A stretch of 64,000 nt of DNA from Prochlorococcus sp. AG-355-B18 (GTDB lineage Bacteria > Cyanobacteriota > Cyanobacteriia > PCC-6307 > Cyanobiaceae): positions 32,001 to 96,000 of the forward strand of contig QCDI01000001.1 of assembly GCA_003280965.1 (NCBI GenBank), given 5' to 3'. Below are positions 1 to 64,000 of the stretch, one piece after another (the first letter of the stretch is position 1; each line of letters opens with the position of its first letter). Position numbers and translations under genes: made by a program. The notes under the pieces are model-generated. The model ran no database searches, had not been told where the DNA came from, and worked only from the letters and a program-made list of their open reading frames with translations.

Positions 1-191
1 TCACTAAAGCAGGTGCAGAAATGGTTGGTTATGTAGATAAATCTTCATATACATTTGATGAGTCTAAAAGTGTCATTGGAGAAAGTTTTTGTGGATTACC
101 TCTAGATGAGGATAGTGAATCTGATTTGACAGATTCACGTCTTGAAACATGGGCTTCTCAACTAAAGGGTGAAATCCCTTCACTGGGGTAA
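1..191 (+). CDS. isiB: Flavodoxin, C-terminal part (gene starts before window)
   Basis: Frame from 3: TKAGAEMVGYVDKSSYTFDESKSVIGESFCGLPLDEDSESDLTDSRLETWASQLKGEIPSLG*, a long-chain flavodoxin C-terminus. Confidence 0.92.
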   Translation, partial: TKAGAEMVGYVDKSSYTFDESKSVIGESFCGLPLDEDSESDLTDSRLETWASQLKGEIPSLG

Positions 192-335
192 GCTTTCAAA
201 GATATTACTTGCCTGATTTGTAACATTTGTTCTTTCTCAATATGTTTTTTTTACATAAGTAATTAAATCTGTAAACAACATGTAAAAAACCATACTCATT
301 AGCAATATGCTCAACTTGCTGTTTACTTAAATCAA

Positions 336-1395
336 ATGTTACAAACTTACGGAAAATCTGATGTCACCTATGACTGGTACGCAGGAAATTCTGGTGTTGT
401 TGGCCGTTCAGGTAAATTCATAGCAGCTCATGCTGCCCATGCAGGATTAATGATGTTCTGAGCAGGAGCTTTTGGATTATTCGAACTAGCTCGTTACGAC
501 GCCAGTATTCCAATGGGTGCACAGAAAGCAATTGTTTTGCCTCACCTAGCGGGTATTGGAATTGGAGGCGTTGAAAATGGTGTAATTACAGAACCATACG
601 GAATTGTTGTAATTTGCACATTACATCTAATTTTTTCAGCAGTATTAGGTGCTGGTGGATTACTGCATTCCAATAAATTTGCAGGTGATCTTGGAGACTA
701 TCCAGAAAATAGTAAGCCTCAGAAATTCGATTTTGAGTGGGATGATCCTGATAAATTAACTTTTATTCTTGGCCATCATCTAATTTTTCTTGGTCTTGGA
801 GCAATAATGTTCGTGGAGTGGGCGCGCATTCATGGAATTTACGATCCCGCAATCGGATCTACAAGACAAGTTGTCTACAATTTAGATATTGCAGCTATTT
901 GGAATCATCAATTTGATTTTTTTAAAAATTGATAGTCTAGAGGATGTCATGGGAGGACACGCTTTTCTCGCTTTCCTTGAAATAATTGGAGGTGTTTTCC
1001 ATATTTGTACAAAACAATTTGGAGAATATACAGAATTTAAAGGTAAGGGATTACTTGGGGCTGAGGCAATATTGTCTTACTCAGTAGTTGGCGTTTCTTA
1101 TATGGCTTTTGTAGCTGCCTTTTGGTGTGCTTCAAACACAACTATATATCCAGTTGATTTATATGGAGAGCCTTTAAAGCTTCAATTTGAATTTGCACCT
1201 TATTTTACTGATACGGTTGATTTAGGTTCAGGAGCGTACAGCTCAAGAGCTTGGCTTGCAAACACTCATTTCTATTTAGGTTTCTTCTTCTTACAAGGTC
1301 ATCTTTGGCACGCATTAAGAGCTATGGGATTTGACTTTAAGAAAATTGGCTAAGCATTTGACAACATAGAAAATACAAAAATTACACAAAATTAG
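336..1395 (+). pseudogene. pcb: Pcb/IsiA-family chlorophyll-binding antenna protein, disrupted
   Basis: ATG 336 MLQTYGKSDVTYDWYAGNSG...; in-frame TGA at 459-461 (Trp position), +1 frameshift in T7 at 917-923, TAA at 1351-1353; frame continues AFDNIENTKITQN to TAG 1393-1395. Confidence 0.9.
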
Positions 1396-1403
1396 TTTAA
1401 TTT

Positions 1404-1438
1404 AAAAAACCTCTCTTCATTAATAGAGAGGTTTTTTT
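1404..1438 (+). terminator. Rho-independent terminator after pcb
   Basis: AAAAAACCTCTCT-N8-AGAGAGGTTTTTTT. Confidence 0.85.
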
Positions 1439-1470
1439 GTAGAATTATTTTTACGCGTTTATAAAAATTT

Positions 1471-2124
1471 ATGGAGAATCTAAGAGAAATTAATTGTAAG
1501 GAAATTTTTCGAAAGGCTTATGAAAATAGGTACACCTGGAAAAATGATTTTAATGGTTACCAAGGTAAATGCACTTTTATTCATAAAAATAATATTCATG
1601 AAGGTAAGTTCTTTTTAGGCAAAGACTTTAAACCAAATATTCAAAAAATAGATGATGTGAATATCGTTAAAAGCATTGCCTCTCAATTGTTTGAAGTTTC
1701 AATTCACAGAGTAAGAAGAGATTTTCTTTCTATACATTCAGAGAATAATTTTAATCTAATAAAGAGTTCCGAAAATGGAATAGAAATGAAAGTTTCAGGT
1801 AAAAATGATGGAGATAAATATAGGGTCAAAGATCTTGGGATTAATATGGTTTATAGAAAAATCCACGGAACTATAATAGAAATTTTTGTTGAGGACTTTT
1901 TAAACACAGGTGATGGTTTACTTAGTAAAAAATATACAAGTCAACAAGTTGACCCGAATACTCTTAAACCGAATTCTCAAAAATTAGAATATATAGATGA
2001 ATTTATAAATATAAGTACAAATGATGATTGGATTTTGAATTCAAGAACAATAAAATACTTAAACGATAACCAGGAAGAAGAAATACAGAAATTTGTTTTT
2101 GAAGAACTAAGTTTATTGAATTAG
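1471..2124 (+). CDS. DUF3386-family conserved cyanobacterial protein
   Basis: FRKAYENRYTW and EVSIHRVRR motifs. Confidence 0.75.
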   Translation: MENLREINCKEIFRKAYENRYTWKNDFNGYQGKCTFIHKNNIHEGKFFLGKDFKPNIQKIDDVNIVKSIASQLFEVSIHRVRRDFLSIHSENNFNLIKSSENGIEMKVSGKNDGDKYRVKDLGINMVYRKIHGTIIEIFVEDFLNTGDGLLSKKYTSQQVDPNTLKPNSQKLEYIDEFINISTNDDWILNSRTIKYLNDNQEEEIQKFVFEELSLLN

Positions 2125-2130
2125 ATTGCT

Positions 2131-2376
2131 CTATTCAACCAATCTAAATCCTTTATCAAGTAGTTTTTGATAGAGAAGTCTTGCTCTAAAGGCTAAAATT
2201 TGTTCTTCATTTTCATTGCTTATTACATGAAAATAATTATTATCCAATTTGTTTTTACTAAAGCATACGTTTGCTTCTCCTAATCTTAAAGTCCAATTTT
2301 CTTCTTTGGCTAGATGTTGATTAGGGCCGAGGTCCCATGGGCATTTTTCAGGATATTTTTCTCTTTTAGAACCCAT
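2131..2376 (-). CDS. Hypothetical protein (DUF1651-like C-terminus)
   Basis: 81 aa ORF ending ARLLYQKLLDKGF. Confidence 0.55.
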   Translation of the reverse strand: MGSKREKYPEKCPWDLGPNQHLAKEENWTLRLGEANVCFSKNKLDNNYFHVISNENEEQILAFRARLLYQKLLDKGFRLVE

Positions 2377-2483
2377 AATTATTAATTTTAACTATCCAAT
2401 ATTAGTAAAAATTTGAAAGTATGGCTATGGAATATGATTTATTCCATTAATTATCAATTCACTCAATTTGATATGGGATTTAT

Positions 2484-3122
2484 CTACTCTTTAGTTGCAA
2501 TCAAACAATAAAAAGGATCTTTATTTAAAAAATAAAAGATATTAAGGGCCGGTTGATTAAATTTTTTTATAATATTTGGTTCATTAAATCCGTTTGTGAT
2601 TAATACTTTTCGTACATACTTAATTCTCTCTTCCTCAGTAGAAGTGGTCCATATATTTGGAGCCTTATGCCAAAATGCTCTATTTGAAAAAGCAATTATA
2701 AATTTGCCCTGATCATTCAAAATCCGTGCGATTTCTTTAGTTAAATTCTCTGGATATTGTAAATATTGCCAACCAGCCACCATTAAACAATAATCAACGC
2801 TTCCGCTATCAAGAGGAATTACTTGATTTAAATTGAAATTTTGTATCCAAAAAGAATCAAAAATTTTGTTTTTTTCAAGTTCTTGTTTGTTTAATCCATG
2901 CCCAATAACTTTTTTGTATTTTTTTTCTAAAGGTAAATAACTGTCCCAACTGGACATTAAATCAAGGACAGTTGAATAATCTGCAATTTCATTTTTATAA
3001 ACATTCGATAAATTTTGTCTGAAATTTGCATCCAGATGATAAACAAATTTTGGGTCAGAATAAAATTCTTCATCATTAGTTTCATCAAGTTTTTTTCTTT
3101 GATAATTATTTAAAACTTCCAA
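2484..3122 (-). CDS. SAM-dependent methyltransferase
   Basis: FYSDPKFVYHLD, VLDLMSSWDSYLP, GHGLN, FSNRAFW motifs; likely start TTG 3122 (ORF track extends to 3233). Confidence 0.8.
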   Translation of the reverse strand: MEVLNNYQRKKLDETNDEEFYSDPKFVYHLDANFRQNLSNVYKNEIADYSTVLDLMSSWDSYLPLEKKYKKVIGHGLNKQELEKNKIFDSFWIQNFNLNQVIPLDSGSVDYCLMVAGWQYLQYPENLTKEIARILNDQGKFIIAFSNRAFWHKAPNIWTTSTEEERIKYVRKVLITNGFNEPNIIKKFNQPALNIFYFLNKDPFYCLIATKE

Positions 3123-3450
3123 AACATTTATTATTTGATATGACTTAAATTTAGTAAATAGAAATTTATAGTGTGATTTAGATAGGTTTTTTATATTTAT
3201 ATTAATTAAAAATTTTTTAAAAAACCTAGACATATATTCAAAAAAAGTTAAATTATTGGTTAATAATTTAATTAAATATGATTGAATTCAAAAGGAGCAA
3301 AAAAAGTAGATCTAAAAATGCCCTTTTCAATCCCTATAAAAACGGAATAAGCTCATATGATATGACATATTTGTCATCAAAAAAAGTCCAAAAATCTAAA
3401 ACTGTTCATTTAGAAGGTGATTCCCAAAAAGATTATTTAGCTGCATAAAT

Positions 3451-3783
3451 ATGCCTTATATCAATGTTTCTACTTCAGTCAAGGTAGATGATAAGAAGAA
3501 ATTACTTGAAGAAATTTCAATACTTGTCTCATCACTAACTAATAAATCGAAAAGATTTGTAATGGCTAAAATAGAAGATAATTCCCAAATGTATTTTGAA
3601 GATGAAACCCCTTGTTGTTTTTTAGAGATTAAGTCAATAGGCTCTTTAAATCCATCTGAAATGGCAAAGCAAATATCTAATTTTGTATATGAAAAAATGG
3701 GAATTCCAATAGATAAAATTTATATTTCTTTTGAGGATGTGCCTGCTTCAATGTGGGCTTGGAATGGAAGAACCTTTGGATAA
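3451..3783 (+). CDS. MIF / phenylpyruvate tautomerase family protein
   Basis: N-terminal Pro (MPYINV), KSIG motif, WAWNGRTF end. Confidence 0.88.
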   Translation: MPYINVSTSVKVDDKKKLLEEISILVSSLTNKSKRFVMAKIEDNSQMYFEDETPCCFLEIKSIGSLNPSEMAKQISNFVYEKMGIPIDKIYISFEDVPASMWAWNGRTFG

Positions 3784-3807
3784 AAACTATTTTTAAATAT
3801 TAATTTA

Positions 3808-4197
3808 ATGGAAATAAATAAGTTAGTTGATTTAAACACTTTCAGAGTTGCTCCTAAATTGAACAATAGTCAAATAAAAAAACTTTTTGGAGAATTAGAA
3901 TCAAATATATCTAAGGCAGATTGGATGACAATAGGAATAATGGCACCTAGTGATATTAAGGCTGTTGAAGCATTGCAATCAATTTCTAAAAAATACTCTT
4001 CAATCAAGTTTGGTAATTTAGATTCTCTTTCTGCTAATGGAAGTGTTTTTTTAAAAGCTAATCAAAAAACTAGTAATGTTTTTATTAGATCTGAAAATGG
4101 TATTGGAGAAGGAATTTTAATAACATGTCAGTATGATGAAAATGCTTCAGAGTCAAATACTTTTGGACCATTGCCATTAGATTTTTTTCATAATTAA
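3808..4197 (+). CDS. DUF1824-family protein
   Basis: TIGIMAPS, VFLKANQ, TFGPLPLDFF motifs. Confidence 0.75.
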   Translation: MEINKLVDLNTFRVAPKLNNSQIKKLFGELESNISKADWMTIGIMAPSDIKAVEALQSISKKYSSIKFGNLDSLSANGSVFLKANQKTSNVFIRSENGIGEGILITCQYDENASESNTFGPLPLDFFHN

Positions 4198-4347
4198 TTC
4201 CTCAGTCATGTCTTAATAAAGAGTTTAATTTTATGAAAGTTTTTACAAGATAATAATCTTCAGAACTCAGAGTTGAAAACTTTTTTGCTTTTAAGCTTTG
4301 TTATTATATTTACTGGCATTGATCTAAATTCTCCACTTTTTTAAAAT

Positions 4348-5226
4348 TTGATGTTTTTTCAGGATATAATCCAAAATCTCAATAATTTCTGGTCTGATGA
4401 AGGTTGTTTGATTATGCAGCCTTACGATACGGAAAAGGGTGCTGGCACAATGAATCCTCATACTTTCTTGAGGGCTATTGGACCGGAACCTTGGTCCGTT
4501 GCATATGCCGAACCATGTAGAAGACCTACAGATGGAAGATTTGGGGAAAATCCGAACCGTGCTCAACATTATTTTCAATATCAGGTAATAATTAAGCCTT
4601 CTCCTGATGGGATACAAGAAAAATATTTGAAATCTCTAGAATCTCTTGGAATAAATTCTAAAGATCACGATATTAGATTTGTTGAAGATAATTGGGAGTC
4701 GCCAACTCTTGGAGCATGGGGAGTGGGCTGGGAAGTTTGGTTGGATGGTATGGAAGTTACTCAATTTACTTATTTTCAACAATGTGGCGGTGTAGATTGT
4801 CAACCAATACCAATTGAAATTACATATGGTTTAGAAAGAATTGCAATGTTCTTGCAAGATCAAGAAAGTATTTGGGATTTAAACTGGAATCAAAATCTGA
4901 AATATAGCGATATCTGGCTCCAATTTGAGAAAGGGCAATGCTCATATAACTTTTCTGAATCAAATCCCGAAAATCTCAGAAAATTATTTGAAATCTATCA
5001 AGATGAAGCGAATTTATTAATTGAAAAGAAACTAACTTATCCTGCCCTTGATTATGTTTTAAAATGTAGCCACACCTTTAATTTGCTTGATGCTAGAGGT
5101 GTAATTTCAGTAACAGATCGTGCTCAATATATAGAAAAAATTAGAAAGTTAGCTAGAGAAGTTGCATCTGCTTGGTTAGAGGAAAGAGAATTTATGGGTT
5201 TCCCATTAGTAGAAAAAAATAAATAG
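4348..5226 (+). CDS. glyQ: Glycine-tRNA ligase alpha subunit
   Basis: [35 protein letters not shown]. Confidence 0.97.
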
Positions 5227-5253
5227 CAATTTCAAAGATTAAATATTTGTACG

Positions 5254-5271
5254 ATGTAAAAAATTATACAT
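5254..5271. promoter_or_regulatory. NtcA-type palindrome upstream of porin
   Basis: ATGTA-AAAAATTA-TACAT matches GTA-N8-TAC with extended symmetry. Confidence 0.45.
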
Positions 5272-5360
5272 TGATGTGCATCTATTAGTCCTTCTCAAAA
5301 AAGTTACCATCGATACAATTTAATTACCCATTTCTATGGGCATTTTTCGTGTGAGGTAAA

Positions 5361-6677
5361 ATGAAACTCTTCCAAAAACTTTTGGTTGCTAGTACTGCTT
5401 TGGGCTTATTAACCCCAATCGCAGCGCAAGCTACTGAAGCTGTCAATCTTGATGATATGGATAGCTACCGTCGTAGCTCATCTAAAGTCAAAAAATTTGA
5501 TAGCAATACTTTCGCTAATGAAATTAGTGAAGATGTCGCAACCCTAAATGGTCGCGTTGATGGTCTTGAAGCTAGACAAAACAATTTTGAAGCTGGATCT
5601 TTCTCATCTACTACAACTATGGATGGAAAAGCTGTTTTCGCAGTTGGTGGCGTTGATGGCGGTGATACAATAGGCGGTTCAGAAGCTCTTTCTTACGCTT
5701 ATGTATATAAGATGAACTTGAATACAAGTTTCACTGGTGATGACAATCTTTATGTAAGATTATCTGCGGGTGATTGGGGTTCTAACTTTACTAAAAAGCC
5801 AGGTAATTACCATATTGAAGCAAAAAATACTAACAACGAACTCAGACTTGACAAAATTTGGTACACATTCCCTCTAGGAGATAATGCAACTGTTTGGGTT
5901 GGCCCTATGATAGAAAACTATTATATGATGGCTGCAACTCCTTCCATTTATAAGCCTGGCGTATTAAAAGCATTTAAACTAGGCGGTAATGGTGCAGTTT
6001 TCGGTGCTAGTACTGATGGTGGTGCTGGACTTAAGTATGAATTCGGTGATAGTGGCTTCGCAATGAGCACAAACTACGTTGGTAAGGGTAGTGGAACATC
6101 TAAAGGGATCTTAACTGATTCTGATAAGAGTAAAATTGATACTATGATAACTTTTACAAAGCCACAGTATCATGCTTCTATAACTTACTCTAAGCAACAT
6201 GCTGGATGGGATGCCCATGAGTATTATTCAACAGAACTTATTCATGGTAATGTTGGTACTTCTACCAAATTGAGTTCAGATACTAACGCTGATGCATATG
6301 CATTAAGAGCTTACTGGAGACCAGAAGATTCAGGTACTGCTATGCCTGAAATATCAGTTGGTTATGATTCAATTAGTTTTGATAATCATCCCCTGAATGT
6401 ATCAGAAGGCTCTGGATATTTTGTTGGACTAGGTTGGCAGGATATGATCCAAGCTGACGATAGAATAGGAATAGCCTTAGGACAACCTGTTAAGGCAACA
6501 CAAGTTTCTTCTGGAACTTTGAGTGAAGTAGAACCTTTCCTATGGGAAGCTTACTATTCATTCAAGCCTAACGATTCAATTACTGTTACTTCTGCTGTAT
6601 GGGGAGGAACTGATGTTGAGTCCTCAACTGACCAGGATGTCTTTGGAGCAATGCTTACCACAGTATTTAAGTTCTAA
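5361..6677 (+). CDS. Outer-membrane porin (Som / cyanobacterial porin family)
   Basis: Signal peptide, LNGRVDGLEARQNNFEAGSFSSTTT, NLNTSFTGDDNLYVRL, terminal FKF. Confidence 0.9.
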   Translation: MKLFQKLLVASTALGLLTPIAAQATEAVNLDDMDSYRRSSSKVKKFDSNTFANEISEDVATLNGRVDGLEARQNNFEAGSFSSTTTMDGKAVFAVGGVDGGDTIGGSEALSYAYVYKMNLNTSFTGDDNLYVRLSAGDWGSNFTKKPGNYHIEAKNTNNELRLDKIWYTFPLGDNATVWVGPMIENYYMMAATPSIYKPGVLKAFKLGGNGAVFGASTDGGAGLKYEFGDSGFAMSTNYVGKGSGTSKGILTDSDKSKIDTMITFTKPQYHASITYSKQHAGWDAHEYYSTELIHGNVGTSTKLSSDTNADAYALRAYWRPEDSGTAMPEISVGYDSISFDNHPLNVSEGSGYFVGLGWQDMIQADDRIGIALGQPVKATQVSSGTLSEVEPFLWEAYYSFKPNDSITVTSAVWGGTDVESSTDQDVFGAMLTTVFKF

Positions 6678-6685
6678 ATAAAAGA

Positions 6686-6750
6686 AAACCCCTCAAAAAG
6701 AGGGGCACCTTTTTTTAATATTAAAGCCTCATTGTATGGGGGTTTTTTTT
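6686..6750. terminator. Terminator hairpins between convergent genes
   Basis: CCCCTC-AAAAA-GAGGGG followed by T-run; second weaker hairpin with T-run. Confidence 0.65.
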
Positions 6751-6977
6751 TACCAACAATTTTCTCCTTCACCTATTGGAACGCACAAATTAGAATTTTT
6801 TGCTTCGTCAGCAATTTTTTGAGCATCATCATCAAGGACAAAATCTGCATCAATTGACATATCAGTATTCCACTCCTTAAGTCCACCTAAATCTTGTCCT
6901 CCTGCATTTACAGGTGATGAAATTGCTAGCGCACTTGTCGCGGCTATGAATACTGTAATTGAACTTTTTCTTGGCAT
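6750..6977 (-). CDS. Small secreted hypothetical protein
   Basis: Signal peptide; C-terminal CVPIGEGENCW. Confidence 0.65.
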   Translation of the reverse strand: MPRKSSITVFIAATSALAISSPVNAGGQDLGGLKEWNTDMSIDADFVLDDDAQKIADEAKNSNLCVPIGEGENCW

Positions 6978-7051
6978 TTTTTACTTTTATTTATAGTAAA
7001 CATTCTAAATATTTCTAATAACTTTTTCTATTTGATGTATAAAATGATCTA

Positions 7052-7717
7052 TTAATTACCTAGTATTCTTAACAAATTTGAATAGGATTTGAAAATTAAA
7101 TCAACCTCATCTGATCTCCCATATTTTGCTAAGAGTCCTCTTGCTCCTGCATCAAGATCAAATAAATATTCCCTTTCCTCAGTCGATTTAACATAACTTT
7201 CTATCCAGCCTACACAAACTAATCTTTCACCATCAGTTATTTCATTTACTGCATGTAAATAAGAACTTGGATAAATAATAATCTCTCCAGCATTTAACTT
7301 AAATTTCTCTTCTGAATTCATTGTTTCAATAATTAATTCTCCACCTTTGTATAAATTTTTATTCGTTAATGAAAGAGTAAAAGATAAGTCTGATCTCCCT
7401 GAAGACATGTATGGATTATCAATATGTCTTCCATAATGCATATTTTTTGATGATTTTGTAAACATTATTCCATGGATTCTTTTTGGTAAAGAAAAACTTT
7501 TTATTAATTGGTTAGTGAGGATTTTTTTATTTACTATTTGAGAATATTTTTTTGATGCCTCTGAATTTCTATTTAGCTGCAAATTATTTTTTACTATTGA
7601 AGCGTGACTGCCGGCTGTTTTTTTCCCATCTTCCCAATCTTGGGGATATTTCTCTAATTCTTTTTTTATTAAATTTATTTCTTCAGTGTTTAATAACTGA
7701 TGGATTAAATAATTCAT
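7052..7717 (-). CDS. piuC: PKHD-type Fe(II)/2-oxoglutarate hydroxylase
   Basis: WEDGKKTAG, HYGRHIDN, RSDLSFTLSL, YPSSYLHAV, RLVCVGWIES. Confidence 0.9.
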   Translation of the reverse strand: MNYLIHQLLNTEEINLIKKELEKYPQDWEDGKKTAGSHASIVKNNLQLNRNSEASKKYSQIVNKKILTNQLIKSFSLPKRIHGIMFTKSSKNMHYGRHIDNPYMSSGRSDLSFTLSLTNKNLYKGGELIIETMNSEEKFKLNAGEIIIYPSSYLHAVNEITDGERLVCVGWIESYVKSTEEREYLFDLDAGARGLLAKYGRSDEVDLIFKSYSNLLRILGN

Positions 7718-7818
7718 ATGAAATATAAAAAATGATACATCTTTTGTATAGAAGTTCGCTTTTGAAGTTTGAACTGTTTTTATAGGTATAAAGTAACCAT
7801 AGATACTATTTTTAAAAA

Positions 7819-8841
7819 GTGCAAAAACTTAAAAAAGTAATTTATTCGGCATTGGCATGTACATTTTTATTGAACGTTAATATACCTGCTAATTCAACAG
7901 AAAAAGAAGTCAAAGTTTTTTCAGGCAGACATTACAACACAGATAGAAGTGTATATAAAAAATTTGCAGAAGAAACTGGGATAAAAGTTCGACTAATTGA
8001 AGCTGCTGGTATCTCCTTAATCGAAAGGCTAAAAAGAGAGGGAAAAAATTCTCAAGCCGATCTAATTTTGCTTGTTGATGCGGCAAGAATTACTAATGCT
8101 GCGAAATTAGGCTTGCTACAGAAGATTGATTCTAATAATTTAGAAAATGATGTTCCAGTTGGATTAAAAGATCCTGATAAGGAATGGTACGCATTAACAA
8201 GAAGAGTAAGAGTTATGGTCGCGAATCCAAAGGTGGTAGATGTAAGCAAAATTAATGATTACACTGATCTAGCGGACCCCTCTTTAAAAGGAAAAGTATG
8301 TTTGAGGAATAGAAAAAGTCCATATAATCAGTCTTTGGTAGCGAATCAAATAATTAATAAGGGTGAAGAAGCAACTAAGAATTGGCTTAATGGGATGATT
8401 TCAAATGTATCAAAACCTTTTTTTCCAGGGGATATTTCTATCGTAAGAGCAGTTTCTAAGAAAAAGTGTGGAGTAGGAATTGTAAACCATTACTATGTTG
8501 CAAGAATGCTAGCTGGTGTAAATGGAAGAAGAGATGCGTTATATGCAAAAAAAACAACAGTCCTCACACCTAATCCTGCACATGTAAATATTAGTGCTGG
8601 TGGTGTAGCTAGATACGCAAGAAACAAAACTGCAGCTATAAAGCTACTTGAATATTTAGCTTCTCCTAGTGGAAGTGAGGGGCTAGCAGCTCCTACTTTT
8701 GAACATCCATTGAAAGAGGTAAATCAAAGTCCTATTGTTAAAGACTTTGGATCATTTATTCCTGATAAAGTTACAGTAGAAGATCTTGGTGTTAATAATT
8801 CTCTTGCAATAAAATTGATGAAAGATGCAGGCTGGGATTAA
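7819..8841 (+). CDS. futA: Fe(III) ABC transporter substrate-binding protein
   Basis: SGRHYNTD, ERLKREG, NHYYVAR, HVNISAGGV. Confidence 0.93.
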   Translation: MQKLKKVIYSALACTFLLNVNIPANSTEKEVKVFSGRHYNTDRSVYKKFAEETGIKVRLIEAAGISLIERLKREGKNSQADLILLVDAARITNAAKLGLLQKIDSNNLENDVPVGLKDPDKEWYALTRRVRVMVANPKVVDVSKINDYTDLADPSLKGKVCLRNRKSPYNQSLVANQIINKGEEATKNWLNGMISNVSKPFFPGDISIVRAVSKKKCGVGIVNHYYVARMLAGVNGRRDALYAKKTTVLTPNPAHVNISAGGVARYARNKTAAIKLLEYLASPSGSEGLAAPTFEHPLKEVNQSPIVKDFGSFIPDKVTVEDLGVNNSLAIKLMKDAGWD

Positions 8842-8891
8842 AGCCGAATAAAAACCTAAAATAGAATCAGAAATATAATATATATAAGTAA

Positions 8892-8976
8892 GGAGAGGTG
8901 GCTGAGAGGTCGAAAGCGAACGACTCGAAATCGTTTAATAGGGAACTATTCGTGGGTTCGAATCCCACCCTCTCCG
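8892..8976 (+). tRNA. tRNA-Ser (anticodon CGA)
   Basis: GGAGAGG/CCTCTCC acceptor stem, AACGA-CTCGAAA-TCGTT anticodon arm, long variable arm, GGTTCGAATCC T-arm; CCA not encoded. Confidence 0.96.
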
Positions 8977-9125
8977 TAAAAAATTTATTTTGATACTACA
9001 TTTATGCTGTAATCAATCCTCCAAATAGACTGCAATTACAGGATAGTTGAGAAAAATACTTATGGTCAGATAACTTTTTGATTTTGAAATATAAGGTATT
9101 TCTAGGGAAAATATGGGTAACAAAT

Positions 9126-9286
9126 AAGTGGTACATGTTTTATTTCCATGGGGTATGAAAAGCACCCATGGGGTACATAAAAATACCAGTGCGATTTCAG
9201 CAATTTAGGAGATAGTTCAAGTGACACCTTCTTATGATGGGGGACAAGAAATTTTGATGTGGTACAGAATATTTTGATGGGGTTTA
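9126..9286 (+). repeat. Array of ATG(G/T)GGTACA-like direct repeats with 20 bp spacing
   Basis: Copies at 9126, 9148, 9168, 9237, 9257, 9277; two more at 10650 and 10662. Confidence 0.75.
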
Positions 9287-9411
9287 TTGGTTGACAGTTG
9301 ATCTAAAATTTAGAATAAACATCTATTTTATATGGTGTATTCAGGTGACATTTAGAGAACGCGAGAATGATATCGACTTAGTTACATCAAATTTCAAAAT
9401 TTTTTTCGGAC

Positions 9412-10329
9412 ATGAAAAAACTTGTTATCCTTTTTCTCATATTGATATGTTTTACCAGTGGTAATTCATACTCAAAGGGTCGATCTCCTTGGAATTTCTC
9501 TGAGGACTTTGAAAATGAAAAAGAAGGAAGATTGAGAACCAACAAATTTACGACCAACAATAAGGGTACAGGTCGAAAACCATTCAAAATTAGAAAAGAT
9601 CCTGATGGCAATCAGTATCTTGAAGTGACAGTGAAAGATGGATGGAATGTTGATCAAAAAGGAAGAGAAAAGGAAACAACTGAAAGAGCAGAATTTCAGG
9701 TCAAACCCAAAAAAGCATTAGGTAAAGAAATATGGATCAGTTTCAAAAAAAGACTTCCAGAGGATTTTACTCATATCGACGACAGAGTATTATTTTTTCA
9801 ATTCAAAAACACAATGCATATTGATGATGGAAAAAATGGTCCTCTGATAGGATTACGTTATTATGAAAATGGAAATAGATTGCAAATAGGAGGAGATACC
9901 GGAGGAGATGCAGGTCGATCTATAAGTCGAAAGGAAGAGCGCCTTCATCGTATTGAAACAAAGTATAAAAACTATGGAGGAAAATATTGGTTTCAAAAAT
10001 GGAAAAAGTACCGAAGTGAAAGTAAAGACAGAGATGTTGATGGTACAGCGAGTGTCACTCCATTAGGGAAATGGAGTACATATAAGATTGGAATCCATAA
10101 TACAAAGAATGATGATGGTTTTGTGAAAGTTTATAAAGATGGCGAATTGATGTTTGATTATAATGGTGTCACTTATGATTGGCGTGGACGTTATTATCAA
10201 AGTCATATCAGAATCGGTATCTATCGAGATCGAGTATTTGGAGTGAGTTACCCCGATCAAACAATTCACTTTGATGATTTCATTGTTGTTTCAGATGAAA
10301 AGACTTTAGATCAGATACTCGCCAGATAG
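9412..10329 (+). CDS. Secreted polysaccharide lyase-like (heparin lyase I-type beta-sandwich) protein
   Basis: Signal peptide; ERAEF, LFFQFK, LGKW, GFVKVYKDGELMFDYNG, IRIGIYRD, IHFDDF pattern. Confidence 0.65.
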   Translation: MKKLVILFLILICFTSGNSYSKGRSPWNFSEDFENEKEGRLRTNKFTTNNKGTGRKPFKIRKDPDGNQYLEVTVKDGWNVDQKGREKETTERAEFQVKPKKALGKEIWISFKKRLPEDFTHIDDRVLFFQFKNTMHIDDGKNGPLIGLRYYENGNRLQIGGDTGGDAGRSISRKEERLHRIETKYKNYGGKYWFQKWKKYRSESKDRDVDGTASVTPLGKWSTYKIGIHNTKNDDGFVKVYKDGELMFDYNGVTYDWRGRYYQSHIRIGIYRDRVFGVSYPDQTIHFDDFIVVSDEKTLDQILAR

Positions 10330-10713
10330 TCTGCGATCTTTTGATGAGCAGGTTCAAGTGGGTGTTTCTCGGTCGTGTTGATAAAGTGTTTTATTGCAGT
10401 TCTAGTCTTGATTTCTCAGATAGAAATGTTTATATTTTTTGATTGATTTCTTATCTTTACTGTCGGAAAGTAATAGATTATTCTTTTTATAAAGAACTTA
10501 AAAATAGTCCGACTTAGATACCAATATTATAGTATATAAACTCAGTTATATCAACCGAACTGACGGAATTTAGAGTATTATTTTAGCGTTCCCTAACACC
10601 TAAAAAAGTGTTATTTTAGGGGGCAGACAAAATAACACTTACCGATTTCATGTGGTACAAAATGGGGTTATTTTTGTAATTTCTCTATTCTTTCCCTAAG
10701 ATTAGTGATGTAG

Positions 10714-10751
10714 ACAGGGATGTATTCTGAGTTCAGATTACACCCTCTCCG
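10714..10751 (+). repeat. Degenerate copy of tRNA-Ser 3' half (att site)
   Basis: ACAGGGATGTATTC-TGAGTTCAGATTACACCCTCTCCG vs tRNA ATAGGGAACTATTCGTGGGTTCGAATCCCACCCTCTCCG; last 11 nt identical. Confidence 0.8.
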
Positions 10752-10801
10752 TTTTATAAATCTATTCACTTCCAAGTAGGCAAAAATTATAAATTCTTTT
10801 T

Positions 10802-10951
10802 TTAAGTGATTAAATCTTTAAGCGCGGCGAAGTTATATCTACTTCCAAATTGCAGAACACATTTTACAGTGGGGGCTTTTTTGTCAGAATTACTTAAATC
10901 AATAAACTGGCATATGTGACATTTAGGTAATATTTTATTCTCACTTTCCAC
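10802..10951 (-). CDS. Small Cys-containing hypothetical protein, 49 aa
   Basis: GTG start; MESENKILPKCHICQFIDLSNSDKKAPTVKCVLQFGSRYNFAALKDLIT*. Confidence 0.45.
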   Translation of the reverse strand: MESENKILPKCHICQFIDLSNSDKKAPTVKCVLQFGSRYNFAALKDLIT

Positions 10952-10982
10952 GTGAAAGAAATAATTTGCCTACCTTATAAAA

Positions 10983-11077
10983 GTAGAGGAGTTGTTTTAT
11001 TGAATTAGTGGAAACAAGGAAACACTTTATTCAGTAAAACTAAAAAAGACCCCTGTAATTAAGGGGTCTTTTTTTTT
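10983..11077 (+). ncRNA. Yfr2-family small RNA
   Basis: 5' GTAGAGGAG, GGAAACA-A-GGAAACA loop at 11010-11024, terminator AAAGACCCCT/AGGGGTCTTT(T)n, -10 TACCTT at 10971. Confidence 0.85.
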
Positions 11078-11230
11078 GCCTATTTACTACTGTTGTTGGA
11101 ATTTTCATATCATTAAAATTATTCCAGTTCAAATAGTATAAATTTTAAAAATTTCTAGATTAATAGCTATAAGTCAATTTCAACTTTATTGAAATTTAAA
11201 TTTAATATCTAATTAATAATAAAAGAAGAT

Positions 11231-11482
11231 TTAGTTTTCCCAGAAGGGATCTGTAGTCAAAGAAACCTTTAATATATTTTTTTTATTATTTTTAATACCA
11301 CTTATACAAGCTCTTACTGTTTCTCCATTTACATCTATTTCACAGGCTCCACAACTTCCTGTAAGACAACCAGTTGGAATTTCTAAACCTGCTTTTTCTG
11401 CACTAGAGAACCAATCATCTCCCTCTGAAACAAATGTTTCAATATTGTTTGGCCATAAAATTTTAATGTTTGTTTCTTTCAA
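11231..11482 (-). CDS. 2Fe-2S ferredoxin-like protein
   Basis: IPTGCLTGSCGACE...RAC. Confidence 0.85.
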   Translation of the reverse strand: MKETNIKILWPNNIETFVSEGDDWFSSAEKAGLEIPTGCLTGSCGACEIDVNGETVRACISGIKNNKKNILKVSLTTDPFWEN

Positions 11483-13008
11483 TTAAAAAATGATGTGAGA
11501 TTTAGATGTTTATCGAATTCATTCGCAAGATTATTGATAATAGATTCTCTTTTCTTTTTATAAGATATAGATTTTTTATTTAATATTGGTAAGTTTTTTC
11601 TTTTCCTTATTAAATTAATATATTGATCTCTCCATCTATCATTTTCAAAGATCCCATGAATATATGTTCCTGCAATAGTCCCACCCCCATTATTCTCTTT
11701 GTACCAACCTAGATCTAAGTCTTTAAAAATAGTTTTAATCTTTAGTGCGCTTTTTATGCCTTCTAATTCAGTTTGACCATTATGAATTTCAAACCCATTA
11801 ATTTTTGATCTACATGGCCATACAGATTCAGAGTTTATCTGACGTGTTAGTTTTTTATCAGAGAAAGTAGTTTTTAATGGTAGTAATCCAATCCCATTAA
11901 TTTTTTGTTCAGAATAATTTTTGGAACCCTCTTTAAAATATGGATCCTCAAGTGTTGTCCCTAACATTTGTAAACCTCCACAAATCCCAATAATATTACC
12001 CTTGTTATTTGAATATTCCCTTATGTCGTCAGATAAACCAGACTCTTCAAGAAATATTTGATCTTTAATAGTTTGTTTACTTCCCGGGAGAATAACAAAG
12101 TCATACTCGATCAAGTTTTGCGATTCTTTAATCCATTCAATTAATATTGATTCCTCATTTTCTAATGGATCAAAATCTGAGAAGTTACTTATAGATGGTA
12201 ATTTTATAATTCCAACTTTAATCTCAGGATTTTTAAAATGAGATTTTTTTTCTAATAAGTCCAAAGAATCTTCTGGAGGGAATGAATCATTTAACCATGG
12301 AATAATACCAATTACAGGAATTTGAGTTTTATTTTCTATCCAATTTTTCCCTTCTTGAAATAATGAAAGGTCCCCTCTGAATCTATTTATAATAATCCCC
12401 TTAATAAGTTTCTTTTCTTCAGGTTTCATTAATTCGAGAGTTCCGATTATTTGTGCAAATACCCCCCCCCTCTCAATATCAGTGACTAAAATGCAGTTGG
12501 CTCTTAAATACTTTGCAATTCTTAAATTAGTAAGGTCTCTATGAATTAAGTTCATTTCTACTGGGCTGCCAGCTCCTTCGATAATTAAACGACAATCTGG
12601 ATTTTCTTTATAAATAAGGTTTAAACTTTTTTTAATTACTTCCCATCCTGGAATAAACCAATCTTTGTAGTAACTTTTTGCAGTAGTGACCCCCATACTT
12701 TTGCCAAGGTGAATCACCTCACTTATTGAGTTTCCTTGTGGTTTTAATAAAACGGGATTCATCTCTGAAGAAGGTTTAATACCACATGCGAATGCTTGAA
12801 GTGCTTGTGAATATGCCATTTCTCCACCTTCCCAATCAACCCAAGCGTTGTTACTCATGTTTTGTCCTTTAAAAGGTATTGGTTCTTCTCCTAAATTTTT
12901 AAGAATCCTGCAGATAGCAGTAACTGTTAACGATTTCCCTGCTCCACTGGAAGTACCTAAGACCATTATTGGTTTCTTTATTGCATGTAATTTCGCTTCT
13001 AGCTCCAT
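11479..13008 (-). CDS. cobQ: Cobyric acid synthase
   Basis: GTSSGAGKS, PFKGQNMSNN, EGAGSP, GICGGLQMLG, GTYIHG. Confidence 0.95.
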   Translation of the reverse strand: MELEAKLHAIKKPIMVLGTSSGAGKSLTVTAICRILKNLGEEPIPFKGQNMSNNAWVDWEGGEMAYSQALQAFACGIKPSSEMNPVLLKPQGNSISEVIHLGKSMGVTTAKSYYKDWFIPGWEVIKKSLNLIYKENPDCRLIIEGAGSPVEMNLIHRDLTNLRIAKYLRANCILVTDIERGGVFAQIIGTLELMKPEEKKLIKGIIINRFRGDLSLFQEGKNWIENKTQIPVIGIIPWLNDSFPPEDSLDLLEKKSHFKNPEIKVGIIKLPSISNFSDFDPLENEESILIEWIKESQNLIEYDFVILPGSKQTIKDQIFLEESGLSDDIREYSNNKGNIIGICGGLQMLGTTLEDPYFKEGSKNYSEQKINGIGLLPLKTTFSDKKLTRQINSESVWPCRSKINGFEIHNGQTELEGIKSALKIKTIFKDLDLGWYKENNGGGTIAGTYIHGIFENDRWRDQYINLIRKRKNLPILNKKSISYKKKRESIINNLANEFDKHLNLTSFFN

Positions 13009-13074
13009 TCGTAATTTATACTAATTTTAAAATTAATTAATCAGTAAATTGAATTATAATTTGGTAAAAAATTT

Positions 13075-13686
13075 GTGTTAATTCTAGCCTCTGCTTCTCA
13101 ATCTAGAAAGAAATTACTAGAAAATTGTCAAATTCAATTTATCCAAATATCAAGTGACTTTGATGAAACTACTATTCAAGAAGAGAATATATTTAATTTA
13201 GCTTTGGAATTATCTTTTCAAAAGGCTAATAGTTTATCTGAAAATATTCCTACAACATTATTTCCTAAAGAATTTAATTATGGTCCATTGGAAATACTTG
13301 GGTGCGACTCAATTTTTGAATTTAAAGGGGAAGCTTATGGAAAACCATCTAATAAAGAGGAGGCATTTAATAGATGGAAAAAAATGTCTGGAGAATTTGG
13401 ATATTTACATACTGGTCATACTCTAATATTTGGCAATTTTGATTCAACTTCCAAAATTTTTAAAATCACTGAAATAATAAAAAAAACAGTAAGTTCAAGA
13501 GTTTATTTTTCTGAGTTGGAAGATTGGGAAATCAAAAGTTATGTAGATACAAACGAACCTTTATACTGTGCAGGTGGATTTGCTTTGGAAGGAATAGGCG
13601 GTAAATATATAGAAAAAATAGAGGGTTGCTTCAGTAATGTTATGGGGTTGAGTTTGCCATGGCTAAGAAAGAATTTATATAGATAA
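13075..13686 (+). CDS. maf: Maf nucleotide pyrophosphatase
   Basis: [27 protein letters not shown]. Confidence 0.92.
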
Positions 13687-13717
13687 TTAATATAAAAAAA
13701 ATAAACAAAAATAACAA

Positions 13718-13749
13718 AAAAAAACCCTATCTTTCGATAGGGTATTTTT
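13718..13749. terminator. Bidirectional terminator between maf and psbC
   Basis: A-run-CCCTATC-TTTC-GATAGGG-T-run. Confidence 0.8.
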
Positions 13750-13761
13750 GTGAAGTAGAGA

Positions 13762-15144
13762 TTAATCTAAATCAGGCATTTCTAGAGCTGGTTCACTCTT
13801 TCTGTCGATTCCTTTCTCGAAACCAGCAGCGGCTGCTCTAGCACGTCCAGCATGCCAAAGGTGACCGATGAATGTAAACCATCCTAGGAAGAATTGAGCT
13901 GCAGCTAACCATTGTCTTAAGTTAACAAAGTTAACAGCATTTGGCTCTGTAATGATTCCACCAACAGAGTTGATAGAAGCGTTGGGAGCATGAGTCATAT
14001 ATTCAGCAGCTCTTCTTACTTGCCAAGGCTGAATATCATTTTGGATTTTCTCGAGGCTCAAACCGTTAGGACCTCTTAAAGGCTCTAACCATGGACCTCT
14101 GAAGTCCCAAAATCTCATTGTTTCACCACCAAATATAATTTCACCTGTAGGAGATCTCATGAGATACTTACCTAAACCTGTTGGTCCCATTGTTGAACCT
14201 ACGTTAGCTCCAATTCTTTGGTCTCTCACAAGGAAAGTAAAGCTTTGAGCCTGTGAAGCTTCAGCATTAGTTGGGCCATAAAACTCTGAAGGGTAAGCAG
14301 TATTATTAAACCAGATGAATGTTGAAGCAATAAAACTTGCTACACAAATTCCACCTAGAGCGTAACTTAAGAGTCCTTCACCATTCCAGATGAATGCTCT
14401 TCTTGCCCATCCAAAAGGTTTGGTAAAGATATGGAATATTCCTCCAATAATTGCAGTAATACCCACATAAACATGTCCACCAACAATATCTTCAATGGAG
14501 TTAACACCGATTATTGAACCAGCACCTCCCCATGGAGATCTAAATAGATAACCAAGAATAACCCTTGGATCTAAAGTTGGGTTAACAAGTCTAACTTCTC
14601 CACCACCAGGAGCCCATGTGTCATATGCACCGCCAATAAAACACCAGTTAACTGACCATGCCAATGCACCTACACCAAGGACAATCAAATGATATCCGAG
14701 GATATTAGTCATTTGATTTTTGTCTCTCCAATCAGTGGAGAAAAATGGAAAATCTTCTTCAAGTTTTTCTGGACCTGCTAATGAATGGTAAATACCACCA
14801 AAACCAAGAACAGCAGAAGCTATCAAATGAACCACACCTGCTTGGAAGAAAGGCATGATGTCAGTAACTTCACCACCAGGGCCAATACCGTAGCCAAACA
14901 TCGCAACGTGTGGCATACAGATTAGACCTTGCTCCCACATTGGTTTATCAAAAGTAAAATGATTAACCTCAAAGAGCATCATTGCTCCCGCCCAAAAAAC
15001 TATTAGTCCAGAGTGAGCAATGTGAGCTCCTAATAAACGTCCAGATAAATTGATTAATCTAGCATTACCTACATACCAGGCATAGCCAGTTTCTTCAATA
15101 CTTTGGTTTGGAGCTCTTAATAAATTATTAAAGGGCGTTTCCAC
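13762..15144 (-). CDS. psbC: Photosystem II CP43
   Basis: GTG start at 15144 overlapping psb[20 protein letters not shown]. Confidence 0.98.
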
Positions 15145-16204
15145 GTGGAAGAACCTCCTCAGGGAATACAAAGTTTTCGTGTGGTTGATCCACAGAAGAC
15201 ATCCATGCTCGCATACCTTCGTTCAAAAGTATATTTTTTGTATAGAAAGTTTCAAATTCTGGATCTTCTGCTGCACGTATTTCTTGGCTTACGAAATCAT
15301 AAGCTCTTAAATTTAGTGCTAAGCCGACAATACCAATTGAAGATGTCCACATACCCATAACAGGTACAAATAGCATTAAGAAGTGTAAAAAACGCTTGTT
15401 TGAGAAAGCGATACCGAAGATTTGACTCCAGAATCTATTCGCTGTAATCATTGAATAGGTTTCTTCTTCCTGTGTTGGGTCAAAAGCTCTAAATGTTGAA
15501 CTCTGAACCTTACCATCTGTATAAATACTTGTATCTTCATACAAAGTATTTTGTACTGTAGCTCCATGAATAGCGCAAAGTAGAGCACCACCAAGAATTC
15601 CAGCTACTCCCATCATGTGGAATGGGTTTAAAGTAATATTGTGAAAACCTTGAATGAATAGGATATAACGGAAGATTGCTGCAACACCGAATGAAGGTGC
15701 GAAGAACCAACTGTGCTGTCCTAAAGGGTAAATAAGGAAAATACTTGTGAAAACTGCTATTACTGCTGAAAAAGCTAATGCGTTGTATGGTCTAATTCCA
15801 ACAAGGCCAGCAATTTCAAACTGACGAAGCATAAAACCAATTAGGCCAAATACTCCATGTAATGCAACAAAGTTCCAAAGACCACCAAGTTGTAGCCATC
15901 TTACGAAACTACCTTGGGCTTCAGGACCCCATAAAAATAGAAGACTGTGTCCCATGGCATCACCAGGGGTACTTACAGCTGCTGTTAAAAAGTTACAACC
16001 TTCAAGGTATGAGCTTGCAACTCCGTGTGTGTACCAAGAGGTAACAAATGTTGTGCCGACAAACCAACCGCCTATTGCAAGATATGCACAAGGAAGTAAA
16101 AGTAGTCCGGACCAACCAATAAATACAAAGCGGTCGCGCTTCAACCAATCATCAAGGATATCAAACCATCCTCTTTGTGGGGCGCTACCAACTGCGATCG
16201 TCAT
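15128..16204 (-). CDS. psbD: Photosystem II D2 protein
   Basis: [16 protein letters not shown]...[10 protein letters not shown]. Confidence 0.99.
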
Positions 16205-16386
16205 GAGAAATCGTTTTTAGCTTCGGGATACGCAGTGACTGTAACAAAGATTGAGAGTAATGTGGGGAAATATTTGTATATCTGAAATGCCTTGTAAAGC
16301 TTTCCTGACTTTTTTATTAAAAATTAGGTAAGAATACTCCCTTACTTTGTTAAATTATCTAAATTAGGCCCTAAAAAAAGCTAAAA

Positions 16387-16944
16387 ATGAATTCAGACCT
16401 TACGTCATTCGATAAAATCGAACAAAAAATTGGCGGTTCAAGAAAAATTTCAAATTATATAATTGGTGGAATGTTAACGATCGGTGGTATTGGTTTTCTT
16501 TTGGCCTCATTATCAAGCTACACAGGCAGGGATCTATTACCTCTGGGCAATCCGTCAACTTTATTATTCATACCTCAAGGAATAATAATGGGAGCGTATG
16601 GAATAATAGCCAATTTATTGAACTTTTATTTGTGGTATTTGGTATTTATTAATTTTGGTTCTGGAAGTAATTCTTTTGATAAATCTTCAAAATCTGTTGA
16701 GATAAAAAGAAAAGGGTTATTTAAAGATATTGAAGTTAAGTTGAATTTTGATGAAATTAAATCGGTTAAGCTAGATATAAGTGAAGGATTTAATCCTAGA
16801 AGAAGAATCGCACTAGTACTAAAAGGTAGAAAAAAACCACTCCCTTTAAGCGGTGCAGGTGAACTTAAACCACTTCTTCAGGTTGAAGAAGAAGGAGCGA
16901 GGCTGGCTAAATTTTTGAATGTTAATTTGGAGGGACTAAAATAA
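16387..16944 (+). CDS. ycf4: Photosystem I assembly protein Ycf4
   Basis: GSRKISNY, FIPQGIIM, EGFNPRR. Confidence 0.95.
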   Translation: MNSDLTSFDKIEQKIGGSRKISNYIIGGMLTIGGIGFLLASLSSYTGRDLLPLGNPSTLLFIPQGIIMGAYGIIANLLNFYLWYLVFINFGSGSNSFDKSSKSVEIKRKGLFKDIEVKLNFDEIKSVKLDISEGFNPRRRIALVLKGRKKPLPLSGAGELKPLLQVEEEGARLAKFLNVNLEGLK

Positions 16945-16985
16945 AAAAGGTATTTCCATTTAAAGCATTATTTTTAATCCAGATT

Positions 16986-17597
16986 TTGTTTTTTGTACCA
17001 GCTTGTAGTTTTAAAAATGAGATTGATTCAAATTATTATTGCCAAAAACTTAAACTAACTTGTACAAAAGGAAATAAAATAATCTACTTTAAAACCTCAA
17101 AAGGTGATTTCGAGGTTAAATTATTAGGTAAAGATTACCCAGTCACAGTCTCTAATTTTCTAGAAAATATTAATAATAATATATATAAAAATAAAAAATT
17201 TTATAAAATAATTAACTATCCCCAAATAAAATTTATACACGGAGGAGTTAATCCAGAAAATGAATTTTACATTGAACAAAATCAAACCCTAAATAAGACG
17301 AGTGCCTCAATACCCTTAGAAATTAAATTCAAAGAAGAAATTAAACCAAGATATAACTATCAAATAAAAAATCCTAATGAAACTATAAATTTAATTAATA
17401 CTTTTGAGAGTGGTTCAATCGCTATGGTTAAGAGCGGTAAGAAAAAGTCTTCAGCTACTGAATTTTTTTTTGTAACTAGTAAAATCCCAGAACTCGATGG
17501 AAGATATTCGATTTTTGGAAAGATTATTAAAGGATTAGATGTACTCAAAAAAATAAATGAAGAAGACTATATCAAGGCAGTCCAGATATTTAATTAA
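16986..17597 (+). CDS. Cyclophilin-type peptidyl-prolyl isomerase
   Basis: [21 protein letters not shown]; start uncertain. Confidence 0.82.
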
Positions 17598-18118
17598 ATT
17601 TCTAGAGAATATTTGTTTATTTTCAACATTTCTGTATTAACTCCTGAAGAACGTTTAAGAGCAACCTTACCAGTCCTCGCTATTTCAAGGATGCCGTATG
17701 GCTCTAGTAATTTCTCTAGAGCGACTAACTTCCCAGGATCTCCAACTACCTCGAGAGTTAATGCTATATCTGATACATCAACAACTTTTGCACGGAAAAT
17801 CTGCACTATATCAAGGATATTACTTCTGGTATCTTCTTTCGATGAAACTTTTAGTAACATCAATTCCCTCTCAACAGCTGCGAGATTAGTAAAATCTACA
17901 ACTCCCAGAACATTAAATAACTTATTAAGTTGCTTAGTCATTTGTTGAAGAGTTTCATCATCACCCTCTACTACCATGGTTAACCTTGAAATCCCTTTAG
18001 ATTCTGCAGGTCCTACTGCAAGGCTATCTATGTTGAAACCCCTTCTAGCAAAAAGACCTGAGATTCTACTCAAGGCTCCAGATTCGTCCTCTACAAGAAC
18101 TGATAATGTATGTTTCAT
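17594..18118 (-). CDS. ilvH: Acetolactate synthase small subunit
   Basis: [26 protein letters not shown]. Confidence 0.95.
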
Positions 18119-18121
18119 ATT

Positions 18122-19066
18122 TTAAAAGGTTTTTAAATCTCTAATCCATTGATAAGAGATACTATTGAATATTGAAGGATCTTCATCATGTATGCAATGC
18201 CCTGAGTTGGATACTATTTTTAATTTTACCCATCTATAGAGATTTGCAATCTTTTTACCAAGAAATAAAGGTATAAAATTATCTTTATCGCCCCAAATTA
18301 ATAATAAAGGTACTTTTTTTGAGGTACTAAGTTTTCTTAAAAGGTAAGAGACTTGAAATTTTACATCTCTTGTTGACATTCCAATACACATTGCTCTTAA
18401 TGATCTGGCTGCAGTCCTCCTTAAAACGGGTTTTGTTACTAAATCTATTAGTTCTGGATCAATATTACCTTTTTTGAAATAGGCAGAATTTAGCCCTAGC
18501 CTTATAACCCCTAATTTTGCAATTAAAAATAAAATAATCTCTAAAGGGAAAAATATAAAAAATATTGTTATGAATCTATCTTTAAATTTTTTTAAAAATG
18601 ATTTCTTTTTTTCTTTCTTTACGTTTTTCTTAATTTGATCAGGTAGAGGAGATGCAATAACTGTTGCAATCTGGTCCTCTAATAAAACACCACATGTTAA
18701 AGCCACTAATGATCCAAGAGAATTACCAATGAGAATTACTTTCCCAGAATTCTTTGGTCTTATAACCTGTGTAATAAAGTCTTTCACTTGATTGCACCAA
18801 ATCTCATTATTTAATCTCCCAATTTGTCTTATACCAGGTTGATCTGAATCTCCAAATCCTATTAAATCCAAAGAATAAGAGGCAAAATCCCTTTTTGCAA
18901 AATACTCTAAATTGTTTCTCCAATGTTTTCGACTAGCACCAAATCCATGTAGAAAGATAATTGGAATTTTATTTTGTTCTCCAGTAACACTCCAACAAAT
19001 TTTAAAACCATTCCAATTCCAGTAATTAGGGTAGTTAATATTTTCTTCTTTAAAATTGGTGTTCAT
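18122..19066 (-). CDS. Alpha/beta hydrolase
   Basis: HGFGAS, DLIGFG, GNSLG, GHCIHDE. Confidence 0.88.
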   Translation of the reverse strand: MNTNFKEENINYPNYWNWNGFKICWSVTGEQNKIPIIFLHGFGASRKHWRNNLEYFAKRDFASYSLDLIGFGDSDQPGIRQIGRLNNEIWCNQVKDFITQVIRPKNSGKVILIGNSLGSLVALTCGVLLEDQIATVIASPLPDQIKKNVKKEKKKSFLKKFKDRFITIFFIFFPLEIILFLIAKLGVIRLGLNSAYFKKGNIDPELIDLVTKPVLRRTAARSLRAMCIGMSTRDVKFQVSYLLRKLSTSKKVPLLLIWGDKDNFIPLFLGKKIANLYRWVKLKIVSNSGHCIHDEDPSIFNSISYQWIRDLKTF

Positions 19067-19158
19067 ATAGGCAAAATTTTCAAGTTATTTGCATTATCTA
19101 CTTTTTTAACAAATAAATGTATATTGAATGTAAATTATATTAATCATTAAATTTTACT

Positions 19159-19257
19159 ATGGCTAAAGAAATTTTTAGTATTGCAGCAGTTTTTTGGATA
19201 TTGATACCAATAGGATTGGTTGGTGGTGCATTACTATTAAAGTTTCAGGGAGATTGA
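19159..19257 (+). CDS. petM: Cytochrome b6f subunit VII
   Basis: [32 protein letters not shown], below ORF-track cutoff. Confidence 0.92.
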
Positions 19258-19314
19258 TTCTCACGAATACATAACAAATTGAGTTATGGTCTACAGGTTA
19301 AGTAAATCTTAAGT

Positions 19315-20277
19315 ATGAAGATTCTTTTAGTAGGAGCAACAGGGACTCTTGGTAGGCAAATAGCAAAGCAAGCCATAGAAGAGGGACATGAAGTAAGATG
19401 CTTTGTCAGAAACCCAAGAAAAGCTTCTTTTCTACAAGAGTGGGGTTGTGAGCTTACAAAAGGTAATATATTAAATTCTTCAGACATTGAATATGCATTG
19501 CAAGATATTGAAGCAGTTATTGATGCGGCAACTAGTAGACCTGATGATCCAAAAAGTATTTATGAAATAGATTGGGATGGAAAACTTAATTTGTTCAATG
19601 CTTGTGAATCCCTAAATGTAAAAAGGGTGATATTCCTTTCAATACTATTAACAGAAAAATTCAGGAACGTTCCATTAATGGACATTAAACACTGTACTGA
19701 AAAACTTCTTGAGAAATCTGATCTAGAATTTACAATCTTCAAATGTGCAGCATTCATGCAAGGAGTTATAGGTCAATTTGCAATCCCAATCTTGGATAGT
19801 CAAGCAGTATGGATGAGTGGGACCCCAACAAAAATTGCTTATATGAATACTCAAGATATGGCAAAAGTTATTGTCGCAGCAGTGAATAATCCAAAAACTC
19901 ATAGAACTTCATTGCCATTGGTTGGCCCCAAAGCATGGGATTCAAACGAAGTCATATCCCTATGTGAGAAATTTAGCGAAAAAAAGGCAAAAATTTTTAG
20001 AGTTTCTCCTTTCCTGATTAATATTACTCAGAAAGTAGTTTCTTTTTTCCAGGATTCTTTAAATGTTGCCGAAAGATTGGCTTTCGCTGAAGTAACAAGT
20101 AGTGGAGAATCATTAGATGCTGACATGAGCAAAACTTACGAAATATTGGATCTAAAAAAAGAAGATATGACATCACTAGAGAGCTATATCAAGGAATACT
20201 ATCAACAGATACTTAAGAGACTAAGGGAAATGGAAGCTGATCTAAACATTGAAGAAAAAAAGAGATTACCTTTTTAA
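19315..20277 (+). CDS. ycf39: Ycf39 / NmrA-type atypical SDR
   Basis: GATGTLGRQ, FLQEWGCEL, AYMNTQD. Confidence 0.88.
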   Translation: MKILLVGATGTLGRQIAKQAIEEGHEVRCFVRNPRKASFLQEWGCELTKGNILNSSDIEYALQDIEAVIDAATSRPDDPKSIYEIDWDGKLNLFNACESLNVKRVIFLSILLTEKFRNVPLMDIKHCTEKLLEKSDLEFTIFKCAAFMQGVIGQFAIPILDSQAVWMSGTPTKIAYMNTQDMAKVIVAAVNNPKTHRTSLPLVGPKAWDSNEVISLCEKFSEKKAKIFRVSPFLINITQKVVSFFQDSLNVAERLAFAEVTSSGESLDADMSKTYEILDLKKEDMTSLESYIKEYYQQILKRLREMEADLNIEEKKRLPF

Positions 20278-20329
20278 CATTGCAATTTTGGACTTATATA
20301 GTATATTTGTACTAAATATATTAGTACTC

Positions 20330-20542
20330 ATGTCTGTTTCAAAATCTAAAAATCTTGAACGAAAGCTAGATAATTTTGCAAAAGAAGCAAAAAATGAATT
20401 GAATAATGTATGCGGTTCTTCATTATGGGAAAGCCTGGGATTTGTTTTTTTTGATCAATTAGAAGATTCTGAAAAAATTGCGAAAGCTAATTTTTACTAT
20501 GGTCAACTTCAAATAATTAATGAAATTAAATTTTCAATTTGA
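20330..20542 (+). CDS. Conserved hypothetical protein
   Basis: ATG 20330 in frame with ORF track; VCGSSLWESLG. Confidence 0.6.
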   Translation: MSVSKSKNLERKLDNFAKEAKNELNNVCGSSLWESLGFVFFDQLEDSEKIAKANFYYGQLQIINEIKFSI

Positions 20543-20634
20543 AGTAAATTTAATTTTTTTAAGCATGTAATTTTTCTTAAATCAATTTTGGCCAATCTTT
20601 TTCTGATATTATTGATGTAGTAAAAGCTTAATTA

Positions 20635-20904
20635 ATGATTGAAACTTCAGGTGTAATAGAAAAAGAGCAGGGAAATGGATTTTATTTGGTTACCTTAGAA
20701 CAACCTGAAGGACATCAATGTTTATGTAGAGCTGCAGGTAAGTTAACAAAATTTAGAATTAAATTATTGGCCGGAGACAAAGTGTTAGTTGAGATAAGTC
20801 CTTATGATCTTTCTCGAGGGAGAATAACCTATCGAGAAAGAAATGCAGGCGGTGGTGCTAGACCTACTACCAATAAAAACAACCCTAAGAGGAATAATAA
20901 GTAA
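20635..20904 (+). CDS. infA: Translation initiation factor IF-1
   Basis: GDKVLVEISPYDLSRGRITYR. Confidence 0.95.
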   Translation: MIETSGVIEKEQGNGFYLVTLEQPEGHQCLCRAAGKLTKFRIKLLAGDKVLVEISPYDLSRGRITYRERNAGGGARPTTNKNNPKRNNK

Positions 20905-20913
20905 AAAGTTACT

Positions 20914-22290
20914 TTAAAGAATGTTTTTTATCGCTTCTTTAAACTCACTTCTTTGTTTAACACCCTGCCATTGTTTTTTTAATAATTTTTCTTTAAAAAG
21001 TTGAACTGTTGGTGTGCCATTGATACCAGCTTGTTTTGCAATATCTTGATCTTTATCAATATCTATTTCAACGCCTAGCACTGCACCATCAAGTTCTTTA
21101 ATTACCCTTTTCAACTGTGGTTTCAAAACATGACATGGGCCGCAGCTTGGAGAACTAAAAATTACTAAGATAGGTTTTTTACTCTCGTGATAAAGTTTCC
21201 TTAATGCATAACTACCTTTTTGCCATTCAGAGTTTGAATCGAAGGTATCTTCATTAACTTCTTCTTCATTAAAATCTGATGAATTAAGTTTTTTTTCTGG
21301 TTCGGGTGTTTCTCTGACTATAGTTTTTGCTAAGTTTTTCTCGGCTAGCCACCTTTCGGTAGCTAAAGCTGCCATGCATCCAGTTCCTGCAGCTGTAACT
21401 CCCTGTCGCCACTCAGAATCAACAACATCACCCGCCGCAAAAATGCCTTCAACAGATGTTTCTGGTCTTCCTGATTTGCAGGCAATGTATCCCTTATTAT
21501 CAAGATCAATTTTGTTATCTAGAAACTTCGTATTTGGTGTATGCCCTATTGCATAAAAAAGACCCTTTATATTGATTTCTCCTTTGCCTTTTTGAGAGTG
21601 AATAGTTTGTATTTTCTCAAGCCATTCAGAACCATCAGCTTTATCAACTTTTGTGTTCCAATGGATTTCTATCTTTGGATTAGCTTTTACTCTATCAACC
21701 ATAGCTGCGCTAGCTCTTAATTTTTCTGATCTAACAATCAAATGCACTTTGCTGCCATACTTTGTGAGGTATGCCGCTTCTTCACATGCAGAATCCCCTC
21801 CTCCTATAACAGCTAATTCTTCATCTCTAAATTGTGGGGTAGCTCCATCACATATTGCACAAGCACTTATTCCTTTACTCCAGAATTTATCTTCATTTAT
21901 CACGCCTAATCTATTTGCACTTGCTCCAGTTGCAATAATAATTGAGTTAGCTTTTATAGTTCCTTCTAAAGTTTTTAATTCAAAGGGATGTGAATCAGTA
22001 TTTATTGAGACGATATCACTTTCGTATAAATTAGTACCCCATCTTTCTGCTTGAGCCTTCATTAGATCCATCAATTCAGGACCTAGCACTCCATCTGGGA
22101 AACCTGGATAATTTTCAACAAATGTTGTGGTCATTAATTGTCCGCCAGGAATGCCACCAGAACTAAATCCTGTTACGAGCAAAGGTTGAAGATTTGCTCT
22201 TGCTGCATATATTGCAGCTGTATAACCTGCAGGTCCAGAACCTATAATTACAACATTTTCTACATTAGAATTTTTGTCTTTATTTTCCAT
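20914..22290 (-). CDS. trxB: Thioredoxin reductase with C-terminal thioredoxin (NTRC-type)
   Basis: GSGPAGYTAA, CAICDG, C-terminal CGPC domain. Confidence 0.95.
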   Translation of the reverse strand: MENKDKNSNVENVVIIGSGPAGYTAAIYAARANLQPLLVTGFSSGGIPGGQLMTTTFVENYPGFPDGVLGPELMDLMKAQAERWGTNLYESDIVSINTDSHPFELKTLEGTIKANSIIIATGASANRLGVINEDKFWSKGISACAICDGATPQFRDEELAVIGGGDSACEEAAYLTKYGSKVHLIVRSEKLRASAAMVDRVKANPKIEIHWNTKVDKADGSEWLEKIQTIHSQKGKGEINIKGLFYAIGHTPNTKFLDNKIDLDNKGYIACKSGRPETSVEGIFAAGDVVDSEWRQGVTAAGTGCMAALATERWLAEKNLAKTIVRETPEPEKKLNSSDFNEEEVNEDTFDSNSEWQKGSYALRKLYHESKKPILVIFSSPSCGPCHVLKPQLKRVIKELDGAVLGVEIDIDKDQDIAKQAGINGTPTVQLFKEKLLKKQWQGVKQRSEFKEAIKNIL

Positions 22291-22369
22291 TTATTTTATT
22301 ATTTCACTTCCAATATTAAACAAGAAACCCAAATAATGTAGGGCGGATTTCACTCGATCGATTTTTTAT

Positions 22370-22594
22370 TTAATCGTTGACTTGCTGGTCTAATAATTTT
22401 TTTAATTCCTTTGGGAAGTTTAAAACAGAATCTTTTAAATTTTCGTTCTTTTCTCCTATGTGTAATATCCACTCTCTAAATTCTTCTGCGATTGCGTAAC
22501 TGTCTTCATATCTTTCTAGAGTATCCATTGCAGAAATTCTATTGGTAGCCCAACAGGTCGCAATGTCGATTCTTTTTCTAATGAAATTGTCCAT
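22370..22594 (-). CDS. Conserved hypothetical protein
   Basis: 74 aa ORF, YEDSYAIAEEFREWI. Confidence 0.6.
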   Translation of the reverse strand: MDNFIRKRIDIATCWATNRISAMDTLERYEDSYAIAEEFREWILHIGEKNENLKDSVLNFPKELKKLLDQQVND

Positions 22595-22748
22595 TTAAAC
22601 TAACAAGTTTAATATACATAAACACATCAAAAGGTATAAGTATTGTCTAAAAAGTTACAACTTTGTACTTCCAAACAATAATTTAACATTTAATTTATAT
22701 TTGAGCTAATTTTTGGACGAATTATAAAGAGAATATAAAGAAATCGTG

Positions 22749-23327
22749 TTAAACTGCCTCGCTATGATTAGCAAGCAGCCTTTCAACTTCGTCAAAACCC
22801 TCTTTAGCTGAATTTATTGCAAGTTCCTCGCTAACTTTTTCTTCTAATACTAATTTTGCGGATATTTTTCTCAAAAGAGTTTCTTTTTTTTCTCTTAATG
22901 AGCTAACAATTTCCTCTTCTATAATAGATTTTATCGCTTTAGAAATTATCTTTTTGTCATTTGCTTCTTCAAATGTACCTTGCACTAATTCCTGAATAAA
23001 TAATCGATGTACTTCACTACTCCTTAAAAAGCTTTCTGTGGCATTGATAATCCCTTCAACTAAAGCTTCATCAGGTTCGGAATCATTTTCTGCCAGTTTG
23101 AATTCCCAATCTAAATGTCTTCTTTGCCAACCAGCGGAGTGGAGACTGGGCATCACTGTTTGTGAGAAAGTATCTACTGACATTTCATAAATTCTCTCTG
23201 CTAATTTCTCGCACCAGTCTTTACCATGCTTTTCTAGATTTTTTTGCATAGCTTGTCTAGGGACAGCATGACCACCATGATGGCTGTGACATACTCCATC
23301 TGGACATTCGATTGCTTTTATACTCAT
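22749..23327 (-). CDS. Conserved picocyanobacterial hypothetical protein
   Basis: CPDGVCHSHHGGH N-terminus. Confidence 0.7.
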   Translation of the reverse strand: MSIKAIECPDGVCHSHHGGHAVPRQAMQKNLEKHGKDWCEKLAERIYEMSVDTFSQTVMPSLHSAGWQRRHLDWEFKLAENDSEPDEALVEGIINATESFLRSSEVHRLFIQELVQGTFEEANDKKIISKAIKSIIEEEIVSSLREKKETLLRKISAKLVLEEKVSEELAINSAKEGFDEVERLLANHSEAV

Positions 23328-23433
23328 TGGATTATTAGTGCTTATATATTCTAGATAGCTATTTTTTGCAAAAAAGAAAATATATTTTTAACAAAAATCC
23401 AAGACTTTTGACTATCTTCAATTTATATTTAGT

Positions 23434-24585
23434 ATGTCTAAAAAAATAAATAAATTGACAAAGATACTTATTCCTTCCGAAACAAGCCCTGGAGAAAGGA
23501 GAGTTTCAGCTTCTCCAGAGGTGGTAAAGAAATTAAAAAGCCTTGGTTGTGATATTTATATTGAAAGTGCCGCAGGAAAATTATCAGGGTTTAGTGACGT
23601 ATCCTATAAAGAGTCAGGGGGAACAATAATTAGTGATTTAGATCAGAACATTTGGAGTGAAGCGGACATAATATTTTGTGTTCAAACCCCTTCTGAGGAT
23701 AATTTAATTAAATTAAAAAAAGGCGCTATTCTAATTGGTCTTCTTAATCCATATGGTAACAAGGATCTTCTTAAGATTATAAATAGCAATAAGATTTCAG
23801 CTTTATCACTAGAGTTGCTTCCTAGAATTAGTAGGGCACAATCTTCTGATGTTCTTTCTTCACAAGCCAATATCGCTGGTTACAAAGCCGTTCTTTTAGC
23901 TGCAAGTGAATTAGATAGATATTTCCCTATGCTTATGACTGCAGCAGGTACGGTTCAACCGGCTAAAGTTGTTGTTCTTGGAGGAGGGGTAGCAGGGTTA
24001 CAGGCAGTTGCTACAGCAAAAAGGCTCGGTGCAATAGTTTTTGTATCCGATATAAGACCTGCTGTTAAAGAACAAGTAGAGTCACTTGGAGCAAGATTTA
24101 TAGAGCTTCCTGAAGTTGACGAAAAACCTGGAGAGGCTGGAGGTTATGCAAAAGCTGTAACTCCTGAATTCCTTTCAAAGCAGAAGGCTACTTTAACTAA
24201 ATATTTATCTGAAGCTGATGTTGCTATTTGTACCGCTCAAGTTTTGGGTAAAAAGGCACCAGTTTTAATAGATACTCCAATGCTTGAAAAAATGAGATCT
24301 GGTTCGGTAGTGATTGATTTGGCAGTTTTGCAAGGAGGTAATTGTGAAGGAACAAAATCAAATGAAACGATTATCAAAGATGGCGTAAAACTTATAGGGG
24401 CTGGTGAATTACCTTCATCAGTTCCTTATGATGCTAGTTCACTTTATGCTAAGAACTTAACATCTTTGATTACACCCTTTATAAAAGATGGTGTAATTAA
24501 ATTAGATAAAGAGGATGAACTCATTTCTGGATGTTTATTAAGCGATGAAGGAGTTATTCTTCAAAATAAAGTTTTTGAAAATTGA
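23434..24585 (+). CDS. pntA: NAD(P) transhydrogenase alpha subunit part 1
   Basis: GERRVSASP, PRISRAQSSDVLSSQANIAGYKA. Confidence 0.95.
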   Translation: MSKKINKLTKILIPSETSPGERRVSASPEVVKKLKSLGCDIYIESAAGKLSGFSDVSYKESGGTIISDLDQNIWSEADIIFCVQTPSEDNLIKLKKGAILIGLLNPYGNKDLLKIINSNKISALSLELLPRISRAQSSDVLSSQANIAGYKAVLLAASELDRYFPMLMTAAGTVQPAKVVVLGGGVAGLQAVATAKRLGAIVFVSDIRPAVKEQVESLGARFIELPEVDEKPGEAGGYAKAVTPEFLSKQKATLTKYLSEADVAICTAQVLGKKAPVLIDTPMLEKMRSGSVVIDLAVLQGGNCEGTKSNETIIKDGVKLIGAGELPSSVPYDASSLYAKNLTSLITPFIKDGVIKLDKEDELISGCLLSDEGVILQNKVFEN

Positions 24586-24597
24586 GGTTTTAAAATT

Positions 24598-24891
24598 ATG
24601 TCTTTTATAAGTCTTCTGTGGGTCCTATTACTAGGTAGTTTATTAGGCCTTGAGTTAATTGGAAAAGTTCCTCCAACTCTTCATACGCCTCTAATGAGTG
24701 GAGCTAATGCAATTTCAGGAATAACAATGTTAGCAGCATTGACTCTAATTGTTAAAGCTGAGGGTAACTTACCACTTTTAATTATTGGTTCTGTTTCTCT
24801 CGGATTTGCTCTTTTCAACGTTGTGGGAGGGTTCTTTGTAACTGATCGAATGCTCGCAATGTTTAGCCGCAAACCATCAAATAAGAAGTAA
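24598..24891 (+). CDS. pntA: NAD(P) transhydrogenase alpha subunit part 2
   Basis: VPPTLHTPLMSGANAISG, VTDRMLAMF. Confidence 0.95.
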   Translation: MSFISLLWVLLLGSLLGLELIGKVPPTLHTPLMSGANAISGITMLAALTLIVKAEGNLPLLIIGSVSLGFALFNVVGGFFVTDRMLAMFSRKPSNKK

Positions 24892-24899
24892 TTTTTAGC

Positions 24900-26339
24900 A
24901 TGAATCTACCCGTAATCATTAAATTCATTATTGATCTTCTCGCTGTACTTTTACTGGCTTTAGGAATAAAAGGGTTATCAAAAGTAAAATCAGCAAGAGA
25001 TGCCAATCGATTAGCTGCGTTTGCAATGTCGCTATCAGTAATTGGATTACTATCCTATTATTTGGGGACTTCTGGAGTTACTATTCAATCTTGGATTTGG
25101 ATAATAATTGGATCAATAATAGGTAGTTTGCTTGGAGCAATCCTTGCAAAGAAAGTACCAATGACTTCTATGCCTGAAACAGTTGCATTGTTTAATGGTT
25201 GCGGAGGAATGTCATCACTTTTAGTGGCTCTAGGAGTAGCTATTTTCCCAATATCAAATAGTTTAGAAAATGTTGATTTCTTCAAGTCACTTATTAACGA
25301 AGTTTCTATATCTGTTTCTATATTTGTAGGTGCCATTACTTTCACTGGTTCAATTGTGGCTATGGCAAAGTTGCAGGGTTGGTTGTCAACTCCAGGATGG
25401 ACTCAGAGTAAAGGTAGACATTTTGTAAATATTGTTTTTGCTGTTGCTTCCTTGATAGCTTTTTTCGATCTAATAAACGGTAATACAAGTTCTATTTGGC
25501 TTTTAGTTGTAGTTTCTTCTCTTTTAGGAATAGGAGTTACTTTGCCAATTGGAGGAGCCGATATGCCAGTTGTTATATCTTTATTAAATAGCTACTCAGG
25601 AATTGCAGCGGCAGCAGCAGGTTTTGTTGTTGATAGTCAGCTTTTGATAGTTGCAGGTGCAATGGTTGGAGCAGCAGGTCTAATTCTTACTCAAGTAATG
25701 TGCAAGGGTATGAATAGATCATTGGTCTCAGTCCTTTTTGGAGGATCTTTATCTGCGCAAAGCACGACCTCTTCTGGATCAGGAGAATATACCAATATAA
25801 CTTCTTGTAGTGTTGAAGAATGTGCGTTGACTTTAGAGGCTGCCAACAAGGTAATAATTGTTCCTGGCTATGGACTTGCAGTGGCTCAGGCCCAACATAC
25901 ATTAAGGGAAGTGACAAAAAAACTAGAGCAAAATGGAATTGAAGTTGTTTATGCGATACATCCTGTCGCGGGGAGGATGCCTGGACATATGAATGTACTT
26001 TTAGCAGAAGCAGACGTTCCTTACGAGCAACTTAAAGAAATGGATGTTGTAAATCCTGATTTTCCAGCAACGGATGTTGTTTTGGTTTTAGGTGCAAATG
26101 ATGTAGTGAATCCTCAGGCAAAAAATGATAGTTCTTCACCTTTATATGGCATGCCAGTCCTTGATGTTCAAGAAGCAAGAACTGTATTTGTAATTAAACG
26201 AGGTATGAGTGCAGGTTACTCAGGAATTAAAAATGATTTGTTTGATCTTCCCAATACCTCGATGGTATTTGGAGATGCTAAAAAGGTCTTGAATGATCTT
26301 ATAGGAGAATTAAAGGATCTTGGAGTTGGAGAAAAATAA
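24900..26339 (+). CDS. pntB: NAD(P) transhydrogenase beta subunit
   Basis: IGGADMPVVISLLNSYSG, HPVAGRMPGHMNV. Confidence 0.96.
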   Translation: MNLPVIIKFIIDLLAVLLLALGIKGLSKVKSARDANRLAAFAMSLSVIGLLSYYLGTSGVTIQSWIWIIIGSIIGSLLGAILAKKVPMTSMPETVALFNGCGGMSSLLVALGVAIFPISNSLENVDFFKSLINEVSISVSIFVGAITFTGSIVAMAKLQGWLSTPGWTQSKGRHFVNIVFAVASLIAFFDLINGNTSSIWLLVVVSSLLGIGVTLPIGGADMPVVISLLNSYSGIAAAAAGFVVDSQLLIVAGAMVGAAGLILTQVMCKGMNRSLVSVLFGGSLSAQSTTSSGSGEYTNITSCSVEECALTLEAANKVIIVPGYGLAVAQAQHTLREVTKKLEQNGIEVVYAIHPVAGRMPGHMNVLLAEADVPYEQLKEMDVVNPDFPATDVVLVLGANDVVNPQAKNDSSSPLYGMPVLDVQEARTVFVIKRGMSAGYSGIKNDLFDLPNTSMVFGDAKKVLNDLIGELKDLGVGEK

Positions 26340-27408
26340 TACTAGATCCTCTCTTTTTTCAGATTTCTTAAAAAATAAGCCATTTCTGGAGGTCTTACCT
26401 TGGATAGGTGGTGATTTACAAACTTTGAGAGATACCTTTGTTATTGATTTTGATAAATCAAAAAAAAATGAAAAAATATTATTTCCAATTAATAAAATTC
26501 TGTCAGAATATTTTGAATGCGATTATCTTCTAGGATTTTTAGAATTACCAGATAAATTAAATACTCTTAAGGGTTTTGTTATCGTTACGCATGGGTTAGG
26601 GGGCTCAACTAAGCGTTTTGGTTTAAGAAGAATTTCTAGAAAATTAGCAAAAAATGGTTTTGGAGTTCTTAAATTAAATCTAAGAGGTGCTGGTCCTGCA
26701 AGATATTTAGCAAAAGGGAATTATTGCGCAAGATGCTCTAGTGATGTTATTTCAGCAATTAAATATTTTAAAAAATTAATAAATTTCGAGTTTAAAGATC
26801 TTATTAAAGAAAAAAATAATCTTCCAATATACGGGGTTGGATTATCTTTAGGTGGAACAATTCTTTTAAATGCCTGCTTAGATTACGAAGAGAACAATGG
26901 AGAAATACTTTTAGATGGCTTGGCATGTGTAAGTAGTCCTTTAGATTTGTCATCATGTAGTCTCTGTATTGAAAAACCTAGAAATTCTTTCTATCAAAAA
27001 TGGCTACTTCACCGATTAAAAAATCAGTTATGGAATGGATTTAATGATGAAGGCAAAATTCTTAATAACAAGAAATTAAGAAAAAAAATTATAGGATTAA
27101 AAACTATAAGAAAATTTGATGAAAAGTTTACAGCTCCTAGTTGGGGATTTAATTCTTTAGAAGATTACTATATTAAATCTTCTCCAATATTTAGAATCCA
27201 TAAATCAATAAAAAAGCTACCTTCAACATTGTTTATTCATGCAAAGGATGATCCTTGGGTTCCACATGAGCCAACTTTGGCTTTAAGTAAAGAATTTATA
27301 GATAAATTTACTATTTTAATAACTAAAAAAGGAGGACATAATGGTTTCCACTCTATTTATGGCTGCTGGTCAGACGAAGCCGTAAAGAATTGGTTTATGA
27401 GTATCTAG
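26320..27408 (+). CDS. YheT-like alpha/beta hydrolase
   Basis: GGDLQT, HGLGGS, GLSLGG, DDPWV, GGHNGF. Confidence 0.85.
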   Translation: MELEKNNTRSSLFSDFLKNKPFLEVLPWIGGDLQTLRDTFVIDFDKSKKNEKILFPINKILSEYFECDYLLGFLELPDKLNTLKGFVIVTHGLGGSTKRFGLRRISRKLAKNGFGVLKLNLRGAGPARYLAKGNYCARCSSDVISAIKYFKKLINFEFKDLIKEKNNLPIYGVGLSLGGTILLNACLDYEENNGEILLDGLACVSSPLDLSSCSLCIEKPRNSFYQKWLLHRLKNQLWNGFNDEGKILNNKKLRKKIIGLKTIRKFDEKFTAPSWGFNSLEDYYIKSSPIFRIHKSIKKLPSTLFIHAKDDPWVPHEPTLALSKEFIDKFTILITKKGGHNGFHSIYGCWSDEAVKNWFMSI

Positions 27409-27745
27409 GACTATCTGAAAATGGTGTTATTTTAAAAATCCACCTTTCTATTGGTTTACCGTTAATGATATGTGAGTAGAAAATTTCTGAAATTCGTTCA
27501 GGAGAAACTTTCTCGTACCAAATACCATCAGGCCAAACAAGTAGAATTGGACCGTTTTTACATATTCTCAAACAGTCAGCTTTTGATCTAAGTATATGAA
27601 TATTTTTTGAAGCAGGATAATTCTCAAATTTTTTTATAGTTTTTTTCAAGCATTGCCATGACTTTTCACCTTCATTACCTTTAAAACATTTCTGTTTAGT
27701 GGGTGTAGCACATAGTAAAAGGTGTTTTTGAATACTGTCTGCCAT
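27395..27745 (-). CDS. Thioredoxin-like 2Fe-2S ferredoxin
   Basis: HLLLC...CLRICKNGPILLVWPDGIWY. Confidence 0.85.
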   Translation of the reverse strand: MADSIQKHLLLCATPTKQKCFKGNEGEKSWQCLKKTIKKFENYPASKNIHILRSKADCLRICKNGPILLVWPDGIWYEKVSPERISEIFYSHIINGKPIERWIFKITPFSDSPRYS

Positions 27746-27901
27746 ATTTAAAATCCTTTACCATTTTAGAATTAGTGAATATTAAACATTGTACAAAAAT
27801 AAAGCTATTACTTCTATGACAAATAGTAAATAGACCTCTTTGCTTTTCATTAATTAACTGTTTTTCTACAATAAGAACGTGAGTAATTTAATAATTTTAT
27901 T

Positions 27902-28240
27902 TTGGAATTTAGAGTTATCGGGTTAAATATAAACTCTACCCCTCCACCTAAAGTTAAAGAATCTAATGCGCGAGCATTAGGAGTAAGTAAAGAATTTTTA
28001 GAAAATGAGTTTAAAGATTCAATTAAAAAAATTAATAGAAATTTATCTTTGCAAATTCAGGACCTATTAAATATTTATGGCCGATATGGATGGGAACATT
28101 ATTATCAAGGACAAATTGGTAACCTTATAACTCTTTATTTCAGAAGGGATAAAAATTTAAATCAATCAGAAGTTGATATTAAATTATCCCCGGAAGAGAA
28201 TGCTATTTTACAATCTCTTGATAGGGATCAAATGCCATGA
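27902..28240 (+). CDS. Hypothetical protein
   Basis: 112 aa ORF, TTG start, LLNIYGRYGWE...LYFRR. Confidence 0.55.
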   Translation: MEFRVIGLNINSTPPPKVKESNARALGVSKEFLENEFKDSIKKINRNLSLQIQDLLNIYGRYGWEHYYQGQIGNLITLYFRRDKNLNQSEVDIKLSPEENAILQSLDRDQMP

Positions 28241-28382
28241 TGTTTAAGTTTTAAAAAAGAAATTAAAATTTACAGCAAAAAAATCTTAGTTTGTAAAAAG
28301 TTTGATTAGTAGTTCTTCTAAGTTTTTAGATTTCTATTGAAAATATACTTCATAATTAATTGAATCTTTTAAATATTCGCTT

Positions 28383-29612
28383 TTACCCAATACTTACATA
28401 TTTTTTCCCTTTTTTGATTTCTTGTTTGACAAAAAGTCTGGCCCAATTATCCACTTCAAGAATATCCTCCAATTCGGGACTCAAATTTAAATTCTCCATA
28501 TGTGATTCACAAGCTTTACTTATAAATGTTGGAATTTCTTGAAAAGAAATTTTTTCTTTAAGGAATTGTTCAACAGCCATTTCATTTGCAGCATTTAGCA
28601 CTGCAGGCATAGTACCAGAAGATTTTCCTGCGGCATAGGCAAGTCCCATGCATGGATATTTAAACTCGTCTGGCTCTTCAAAAGTTAATTTCCCAATTTC
28701 ACTTAGGTTTAATCTTTTCCAATTTGTTTTAAATCTTTCAGGCCAACTCATCGCATATAAAATAGGTAGTTTCATATCTGGCCAACCTAATTGAGCTAAT
28801 ACTGAAGAATCTTCCATCTCAATCATTGAATGAATAATACTTTGAGGGTGGATAACTATTTCGATATTTTCGTAAGAGGTCCCAAATAAATAATGAGCTT
28901 CTATAACTTCTAATCCTTTATTCATAAGAGTTGCAGAATCTACAGTTATTTTTTTCCCCATATCCCAATTAGGATGTGAAGTTGCATCTTCCACTGTGAC
29001 ATGCTTTAAATCCTCAACTGCCCAATCTCTGAAAGCACCTCCAGAAGCTGTTAAATGTATGGCTTTTAAACCTTTAGGTATCTCTCCTGTTGAAAAGTCT
29101 GCATTTTCATAATTGGGTAATCCTTGTAAACATTGAAAGATAGCAGAGTGTTCTGAATCAGCAGGTAAAAGCCTACTATTATTTTTCTTTAATGCAGGAA
29201 TAACAATTGGCCCTGCCGCTATTAAAGTTTCTTTGTTAGCAAGTGCAATATTTTTCCCCGCATTAATTGCTGACATTGTTGGAATTAAGCCAGCACATCC
29301 TACTATCCCTGTTACCACAGTGTCTGCCTTATCCCATGCTGCAACAGCATTAATACCCTCCTTTCCACTCAAAACCAAGGGAGCACTATCCAAATCTAAG
29401 TTTTTAATATTATCTTTTAAATCTTCTATAAGATTTTCATCCTCAATTGCAACTACTTCCGGTTTATGTTTTTTAACTTGTTCGGTTAATAAATTAATAT
29501 TTCTTCCTGCCGAAAGAGCTACGGCTTTAAACTTTTCAGGCAGCTCACTAGCTATTTCGAGAGTTTGAGTCCCAATTGAACCAGTAGAACCCAGCACAGT
29601 AATGTATTTCAA
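28383..29612 (-). CDS. dxr: 1-deoxy-D-xylulose-5-phosphate reductoisomerase
   Basis: [26 protein letters not shown]. Confidence 0.97.
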
Positions 29613-29694
29613 TTTTCTCTGATATTTCTAATATCTTCCCATTTAAAGGTGTATTTAAAAAACAAAAATTTCAAATTGGTTTTTTTCTTAAAAT

Positions 29695-31164
29695 TTAGAT
29701 CCTTATCCATGTTGTTATTTCTTTTGATTGATCAATAAGTTCAATACCTTTTTCTTTTAATAAATTCCTAATTTCATCGGCCTTCGTATAATCCTTTTCC
29801 TTTTTTGCTTTCAATCTTTCATTAATTAGCGTAGATATTTCTTCTTCTGTTATTTTACTTTCTTTTACTAAAACCTCTTTTTTAAGACCAAGTACCTCAG
29901 TCAACTTTTCAAGAGTTTTAAAATTCTCAAGTAGAAAGAATTTTTCATTTAGGTCTATTTCAAAACCTTCGACCCTTTGAAATTGGTTTAAAAAGTTTTT
30001 TAATGGTTTTGCTAAATCGTAAATAATCGCAATAGCACCGGCTGTATTAAGGTCATTTCCCAGAGCCTCAGAAAATTGAAACTTTTTTTGAGATAAGTCA
30101 AAGCTTATTTTCTCTTTATATTCTTCTTCGATAGATTCATTTTTATCAATAGATTTAAAAGCACCTTTTGTAAGGTCCATAAAAGAGAGGGCTACATTAA
30201 TGTTTTTCCAAGCTTCTGAAGCACTCCTTAAAGCTTCTTCAGTAAAATCAAGTGGTTTTCTATAATTCACAGTCATAACAAAATATCTCAAAGTCATAGG
30301 GCTTATACCTGAATTAATTAGCTCTCTGATGGTTTTAAAATTTTTAAGGGATTTACTCATCTTTTGTCCATTTACATTGACCATCCCATTGTGTAACCAA
30401 TAGTTCGCTAGCTTTTTGCCATTGGCTGCTTCTGATTGGGCGATTTCATTCTCATGATGTGGAAAAATCAAATCAGAACCACCTAAATGGATATCAATAG
30501 TATCTCCTAATTCATCTTTAACCATCGCCGAACATTCAATATGCCATCCAGGCCTACCTTTACCCCATGGCGAATCAAAAAATGGTTCATCATCTTTTGC
30601 TTTTTTCCATAGTGCAAAATCTTGCGGATTAAGTTTTTTACTATTTTCATCATTAGCCATTCTTCCTTGTTGGTTGATATTTTGTTCTTTTATATTTTGA
30701 TTACTTAGCTTTCCATAATTTTTATTTTTAAAAACAGAATAATAAACATCTCCATCCTTAGAGTATGCATAACCTTTGTCCTCAAGGATTGTTATGAAGG
30801 AGCAGATATTGCATATATGATTCGTTGCTCTTGGCATACTATCCGGACGCATTATTCCTAAAGAATCCATATCTTTATGAAATTCAATAATATTTTTTTC
30901 AGATACTTCCTTCATTGAACTGCTTTCTTCTCTAGCTCTTTTTAAGATTTTGTCATCAATATCTGTAAAATTTTGAACATACTTCACTTTGAAATCACTG
31001 TAAATTAAAAATCTTCTCAATACATCCCAAGCTATATAACTTCTGGCATGCCCAAGATGACATAAATCATAAACAGTTACTCCACAACAATAAATTTTTA
31101 CTACATCATCAATAGGCTTAAAAACCTCAACTCTTTTGCTTAAAGTATTAAAAAGTTTGATCAT
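29695..31164 (-). CDS. cysS: Cysteine-tRNA ligase
   Basis: HLGH, GRPGWHIEC, KMSKS. Confidence 0.97.
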   Translation of the reverse strand: MIKLFNTLSKRVEVFKPIDDVVKIYCCGVTVYDLCHLGHARSYIAWDVLRRFLIYSDFKVKYVQNFTDIDDKILKRAREESSSMKEVSEKNIIEFHKDMDSLGIMRPDSMPRATNHICNICSFITILEDKGYAYSKDGDVYYSVFKNKNYGKLSNQNIKEQNINQQGRMANDENSKKLNPQDFALWKKAKDDEPFFDSPWGKGRPGWHIECSAMVKDELGDTIDIHLGGSDLIFPHHENEIAQSEAANGKKLANYWLHNGMVNVNGQKMSKSLKNFKTIRELINSGISPMTLRYFVMTVNYRKPLDFTEEALRSASEAWKNINVALSFMDLTKGAFKSIDKNESIEEEYKEKISFDLSQKKFQFSEALGNDLNTAGAIAIIYDLAKPLKNFLNQFQRVEGFEIDLNEKFFLLENFKTLEKLTEVLGLKKEVLVKESKITEEEISTLINERLKAKKEKDYTKADEIRNLLKEKGIELIDQSKEITTWIRI

Positions 31165-31188
31165 CTTAAATTAAGTATTTCATAGGGT

Positions 31189-34119
31189 TTATTTTGTCTC
31201 CATCCAATTGTCTCCAATACCAATATCAACTAAAAGAGGCACATTTAATTTTACACAATCTTCCATAGTCTTCTTTATTAATTTCGTCGTAATTTCTAAA
31301 GAATCTGGTTCAACTTCAAACAATAATTCATCATGTACTTGTAAAAGCATTTTTGCGGGAACATTCATTTCTATGAATTTCTTATTTAGTTGAACCATTG
31401 CAATTTTAATAATGTCTGCACTAGAACCCTGAATTGGTGCATTAGCTGCGGCTCTTAATGACTGTGCTTCCATGCCGGCCCTTCTTGCAGATTGCAGATC
31501 AATTTCGTAAGGATCTTTCCCAATTAATCTTCCAAGTCCATTTTTATCAAACTTAAATTCTCTTTTTCGACCAAAAATTGTTTCTACAAAACCTTTTGAT
31601 AAGGCAAGCCTTTCTTGGAGTTCAAGAAATTTGAAAATTTTTGAATATCTTTCTTTGTATTTTATCAGGAATTCTTTTGCCTCTGGAGTACTTACTCCTG
31701 TTGAACGGGCAAACTTTTTTATACCCATACCATAGATAACTCCAAAATTTATTGTTTTCCCAACTCTCCTTTCCTCGGATGATATTTCTTCTTTCTCAAA
31801 AATTAATCTTGCAGTCAAAGAATGAATGTCGTCATTTTTATGAAACGCATTAATTAGTATTTCTTCATCCGCTAAGTGAGCAAGTATTCTTAATTCGATC
31901 TGAGAATAATCAGCTGATAAAAGTTTCCAATTTTTTTCAGGCAAGAATGCTTTTCTGATTCTTCTACTAAATTCAGTCCTAACGGGGATATTTTGAAGAT
32001 TAGGATTGCTACTACTTAGTCTCCCAGTCGCTGTAGCAGCTTGATTAAAGTTTGTATGAACTCTTCCTGTCTTTTCGTTTATAAGATTTGGAAGAGCATC
32101 AATATAGGTGCTAAGTAATTTGCTAAGAGTTCTGTGTTTTATTAAATGTTGGATTATTTCATGTTCGTCGACTAATCTTTCAAGAACTACTGCATCTGTA
32201 CTCCATCCTGTTTTTGTTTTCCGTGATTTTTTCTTATCCAAATTTAATTTTTCAAACAAGATCTCACCAAGTTGTTTTGGTGAAGATAGATTAAAAGTCT
32301 CCTCTGCTAATTCATAAACTTTACTTTCAATATCTTCTAAGGTACTTTTTAGTTCTTTTGAAAGTTTATCTAAATAAGGGATGTCGATGGTTATTCCATT
32401 CATTTCCATTTGAGATAATACCGGCTCTAAGGGTAGCTCTATTTCTTCGAACAATTTGTTTAATTCATTTTTTTCTGCTGAAAATCTTTCTTTAAAAATT
32501 TTGACAATCTTAAAAGTTAGAAATACATCATAACCGCAGTAAATACTAGCTTCATCAATATCAACAAATGAAAAGTCCTTATTTTTTCCAACTGTTTCCT
32601 TAAATGAGGGAGGCTTAAATCCAAATAATCTAAAACTAATTTCACTTAACCCATGCTTCTCCTGATTATTTAGAAGATAGTCTGCTAACAAGGTGTCAAA
32701 GGTTACGCCTTTAAGATCAAGTCCGTGATTAAAAAATATTTGCCTGTCAAATTTAGAATTTTGGAGTGCCTTTTCTTTTTTTGGATCTTCTATCCAAGTT
32801 CTTAGTTTTAAGAAAACATCTTCAATCGATAATTGATTAGGGGTCTCTTTTTTTGTTTGATGACCAAGAGGTATATAAAATAAATCATCAGTTTCTTCTC
32901 CAAGACATAATCCTATCCCAACAAGTTCCGCATCGATGGGATTTAAACTATTAGTCTCTGTATCTAAAGAAACTATCTCATTAGTCTTTTCTAATCTTTG
33001 AATTAATTTATCGAGTAATTCAAAATCATTTACAACGGTTACTTTGATTTTAGGGATTTTTTTTTCAATATTTTTTAATTCACTTTTACTAGAGACCTTT
33101 GGATCTTTCTCCGCCTCTTTAGCCACGTTATTTTTGTCAAAACCACCTCTACTAAAAGTTGAATTGAAAATATCAATTTGCCGAAGTAGTGTTGATAATT
33201 CAAGTTTTTGCAGTAACTCTGAAAGAAGTTCTTGATTTATATTTTTTAATTCATAACCATCACTTAATATCAAAGGCACTTCAGTATTTATTTTTGCTAA
33301 ATCCCTGGAAAGAAAAGCATTATGCTTATCGTTTCTAAGCTTTTGTATAACAGAACCTTTAATGAATCCTTTATATTTTTTATCATTGTTCTGCTGAATC
33401 TTGTCCAAAGCCTGATAAATCCCATCAAGTGTATCGTTTTCTTTTAGTAGATTAATTGCAGTTTTTGGACCTACCCCTTTAATACCAGGAATATTATCAG
33501 AACTATCACCAGTTAGAGCTTTAAGATCAACTACTCTTTCTGGCGCAACACCTAATTTTTCTCTTACTCCATTTTCATTCATAAGAGTTGGATTACCACT
33601 TTTTGCATATGGACCACCACCCATATAAAGTACATAAATATCTTTTTGATCATCTACTAATTGAAATAAGTCCCGATCTCCAGAAAGAATATTCACGCAC
33701 CATCCTTTAGAAGAAGCATCATTTGCAATTGTGCCTAGGAGATCATCTGCTTCGTAACCAGGAGATTTAAAAATTGGTAAATTAAGGCTTTCTTCTAAAA
33801 TGATTTCGAGTTGTTCAATATCCTGAAAAAAAACATCTGGTGCTACATCTCTATTGGCCTTATAATTTGGATCTAATTCATGCCTGAAAGTAGGTTTTTC
33901 CGTATCAAAAGTAATACAAACACCCTCAGGACTAATATTTTTGCAATTATCAAGAAGGCTTTTTAGAAATCCATAAGTCACACTTGTTGGGAATCCCTCT
34001 TTGGTTGTTAAGCCTCCATCAATCCCTTTGCTAAATGCATAGAAGCTTCTAAAAGCAAGTGAATGACCATCGACTAAAAGTAAAATTGGTTTTTTAGAGT
34101 TTTCAGATTTTAAACTCAT
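31189..34119 (-). CDS. polA: DNA polymerase I
   Basis: 5'-3' exonuclease, TGRLSSSNPNLQNIP, DYSQIELR, QVHDEL. Confidence 0.98.
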   Translation of the reverse strand: MSLKSENSKKPILLLVDGHSLAFRSFYAFSKGIDGGLTTKEGFPTSVTYGFLKSLLDNCKNISPEGVCITFDTEKPTFRHELDPNYKANRDVAPDVFFQDIEQLEIILEESLNLPIFKSPGYEADDLLGTIANDASSKGWCVNILSGDRDLFQLVDDQKDIYVLYMGGGPYAKSGNPTLMNENGVREKLGVAPERVVDLKALTGDSSDNIPGIKGVGPKTAINLLKENDTLDGIYQALDKIQQNNDKKYKGFIKGSVIQKLRNDKHNAFLSRDLAKINTEVPLILSDGYELKNINQELLSELLQKLELSTLLRQIDIFNSTFSRGGFDKNNVAKEAEKDPKVSSKSELKNIEKKIPKIKVTVVNDFELLDKLIQRLEKTNEIVSLDTETNSLNPIDAELVGIGLCLGEETDDLFYIPLGHQTKKETPNQLSIEDVFLKLRTWIEDPKKEKALQNSKFDRQIFFNHGLDLKGVTFDTLLADYLLNNQEKHGLSEISFRLFGFKPPSFKETVGKNKDFSFVDIDEASIYCGYDVFLTFKIVKIFKERFSAEKNELNKLFEEIELPLEPVLSQMEMNGITIDIPYLDKLSKELKSTLEDIESKVYELAEETFNLSSPKQLGEILFEKLNLDKKKSRKTKTGWSTDAVVLERLVDEHEIIQHLIKHRTLSKLLSTYIDALPNLINEKTGRVHTNFNQAATATGRLSSSNPNLQNIPVRTEFSRRIRKAFLPEKNWKLLSADYSQIELRILAHLADEEILINAFHKNDDIHSLTARLIFEKEEISSEERRVGKTINFGVIYGMGIKKFARSTGVSTPEAKEFLIKYKERYSKIFKFLELQERLALSKGFVETIFGRKREFKFDKNGLGRLIGKDPYEIDLQSARRAGMEAQSLRAAANAPIQGSSADIIKIAMVQLNKKFIEMNVPAKMLLQVHDELLFEVEPDSLEITTKLIKKTMEDCVKLNVPLLVDIGIGDNWMETK

Positions 34120-35177
34120 TTTCTCTTCTTAGCCCAAGGTGGAATATCAATAAAGATTTGCTCTCCAGGTTCTAATCCATCAATTACTGAAGTTTTATTC
34201 CCACTACTAATACCAATTTCAATTTTTTCAAATTTGGGAGAATTGTTTTTATCAACTTTCAAAATTCCCTTTTCACCTTTTTCAGTGACAATGGAAACTG
34301 TTGGCACTAAGATTTTTTCTTCATTACCTTCGACTCTAAATTCAAGATCTGCAGTCATCCCAATTTTAATTTCTTCAGAAATATCTTTAAAATTTAAAGT
34401 TACTTCGAATGAGGTTACATTATTATCTTTTACAGCTCTTGTAGCTATTTTTTTAACTATGGCACTATATTTTTTTGAGGGATAAGCCTCAATTCTTACT
34501 GAAGCTTCTTGACCTATTTTTATTCTGCCAATGTCACTTTCAGGGACTTTAGCAACGATTTCTAGTCCCTCTGATAGTTCAAAAATAAAGTTTTTGGTTT
34601 TAGGGTCTGAACTTAAGTTTGTACTTGGTGTGACATAAGATCCTATCTCAGCATATTTTGCAGTTATCTTTCCACCATAAGGAGCTTTAATTAGATAGAA
34701 ACTTTTTTCAGCTTTTGCATCATTAAGTTTTGCGCTACTAATGTTGTAGTTATTTTTATAACTTTCATAGTCTTCTTTACTTACCGCACCTTCTTGATAT
34801 AAATATTCCCTTCTTAAAAATTCAGATTTTTGTTTTTCTAGGTTTAATTCAAGTTCTTCAATTTTATAGATAAAGTCTTCATCATCAAGAGAAGCTAAAA
34901 TCTGATCTTTTTTTACAAGATCGCCCTCATCTACTTTGATTTCTTTTATTACGCCTTGCTTACGAGGCCCAAGATTGCTTGTCCTTATTGCTTTTACCTC
35001 ACCACTGGTATTAATTGAATCTGAGAGGATTCCTTTTTCCACTTGAACTACAAAATCAGAAATATCTTTTGATTTATTTTTCTTGAAGGAATTGGTTATA
35101 AAAACGAAAAATATAGCTAGAGAAAGCAATATAATTCCACTTCTTAGATTTATATTTTTTTTTATTAAATCAAACAT
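34116..35177 (-). CDS. Efflux periplasmic adaptor (HlyD/RND MFP)
   Basis: N-terminal TM, lipoyl-like halves, VPESDIGRIKIGQ. Confidence 0.88.
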   Translation of the reverse strand: MFDLIKKNINLRSGIILLSLAIFFVFITNSFKKNKSKDISDFVVQVEKGILSDSINTSGEVKAIRTSNLGPRKQGVIKEIKVDEGDLVKKDQILASLDDEDFIYKIEELELNLEKQKSEFLRREYLYQEGAVSKEDYESYKNNYNISSAKLNDAKAEKSFYLIKAPYGGKITAKYAEIGSYVTPSTNLSSDPKTKNFIFELSEGLEIVAKVPESDIGRIKIGQEASVRIEAYPSKKYSAIVKKIATRAVKDNNVTSFEVTLNFKDISEEIKIGMTADLEFRVEGNEEKILVPTVSIVTEKGEKGILKVDKNNSPKFEKIEIGISSGNKTSVIDGLEPGEQIFIDIPPWAKKRK

Positions 35178-35321
35178 TTCTTTTTAAAAGCAGAATTAGA
35201 GAATATTTAGGAACTAAATAAATAATCAAGACGATTATAATTAACTTATCCAAGATTGGTTAAGTAAATACTATATTACTAGAAGATGTTTTCTTGATAA
35301 TTTTTCCATAAGTTTTTTCAA

Positions 35322-36413
35322 ATGTTAAAAGCAGGTATTATTGGATTACCAAATGTTGGAAAATCAACTCTATTTAATGCACTTGTAGAAAATGCTAAGG
35401 CCCAAGCGGCTAATTTTCCCTTTTGTACTATAGAACCTAATAAAGGCATAGTTTCAGTCCCAGATCAAAGGTTGCAAGAGTTAGGTAATATAAGTTCTAG
35501 CCAAAATATTATTCCAACAAAAATTGAATTTGTAGATATCGCAGGACTAGTTAAAGGAGCTAGTAAAGGCGAAGGTTTGGGAAATAAATTTTTATCAAAT
35601 ATTAGGGAGGTTGATGCAATAGTTCATGTTGTAAGGTGTTTTGAAGATAGTGATGTAATTCATGTTTCTGGAAAGGTAGACCCCTTGGATGACATTGAGA
35701 TAATTAATCTGGAATTGAATTTAGCTGATTTATCTCAACTCCAAAAAAGAAGAGAAAGAATAAAAAAACAGGTTAGAACTAGTAAAGAGGCAGCAAAAGA
35801 AGACACCTTACTAGAAAAAATTGAAGAAGAGCTAGAGAAAGGCCTTTCAGTTAGATCAATATTTTTGAGTGAAGAAGAAAATTTAATAATTAAGCAACTA
35901 GGCTTCCTTACTGCTAAACCAATTATTTATGCAACAAATTTGAATGAAAATGATTTAGCTGAAGGTAATGATTTCTCATCAAAAGTTCAGAGTTTTGCAA
36001 GCAATGAAAATACAGAATGTATAAAAATATCAGCGCAAGTCGAATCTGAATTAATAGAGTTAGAACCAGAAGATAAAAAAGACTATCTTATGGGTTTAGG
36101 AGTAGAAGAAGGGGGATTAAGTTCTTTAATTAGATCAACATATAAATTATTGGGATTAAAAACTTATTTCACTACCGGAGAAAAGGAGACAAAAGCATGG
36201 ACCATAAAAGATGGGATGACTGCGCCACAGGCAGCAGGAGTAATTCATACTGATTTTGAAAAAGGGTTTATAAGAGCTCAAACTATTTCATATCAAAATT
36301 TAATTGATTCAGGTTCAATAGCCAATGCAAAAACTAAAGGTCTTTTAAGAAGTGAAGGTAAGGAATATATTGTTAACGAAGGCGATGTAATGGAGTTTTT
36401 ATTTAATGTTTAG
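35322..36413 (+). CDS. ychF: Ribosome-associated ATPase YchF
   Basis: GLPNVGKST, NFPFCTIEPN, DIAGLV. Confidence 0.97.
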   Translation: MLKAGIIGLPNVGKSTLFNALVENAKAQAANFPFCTIEPNKGIVSVPDQRLQELGNISSSQNIIPTKIEFVDIAGLVKGASKGEGLGNKFLSNIREVDAIVHVVRCFEDSDVIHVSGKVDPLDDIEIINLELNLADLSQLQKRRERIKKQVRTSKEAAKEDTLLEKIEEELEKGLSVRSIFLSEEENLIIKQLGFLTAKPIIYATNLNENDLAEGNDFSSKVQSFASNENTECIKISAQVESELIELEPEDKKDYLMGLGVEEGGLSSLIRSTYKLLGLKTYFTTGEKETKAWTIKDGMTAPQAAGVIHTDFEKGFIRAQTISYQNLIDSGSIANAKTKGLLRSEGKEYIVNEGDVMEFLFNV

Positions 36414-36428
36414 TAAGTCTCTTAAGGC

Positions 36429-36584
36429 TTACTTACTATTTTGCTTTTTGAATTTAAACTCAAAAAATGAAATTAATAAAATTAAGATACATCCTAAGCA
36501 ACTTCCTATTAACCCAAAAACAATGGTTGTAAAGCCATCATCGTAGCCATATTGTAATTGTGGTAAGTGAGGGGGTATTGGCAT
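36429..36584 (-). CDS. Small membrane protein, 51 aa
   Basis: MPIPPHLPQLQYGYDDGFTTIVFGLIG...; TAATG-coupled to upstream ORF. Confidence 0.55.
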   Translation of the reverse strand: MPIPPHLPQLQYGYDDGFTTIVFGLIGSCLGCILILLISFFEFKFKKQNSK

Positions 36585-36727
36585 TATTTTTCAACAGAAT
36601 TTTCAATATCTTCCAGTAAATGTTTAGTTGATCTACTAAAACCATTAGTTTTTAAATAGTTTTGGGCCTCTCTAAATTTTTCAGCTACTCTTTTTGCATA
36701 AGGCGTATTCATGGAATTTTGAGTCAT
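36584..36727 (-). CDS. Small hypothetical protein, 47 aa
   Basis: MTQNSMNTPYAKRVAEKFREAQNYLKTNGF... Confidence 0.55.
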   Translation of the reverse strand: MTQNSMNTPYAKRVAEKFREAQNYLKTNGFSRSTKHLLEDIENSVEK

Positions 36728-36883
36728 GTTGAAAATGCGATTAACTTTATAATCTGATTTAGGTAAGCCCTTGATAAGTATTCAAAAATACAAGAATATA
36801 AAAATAGGATTTTTTACTTACTAAAAAATTTATTGAGAAAAGTTTTTGATTCTCCAAAATAAAGTTTTATCAAATTAGAAAAA

Positions 36884-37174
36884 TTGACAATGACTAATAC
36901 ATTATTAATTCTTTTTTTTGTACTTTTATTTTTATTATTTTTTTATTCAAAACAAAATAGAAGGTGCGCCCACAAAACAACAAATATTCCAACTTATATA
37001 CCTTCCTTAAAAGATCAAAAATTTAATCCTGACATAAGTACTGATAATTGGGACTTACACAAACTTAGATTAGATAAATTTAAAAGATCACAATATAAGG
37101 GATTAACTTTCTTTGTAAGTTCAGAAAATAGAATTTACTATCTTTCTGAAGAAGGGGATAAAGTTTATTGCTAA
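36884..37174 (+). CDS. Membrane-anchored hypothetical protein
   Basis: N-terminal TM then NWDLHKLRL...GDKVYC; broken paralog at 61718-62027. Confidence 0.65.
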   Translation: MTMTNTLLILFFVLLFLLFFYSKQNRRCAHKTTNIPTYIPSLKDQKFNPDISTDNWDLHKLRLDKFKRSQYKGLTFFVSSENRIYYLSEEGDKVYC

Positions 37175-37227
37175 CAGGTGAAATTAATTTTATAAATAAG
37201 GAAAGCCGATAGAAATTAATAATATTA

Positions 37228-37479
37228 ATGAAGTATTTATTTTTATTGTCAGAGAAGTTCTATAGGTTTATCGAATGGGAGTGGAATACCTTAAAAAACC
37301 TAAGAAGAACAAAAAGAAAGAATTTTTTTCTAAGAGGATTATTTGCTTTATTTAGTTTATTCTCTATTCTTTTTTTAATATTTTCTCCTCCTATCGCTTT
37401 TGGATTTTTATTTGGTGAGGGATTGAGATTTAGTACTTTTTTTATCTGGATATGGATTTTAAATTTGAAGTTTTTTTGA
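37228..37479 (+). CDS. Hypothetical membrane protein
   Basis: ORF track; hydrophobic C-half. Confidence 0.5.
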   Translation: MKYLFLLSEKFYRFIEWEWNTLKNLRRTKRKNFFLRGLFALFSLFSILFLIFSPPIAFGFLFGEGLRFSTFFIWIWILNLKFF

Positions 37480-37537
37480 AAATGTATGATTAATTTAACG
37501 AGATTATTTAAAATTAAGAATATAAAAAATTTGCCTT

Positions 37538-37753
37538 ATGCCAAAGATATTCAAACAAAATAAGTTCGCTTTGTTGGGAGCAAATATATTAATAATTTTG
37601 CTCTGGGTAACTATATCTTCTTTTTTGCTAAATTTATTTCAAAGTGAAAATGCCCCATTTTATATCTATAAAATTTCTTTTTTAATAAGATTCCTTCCTC
37701 CTATTTGGGCTACATGGTTCCTATGGATAAAAAGAGGTGGTTTAAAAAGATAA
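37538..37753 (+). CDS. Hypothetical membrane protein
   Basis: ORF track; two hydrophobic segments. Confidence 0.5.
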   Translation: MPKIFKQNKFALLGANILIILLWVTISSFLLNLFQSENAPFYIYKISFLIRFLPPIWATWFLWIKRGGLKR

Positions 37754-37844
37754 ATAACAAAATATTTTTGCGTATTTACTATAAAAATAAATCAGTTAAA
37801 ATCTGTGAGCTTACTTGAAATTTTCATGTAAGAATTAGGTAATC

Positions 37845-37883
37845 GAGAGATTGTTTTTAGCTAAGAAACAATCTCTTTTTTTT
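37845..37883 (+). terminator. Rho-independent terminator
   Basis: GAGAGATTGTTT-N9-AAACAATCTCT followed by T-run. Confidence 0.75.
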
Positions 37884-37895
37884 ATTTTTTCTCAT

Positions 37896-37931
37896 AAAAA
37901 AGTGCTTGTCAGTATCCCTATTGACAAACAC
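37896..37931 (-). terminator. Terminator of hli operon
   Basis: Minus strand GTGTTTGTCA...TGACAAGCAC-TTTTTT. Confidence 0.7.
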
Positions 37932-37955
37932 TCATGACGATCAAATTTTTTGGGA

Positions 37956-38135
37956 TTAAACAGTTAATCTATTATCAACTTCGATCACTCCAGAATCCAT
38001 AAGACGGCCGATTTTAATAACTAAAGCCATATCTAACCTAGAAAATTCGGATTGATGGTTAGTTATCCAATCAAGTTCTGAAAGAGTTATTGCGCCTAAA
38101 GTATTTACTTTAAGAAAAAGTAAGCCTAGATTCAT
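37956..38135 (-). CDS. Hypothetical protein at end of hli operon
   Basis: MNLGLLFLKVNTLGAITLSELDWITNHQSEFSR; ATG 38135 directly after hli stop. Confidence 0.65.
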   Translation of the reverse strand: MNLGLLFLKVNTLGAITLSELDWITNHQSEFSRLDMALVIKIGRLMDSGVIEVDNRLTV

Positions 38136-38136
38136 T

Positions 38137-38265
38137 TTAAAAGATTCCTGGAATAATCCAGCCGAATAAGCCATAATTCACAACTAATGCAAATAAGCCC
38201 ATCATTGCCATTCTTCCATTAGTTCTCTCAGCATTTTGCCAATAAGTTGTTTTTGAGTTTTCCAT
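38137..38265 (-). CDS. hli: High-light-inducible protein, 42 aa
   Basis: AERTNGRMAMMGL...IIPGIF; missed by ORF track. Confidence 0.9.
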   Translation of the reverse strand: MENSKTTYWQNAERTNGRMAMMGLFALVVNYGLFGWIIPGIF

Positions 38266-38299
38266 TTTATTTGGGTTGAAGGTTTTTAGATAGAAAGTT

Positions 38300-38560
38300 T
38301 TAAACGAAACCAGGAATTATTTGACCTGTTGTTAGATATGCTCCAACAGCAGCAATTAATCCAAGCATTGCGAATCTGCCGTTAAGTGTTTCAGCAACAA
38401 CTTTTTCTTTCTCGATTGATTTGACTTTTGTGTTTGAGTTTTTCATTTGATTAAAAGATGAATAGTTTAAATTTTCGTTTTGAAATTGCTTGGTCAGGTA
38501 AGCAACAAGGATAGCTGTAAAGAATACAATTACGGCTAAGAAACCTGAAAGTGGACTCAT
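38300..38560 (-). CDS. hli: High-light-inducible protein
   Basis: AETLNGRFAMLG...TGQIIPGFV; start TAATG-coupled at 38560. Confidence 0.92.
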   Translation of the reverse strand: MSPLSGFLAVIVFFTAILVAYLTKQFQNENLNYSSFNQMKNSNTKVKSIEKEKVVAETLNGRFAMLGLIAAVGAYLTTGQIIPGFV

Positions 38561-38766
38561 TAAAAAATGCCAGGAATAATTTGTCCGGTTGAAACGTAAG
38601 CACCTACTAACGCAACAAGCCCAATCATTGCCCAACGACCGTTAACTTTTTCTGCATTTTGTGGGTAGCTGTCGTAAGAAACCGACTCGTCTATGTAAGG
38701 ACGTGTCTCAGTAGGAAACATATTCTGTCTGCCACCTGATTCAGTAGTAACGTTTGAATTGGCCAT
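38560..38766 (-). CDS. hli: High-light-inducible protein
   Basis: MANSNVTTESGGRQN...AEKVNGRWAMIG...TGQIIPGIF. Confidence 0.93.
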   Translation of the reverse strand: MANSNVTTESGGRQNMFPTETRPYIDESVSYDSYPQNAEKVNGRWAMIGLVALVGAYVSTGQIIPGIF

Positions 38767-38778
38767 TGAAGTTGTGTA

Positions 38779-38796
38779 ATTGTTAACTAATGTAAC
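38779..38796 (-). promoter_or_regulatory. HLR1-like (RpaB) direct repeat before hli operon
   Basis: GTTACATT-AG-TTAACAAT vs (G/T)TTACA(T/A)(T/A)-N2 repeat. Confidence 0.55.
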
Positions 38797-39047
38797 ACTA
38801 CTATTAATAAATGTAAAGTAATAGGTAAAAAATAAGTTATTTTCAAGATATATGCTACATAACTGTATCATATCCGTGACATATACTTTTAAATAATTGT
38901 TTTTTAGGCTTGCTACGCTTTACAGATTGGACCTCAAACTATTAAGAGTTCAATTTATGTTGAGTATTTATTTTTGACACCGAATTCCATATTTTAGGAA
39001 ACTCTTAAGCTCATAAAAACATAAAGGCTTTTTCTTAGCAGGATCAC

Positions 39048-39317
39048 TTATCCGTAATTATGAGATACTTCTGTCCATCCTTTTTGGTGCAGTTCGTGCC
39101 ACTTTTCCCAGGCTGAATCTATGTTGAGTTTTTCAGAGGACTTGTACCCTCCAGGTTCTCCAAGATGATTTGTGTAGAAAAGATGAGTATGAATTTTTAA
39201 ATTAGGTTTAGGAGAATTTTTGCATTCTTCGAAAAAGATGATTCGGCTGCCTTCGGGATTTAGTAGGCATCCGTTGGGTTTGCTAGTGCTACAACCAAAT
39301 GAGTACTTAGGCTCCAT
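39048..39317 (-). CDS. DUF1651-like protein
   Basis: GCLLNPEG...AWEKWHELHQKGW. Confidence 0.65.
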   Translation of the reverse strand: MEPKYSFGCSTSKPNGCLLNPEGSRIIFFEECKNSPKPNLKIHTHLFYTNHLGEPGGYKSSEKLNIDSAWEKWHELHQKGWTEVSHNYG

Positions 39318-39465
39318 ACTTTACCTTTAATCGACTGTTTACCATTAATACGTTTGTACTATAAATTATATCCTCCTTTTTTTGCTGTCAATCCTTTTAA
39401 GGTTAAGTACTTATTTACTAATAATTATTTTGGTTTTTAATAAATAAGATAATTTCTTTAAGCTT

Positions 39466-39648
39466 ATGAATTACAGGGAAGATCTAGAAATCAAACTACA
39501 AAAAGTAACACTTGCAATGCAGGAAGTTGTAGATGATATCCACAAAACTGATCCTGAGAAGCAAAGAATAATTTCCAAATTTATTGAATTTAAAGAAGCA
39601 ATCATTTCAAGGGGAATTGAACTTAATATTGAATTAGAGGCAGCCTAG
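39466..39648 (+). CDS. Hypothetical protein
   Basis: ORF track, 60 aa helical. Confidence 0.6.
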   Translation: MNYREDLEIKLQKVTLAMQEVVDDIHKTDPEKQRIISKFIEFKEAIISRGIELNIELEAA

Positions 39649-39721
39649 AAAAATTCCAAATCTCATGAATGTTTAATAACTTTTAGAATAATGTTATTAA
39701 CAAAGAAGGGTTATTTATCAA

Positions 39722-39883
39722 ATGCAGCCTGGTACTTTTGAATTATTGATCCTAGTATTTATCTTTTTAGGTCTTCAAGCCTGGTGGATTATCCCAATAG
39801 TTATTAAAAATAATAAATTAAATAAGAGAGGTAAGGATTTAGGAGAGGAAATTAAGCAATTAGAAAAGTTATATAAAAAATAA
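39722..39883 (+). CDS. Small membrane protein, 53 aa
   Basis: MQPGTFELLILVFIFLGLQAWWIIP...QLEKLYKK*. Confidence 0.5.
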   Translation: MQPGTFELLILVFIFLGLQAWWIIPIVIKNNKLNKRGKDLGEEIKQLEKLYKK

Positions 39884-39936
39884 ATTAGTTTATTATTTTT
39901 GCAAACTACCTATTATTAGTGAAACTCAAATATCTA

Positions 39937-40360
39937 ATGAAAATAAAACCAATTATTCCATTTTGTTTCCTTTTTATTGGGACTTTAGCTTTACCACAAC
40001 TTTCTCTTGCTGAAGAAAAGATTGAAGTTATACCTAATTATTCAAAGTTCAAAAGGACTAAGTGGTAAAAATTTTAATTATCTCGAGGGTAAGCCTGAAT
40101 TAAGACTCTTAAAAGTAAAAATTCCAGTTGGGTTGAAAACTCCAATTCATACTCATCCTTCCCCAATGTTGATTCATGTCACCAGAGGAAGATTAAAGAA
40201 TGTGAGGGGTGAAGAAATTAATTTCTTTAGAGCGGGTGATGCATTTATAGAGAGTAATAATGGGGCCCCACACTATGTGAAAAATGTTGGAAAGAAGCCG
40301 GCCATACTTCATGTAGGAGTTGTATCAGTAGTTGGAACGCCTACGGCCATAAATAAATAA
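39937..40360 (+). pseudogene. Secreted cupin-domain protein with +1 frameshift
   Basis: Signal-peptide frame MKIKPIIP...EEKIEVIP joins cupin frame IIQSSKG...HTHP...H if one A at 40036-40037 is removed. Confidence 0.7.
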
Positions 40361-40401
40361 GATTTTCTCTAAGTTGTTCTATCAGTATGAGGATTTAACT
40401 T

Positions 40402-42105
40402 TTATGAAGAACAACTGTAATGAGATACTCCTCCATAGTTAAAATACTGGCTTGGCTTTAGCCGATTATATTTTTGATCTATTTCTGGGGGTTGTTCTAC
40501 ATATGGATTGCTAAAGACATCCTGTAATTCTTTTATTTTTTTGTAATTTCCCTTTTCAGCTTCTTCATATGCGGGAAGGACCATCCATTCGCGCCAAGTA
40601 TAGACTGGATTAAGGGATTTCATTGATGCTGATTTTGCTTTAATATTTCCCTCTTTCTTCAAGACTGATTGCCAGTTTTCAAGCCATACTTCCCACCTAT
40701 TATTGAGCTCGTCATTAATTGGTAAATAGAAACAGTCTTTTAAAGAATCTATGTTATCAGGTATTTCAGAGAGTTTACGGAACAAAATTGTATAGTCTGC
40801 TTTTGAAATGACCATGAGATTAAAAAATTCATTTATTAAGGTTTCGTTGTAATGTTCTAAACCAAGCTTGTTTGTCCACATTTTCATCAATTCTTTATTC
40901 ATTAATTCGGAAAATTCTTTTTCGATTTGATCTAACTTTTCTTGATCTTGTTTGCTTTGTGAAAGTAACGGGCTAAGAGATGAACAGAATGTTTTAAAGT
41001 TGATTGCCGCTGCAGAAGGCTGGTTAAAAAATGAGAAATGTTCACCTCCACCTGTCCATGGCTGAAATCTTGGATCAAATAATTCACAGAATCCAAAGGG
41101 GCCATAATCCAAGGTATAACCTCCAGCAGCACAATTATCACTATTGAAATTACCCTGGCAATAACCAACTCTCATCCAGTTGGCTATAAGTGATATAAGT
41201 CTTGATTTGTATAAAGAAGCCAGTTTTATTACTTTACTTTCAATTGAAATCTCATATTCAATTTCATCTTTATAATTTCTATCAATTAGATGTTGAACTA
41301 TCATCTTTAGTTCATTGAGGGCCTCATCATGCGCATTATTACGAACACGTCTTGCAAAAAGTTCAATCTGGCCTACACGTAAAAAAGATGGAGCAACTCT
41401 CGTAGTAATTGCCGCTTGATTATCAATCATAATATCAGGTTCAAAATATCTGGACCCTTTGGAATACCACGGTCTTCTAACTATTTCTGAACGTGAGACA
41501 AAAAGTGTTAACGATCTTGAGGTAGGGATTCCCAAAGCATCCATTAATTCCTGTGCAAGAAATTCTCGCACACTAGACCTTAAGACAGCCCTGCCATCTG
41601 CTCCACGACAGTAGGGAGTTTGACCTCCTCCTTTAAGTTGCATCTCCATTCTTTTCCCATTGAATAAACCTTCAAACACAGAAATTGCTCTGCCATCGCC
41701 ATAACCATTGCCAGTGCCAAAGGGACATTGTTGGGTATATTCAGTCCCGTAAATTGATAATGCATAACCTGTTGCCCAACCAAAAGGACTCATTGGATAA
41801 TCAGCAACAGAAATATCACCTGAGAAAAAACTGCAAAATTTCTGGTCTTTTGTAAGATTTGAGCTTAGTCCTAGTTCTTTAAAAAGTTTTTTGCTATGAG
41901 AAATATATTCTGATTCTGGAATCGCTGTTGGAACAACTGGTACGTAATGGCCTGAATATACTGAACGAGGTTTATGATCATTTCCATCTTTTGTTGATTG
42001 AGGATCTGCTTTAAGAGAATTCAAAAAAGAATAGTCAGAAAGTTGAGAAAACTCAGAAAAATTTTCCGTAAGCTTTTCTTTTAATGAATCAGACTTGGTT
42101 GACAT
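40402..42105 (-). CDS. selO: Protein adenylyltransferase SelO/YdiU
   Basis: GDGRA, QLKGGGQTPYCRGADGRAVLRSS, GNFNSDN, DYGPF, C-terminal SCSS. Confidence 0.92.
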   Translation of the reverse strand: MSTKSDSLKEKLTENFSEFSQLSDYSFLNSLKADPQSTKDGNDHKPRSVYSGHYVPVVPTAIPESEYISHSKKLFKELGLSSNLTKDQKFCSFFSGDISVADYPMSPFGWATGYALSIYGTEYTQQCPFGTGNGYGDGRAISVFEGLFNGKRMEMQLKGGGQTPYCRGADGRAVLRSSVREFLAQELMDALGIPTSRSLTLFVSRSEIVRRPWYSKGSRYFEPDIMIDNQAAITTRVAPSFLRVGQIELFARRVRNNAHDEALNELKMIVQHLIDRNYKDEIEYEISIESKVIKLASLYKSRLISLIANWMRVGYCQGNFNSDNCAAGGYTLDYGPFGFCELFDPRFQPWTGGGEHFSFFNQPSAAAINFKTFCSSLSPLLSQSKQDQEKLDQIEKEFSELMNKELMKMWTNKLGLEHYNETLINEFFNLMVISKADYTILFRKLSEIPDNIDSLKDCFYLPINDELNNRWEVWLENWQSVLKKEGNIKAKSASMKSLNPVYTWREWMVLPAYEEAEKGNYKKIKELQDVFSNPYVEQPPEIDQKYNRLKPSQYFNYGGVSHYSCSS

Positions 42106-42270
42106 TAAACTTGGAATTTATTCTTGATTGCGTTGTAATTTCTTTAAATTCAACACCTAGATATATCTTATATATTTTCTATCAGGGATGGTTTCTGCCG
42201 ATACTTTTCAGATTAAATAGAAGTTAAAATTTTATATTTACTTAAAAAAGGTTCCGCAGTAAAACATTTT

Positions 42271-43613
42271 CTAACTTACCCAGCCTTTCAGCAAATCAAA
42301 CACGCTAATAAATAGTCCGAAACCAATAATTAGAGGCGCTACCCATCTTGTCATGAATTTCAAATAACCTGTTGTTTTGGCTCCAACTTTAGAAACATTA
42401 AGTTCTTCATTAAACTTTCCAGGGACTACCCATCCCATAAAGAAAGTAACCAAGAATCCACCAAAGATTAATAATACTCCTCCAAAAATGGAATCAATTG
42501 TTCCAAGAATATTTAAATTTAATGCAGAAGGAATGCCAGCTAAGAAAAGGAATAGAGTTATCAACCAAACTGATTTTTCTCTTTTAAAGCCAAATTTATC
42601 CATTAAAGAGGAAACTGGAACCTCTAATAATGAAACAGATGAAGTTATGGCTGCAATATAAGCTAGTGCAAAAAATGCAACAGCTACAATTCTCCCGACC
42701 GCTCCATATGAACCTAAACCCGTAGGAATTGATATAAATAATGCTCCAACTGTTGATTCAGAAATAGCATCACTTAAACCAAATGTTAAAACAATCGGAA
42801 AAGTAATAAGTCCAGCCATAAGACCCACCAAAGTATCCAATGATGCTACTCCAACACTTAGTTTTGGAAGATTACTCTTTTTATTTAAATAGGAAGCGTA
42901 AGTCACCATAACTCCAATTCCTAAACTTAAAGAAAAGAAAGCTTGTGTAAAAGCATTTCTTATTGTTTGAGGGTTCCTTAATTCATCAAAGTCGAACTTA
43001 AACAAAAATGTCTTATATCCTTCCCATGCGCCTGAAAGTGAAGTAGCCCATATTGCTAGAAATAGAAGAATTATAAAAAGTATAGGCATAAAGAATCTTG
43101 TTACCTTTTCGATTCCTTTTTTTACACCTGATGAAACTATTATTGCTGTAAGTACAAGACTTAACAGGTGCCCCAACAAAACACCGCTACCACTGCTAAT
43201 CGAGCCAAAGAAGGTTTCTGCTTCAGTTAAATTCTTAGGTAATCCAAAAAATAAAGAATGGAACAAAGTATCGGCTGTCCATCCCATTATCACTGAATAA
43301 TATGATGCTATTCCCAGTGGAGCTATAAAAAAAAGAATTCCTAATGGATACCAATTTTTTCCAGCCAGCTTTACAGGTGCAAGTAATGTGCTTGCCATTG
43401 CGTTTCTACCTAATGCCATTTCAGCAACAAATACTGGAAGACATACAATTAAAACTATCAATATATACAAGAGTACAAAAGCAGCACCCCAACTTGAGAG
43501 GCTCTTTAAGCAAAACCCCAAAGATTGCCTAGACCTACTGCACTACCAGCAGCTGCGAGAATGAATCCTAATTTACTAGTCCATTGTTCTCTTTGAGAAA
43601 TTTTTGAGTCCAA
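42271..43613 (-). pseudogene. NSS/SNF-family sodium-dependent transporter, 5' disrupted
   Basis: TTG 43613 [35 protein letters not shown] then TAA (43506-43508) and a 1-nt deletion near 43487-43492 before GAAFVLLY. Confidence 0.82.
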
Positions 43614-43745
43614 AATAAAAATCGTTTTTTATAGTTGATTTATAACTCATAAATAAAAATTAGTTAATGCTTTGCTTAATAAAAACTAATTTTTTAAGAT
43701 AAATTTTTTAGGAAGATTTAGAATTAAAAAACTTTTATTATTCTT

Positions 43746-44027
43746 ATGACTATTGAAACAACTATTCTAGAATTTAATTTAAGTAATACTTATGAACAGT
43801 ATGAAGCCTATATGAATGCAAAAGAACAGCAGACAATGTTTAAAGAAATGGGTGTTAAAACTTTTTATATTGGTAAATCATTAGATGACCCTCAAAGAGC
43901 AACCGTAATTTTTCAAGGACCAGAAAACACTTTATATGATATTTTTATGAATCCTGAAACAAAGCCTATCGTTGAGGCTTCAGGGCATATTTATGAGGGT
44001 ACAAAAATAACTCGTTGGATTTCTTGA
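43746..44027 (+). CDS. DUF3764-family protein
   Basis: ETTILEF, FYIGKSLDDPQRATVIFQG, EASGH. Confidence 0.7.
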   Translation: MTIETTILEFNLSNTYEQYEAYMNAKEQQTMFKEMGVKTFYIGKSLDDPQRATVIFQGPENTLYDIFMNPETKPIVEASGHIYEGTKITRWIS

Positions 44028-44040
44028 AAAAAAATTTTTG

Positions 44041-44341
44041 ATGAATTATCAACTTTTAATTGAATCGTATTCTTTTGGTATAGACCTTTCTGAGCAAGAA
44101 ATAAAGCTCTTAAGCCTCGAACTAGAAACTCAAATGATGAACATTAATATATCTACAGAATTTGTATGTTTTAAATCTGCTCCCTCTCATATTTGTGAAA
44201 GACTTAATTTAAAAAAAAAATACATATTGGATAATGTGCCTTGCGGAAATATTAGATTTACATAAGTCAGCAAATTCAGGTAAAACAAAAAGTGTGGAAG
44301 TTTTTGATTTGCTTCTTGAAAAAGGACTTGTTTTTGGTTAA
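44041..44341 (+). pseudogene. Hypothetical protein frameshifted in an A10 run
   Basis: Removing one A at 44211-44220 continues RLNLKKNTYWIMCLAEILDLH...KGLVFG*. Confidence 0.55.
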
Positions 44342-44425
44342 TTAATTATTCAATTATTTGTTAATCAAAGAAAAGTTGTTTTTTGTATATGCTGATAGGA
44401 TTAATTTAAGATCAAATTAATAGAA

Positions 44426-44782
44426 ATGAAAGCTACTAGTGCATTCATATTGAAAAATATCATAGAACTTACTATATCAAGTGAGGATAAATTTAAGCAG
44501 GGAGATTTTAAAGGGGCCATGGAGGATAAAATTAAGGCTAATTCAATCTTGAAATCTAAATCTTGTGATCAAAAAATTATAGAGAAGTTTAGAGAAGAAC
44601 TATCTAGATTGTATTCCTCAAAATTCGATCTTATATTCGACCATAAACTTAAAATTGACGAAATAAAGAGAAATAAAATAGTGAGTATGTTGGAACATAA
44701 AAGTAAGGAAAAATTAAAAATTCTTGACTATAAAGGTGCAATAAAGGCCTTAAGAAGGGCAGAAAAATATTTATCAAATTAA
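44426..44782 (+). CDS. Hypothetical protein with two TPR-like motifs
   Basis: GDFKGAM and LDYKGAI repeats. Confidence 0.6.
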   Translation: MKATSAFILKNIIELTISSEDKFKQGDFKGAMEDKIKANSILKSKSCDQKIIEKFREELSRLYSSKFDLIFDHKLKIDEIKRNKIVSMLEHKSKEKLKILDYKGAIKALRRAEKYLSN

Positions 44783-45047
44783 GAACAACTTAAATATCGA
44801 TACTAATTAAATTTATTAATTTGAAAATAAAAAATAATTAAAGGGTTGATTTTTCTTCAGAATTCGTTTCTCTGGAAATAGATTATTTTTGCTATTAATT
44901 ATGGTTATGCCTCAATCTACATTGGAAAGCTTATTATTTTTTTTGATACTTTCTCTTGTTGCAACCTATATTGTAAATCTTAAATATTCCTCAAATTTAA
45001 AACCGCAAAAATAGCACTAATTATATTAAGCATCTTTTTTAATCATT

Positions 45048-45245
45048 TTATTTACCTGGATCACTCCAAGTTTCTTGGTATAACCAACTTAAAAAAGTCA
45101 AAGTGAGTATATTTCCAAATGCATAGATTAGTCCTAATAATGGGTTATAAATATTTGCAATAATTGTGGACATTATAAAAACTATTAGCGCTGATACAAC
45201 CAAATCCTTAATAGGCAAATGGTCTAAATTAATAGAATTTATCAT
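45048..45245 (-). CDS. Hypothetical membrane protein
   Basis: ORF track; two TM-like segments. Confidence 0.5.
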   Translation of the reverse strand: MINSINLDHLPIKDLVVSALIVFIMSTIIANIYNPLLGLIYAFGNILTLTFLSWLYQETWSDPGK

Positions 45246-45390
45246 TTGAAAATCGTAGATAAGCTATTAAAGGATTATAAAGCCACATAAAGAGAAATTT
45301 ACTTAATATTTTTTTCTATTAAAGTTTTTAATGAAGATATATATTTTTTATTGATATTTCTTTATTAACTATGGAAGAATTTTTATAGAT

Positions 45391-45621
45391 ATGAATCGAT
45401 TTAGGATACCTTCGATAATTATTGTTCTTTCATCATTATCTTATTTGAGTGTCACTTTTTTAAAAAATTATAATTCCCCAGAAAATATAGAAAAAAGATG
45501 TATTTTAAAATTTGAAAAAGATTTTAAAAATTTTTCCGAGTTATCTCCAAAAGAATGGGATCTTAATTTAGATTTAGCTGATAATAATTATTTAAAATGT
45601 ATGGGTATACCACTTTATTAA
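45391..45621 (+). CDS. Hypothetical exported protein
   Basis: N-terminal hydrophobic stretch, two Cys. Confidence 0.55.
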   Translation: MNRFRIPSIIIVLSSLSYLSVTFLKNYNSPENIEKRCILKFEKDFKNFSELSPKEWDLNLDLADNNYLKCMGIPLY

Positions 45622-45623
45622 TT

Positions 45624-45839
45624 ATGGGAGAAGCAAAGAGAAGAAAAGATCTAGGAATTCCGCCTAGAGATAAAACCGAAGATATAAAGCTACCTCAACT
45701 AGATAAAAAAGCGATACAACAAAAAGTTAGGAACACTTTATATAAGTATCCAATTATCCCTTTTCTTTTTTATGGAGCTGCAATAGTGATCTTAGTAGGA
45801 GGCCTATTTTATGTGTTCAAATCTTTTGGAATTATTTAA
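45624..45839 (+). CDS. DUF2839-family protein
   Basis: MGEAKRRKDLGIPPR. Confidence 0.75.
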   Translation: MGEAKRRKDLGIPPRDKTEDIKLPQLDKKAIQQKVRNTLYKYPIIPFLFYGAAIVILVGGLFYVFKSFGII

Positions 45840-45995
45840 TTAAATAGATTGATAATTTTAATAATATTTTTAAAGGATTATGAAATTTAGAAAAAAAAGT
45901 GCAAAATTCAATAATAAATAAATTGATATGTGAGAATTTTTTACGATTGACGCCGTCTTAAGATGTTGTAATTTTGGGTTACCTTAAAATTATTT

Positions 45996-46130
45996 ATGCA
46001 GAAAAAAAATAAAAAATATGCTGAAATAATGCATCAAGCTGATCAAGCGGTTGGAAGAAAAGAAGTAGTTAGTTTACTAAAAAAAGCTGCAATGATAATG
46101 GCAAAATCAGAGGAAAACTTAGCTGCATAA
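45996..46130 (+). CDS. Small hypothetical protein, 44 aa
   Basis: MQKKNKKYAEIMHQADQAVGRKEVVSLLKKAA... Confidence 0.6.
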   Translation: MQKKNKKYAEIMHQADQAVGRKEVVSLLKKAAMIMAKSEENLAA

Positions 46131-46499
46131 TTTAAAAAAACTATTTTATTAGCATCAATAAAAATCCATAAAGAATAATAGAGGAAGTGGCAGCCATAAA
46201 AAAAAATGGTAATATCATTCCTGAGTTCAACCATCTTAAAAATCTTATTTTTTTGTTAACTACTCTTGCCATTGTTTTAATTTCTCTTATTTTCAACTTA
46301 TCAAGTTAACAATATGGGGTAAATGTTTAATTTAATTTTATTTATAAAACGCTTAAGCAATTTTTAATACCAAATTTTATACAGAAAGAGAAATTCATTG
46401 TGCCCTAAAAATTTTGAATTTGAAATTTTTTTAGGTAATTAATACCTTGTATTCTTGAAATTTTTAAAGCAATATTTATTAATATAAAGTTTCTCAATA

Positions 46500-46775
46500 A
46501 TGATTAAAAATTTCAAAGATAAAAATGAGACTTTAAGAGATTATAACTCTGAATTATTACTTAAGATTCTAAATCAGACCTCTATAGAACCTAAAAATAC
46601 TAATTATAAAGAACTATTTGTAGATGAAAATTGGAAAATTAATTCAAAACATAGGAATAATATAATTACTCCGGATAATGGTAATTTGAAGAGAATTTTA
46701 TCAGAAATATTTCCAGATAAAAAAATATCGATTCAGAATAATAATGATGGGTCTCAGACAATTTTTATATTCTGA
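46500..46775 (+). CDS. Hypothetical protein
   Basis: ORF track, 91 aa. Confidence 0.55.
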   Translation: MIKNFKDKNETLRDYNSELLLKILNQTSIEPKNTNYKELFVDENWKINSKHRNNIITPDNGNLKRILSEIFPDKKISIQNNNDGSQTIFIF

Positions 46776-46985
46776 TCTACTTACCATAAAAATTATCTTG
46801 AAAGAACAGGCCTCTAGAATTGTCACGAAAATCATAATTTTTGACAATTAAGCTTTAGATTTTTTTATAAGTAATAACTTAAATTAAAGAGATTATTTTT
46901 TTGCATAAATAGGTTGTTTATTTTTTAGAAGAAAAATTAGTTAAAATTACTCTCGCATAAATTTTTTGGAGGTATTATTATTCAG

Positions 46986-47048
46986 TAACGTTCATCCAAG
47001 TTTATATATCTGGACGCATGACATGGGAATAGGGAACGGGATTCTCAT
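46986..47048 (+). promoter_or_regulatory. Downstream-peptide (glutamine class II) riboswitch
   Basis: CGTTCA...TCCA/TGGA-CGCA...GAACGGG; P1 CGTTC/GAACG; pseudoknot ATGGGAAT/ATTCTCAT; -10 TATTAT at 46974. Confidence 0.75.
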
Positions 47049-47063
47049 TAACTGCAAAAGACA

Positions 47064-47234
47064 ATGAATAACCTCTTAAAAATAAGAGAAAAAAAAATCA
47101 GAGCTAATAGGCTTTATGAAGCTCAACTTTTGGCTACTAAAAATGGAGAAGTAACTCCATACAGGAGATCAGTCTTCGAAGAAAGAATCAGGAAAACACA
47201 AAAAGAAATAGGATCGCAAGATACTAAAAATTAA
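47064..47234 (+). CDS. Small basic protein downstream of the riboswitch, 56 aa
   Basis: MNNLLKIREKKIRANRLYEAQLLATKNGEVTPYRR...; followed by terminator. Confidence 0.7.
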   Translation: MNNLLKIREKKIRANRLYEAQLLATKNGEVTPYRRSVFEERIRKTQKEIGSQDTKN

Positions 47235-47257
47235 ATTCTCACTTGTAACTGATTAAC

Positions 47258-47288
47258 AAAGAGAGGGATTAAACCCTCTCTTTTTTTT
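47258..47288 (+). terminator. Rho-independent terminator
   Basis: AAAGAGAGGG-ATTAAA-CCCTCTCTTTTTTTT. Confidence 0.85.
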
Positions 47289-47357
47289 ATAAAAACAATT
47301 TAACTATTAATTTATTTTGCCAATTATCGATTATTAAAAGAACATAATTTTGATTCT

Positions 47358-47711
47358 TTGACTATTGCGTTTAAGTATATAAGTGGCAGATTTAATTTAG
47401 GAATTAAAAGAAAAATAGTGATGTTTGAAAAGAAAAATAAACAATTTAAAAAATCACCCAATAAATCAAATTTAGATCAAATCTTATGGTTTATAGAAAA
47501 TTATTTACCTCAGAAGAAAGACCGAAGCGTTCAAAAAAAATTGTATATGGATAAGCTAGAAGCAGAAACTATTATACAATTTTCAAAATTAGCTTCTTTA
47601 CGTTCAAAAACATTATTCCCAACTACAAAAAATACAACGATCTCTTTTACTTTTGGTAATTGGGCCTTACCTTACCTGAAATTGCTTAAGAAAATAGGGA
47701 TAGCTAAGTAA
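47358..47711 (+). CDS. Hypothetical protein (start uncertain)
   Basis: ORF track. Confidence 0.45.
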   Translation: MTIAFKYISGRFNLGIKRKIVMFEKKNKQFKKSPNKSNLDQILWFIENYLPQKKDRSVQKKLYMDKLEAETIIQFSKLASLRSKTLFPTTKNTTISFTFGNWALPYLKLLKKIGIAK

Positions 47712-47863
47712 GAAAATTGTGATGGACTAAGATAAGATTTATCGTGAAAAAGAAATAAATAATGATTATGAAGTCATACCGGGTGCTTTTAGAAATTTAA
47801 GGAGCAAATTTACTTTACATAAAAAATACAATTGCTAAGTTTAAAATAAGAGATCTATTTATT

Positions 47864-48010
47864 ATGTTTCTAAATTATCTGCCAAGTGAAATGGTTGAAG
47901 TTGTTGGTTTAACAATGATTTTTTCATTTTTAATTGGAACTATATTAATTTTGTTATTTACATCAGATCAGGCAAATACAAAGAATCTATATCTAAAGAA
48001 GGCTAAATAG
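47864..48010 (+). CDS. Small membrane protein, 48 aa
   Basis: MFLNYLPSEMVEVVGLTMIFSFLIGTILILLF... Confidence 0.45.
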   Translation: MFLNYLPSEMVEVVGLTMIFSFLIGTILILLFTSDQANTKNLYLKKAK

Positions 48011-48112
48011 GTTTTAAATAATTTTTCCTTCTAAATAAGGAATATTAAAAAAAAAATTAACTCGCAGGTTTAGAACATAATTTTTAAAATTTAAGTATAA
48101 GAATTTATGATT

Positions 48113-48313
48113 ATGGGCGAAGCTAAAAGAAGAGCAAAGTTAGGATTGCCGCCTAGACAAAAAAACTTTGTATTAAATAAATCTGATAGATACTTTTCAT
48201 GGCTTCCAATTACCAAATCAAGAATTAAGAGATACCCTTATATGGGTGTCGCAACAATGGCATTAGGAGCGATAATTTTCTTAGTTAGTGGCGGAGCAAA
48301 TAGAATTAATTAA
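48113..48313 (+). CDS. DUF2839-family protein, second copy
   Basis: MGEAKRRAKLGLPPR. Confidence 0.75.
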   Translation: MGEAKRRAKLGLPPRQKNFVLNKSDRYFSWLPITKSRIKRYPYMGVATMALGAIIFLVSGGANRIN

Positions 48314-48331
48314 TTAGATTTTTGGCTAGGC

Positions 48332-48601
48332 TTACAATATACCTAAGTTTTTTTGTAGTAGTCTAATGCCAGATATTACAGAAATTATTGATGCTATACC
48401 AAGAAATATCGAGTAAAAAGGTTGAAAATTAATAATGCCAAAATTTCCTGTATGCCATTTGATTAACCAAAAAGCATCTACTCCTAATGGTTGAAGAATA
48501 CTATAAATAGTTCCACTTACAATGGTAATTAGTAAAGGGATTGCTGAAATTGCCGTTATTTTTCTGTGAATTTTTCTTTTATTAGTTTTTAATTTTTCCA
48601 T
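48332..48601 (-). CDS. PepSY-associated TM-like protein
   Basis: RKIHRK...PLLITIVSG, WLIKWHTG. Confidence 0.65.
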   Translation of the reverse strand: MEKLKTNKRKIHRKITAISAIPLLITIVSGTIYSILQPLGVDAFWLIKWHTGNFGIINFQPFYSIFLGIASIISVISGIRLLQKNLGIL

Positions 48602-48740
48602 CTATTTCCTCAAATAGATATGTAATTCTTATTCGTTTTTGCATGGCATCCATTTATCTTGGTTCTTATGTATTCCTTCGCAACCAAGTTCTAAAGATCT
48701 ATTTTCAGCGTCCTCCTCAGAAAGAAATGTCCCTCTCTAT
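48602..48740 (-). pseudogene. DUF3721-like gene lacking start and with internal stop
   Basis: RGTFLSEEDAENRSLELGCEGIHKNQDKWMPCKNE*ELHIYLRK*; TAA at 48629-48631. Confidence 0.65.
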
Positions 48741-49140
48741 TTGATGTTTTAAATATTTAATACATAGATTTTTTTCCTGATATACCTCTGCTATTGGAGC
48801 AATCTTTAAAGCAATAGCAAAAGTACCAATAACTAAAAGAATGTTTGTAGCTAGTCGAATGTTTGGTCGAAAATTTGATCTCATTCGTATTCTTTATTTC
48901 TGTCTATAACTTCCCTTAAATATATATCTTTTAGCTCGTTATTATATCCATTTTCTTCAATAAATTTCTCTAATTCCTTCAACTCTTTTTCTGTCATTAA
49001 GCAGATTTGGATATATTGTTTTTCATATCTTCAATTTGGTTGATTAATTCATCTAACCACTCGGTATTATTTTCGGATCTTTTCTGAAAATATGTAATAT
49101 TTGGTTGATTGATTTCTAGTGTCTCATAATCTCCACTCAT
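48717..49140 (-). CDS. Three translationally coupled small ORFs (48997-49140, 48881-48997, 48717-48884)
   Basis: MSGDYETL... (47 aa), TAATG, MTEKELKE... (38 aa), ATGA, MRSNFRPNIRLA... (55 aa). Confidence 0.6.
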
Positions 49141-49284
49141 AAATTCCCCCTAAATTTATACTCTGCATAATTTATCTAGATAAATTATGCTCATCAATAG
49201 GCTCTAATACTTATTTGTAATTTGCCATAGGTAAAAAACTACTTTTTTAATAGTATAAATATCAAGGAATTTATCTCCCAAAAT

Positions 49285-49389
49285 ATGACAACTAATGAAG
49301 AACTAGAAAAAAGAATAGAGACTTTAGAAAAAGAAGTAAAACACCTAAAAGCTATTCTGCAGTATCAAATGAGAAATAAGAAAAAGTGA
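49285..49389 (+). CDS. Small coiled-coil protein, 34 aa
   Basis: MTTNEELEKRIETLEKEVKHLKAILQYQMRNKKK*. Confidence 0.45.
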   Translation: MTTNEELEKRIETLEKEVKHLKAILQYQMRNKKK

Positions 49390-49836
49390 TTTTTCATATT
49401 GCATAGCAATTACGTTTGGTAGATAAGCATTTTCCCTATGTGGTTTTGGGTACCTAATGTAAAAGCTAAATATTAAAAGTTAGTTCATAATAAGGTACTT
49501 TTTAAAAAATATTTTTAGATCATTGATATTTAGAACATATTTGTTTTTATATATATAAAAGTTCTTGATATGATTAACTCAATAGCCATTCCATTATTAG
49601 TTTTAGGATTTTTACTTGCTTATAAAAGAATCAAGAGAAAGAAAAGGCGATTTCACGCCCCACCTACAAATCAGCTTCCGAGTTGAAGATTAAATTCCGT
49701 CTTCGTCTTCTCCAAAAGGGTTGTATCTAATATCCCAGATGAGAACTACTGCTATAGATAAAAGCAATAGGCCAAAAACAACTTGAGGAGGTGGAAATAT
49801 CATCAAAATAATCTAACAATAATCTACTAGCTTCGT

Positions 49837-50004
49837 TTATGAAAATTTCAAAGGGTAATCAATATTTTTTGGTTCTAGATGTTTTACATAACAAGCTGTA
49901 GTGCAATCCACTCCTTCACTATTGATACTACAAGAAGTTATGCATTCAAAAAAACTTTCCAAAGCGTCGGAATCTTTAATATTTGAATAAATGTCTTGTT
50001 TCAT
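49837..50004 (-). CDS. Small twin-CxxxC protein, 55 aa
   Basis: FFECITSCSINSEGVDCTTAC. Confidence 0.6.
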   Translation of the reverse strand: MKQDIYSNIKDSDALESFFECITSCSINSEGVDCTTACYVKHLEPKNIDYPLKFS

Positions 50005-50411
50005 AATTAAAGCTCCGCTTTAAAGCTTTATCTAGCAATTATTTCTTAAAAGTGTCAAATTTTAGGTAAAGTACTTACCTACCCTCTTATTAGAAAAATG
50101 TTGGATTTATTATAAGTTTTCTCCATTCTCAATCTATTAGTTTTTATATTCTTTTCTTGATTTCTTAATAGATACACCCCTCCAGCTATTCATTATTGGC
50201 TTACTTAACTTTTATTTAAACAATAATAAGAAATAAGAATCATTTTAATCTTGGAAGAGCACTTGAAGTATCTCCAAAAACTTCAAATACTTCACTCCTA
50301 AATCTATCGTTATTTATTAAGGTGAATTTTTAAATAACAAAAAGGGGCGTTAACTTCGCCCCAATCAAAAAAGCGGGATAATCCCAATCACCCAGCTTCT
50401 TAAAAATCCTA

Positions 50412-50427
50412 GCACTACATATGGTGT
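50412..50427. promoter_or_regulatory. NrdR-box-like palindrome
   Basis: GCACTACATATGGTGT vs acaCwAtATaTwGtgt. Confidence 0.5.
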
Positions 50428-50644
50428 TTGTAAGTAATAAAAATTACCTATTGATGGGGTTGTTTGTTTTAGTTTAATTTGTCATTATAGGAGTCCCCAT
50501 CACCTAGGCTCGTAAGAGTCTTTTTTTTTTTTTTTTTTTTTGCAATTTTGCTTTTAGGCCTTATCCGTTTTTAATTAGTGTTTAAAGACTTTTTATTTAA
50601 TTTTTAAATTCGATAATTAATAATTAAATAAATAATTTTTATTC

Positions 50645-50956
50645 ATGCAAACTTACATCGTACACTGGCAGTTTCCAGATCAAGAAAGTCACATGCAAGG
50701 GGCCGAAGCTTTTGCGGGTTTTGTGGAAGGAGGATGCGAAGGTGATGAATTTGATGGGTTTAAAGTTCTTAATCGAGTAGTAAATCCTGAGGGAGCTAAT
50801 GGTTGGGCAATAGTTGAATCTTCAAATCATCAGAACATTTGGAAATGGAGTAGTATTTGGGTCGATAATTTTGGCGTAGAAATTGAAGTTACACCAGTTT
50901 TAACAGATAAAGAATTTCTCTCCGTGCATAAAGAAATTTCAGCAGCCTCCAATTGA
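50645..50956 (+). CDS. DUF3303-family protein
   Basis: YIVHWQF, FDGFKVLNR, GWAIVES, EVTPVLTD. Confidence 0.75.
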   Translation: MQTYIVHWQFPDQESHMQGAEAFAGFVEGGCEGDEFDGFKVLNRVVNPEGANGWAIVESSNHQNIWKWSSIWVDNFGVEIEVTPVLTDKEFLSVHKEISAASN

Positions 50957-51016
50957 TTAGAAATCTTTTAAGTGATTGAAAGTTGATATAACATATAAGG
51001 ATAGTAGTTATTTTGT

Positions 51017-51184
51017 ATGGGAAAATTTTCTTCTCAAGAAATTGAAAGTCAATACAATTTAATAAAAAAACTTTTAGAGGAACCTGAAAAGTATATAGAT
51101 GCCATAAACGCAATAAAGAAAGATATTGCATATATGCCTATTGAGCTTAGAAGAAAGCTTGACGAGGAAAATATTATTTTATGA
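51017..51184 (+). CDS. Small hypothetical protein, 55 aa
   Basis: MGKFSSQEIESQYNLIK...AIKKDIAYMPIEL. Confidence 0.55.
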   Translation: MGKFSSQEIESQYNLIKKLLEEPEKYIDAINAIKKDIAYMPIELRRKLDEENIIL

Positions 51185-51256
51185 ATGAAAGTAATTCGGA
51201 ATTCATAATGATCCTTAATTTTAAGGATTAGATTAGTAACTAGCTACCTTCTTAAA

Positions 51257-51421
51257 CTAACCGAGAGAGTCTAGATCTCTTCTATGGTGAACTGTATTTG
51301 CTTCATCAGTTGAGATATTTTGTTCTCTCATCAAATCGGCAAGAGTTGGAAAATCTGTTGCATTATCAAGATCTCTTTCAGTTTTATCTTTAATTGAGAA
51401 TGGTGATTTTTTTAAGTTCAT
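51257..51421 (-). CDS. Small hypothetical protein, 54 aa
   Basis: MNLKKSPFSIKD...HHRRDLDSLG*; GAGG upstream. Confidence 0.5.
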   Translation of the reverse strand: MNLKKSPFSIKDKTERDLDNATDFPTLADLMREQNISTDEANTVHHRRDLDSLG

Positions 51422-51432
51422 AATTAATAACC

Positions 51433-51618
51433 TCAAAATTTTTGTTGGATTCTGATCACAGAACCTGGATGATCATGTACGTAAGAGTTGAATTCTCTTG
51501 CAAGCATTAGGCAATCGTATGCGTCACGCGCATAGAAGCTGACTTCATGTGTATTATTTGATGAATCCTTGTAACTCAACACATATTTATTACAAGATTT
51601 GATTGGTGTAGAAGGCAT
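51433..51618 (-). CDS. Conserved hypothetical protein
   Basis: YVLSYKD...FYARDAY...YVHDHPGSV; AGAGG RBS. Confidence 0.65.
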   Translation of the reverse strand: MPSTPIKSCNKYVLSYKDSSNNTHEVSFYARDAYDCLMLAREFNSYVHDHPGSVIRIQQKF

Positions 51619-51978
51619 TTAAACCTCTCGTCTCTACATCTAAAGTTCTAACTAGCTGAACTAATCATCCGACTAAGAAGAATGTACGGTTTGAGGTACA
51701 AAAATATACGGATATAGGATCAACGATTAAATTTTAAAATATATAAAATGCACGAGGTAGACTCAAATAAAGTTATTCCTACCACTTTCAATATTTTTTC
51801 TCTTTACGGTTAGATTAAAATAAATAATTAAAGTTTCACATTAATAATCTTCAAAGTAAACCTATACCCTTGCCTACGGCAAACACTTTTTTACAATAAA
51901 CACTTCAAGTATTAACTTTTGTACTGATATCTAAGTCGAGAAAAATTTTATTTAGTACATTCTCATTATGAGCCATAA

Positions 51979-52287
51979 TTAGCTCCTTCTCACCCAATCT
52001 GGAGATCCACTAAACCAATCAGCAATATCATCATTCTTAGGATCAAAGTGATTTTCACTTTCTAAACCATCAAGACCAAGTGATTGGATCAGTCCATTTA
52101 TTCCGTCTGAATTTTGTTTCCCGTATCTCCTTAAGCTGTTAGCTTTCTTAAGCCATGTCCATATAGTTGAATTATGTTTTGCAAACTTTTCTACATAAAT
52201 TCTTTCTTCCAAAGAAACCTCCTCATCTACTGAAATTCTCTTAACAATATCCTTAATTTTTAGACGAGTTTTGTTTGTTAGGAACAT
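51979..52287 (-). CDS. Conserved hypothetical protein
   Basis: VSLEERIY, DIADWFSGSPDWVRRS. Confidence 0.7.
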   Translation of the reverse strand: MFLTNKTRLKIKDIVKRISVDEEVSLEERIYVEKFAKHNSTIWTWLKKANSLRRYGKQNSDGINGLIQSLGLDGLESENHFDPKNDDIADWFSGSPDWVRRS

Positions 52288-52579
52288 ATGTATAAATGAA
52301 GTTAATGTTTTATAGAAGTTTTTTTTATGAATGTCTTGTCAATCTTTATTTCAAGAAAAAGTACTTTTTAGAGGGTTTCTAACGAAAAAAATATTCATTT
52401 AAGAACACACAAACTCATTTGGTAAAATCTATTACCTAAGACGATTTGAATAACTTATACATAAGCAATATCCCTATAAGATTATCTACTAAATTTAAGA
52501 ATAAATTTTAAAAAAAAGGCTTAACAAAATTTACATTGACAGTCGAATTAAAATTAAGAGGTAATTGATCTCATTTTGT

Positions 52580-52975
52580 ATGAAGTTAAAAAATATTTTA
52601 AAAACTACTGGGGCACTTCATTTACTCTTGGGAGCATTAATTATTTTCCTACTAATTTTTTCTGCAGAAACTATTGCGGGCAATGCTTCACGTGAAACGT
52701 TGCTTCTTGTAAGAGGCACTGCTGATGTTGTTGCTGCAAGTAATTTGGGAATTGGTTTTTTATTAATTATTTGTAGTTCTATAAAAGATAAAGTTTCTTT
52801 AAGAAAAGTTTTATCAGGTGAATTAGTTTTAATGTTTTGCTTTTTAGCAGTAGCCCTATTTAATACTTTTAATGCTGGGTCAATTGTTGATGGAGGACCT
52901 CCTCCTCCATTTTGGATTGTTTTGATAGTCAATCCACTTTTATGTATTTATGGATTATTTAATAATAAAAATTGA
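52580..52975 (+). CDS. Four-TM membrane protein (copy 1)
   Basis: GGPPPPFWIVL motif; ~90% identical paralog at window end. Confidence 0.75.
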   Translation: MKLKNILKTTGALHLLLGALIIFLLIFSAETIAGNASRETLLLVRGTADVVAASNLGIGFLLIICSSIKDKVSLRKVLSGELVLMFCFLAVALFNTFNAGSIVDGGPPPPFWIVLIVNPLLCIYGLFNNKN

Positions 52976-53033
52976 ACTACCAAATTTATTCTCTAATAAT
53001 TCTTAAGATTATACGATTTAATTAATCACTAAA

Positions 53034-53168
53034 CTAAGTTAGTATTTCTGAGCTTATAAAGAATCTTTCTCCATCATCATCATCATCATCATCATGAAAG
53101 GAAGAGATTAATACATATACTCCTCCCAGTCCCAAAATCATGGATAAATAAAGAATTGGATCTGTCAT
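53034..53168 (-). CDS. Small membrane protein with poly-Asp tail, 44 aa
   Basis: TM then HDDDDDDDG encoded by (CAT)8 at 53072-53095. Confidence 0.5.
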   Translation of the reverse strand: MTDPILYLSMILGLGGVYVLISSFHDDDDDDDGERFFISSEILT

Positions 53169-53348
53169 TTATTAATTTTGGAACATTAAAATTAAATTTG
53201 AGGAAGCTTTTCAATATCTATATTTTCTCTTAAGCATTAAATGAATAAATTTCTATGATCGAAAAAATAGGATTTGTTTTTAATATTATTATTGACAGTC
53301 AACTTAAAATAATAAGATTAGGTAGTTTTTTTGAAAGACTTTTAAAAA

Positions 53349-53987
53349 ATGTGTGGAAGATTTGAGCTGAAAACTAAGTTTGCAAATTTGCCAGAGGTTT
53401 TGAAACAGGACTATCCCATAGGACTTGATTCTAAATACGAGACTCAAAGTTTAATTAGACCAACTGATCCTGTTCTTGTAATTAAAAACGAAGGAAGAAT
53501 TAAAACTACTTTTATGGCATGGGGCTTTATTTCTCCTTGGGCTAAAGATCCATTTGATAAAAAGAGACCAAGACCATTTAATGCAAGATCAGAAACGGTA
53601 GAAGAAAAAAAATTATTTAGTAGAAGTTGGAAACACAAAAGGTGTTTAATACCAGCTAGTGGTTTTTTTGAAAAGAAATATCGTATTCGAAAGGAGAATT
53701 ATGACACTTTTTGGTTAGGAGGAATCTGGAGTAAGTGGACCTCACCAGATGGCGCTGAACTTGAAAGTTGCTGTGTTTTAACAACTGAACCAAATGCTTT
53801 AGTTAAACCTCTTCATAATCGTATGCCTGTTGTAGTCCCTAATGGGTATGAGGAACAGTGGACAGAGCAAGTTAAAGATTCTGATGAAATAAAAGGTTTA
53901 CTTCCAATTTTGATGGGTTGGTCACCCCATGGATGGCTGGTAGAGGATGTAAAGAAAAAAGAAACTGATCAAATTAGTTTGTTTTAA
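53349..53987 (+). CDS. SOS response-associated peptidase (SRAP/YedK, abasic-site protein)
   Basis: N-terminal MCGRF, NARSET, RCLIPASGFFE, HNRMP. Confidence 0.92.
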   Translation: MCGRFELKTKFANLPEVLKQDYPIGLDSKYETQSLIRPTDPVLVIKNEGRIKTTFMAWGFISPWAKDPFDKKRPRPFNARSETVEEKKLFSRSWKHKRCLIPASGFFEKKYRIRKENYDTFWLGGIWSKWTSPDGAELESCCVLTTEPNALVKPLHNRMPVVVPNGYEEQWTEQVKDSDEIKGLLPILMGWSPHGWLVEDVKKKETDQISLF

Positions 53988-54153
53988 ATGAAAACCATTC
54001 TAATGACAGTTATTTTAATAATAGGAATTATTTATGGCTGTGGATTATTTTGACTACTTTGGAATTACTAAAGGAGTAAATTCAATGCCTATTTACTCAC
54101 AGGGGTAGAACTTTATTTTTAATATTGGGAGAATATAAATTTAATTTTTTGAT

Positions 54154-54381
54154 TTGACTAAAGAAATTTTTAATGAATTAGCTGATTGGATTATCAATAA
54201 AGATCCAAATTATCCAACATTTGGAGAATGTAAATTTTGGATTAAAAGACAATATCCTCGATATGTTATTTCAAAAAATGATGAGAAAGAAATTTTAATG
54301 TTGTTGACTTATCTTCCTATGAGCCAACGCATGAATAATGTTTTATATGCCAAATATCTTGACCAAATACTTTCTAAATAA
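54154..54381 (+). CDS. Hypothetical protein
   Basis: ORF track, TTG start. Confidence 0.5.
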   Translation: MTKEIFNELADWIINKDPNYPTFGECKFWIKRQYPRYVISKNDEKEILMLLTYLPMSQRMNNVLYAKYLDQILSK

Positions 54382-54540
54382 ATGAAAGAGTGTGATGTAT
54401 GCAATAAAATAGATGTAATCCATTACAGGGTGAAATCTATAAATTACAAAAATTGGATTTTTTGCTGTAAACATTGTTGGGATCTTGTTTCAAGAGAAAG
54501 CCAATATTCTTATGGAGGAACCAGAAAATCAAAGGGTTAG
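54382..54540 (+). CDS. Small zinc-finger-like protein, 52 aa
   Basis: CDVC...HYRV...WIFCCKHCW...YSYGGTRK. Confidence 0.65.
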   Translation: MKECDVCNKIDVIHYRVKSINYKNWIFCCKHCWDLVSRESQYSYGGTRKSKG

Positions 54541-54556
54541 AGCAAATATAAAAATT

Positions 54557-54811
54557 ATGGCTAAAGCTCATTGGTTGATTAATTCTAAAAAAACAGAAGT
54601 GAAAAGATTTATAAGAAATGATAAGAGTATTGAGGGTGTTTTCGAGTATATGTTTATAGATACTGGAAAAATAGTTGGAGTATTTGGAAAAGAACCTCCT
54701 GTAATGACAACAACTGTTTCTATAGATATTGATTTAGCTAGAGAAATTTATGAAAGATTACTTTCTCAGGGTTGGAGGAAAACTGAAGAAGTTTGGAAAA
54801 AAGGGACCTAG
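54557..54811 (+). CDS. DUF1651-family protein
   Basis: MAKAHWLINS...EPPVM...AREIYERLLSQGW. Confidence 0.7.
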   Translation: MAKAHWLINSKKTEVKRFIRNDKSIEGVFEYMFIDTGKIVGVFGKEPPVMTTTVSIDIDLAREIYERLLSQGWRKTEEVWKKGT

Positions 54812-54873
54812 ACCATAAATTTAAGTCCTACATTGACAATAGATCTAAAATAAAAAAATTAGTATCTTATTTA

Positions 54874-55257
54874 ATGACAAATACTAAATCAATTAAAGAT
54901 TTAATAGAGGGTTACGCAAATAGCGAAGATTCCTCTTTCCTCATACCAAATGCAACTGAAGATTTTTTAGCAGTCAGACCAAGTGGAAATCCAATTTCTG
55001 CAAAAGGGTTAGTTGGAATGTTTAATAGTAAAGACTTAGTTGCAGAGTCATCAGAACTAGTAAAAACCCATAAAATTGAGATTTTTGGTGATATAGCTTA
55101 TGCAGTATTTACCTTAAATGAAATCTTTAGTTATAAAGGAAATCAAAATAAAGATCTTTCAACTTATACTTGTATTTTTAAACATGAAAATGGCACTTGG
55201 AAATATTCTTGGATGCAAAGATCACAAGGTACTACAGACATGAAAACTTGGGAATAA
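54874..55257 (+). CDS. DUF3804 (NTF2/SnoaL-like) protein
   Basis: FLAVRPSGNPI, FSYKG, WKYSWMQRS; ATG 54874. Confidence 0.75.
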   Translation: MTNTKSIKDLIEGYANSEDSSFLIPNATEDFLAVRPSGNPISAKGLVGMFNSKDLVAESSELVKTHKIEIFGDIAYAVFTLNEIFSYKGNQNKDLSTYTCIFKHENGTWKYSWMQRSQGTTDMKTWE

Positions 55258-55470
55258 ATGAAAAGGTTACTTTTTGGTGAGCTTTTGATAGTTTTAATTA
55301 CTATAGTTTTTATTTATCTAAAACCAATTTCTAGAATTTATGTCGCTGATTATTTGGAAAAGATATCTTTATTTTTGTTTAGAACTGTCAGTGATGAAGA
55401 TTTAAATGAGTGGTATGAGAGAAGAGATAAATATAAATTACTTGAGAAATTAGGAGGGTCTTCTTATTAA
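55258..55470 (+). CDS. Hypothetical membrane protein beginning MKRLL
   Basis: ORF track; abuts preceding stop codon. Confidence 0.55.
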   Translation: MKRLLFGELLIVLITIVFIYLKPISRIYVADYLEKISLFLFRTVSDEDLNEWYERRDKYKLLEKLGGSSY

Positions 55471-55536
55471 TTGATAATATATCTAAAATAGGAAGACATT
55501 ATTTAAGTTAAGTAAATAAAAAAGAAAATATCTAAA

Positions 55537-56259
55537 ATGGCTACCAGAATAAACAAATATTTAAGCGAAGTCGGTTTTTGTTCTAGAAGAGCAGCAGATA
55601 TATTAATTGAAGAGGGAAAAGTAACAATTAATGGTGAAATTACAGAAATTGGTTCCAAGGTGGAAGAGGGTGATCAAGTAGAAGTTGAAGGTCAAAAAAT
55701 AATTAATTCAATAAAACAAAAAAACATTTACTTAGCCTTTAATAAACCAATTGGTATTGTTTGCACAACTGATAGAAGAGTAGAACCCGACAATATCATA
55801 GATTTCATTAAGTACCCTAGAAGAATTTTCCCTATTGGAAGATTGGATAAGCCAAGTGAAGGGTTAATTTTTTTAACTAATGATGGAGATATAGTAAACA
55901 AAATACTTAGAGCAAGAAATAATCATGAAAAAGAATACATCGTAAGCGTTAATCGTCCGATTAATAAAGACTTTATTCAAAGAATGAGTAATGGGGTTGA
56001 AATTTTAGACACCATAACTAAAAATTGTTTTGTAAAACAATTAGGTCAAAAAAAATTCAAAATCATACTCACTCAAGGACTTAACCGTCAGATTAGGAGA
56101 ATGTGTGAGTCCTTAGGCTACAGGGTAAAGTCATTAAAGCGTGTAAGAATTATGAATATTAAATTAGATGTACCAATAGGAAAATATCGCGAATTTACCA
56201 AAGAGGAACTTATCGAATTAAATCGATTACTCGAAAATTCTGCGAAAACATATTTCTAG
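55537..56259 (+). CDS. rluF: 23S rRNA pseudouridine synthase, RluF-type
   Basis: S4 domain CSRR, GRLDKPSEG, GLNRQIRRM. Confidence 0.85.
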   Translation: MATRINKYLSEVGFCSRRAADILIEEGKVTINGEITEIGSKVEEGDQVEVEGQKIINSIKQKNIYLAFNKPIGIVCTTDRRVEPDNIIDFIKYPRRIFPIGRLDKPSEGLIFLTNDGDIVNKILRARNNHEKEYIVSVNRPINKDFIQRMSNGVEILDTITKNCFVKQLGQKKFKIILTQGLNRQIRRMCESLGYRVKSLKRVRIMNIKLDVPIGKYREFTKEELIELNRLLENSAKTYF

Positions 56260-56365
56260 TAAAAACCTCCCCCTTTTTTATAAAAATAAATTCTAGATAA
56301 TTACAATTAATTATAGAAAAATATTATGGTTGCTATCCTTATTAGCAAATAACAATTGAGAATTT

Positions 56366-56515
56366 ATGAAGGAATTAGAAGAAAATACTATTGAACAAAT
56401 AAGAACTCTTCTTAATTATTTAGAGCAAACAGACTTATTAAAAAATAAAGAAATTCTTAGGTGTCTTGATGTAATAGCCAGGGAGTATGGAGGCGAAGTA
56501 GTAGATAAAAATTAA
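56366..56515 (+). CDS. Small hypothetical protein, 49 aa
   Basis: MKELEENTIEQIRTLL...; stop abuts next ATG. Confidence 0.5.
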   Translation: MKELEENTIEQIRTLLNYLEQTDLLKNKEILRCLDVIAREYGGEVVDKN

Positions 56516-56701
56516 ATGGCTAATCCAGATCAAAAAACAATATTGCTTGAGCGAGCTTATGACAAACTTAAATCAGTTTGCTCTGAATTCCAAGAGGAAT
56601 CGGGGGCAACTGATATGGAAGTAAAAACTTTACTTAGAGAACTTGCTAGGGTTTGGGAAAAAGATATTGATGACGATTACGACATAGATTGGGAAGTTTA
56701 A
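56516..56701 (+). CDS. Hypothetical protein
   Basis: ORF track; ESGATDMEVKTLLREL. Confidence 0.6.
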   Translation: MANPDQKTILLERAYDKLKSVCSEFQEESGATDMEVKTLLRELARVWEKDIDDDYDIDWEV

Positions 56702-56934
56702 ACCTTTTTAGCTTTATTAGCTCTATTAATTACTTTTCTCAAAATATTATTTTTTATTGATAAATCAGAAATACAATCAAGAGTTAAAAGCAAAACTACT
56801 TTTGCAAAAAATGAGATTTGCATAATAAACATTCTTTTACTTATAGAACCAAATTTTATTAAAAGTGCCAAATTTTTATTAATTGCCCTTGATTCTAATT
56901 AGAAAAAAATAGATAATTTTTCTATAATTTTTAT

Positions 56935-57192
56935 ATGGATAAAATCGAGAAATTTACGCTAATAAGTAAAGATAGATCGAGAATAAAAGTCTTTGAACCA
57001 TTTGAAGAGATTTCTAAAACTTCACTAAGTATTGATGCAATGATGATTTCTTATGGATGTTTATATAAGAGAAGTAGTAAACCAGTTATGAAAGGTTCAA
57101 GAGTTGAGACTATAGAAAATGCAAGAAAAGAATATAAACAGCTAATAAAAGAAGGTTGGAAGAAGACCAGTATTTTTAGAAATTATTTTTAA
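56935..57192 (+). CDS. DUF1651-like protein
   Basis: KPVMK...ARKEYKQLIKEGW. Confidence 0.65.
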   Translation: MDKIEKFTLISKDRSRIKVFEPFEEISKTSLSIDAMMISYGCLYKRSSKPVMKGSRVETIENARKEYKQLIKEGWKKTSIFRNYF

Positions 57193-57416
57193 GGATAAAA
57201 GTCCACTTTCCAACGCATTACGCAATAACTTAGAGGGTTATATCCATTGCAATTCCAGAACTTGAATATTTTTAAAGCTAAGTGGTGAAAATTAGCATCG
57301 TTGAAAAAAGCCCAACCAAAATAGATGGCAAATGCGGTTACTACAAATGCAGCATATTGAAGCCAATGTGTTCCAGATTTATCTAAACCATTTTTGTCAA
57401 AATTAGAATTACTCAT
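57189..57416 (-). CDS. Hypothetical membrane protein
   Basis: ORF track; start abuts hli stop. Confidence 0.55.
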   Translation of the reverse strand: MSNSNFDKNGLDKSGTHWLQYAAFVVTAFAIYFGWAFFNDANFHHLALKIFKFWNCNGYNPLSYCVMRWKVDFYP

Positions 57417-57671
57417 TCAAAGGATTGGATATGCTATCCATCCAAATAAGGTGTAGTTAATAATGACAGCCATGAAGCCAATCATTGCAAGCCTTCCATT
57501 TGTTCTTTCCGCAATAAACCAGTAGGTATTTGGCCATTCAAAATTTTCTCCCATATTAGATATTTGATCTTCTGAGACTGGATTCTCTGCAAGATCTTTT
57601 TCATTTTCCGCATAAAAATTACTATCTGGGTAAAAGCTTTCGCTTGAAAAATTATCTTTAAATTTACTCAT
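57417..57671 (-). CDS. hli: High-light-inducible protein
   Basis: AERTNGRLAMIGF. Confidence 0.9.
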   Translation of the reverse strand: MSKFKDNFSSESFYPDSNFYAENEKDLAENPVSEDQISNMGENFEWPNTYWFIAERTNGRLAMIGFMAVIINYTLFGWIAYPIL

Positions 57672-57866
57672 TTTCTAAAATTAACTTCTATCATCCTAAA
57701 AAGTTTTTTTTAATTATGTTGTTATATCTGCTTTTTAATATTTCATTACCATTGCCAAATGGGAATAAACACTAAAAGAGTTTTACCCTTCAATTTTAGA
57801 TCGACTGTCAATCAAGTGATTTTTAAATTAAGAGCTCTAGAATAGTTTTTAATTATATTTTTTCTA

Positions 57867-58147
57867 TGCTTTTTTTAATTTCTTATAAGTTCTCTGATGC
57901 GACCGCGCAAGAGAAGGGAGCTAAAATGCTAACAGAATAGTACGACAAAGGAGGACCGCAAAATAGACCAGAGAATTATGACGTAAAATCTTGGATTTTC
58001 TTACCTCAACATGGAAACGGTTACTCTGTTGTAGATACAGATTCTTTAGAAACTATTTGGCGTCAATGGCGACCTTGGAGAGAATTAATGGAGATTACTA
58101 TTGAACCTTGTGCCGATTTAGATGAAGTAGTAGCTCTATATCGTTAA
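57867..58147 (+). pseudogene. DUF3303-family gene with internal amber stop
   Basis: MLFLISYKFSD...MLTE*YDKGGPQNRPENY...WRQWRPWRELMEITIEP; TAG at a likely Trp codon (~57938-57940). Confidence 0.7.
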
Positions 58148-58204
58148 TGAAACGCATACTAATTTGCACTGCTAATAGTTGGCAATTGAGATTCTATATT
58201 AAAT
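58148..58204 (+). repeat. Degenerate copy of ~55 bp island junction element
   Basis: TGAAACGCATACTAATTTGCACTGCTA...CAATTGAGATTCTATATTAAAT, immediately after a stop codon. Confidence 0.7.
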
Positions 58205-58293
58205 AATTCCTCTAGCAGAAGTATTCATTTCAAGATCCTTAACTCAATTTTAAATAATTTATCCTAGAAAAGGTTAGTGAATTTATTAATCAA

Positions 58294-58632
58294 ATGAATA
58301 CTTATTTAGTAACTGCAACTTTTAAAAACGTAGCTCTAATGGGTGCAGCTTATGATCTTTTTTTAAAGGTTATCGAAGATGGAACTTTAAATGATGAGTT
58401 TGAAGGATTCAAAGTTTTGGGAAGGTATCATGCCTCTTACTCAAATAATGTTTATATTATTGTCCAAGCTTCAGCAGGCATAAAAATGACAGAACACTTT
58501 GCTCCTTGGAAAGTTAAGTTTGATATAGATTTTGATATCAAGCCAGTTATGACTGACGATGAAAAAGTTGCTGAGCATAAGCTTGTTGGTTCATTAATGG
58601 CAGCAGAACAGAAAATGGGATTCACAGGTTAA
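58294..58632 (+). CDS. DUF3303-family protein
   Basis: DEFEGFKVLGRYH, HFAPW, DIKPVMTD. Confidence 0.75.
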   Translation: MNTYLVTATFKNVALMGAAYDLFLKVIEDGTLNDEFEGFKVLGRYHASYSNNVYIIVQASAGIKMTEHFAPWKVKFDIDFDIKPVMTDDEKVAEHKLVGSLMAAEQKMGFTG

Positions 58633-58819
58633 TTATTTTATAGAGACTTAGATTATGAATATATTATCTCCGTTTGGAAAGTGACCTAAAATTAGTAATA
58701 CTACTGGTATATATCGAGTAATTTTATATAAATTCCCAACAGTACTAATATTGCTAGACCTACACCAATAACTTAATTTGGCTGATTACGCCAAAGCTCT
58801 TGAAAAATTCCATTAAAGA

Positions 58820-58969
58820 TTAATAAGCAAATTGGTGCTTTTTATATATTTTTCTATAGTCTTCATGCAACCTTTCAGTTGCTAATTTTCTTCTATTCAT
58901 TGCATCTCTAATTAAATCCATTTGGTTTAATTTTCCATTGATAATAGTGAATGATGTAGTTAGTTTCAT
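58820..58969 (-). CDS. Small hypothetical protein, 49 aa
   Basis: AGAGG RBS; MKLTTSFTII...DLIRDAMNRRKL. Confidence 0.5.
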   Translation of the reverse strand: MKLTTSFTIINGKLNQMDLIRDAMNRRKLATERLHEDYRKIYKKHQFAY

Positions 58970-59006
58970 AAAACCTCTTTATTTAGTAAAGACTAAAATT
59001 AAGAAC

Positions 59007-59189
59007 TCAGTCACAGTAAATTAAACAATTTTGATTTGTTGGATGTTCTCTACATTCTTTCTCCCAAAAGTTTTCAAACTCAGGAGTACATTTCACAAGT
59101 TCTTTTGGAGTTTCGTTAAGGTTTAATCCTGCATAATTAAACGCCGTTAAGTATCTTGGAAGAATGTTAAATTGATTGAATAGTTCCAT
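59007..59189 (-). CDS. Small protein with CP12-like C-terminus
   Basis: GGAGG RBS; FWEKECREHPTNQNCLIYCD (C-x8-C-x2-Y). Confidence 0.65.
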   Translation of the reverse strand: MELFNQFNILPRYLTAFNYAGLNLNETPKELVKCTPEFENFWEKECREHPTNQNCLIYCD

Positions 59190-59345
59190 AAGACCTCCTA
59201 GATCTATATCTATATTGTCCTCCTTTTTAATTGAAATTCATAGAGTATTATTACCTGAGTAAAAGTGCTTTGTAATTGTTACGACTATCTTTTAGCACTT
59301 AATTGAAGTAAAAATAATACAGGAGTCAAAAGTACTTCATCGACT

Positions 59346-59939
59346 TTGTGCTCAGCGAGGTGCATACGACATGATGTTCAGGCATTACCATCAATTAGCC
59401 CTTATTTGTCATCAGAGAATAAAAATATACGAAAAGAGGCAGTTATTACGATTAGATATCTTAATCAATTAACCCATTTTACCCCAGCGAACACTCTTGC
59501 TAATGATCCCGATCAAGAAGTAAGAAAGGAAACAATGTTAACTCTTGGGAATTTTAGAGAAGATTGTATTGTTCCAATTTTGTGTAATTCCCTAGAAAAT
59601 GATGAGTCTTGGGAAGTAAGACGAAATGCAGCCATCGCATTGGAAATGCATGGGGATAATTCTTCTTCTAAATCTCTTTCTTCTGCAATTTCAGACTCGC
59701 ATTGGCAGGTAAGGAAGTTTTCAATGAGAGCTCTTACAAAAGTATTATCCAAGGAATATTTAGGGGAAATAGTGAAATTACTTTGTGACGATTATTCAGA
59801 TGTGAGAAAAGAAGCTGCTATCGCTTTAGGTTTATTAGGCTCTAAAAAGGCAATCCCATCTCTAAAACAATCATTAGATGATGCTGATATTGAAGTGAGA
59901 ATTCAATCTCAAAAAGCTTTAGAAAAATTGAATGTATGA
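59346..59939 (+). CDS. HEAT-repeat protein, probably 5'-truncated
   Basis: Repeated D-x-x-x-VR-x-x-A motifs; weak TTG start that opens mid-repeat. Confidence 0.75.
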   Translation: MCSARCIRHDVQALPSISPYLSSENKNIRKEAVITIRYLNQLTHFTPANTLANDPDQEVRKETMLTLGNFREDCIVPILCNSLENDESWEVRRNAAIALEMHGDNSSSKSLSSAISDSHWQVRKFSMRALTKVLSKEYLGEIVKLLCDDYSDVRKEAAIALGLLGSKKAIPSLKQSLDDADIEVRIQSQKALEKLNV

Positions 59940-60949
59940 GTAATTCAAAGGAGGATAATAAAGAAAATGAGGCTAGACAGAATCATGTAAAAGAATATTT
60001 AAAAACTCTAGAACTTAGAGAAATTTATGGTGATCTTATCTCATCTTGCGTTGTAAGGAATATAAGAGTAGTTGGAGATTATTTATATTTGAAGTTATTT
60101 CTTGGATCAGATCAAATTAAATTAAAGGAAATAATTGAGAATAAACTAAAAATTTTTTCATGGGCGAAAAAAGTATATTTAGATCTCAAATTTATTAAAG
60201 GAGTTAAAAGGACAATTGCTATTGGTAGTGGTAAGGGTGGCGTAGGTAAATCTTCTGTAACTGTTGGCCTTGCTTTAAATTTAAAAAAAAGAGGTTTCAA
60301 AGTAGGTATTTTAGATGCCGATGTTTATGGACCTAATATCCCTAATATTGTTGGATTGAGTAAACAAGACGTATTGACTAAGGAGGAAAATGGAAAAGTT
60401 AAATTTATTGCATTAGATCATGAAGACTTGAAAATAATGTCTGTTGCAATGCTTGCAAAATCAAATCAATCACTTGCATGGAGAGGTCCGATATTAACAA
60501 GATTACTAAATCAGTTTTTGTATCAAGTTGATTGGGGTGAATTAGATTTCTTGCTTATCGATCTTCCTCCAGGTACTGGCGACACTCAGATAACTCTTCT
60601 TCAAGATAGTCCAATAGTTGGGGTGATTTTAGTTACTTTGCCAGGTTCATCATCTTATTCTGATTTAATAAGAACAACGTCTATGTATGAAAATTTTGGA
60701 ATGCCAATTTATGGATTGATTGAAAATATGTCTTTCTATAAATGCCCTTGCTGTTCTCATGAGGAAAAGTTATTTATGGACGAAACGATGCCAAATGAAA
60801 CCATTAAAAGTAAATACAGTCTTTTAACAAGTTTGCCCATTATCAATACTAAATTACGTATTGAGGGCATAAATCTATTTTTAAAAAAAGAAAATAGCAA
60901 GTATTTCGATAACGTATGTTCATTAATTGAGGAAAAGGCAAATTTTTAA
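59936..60949 (+). CDS. mrp: Mrp/ApbC/NBP35 Fe-S carrier ATPase
   Basis: SGKGGVGKS, DADVYGP, WRGP, DLPPGTGD, ENMSFYKCPCC. Confidence 0.88.
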   Translation: MSNSKEDNKENEARQNHVKEYLKTLELREIYGDLISSCVVRNIRVVGDYLYLKLFLGSDQIKLKEIIENKLKIFSWAKKVYLDLKFIKGVKRTIAIGSGKGGVGKSSVTVGLALNLKKRGFKVGILDADVYGPNIPNIVGLSKQDVLTKEENGKVKFIALDHEDLKIMSVAMLAKSNQSLAWRGPILTRLLNQFLYQVDWGELDFLLIDLPPGTGDTQITLLQDSPIVGVILVTLPGSSSYSDLIRTTSMYENFGMPIYGLIENMSFYKCPCCSHEEKLFMDETMPNETIKSKYSLLTSLPIINTKLRIEGINLFLKKENSKYFDNVCSLIEEKANF

Positions 60950-61100
60950 AATGATTAATTCTCTTCAATCAAAATTTAAATTAGTTTCAATAATATGGAT
61001 TTAAAAATAATGTATAGAATAGAAATTCAGTCACATCTTACCCAACTTAATATAAGAAAATTTAAAGTAATTTCAAGTGAATTTATCCTCTAAAAAAACT

Positions 61101-61439
61101 ATGAAAAAACTATTAATTCTTACTATCCTTTTAATTTCTTCTTGCAGTACTAAAGATGAACTATCCATTACTGATGAAAATAAATTATTTTCTGTAACTA
61201 AAGAAACTGCAGTTCTTGTTTGTGGAGGTAAATCAAGATTAATTGAAAGTAAAAATCAAGAAATAATCAAAGTAGAAATCAAGGATTCTTCGAGTACTGA
61301 AAAAGAAAAATTTGTTCAATTTACTGTTGTTGAAACTGATAGAAAAGGCGGCAAATATAGAATTGTCAATTGTTATCCAAATAAAGATCCTAAAAAATCG
61401 ATAGTAAAAACAATAACTACTAGTTACAAGCTAAATTAG
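61101..61439 (+). CDS. Hypothetical lipoprotein
   Basis: MKKLLILTILLISSC lipobox-like. Confidence 0.65.
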   Translation: MKKLLILTILLISSCSTKDELSITDENKLFSVTKETAVLVCGGKSRLIESKNQEIIKVEIKDSSSTEKEKFVQFTVVETDRKGGKYRIVNCYPNKDPKKSIVKTITTSYKLN

Positions 61440-61491
61440 TTCAATACGAAATGATGTAGTCATTTGATAATTGACAGTCTATCTCTTACGG

Positions 61492-61743
61492 CTATTTTTT
61501 AGCCCCTGTTTTAATAATATTTTTTCTTCTAAATTGAATATTTGCTGATATTTTTTCCGCCAAAGTTGGAAGATTTGGTGGCTCCAGCATAAGATAAACT
61601 CTTCCTGATTTTTCTAAATAAATATAGTCTTCTAATAAGTTTCTGTTGAGAAGTCGATAGATTGTTTTGGTGGATTTATAGCCTAATTTTTTTGCTGCAT
61701 GGCTAATCGTAAAAGCTTCAATTTCGAATGACTTTGGTTTCAT
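61492..61743 (-). CDS. Excisionase/MerR-like HTH DNA-binding protein
   Basis: FTISHAAKKLGYKSTKTIYRLL; likely ATG 61743. Confidence 0.6.
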   Translation of the reverse strand: MKPKSFEIEAFTISHAAKKLGYKSTKTIYRLLNRNLLEDYIYLEKSGRVYLMLEPPNLPTLAEKISANIQFRRKNIIKTGAKK

Positions 61744-62027
61744 AATATTCTGTTTGATTCCTATAAGTAGAGTATCCAAATCTCTTTAATCTTCTTTGAT
61801 GTAATTCCCAATTTTTAGTATTTATATCTGGGCTTTTAAGTTCCCTTTCATATTGAATAGTTCGATAACTCTTAACACCATTTTTTTTTTCTTAATGCAG
61901 AAGTAAACCCAATAACTGATAAAAAAAATATAAGTACTATTACAAATCCAACTGTACTTTCAATATCTATTTTGTCCTGATATTCCTCTAATGAACTTTT
62001 AGTAGTTGCTATAAAAATTTTTTTCAT
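61718..62027 (-). pseudogene. Frameshifted paralog of 36884-37174
   Basis: TM segment, +1 shift in T10 at 61881-61890, then PDINTKNWELHQRRLKRFGYSTY vs PDISTDNWDLHKLRLDKFKRSQY. Confidence 0.6.
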
Positions 62028-62036
62028 TTATATGAT

Positions 62037-62060
62037 CGGTGCAAGTAGTGAGCGTTTCAT
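62037..62060 (-). repeat. 5' half of junction element
   Basis: ATGAAACGCTCACTACTTGCACCG, 5 nt after the anti-sigma stop. Confidence 0.8.
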
Positions 62061-62065
62061 TTTAT

Positions 62066-62326
62066 TTAAAAATCATCAATAATATTTAAAGTTAGATAAT
62101 CATTTATTTGATCTACATTAACTAAATTTCTTGATGTCATTATTGAAGGAATAAAGACGCAAGTTATGATCAATGAAGCAAAAGTTAGTCCATATACTTT
62201 CGGTTTTAACCTAAAACCTTTTAGCCTTTTATGTAAAAAATCTAAGTTAAATTTTTTTGATTCTTGCTTATAAGAAAGTGCATTCTCAATCATTTGATTA
62301 AGACGTTCCTTTTTTAATTTAGACAT
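62066..62326 (-). CDS. Putative single-TM anti-sigma factor
   Basis: Overlaps sigma 3' end; basic N-terminal domain, one TM, short tail. Confidence 0.6.
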   Translation of the reverse strand: MSKLKKERLNQMIENALSYKQESKKFNLDFLHKRLKGFRLKPKVYGLTFASLIITCVFIPSIMTSRNLVNVDQINDYLTLNIIDDF

Positions 62327-62870
62327 ACAATAATTCCTCCAATAAATCCTTAGGCAAAATAGTTTTTAATTTTTTGCGAGCCCGTATAATTAGGCTTTCA
62401 GTAGCTTTTTCAGTTTTTTTTAAAATATTAGACACTTCCTTCTGTTTGTAACCACAAAAATAATGTAGCAGAATTGCTTCTTTTTGATGTGTAGGAAGTT
62501 TTTGAATATTATTCAATAGCATTTTTCTTAATTCATAATTACTGTTGTTATTTGTAATTTCTAGATTGGAATAATAATCTTTAAATTCATTGGAGCTTTT
62601 ATGTCTTCTTAGGAAATCCATACAAGTTGAAAACACTATCTTATAAACATATCCTTCAACACTTCCTTTATTTACCCAACGAGGAGCTGATTGCCAAATT
62701 TTAATTAAAGAAATTTGTACTACATCATCTGCATCGTCAAAATGCGTTGAACCCAAAAATTTAATTGCTGTTGCATGCATTTTGTATCCCAAAGCATTTG
62801 CTATAAAACGGAAGGATTCCTTATCACCCTTAGCAGTTTTAAGCATATAAGAGTTTAATTCCTCAGACAT
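62319..62870 (-). CDS. ECF (group 4) RNA polymerase sigma factor
   Basis: GDKESF, DADDVVQ...KIW (region 2); LPTHQKEAILLHYFCGYKQKEVSNIL...ESLIIRARKKL (region 4). Confidence 0.9.
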   Translation of the reverse strand: MSEELNSYMLKTAKGDKESFRFIANALGYKMHATAIKFLGSTHFDDADDVVQISLIKIWQSAPRWVNKGSVEGYVYKIVFSTCMDFLRRHKSSNEFKDYYSNLEITNNNSNYELRKMLLNNIQKLPTHQKEAILLHYFCGYKQKEVSNILKKTEKATESLIIRARKKLKTILPKDLLEELLYV

Positions 62871-62873
62871 TCT

Positions 62874-63173
62874 TTACTTCTCTTTATTCCTAAATTTTAA
62901 CCTTTTTCTTAATTCATACCTAAGTGCGCGTAATTCTTTTTTTGATAATTTACTATCAGCATTTTTATCAAAGTTTATAAATATTTTATCTATTCGAGCA
63001 CTATGAGCTGACATCATTTCGTCTTTTGAGAGAAGTCCATCTCCATTAGTATCTATCCTTTGAAAACGCCCACGCATCTTCATAAAATTATTCTTCTCAT
63101 AGATTGGATTGGCATAAGAGGGCAGTGCAATAAAAAAGCTCAATGCCAAAATTAAAATTGAAGAGTTTTTCAT
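62874..63173 (-). CDS. Secreted EF-hand protein
   Basis: Signal peptide; DTNGDGLLSKDE and DKNADSKLSKKE loops. Confidence 0.85.
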   Translation of the reverse strand: MKNSSILILALSFFIALPSYANPIYEKNNFMKMRGRFQRIDTNGDGLLSKDEMMSAHSARIDKIFINFDKNADSKLSKKELRALRYELRKRLKFRNKEK

Positions 63174-63199
63174 AAAGGTAATTAATATCTATAAATCAT

Positions 63200-63225
63200 T
63201 AACGCAAAAATTGATAAAATCCTTC
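63200..63225 (-). promoter_or_regulatory. Candidate ECF-dependent promoter
   Basis: GAAGGA-N15-CGTTA, 26 nt upstream of the EF-hand ATG. Confidence 0.5.
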
Positions 63226-63255
63226 GCGAAATCAATAAGGAGCTAAATGCATCTT

Positions 63256-63312
63256 ATTTTAGATCGACTGTCAATTGTAATTAATATAGCTGTGCAAGTA
63301 GTAAGCGTTTCA
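63256..63312 (-). repeat. Full ~55 bp junction element
   Basis: TGAAACGCTTACTACTTGCACAGCTATATTAATTACAATTGACAGTCGATCTAAAAT; first TGA is the upstream gene's stop. Confidence 0.9.
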
Positions 63313-63726
63313 TCTAGGAAGTATTCTATTTAATTCGGGATATTCAATTCTTAATTCTTCTATAAATGCATCAACGGTCTTTGATATCTCGTCAGTAGTA
63401 TTCAAAATAGAATTTTTATATTTTAGATATTCGGAAACTTGAAATAATTTCATAGTTGATTTTGTTAAAAGTAATGTTGCAAGAGGAGATTTATCTGCCA
63501 ATTTAGTTGAAGGAAAATATTTTATAGTTTCAGGATAAGTTTTTTCCATATCCTCAATATAGTCTTCTATCTTTTCATTTAATTCATCATATTTTGATGA
63601 TAAAAACTTTTTGGTATTTAAATATTCAAAACCTGCGAATAAAAAACCAATAGGAAAACTTAAAAATAATATTGAAAGAGAAAGCCTAAGAAGATTTTGG
63701 GAAAATTTTTCCATAGAAATAATCAA
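63310..63726 (-). CDS. Membrane-anchored hypothetical protein
   Basis: N-terminal TM; likely ATG 63714; bracketed by direct repeats. Confidence 0.65.
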   Translation of the reverse strand: MIISMEKFSQNLLRLSLSILFLSFPIGFLFAGFEYLNTKKFLSSKYDELNEKIEDYIEDMEKTYPETIKYFPSTKLADKSPLATLLLTKSTMKLFQVSEYLKYKNSILNTTDEISKTVDAFIEELRIEYPELNRILPR

Positions 63727-63822
63727 TTAAATTTATTTAAAACATATCAAGGTTAAAAGTAAGTAAAGCATGTAATATTTTTGCTTTCTTCTTCCGATCC
63801 ACTGAAATATTTAATTTTTATA

Positions 63823-63880
63823 ATTTCTATATCGACTGTCAATCGTATTTAATATAGCGGTGCAATTAGTAAGCGTTTCA
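63823..63880 (-). repeat. Full ~55 bp junction element
   Basis: 63831-63880 matches 63263-63312 at 46/50; first TGA is the upstream gene's stop. Confidence 0.9.
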
Positions 63881-64000
63881 GTTTTTATTGTTAACTAATC
63901 CATAGATACATAAAAGAGGATTCACTATCAAAACAATCCAGAAAGGAGGAGGGGGTCCTCCATCAACAATTGTCCCAGCGTTAAAAGTATTAAATAGAGC
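63878..64000 (-). CDS. Four-TM membrane protein (copy 2), 3' end only
   Basis: ALFNTFNAGTIVDGGPPPPFWIVLIVNPLLCIYGLVNNKN*; 38/40 aa identical to end of 52580-52975. Confidence 0.85.
   Translation of the reverse strand, partial: ALFNTFNAGTIVDGGPPPPFWIVLIVNPLLCIYGLVNNKN

Follow-up and report, generated by a model that had tools for sequence, protein, structure and literature searches.

The closest described counterparts of the junctions analysed here are the promoter-early stem-loop cassettes (PeSLs) of T4-type phages (Arbiol et al. 2010, PMC2839356; Comeau et al. 2014, PMC4122927). Going by the accessible text of those papers, PeSLs and our element are alike in the following respects: both are short, conserved intergenic composites of promoter (or promoter-like) and terminator-like stem-loop parts, both are repeated among small non-essential ORFs in hyperplastic regions, both have been proposed as homology patches that keep cassettes transcriptionally self-contained, and in both the insertions, deletions and replacements seen among close relatives end in the motifs, our own loci having been ascertained by the motif. 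There are differences too. Our element belongs to a bacterial chromosome and not to a phage; in place of a -35/-10 pair it has a 13-nt near-palindrome followed by a -10 hexamer; its stem-loop lies past the hexamer and overlaps the predicted transcription start; and it carries a second handle, which comes from the 5' end of a gene. Mini-circles, promoter activity and terminator activity have been demonstrated for PeSLs; for our element the two activities are predicted.

Integron arrays resemble the present array in their co-oriented single-gene units, repeated joint and strain-variable content, and the likeness extends to a tyrosine recombinase gene that abuts the first joint in many relatives. 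Unlike integrons, the array has no IntI and no attC-like fold, has a promoter-like module for each cassette, and breaks at several positions. Tycheposons share their islands and tRNA neighbourhood with our element, but according to the available text of the preprint (Hackl et al., 10.1101/2020.12.28.424599) they use partial tRNAs (Pro, Ser, Ala, Thr, Arg, Met) and tmRNA for attachment, and our element is not a tRNA part. The same text does not contain the word 'promoter' and does not describe the motif; it accounts for the arrival of DNA at tRNA genes, not for the sorting of single genes within islands. We also considered CGRE1, the site of PMM1637 (GntR) in yfr2 promoters. It is, like our 13-nt box, a conserved palindromic promoter or promoter-like element of marine picocyanobacteria, but as described in the accessible part of PMC6191309 it is 22 nt long, has GTTA...TAAC flanks and begins 55-57 nt upstream of the start site, before yfr2 sRNA genes, and it is distinct from our box.

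Results

The window (the whole 64-kb stretch of DNA that was analysed) comes from a cellular genome of 1.58 Mb, in which it belongs to a contig of 274 kb. Two 50-nt copies of the element lie on its minus strand at 63263-63312 and 63831-63880; as the first-pass annotation had noted, they are near-identical (46/50), lie 568 nt apart in direct orientation and enclose one gene, and a repeat pair of this kind had 0 matches in 100 shuffles. A 5' half had been placed at 62037-62060 and a degenerate copy at 58148-58204, and a 14-mer from the 5' end does match at both (62046-62059, minus strand; 58148-58161, plus strand), making four matches where 0.46 are expected. The 58148 copy had been called inverted: it does lie on the plus strand, yet it points the same way as the gene downstream of it. 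A 13-mer from the 3' end, with two mismatches allowed, matches the window 11 times (1.0 expected), with further copies at 57800 on the minus strand and at 61470, 52535, 53291 and 54832 on the plus strand. What had been taken for one element of about 55 bp combines two parts that are separable (Table 1). The units between copies are, as proposed, one gene or, between 63263 and 62059, a three-gene ECF unit. The association of the first TGA with gene stops also stands: at 63310-63312 it is the stop of an ORF (63310..63726), at 63878-63880 that of an ORF running off the window end, at 62059 it falls 6 nt past the stop of ORF 62066..62326, and at 58148 it is immediately 3' of the TAA of a DUF3303 pseudogene.

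Table 1. Parts of the junction element and associated genes in the window.
Feature	Position	Strand	Remarks
Stub, copy A	63849..63880	-	first 32 nt, start of a signal-peptide-type gene (TGAAACGCTTACTAATTGCACCGCTATATTAA); TGA is the stop of the upstream 131-aa gene
Box, copy A (ATTGACAGTCGAT)	63831..63843	-	without canonical -10 and hairpin; promoter-like TTGACA-17-AAAAAT match across 63814-63842
Stub, copy B	63281..63312	-	ATG AAA CGC TTA CTA CTT GCA CAG CTA TAT TAA; TGA doubles as stop of the 134-aa gene
Promoter/hairpin module (predicted), copy B	63223..63275	-	box 63263-63275, C, TAAAAT 63256-63261; 49.7 bits; decayed hairpin 63237-63255; upstream of the EF-hand/ECF sigma/86-aa unit
Stub without box	62028..62060	-	11-codon frame including stop, opens with gene-start motif; TAA end abuts ATG of a 51-aa ORF (61872-62027)
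Decayed stub and box	58148..58204	+	upstream of DUF3303 gene 58294-58632; intact counterpart in relative locus L024
Box, TAAAAT, short hairpin	57765..57812	-	upstream of hli-type gene 57417-57671; 41.5 bits
Box variant (ATTGACAGTCTAT)	61470..61504	+	terminator-like hairpin 61490-61504, then no co-oriented gene, hence read as a remnant
Box-module variant	52535..52587	+	precedes 52580-52975, a paralogue of the 131-aa cassette gene; 31.2 bits
Box-module variant, palindromic ATTGACAGTCAAC	53291..53341	+	upstream of SRAP gene 53349-53987; 29.2 bits
Box-module variant	54832..54882	+	upstream of DUF3804 gene 54874-55257; 31.7 bits
Cassette gene, 134 aa	63310..63714	-	no confident family
131-aa cassette gene, 3' end	63878..64000	-	extends to 64273 past the window; own box 64306-64318
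Three-gene unit	62066..63173	-	EF-hand 62874-63173; ECF-type sigma factor 62319-62870; 86-aa protein 62066-62326

The 5' 32 nt of the element are what is left of a signal-peptide gene (ATGAAACGCTTACTAC...), of which the first 10-13 codons are retained; an identical start opens complete signal-peptide genes elsewhere. With up to three mismatches the 32-mer occurs at 61 places in 40 of 121 genomes of the genus, the control giving 0. Among 35 copies of the stub, an A in front completes an ATG in 25, and the start is TTG or CTG in the other 10; two stub alleles terminate at different stops. The ATG of the parent gene overlapped the stop of the gene upstream, as ATGA or TAAATG. The fusion to upstream stop codons that the first-pass annotation emphasised is thus a real overlap, but one explained by the descent of the 5' half from such a gene.

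The 3' 13 nt (ATTGACAGTCGAT, the box) open a module of about 45 nt that consists of the box, a C, a -10-like TAnnnT hexamer, a hairpin, a T-run and an ATG. An nhmmer profile found 171 matches, representing 143 distinct copies, in 2.02 Mb (the own genome and 60 loci of relatives), where the modules sit before unrelated small genes; Pfam families, of diverse kinds, were assigned to 23 of 50 downstream ORFs. Among the 141 copies analysed the hexamer is TAAAAT in 76, TACAAT in 17, TAACAT in 13 and TAAACT in 12, it is directly preceded by C in 130, and an ORF starts 25-39 nt past the box in 81. T15 and A16 are invariant in an alignment of 94 rows, and T20 is at least 90% conserved. No conserved -35 was found in the 141 copies, and the TTGACA within the box is only 7 nt from the hexamer. 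The 30 nt past the hexamer fold at -5.75 kcal/mol (-1.95 in shuffles) and a consensus scan classes the hairpins as terminator-like. Pairing reaches 78.0% against 74.4% in shuffles, with partners slid by +2 or +3 pairing equally well, and covariation is weak (score 0.273 versus 0.245, a value reached by 6 of 500 shuffles). We predict a genus-specific module with promoter and terminator function, whose box is probably an operator for a DNA-binding protein. A MITE or REP-type repeat was rejected, as folds of the full element show no terminal inverted repeat and the module is co-oriented with the next gene. The published supplements searched gave no match to the motif, and the openly accessible literature searched yielded no earlier description of the module.

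A 20-mer search allowing one mismatch found 1-13 clustered copies in each of 27 of the 28 sampled genomes of the genus (23/24 and 4/4), in one of 146 other genomes of the family and in none of 16 further genera of cyanobacteria; a control with the reversed pattern gave 0. None of 50,697 phage records contains the 20-mer, and 2.9 million viral contigs gave a single exact match. The element is genus-wide, its flanks vary and 40 of the 121 genomes carry the stub, which rules out the local tandem duplication that had been named as a possible refutation.

The claims that the element marks the joints of cassettes of one or a few genes, that their partners differ from strain to strain and that synteny breaks at the element are borne out by 140 copies whose flanks were clustered. 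All 26 multi-copy left-flank clusters join at least two right-flank clusters, and 22 of 28 right-flank clusters join at least two left ones, the remaining six keeping a single left flank; because the loci were gathered by motif search, these shuffling counts are ascertained on the motif. Of 101 pairs that share a right flank but differ in the left one, 94 lose their similarity at the 5' edge of the box, and in such pairs the 12 nt upstream of it contain 4.38 identical positions, against 4.70 in unrelated pairs. Selection alone could sharpen such apparent boundaries. If it is the left flank that is shared, the break follows either box and -10 or hairpin and T-run. Overall, breakpoints fall at several positions spanning about 95 nt, and contigs assembled from seawater RNA libraries contain variant joints at 63241, 63275 and 63292. 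One two-cassette block (63292-64317 in window coordinates) has spread recently: it is 98.4-99.6% identical across six genomes, of which the five tested are 90-91% identical over 6 kb of core DNA. The block has six different upstream flanks, each beginning inside the module, and six different downstream partners, beginning within nt 11-23 of the stub, and in two relatives it stands directly after integrase genes.

The first-pass annotation saw no recombinase in the window; a tyrosine recombinase gene lies 3.3 kb past its end. It is part of a tycheposon-like core 1.2-4.5 kb past the window that comprises an AAA_25 protein, an 87-aa ORF unmatched in Pfam, a partial tRNA and the 416-aa recombinase. 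Of 20 tycheposon-type integrase genes sampled, 16 have a box directly after their end; for comparison, a box follows 32 of the 282 ORFs in island loci that are 100 aa or longer. A recombinase does exist nearby, in a family usually followed by the box, and a site-specific role is conceivable. Four PF00589 matches in the own genome are tyrosine recombinases other than IntI, and IntI (TIGR02249) has 0 matches in this genome, which is 99.35% complete. Six single-stranded folds of the full element gave z values of -1.68 to +1.41, with only a local 18-nt hairpin and no attC-like fold. The proposed integron-like, site-specific system is unsupported on these grounds, together with the -10-like hexamer that each cassette has before its ATG and the scatter of breakpoints, which offers no single crossover point. 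A tycheposon attachment site was rejected too: the element receives no tRNA or Rfam call, and its best likeness among 37 tRNAs is confined to the anticodon arm of tRNA-Asn, with which the reverse-complemented box region agrees at 18 of 20 positions.

Discussion

As breakpoints occur at several positions and neither IntI nor an attC-like fold is present, we lean, without great confidence, towards homology-guided shuffling of cassettes at portable promoter/terminator modules, similar to PeSLs and distinct from an integron. The junction element is then the seam of two adjoining cassettes and is built of two conserved portable pieces: the stub of a signal-peptide gene whose remainder has been replaced, and the module, with its near-palindromic box at about -26 to -14, C, -10 TAnnnT, short purine/pyrimidine hairpin, T-run and the next ATG. 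The hexamer is predicted to direct a transcription start some 7 nt further on, where the 5' arm of the hairpin ends, so that the cassette's own mRNA would lack the hairpin, while read-through from upstream would form hairpin and U-run and terminate. Pieces of 16-45 nt (stub, 16-23 nt; module, about 20-45 nt) that stand before or behind many unrelated island genes could thus serve as portable homology patches, in which recombination would delete, insert or replace single cassettes and leave genes and promoters intact. These patches are short, and RecA-dependent exchange usually needs lengths at or above theirs. The ECF unit, moreover, stands without a box in three other genomes. Tycheposon-type elements, with integrase genes directly followed by the box, would be the likely vehicles between cells.

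Part of the evidence could be read as a regulon signal only. If box and hexamer are a shared operator and promoter of co-regulated island genes and take no mechanistic part in recombination, islands would rearrange by other means, the survivors would be those rearrangements that keep a whole promoter, and breakpoints would merely appear at the module. The fixed orientation and distance to the ATG, the near-palindrome between the -35 and -10 positions, the genus-wide motif and the stable synteny of some copies (the six right-flank clusters with one left flank) all fit, and we allow this account a real if minor chance. It sits poorly with the sequence 5' of the box, which in pairs with the same gene is no more alike than in unrelated pairs, whereas random breaks upstream of a promoter would leave a shared residue there. 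It also fails to anticipate that the 99% block ends inside module and stub in 6/6 genomes, or that a stub without obvious regulatory role keeps its nucleotide sequence in 61 places. Two forms of function in the 5' half itself were considered: an ECF-sigma promoter (TGAAAC-N15/16-CG..) for the sigma factor of the window, or a leader peptide, MKRLLLAPLY. TGAAAC resembles the -35 of ECF promoters, and an A in front of the stub provides an ATG in most copies. We think either very improbable, since the ECF sigma factor is encoded in only 3 of the 40 stub-bearing genomes (and in 9 of 121 overall), the start is TTG or CTG in 10 of 35 copies, two alleles end at different stops and identical nucleotides open full-length genes.

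A site-specific system would make the box an anticodon-arm-like core, with short inverted arms around 7 nt (TTGACAG), at which an enzyme of tycheposon type or another kind loads and unloads cassettes behind the integrase gene, much as attI lies beside intI. The boxes a few nt from integrase stops, seen in several subtypes and with further examples at G000 C1:100523 and (two) in G017, speak for it, as do the tRNA-Asn likeness and the sharp boundary at the 5' edge of the box. However, breaks also fall beyond the hexamer, beyond the hairpin and within the stub; the integrases that adjoin this one box share only 32-85% identity with one another's family representative; and the complete genomes G015, G018, G021 and G024 have 4-13 boxes and no integrase match at E<=1e-20. 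Genomes with stubs and genomes with integrases overlap in 16 cases (11.9 expected), the tycheposon sites given in the available preprint text are partial tRNAs of other kinds (10.1101/2020.12.28.424599), and IntI and an attC-like fold are missing. We regard such a system as rather improbable. An origin of the copies in chance or in one local tandem duplication, as the mere 568 nt between two of them might suggest, has practically no probability given the result with shuffled sequence and the many different flanks.

Homology-guided shuffling at the module would bear on how high-light Prochlorococcus cells with otherwise near-identical genomes come to differ by small gene cassettes. The module stands at exact cassette breakpoints and bounds a block recently spread among genomes 9-10% apart in core DNA; together with the site behind integrase genes, this provides a concrete, testable mechanism. 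As a candidate operator of many island genes of no known function, the box may offer a handle on their regulation. Should it prove a true recombination site, the most abundant phototroph would carry in its islands a working equivalent of the integron that uses a promoter-bearing site in place of attC. The module is also a sequence tag with which cassette borders can be located in metagenomes.

Composition of the repeat

The 1.58-Mb genome of this strain (G000; 24 contigs, ~31% G+C) carries in the window (C1:32001-96000) hli-type, DUF3764, DUF3303, and DUF1651 genes as well as Yfr19, Cyano-1, and IsrR-like RNAs (see the table), a content in keeping with a high-light Prochlorococcus. The first-pass annotation had described a repeat at gene joints, and both of its 50-nt copies are real, as 100 shuffles gave no match to the pair. 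In both full copies, the opening TGA serves as stop codon for the ORF upstream; in the third copy it lies 6 nt after a stop, and in the fourth it follows one directly. An Rfam scan found no family on the element. The DUF3303-type gene at 57866-58147 (+) is a pseudogene, its codon 25 being an in-frame TAG in place of the W of a relative's copy; a natural form lacking 57816-58218 is seen in the RNA-library contigs.

Features of the window, the neighbouring tycheposon-like core, and the signal-peptide genes sharing the stub start (C numbers are contigs of the strain's own genome; L042:13189-16520 equals C1:97189-100520)
Feature	Position	Strand	Remark
Full element copy	window 63263-63312	-	46/50 identity with other full copy
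Full element copy	window 63831-63880	-	46/50 identity with other full copy
5′ 14-mer copy	window 62046-62059	-	sequence match
5′ 14-mer copy	window 58148-58161	+	sequence match
tRNA-Ser(CGA) (Rfam)	window 8892-8976		over threshold
Cyano-1 (Rfam)	window 10977-11046		over threshold
IsrR-like antisense RNA (Rfam)	window 14547-14730		over threshold
Yfr19 (Rfam)	window 37809-37890		over threshold
Glutamine-II riboswitch (Rfam)	window 46986-47048		over threshold
AAA_25 protein, 414 aa	C1:97189-98433		tycheposon-like core
87-aa ORF			tycheposon-like core; no Pfam match
Partial tRNA, weak	L042:15108-15164		31.2 bits
Tyrosine recombinase, 416 aa	C1:99270-100520		PF00589, E 1.7e-4
Signal-peptide genes with stub start	C1:101182, C2:1374, C11:64663, C11:65576, C18:1915, C18:3094

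The element is a composite of a 5′ stub and a 3′ box module. Across the whole genome, the 5′ part is mostly preceded by A and then reads ATG AAA CGC TTA CTA CT.., the start of a signal-peptide gene family (for example MKRLLLPLIAALALPTAVNAE). At the junctions, the stub frame runs for just 10 codons (..GCA CCG CTA TAT TAA); a second allele has 13 codons (..CTA ATA GTT AGT AAT TGA), the last of which, the stop, falls in the box. As so short a frame opens with the start of a signal-peptide gene, the 5′ part is the stump of such a gene. The 32-nt stub (≤3 mismatches) occurs at 61 places in 40 of the 121 genus genomes, with none in the control; among 35 readable copies, the box follows in 29 and A precedes in 25. 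Upstream of the box nothing is conserved except where the stub is present (39 of 140 copies, 30 of these at an offset of 37 nt). The stub as an ECF promoter was rejected on co-occurrence: the sigma factor is found in 9 of the 121 genomes, and the stub in 3 of those.

The EF-hand/ECF sigma/86-aa unit at 62066-63173 is itself a rare accessory module (9/121 genus genomes), intact as three genes in the three relatives whose loci were read; the unit has no box in three genomes besides the strain's own. In other strains, a stub variant stands behind the SRAP gene and overlaps the ATG of the DUF1651 gene (TAATG). In seawater contigs, 53990 adjoins 54557, and the 566 nt left out contain a stub-like string.

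The 13-mer ATTGACAGTCGAT of the element is the first part of a far commoner module. An nhmmer profile run over 2.02 Mb (the own genome and 60 loci of relatives) gave 171 matches, representing 143 distinct copies with the core ATTGACAGTCGAT-C-TAnnnT. The hexamer after the box is most often TAAAAT (76 of 141 copies), followed by TACAAT (17), TAACAT (13), and TAAACT (12); in a 94-row alignment, T1 and A2 never vary and T6 is conserved in 90% or more, a pattern that reads as the signature of a −10 hexamer. The hexamer is followed by a hairpin with two main forms (AAGGGGCAATTAGCTCCTT and AGAGGGATAAAACCCTCT), a T-run, and ATG, and 81 of 141 copies have an ORF start 25-39 nt 3′ of the box. The folding energy of the 30 nt behind the hexamer is −5.75 kcal/mol, versus −1.95 for shuffles, and a consensus scan classes the hairpins as terminator-like. 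By a covariance model and pair counts (78.0% paired versus 74.4% in shuffles), covariation adds little support for the hairpin; slid controls pair equally well because the arms are simply purine-rich and pyrimidine-rich. The box is nearly palindromic; ATTGACAGTCAAT occurs. A weak match to the box module lies at 9290-9340, near tRNA-Ser(CGA).

Distribution and cargo

The 20-mer ATTGACAGTCGATCTAMAAT (≤1 mismatch) was found in the sampled genus genomes at 23 of 24 and 4 of 4, with 1-13 copies each and none for a reversed-pattern control. Elsewhere in the family, 1 of 146 genomes has it, and none of 16 other cyanobacterial genera does. Copies are clustered in closed genomes; in one relative (G015), 11 of 13 lie at 358-360 kb and 1347-1365 kb. 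The ORFs behind the module are unrelated to one another, and 23 of 50 have a Pfam family: these include DUF3764, DUF3303, DUF3804, SRAP, HAD, pseudouridine synthase, ABM, plastocyanin-like protein, DUF1330, ligase domain, zinc ribbon, and lyase.

A phage origin of the module was rejected, as viral contigs gave one exact 20-mer match, at a contig end, and 50,697 phage records gave none. The sole matching viral contig (L011, from IMG/VR; positions 41-60) has tail-fibre-like genes adjoining the 20-mer, and its letters downstream resemble the leader of the window's EF-hand gene; either the contig is chimeric or the phage carries a host cassette.

Breakpoints at the module and stub

We clustered the far flanks of 140 module copies. 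Every left-flank cluster with at least two copies (26/26) is joined to at least two different right flanks, and 22 of 28 right-flank clusters are joined to at least two left flanks. Of 101 pairs that share the downstream gene and differ in the upstream flank, 94 lose similarity in the 10 nt adjoining the box, and in 16 of 22 clusters every such pair has a sharp boundary; over the 12 nt upstream of the box, same-gene pairs have 4.38 identical positions versus 4.70 in unrelated pairs. Pairs sharing the left flank break either directly after the box and hexamer (left clusters 15, 23, 36, 55, and 62) or directly after the hairpin and T-run (left clusters 1, 6, 8, 10, and 85); in the latter, a rare box or hairpin variant sometimes travels with the left flank.

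Four Logan contigs of seawater RNA libraries were compared with the window. Variants depart from it at 63241 (the hairpin end), 63275 (the 5′ edge of the box), and 63292 (within the stub), the last continuing as a full signal-peptide gene; two deletion forms are seen elsewhere, and cover is low over 61676-63076. The four contigs yielded no transcript 5′ or 3′ ends.

One block has spread recently. It spans 63292-64317 in window numbering (box, 131-aa gene, stub/box, 134-aa gene, stub) and is 98.4-99.6% identical in six other genomes; core DNA (6 kb), compared for five of them, is only 90-91% identical. Six different flanks lead into the block upstream, two of them integrase-gene 3′ ends, and in every case the transition lies in the module: at the box, between hexamer and hairpin, or at the T-run. 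On the downstream side, the identity runs out at stub nt 11-23 in every case, and what follows is a full signal-peptide gene (of two kinds), one of three different continuations with stub, box, and gene, or unrelated DNA. The flanks of both module copies and block thus vary, the breaks sit in the module and stub, and the copies are not accounted for by a local duplication. The 131-aa gene has two inverted paralogues in one island, at 52580-52975 (+) and 63878-64273 (-); both stand behind a box module, and their hairpins differ.

Integrase genes next to the box

A tycheposon-like core (L042:13189-16520, corresponding to C1:97189-100520 of the own genome) begins 1.2 kb and ends 4.5 kb past the window. 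A box begins 3 nt 3′ of the stop codon of its 416-aa recombinase, whose family is present in 36 of 121 genomes. We sampled integrase 3′ flanks at 20 of the 48 places listed, taken from the top and excluding G000, the relative G017, and fragments (L072-L091, 18 relatives). In 16 of the 20, a box (≤2 mismatches) lies no more than ~25-60 nt from where the integrase match ends, and the genes behind it differ even within one integrase subtype. Two integrase copies of G017 have the same box arrangement. Stub and integrase co-occur in 16 genomes versus 11.9 expected, a figure confounded by assembly quality and given no weight.

Discussion

The best explanation of these data is that a portable, putative promoter/terminator module resembling the promoter-early stem-loop cassettes (PeSLs) of T4-type phages, together with a gene-start stump, supplies the handles for cassette shuffling. 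The PeSL reports describe promoter-plus-stem-loop motifs that border ORFans, bring about insertions and deletions among close relatives, and give rise to mini-circles (PMC2839356, PMC4122927). The PeSL model is one of exchange guided by short shared sequence, and we favour the same model for this module: the spread of break positions over ~95 nt and the use of a gene 5′ end as a second handle argue for it and against a single site-specific crossover point. Cassettes would then be exchanged through short shared sequence in the module and stub. The initial proposal that the repeat marks cassette joints is supported by the varying flank partners and the breaks at module edges; its integron-like mechanism is not, given several break positions, no IntI in the own genome, and no attC-like fold of the element.

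One alternative gives the integrases a site-specific role at the box. In its favour, the box stands directly behind the integrase gene far more often in the sample than the baseline of 32 in 282 island-locus ORFs of at least 100 aa, and, among 37 tRNAs, the closest likeness to the reverse-complemented box region is in the anticodon arm of tRNA-Asn(GTT) (C7:42888-42961), with 18 of 20 positions in agreement. Integrases classically target anticodon arms. However, the breakpoints are scattered, the integrases adjoining the same box are divergent (32-85% identity), and some closed genomes with 4-13 boxes have no integrase match. The tycheposon sites described in the preprint also differ, being partial tRNAs, and tRNA-Asn is absent from the island tRNAs named there (10.1101/2020.12.28.424599). 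We consider such a role improbable; the data read most simply if these integrase-bearing elements have box cassettes as their usual cargo. A pure regulon signal would account for the conservation of the module, but it leaves both the nucleotide-sharp boundaries and the stub unexplained.

From its layout, we infer that the shuffled module works as promoter and terminator and may hold an operator. The hexamer would be the promoter −10, and, for either hairpin form, a start at the usual 7-nt distance would fall on the last base of the 5′ arm or the first loop base. The hairpin would therefore be missing from the mRNA of the cassette itself, and read-through from upstream would form it before a U-run; with a terminator nested in its promoter, each cassette would be insulated. 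The box would lie at about −26 to −14, and this position, together with the near-palindrome, suggests a candidate operator.

The box was not identified with the CGRE1/PMM1637 site or with Yfr motifs, which are different motifs, and cyanophage 'mobile cassettes' were likewise rejected as different. Searches of openly accessible text by word and by sequence found no description of the motif; literal searches gave unrelated primer matches only in a full-text library and nothing relevant in the supplements of PMC5607370 (12 of 22 files) and PMC5069720. The word 'promoter' has no occurrence in the tycheposon preprint 10.1101/2020.12.28.424599.

Some box copies continue as ..TTAGCTCCTTCTCAACCTCTTTGAGTTCCTCTCAATAATTCTCG and have no clear ORF (C1:96657-96669 and C11:66882 of the own genome, and the relatives' loci L055 and L057). 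No Rfam family matched, and these copies may drive a small RNA from the box. Their downstream flanks form one cluster, joined to four different left flanks.
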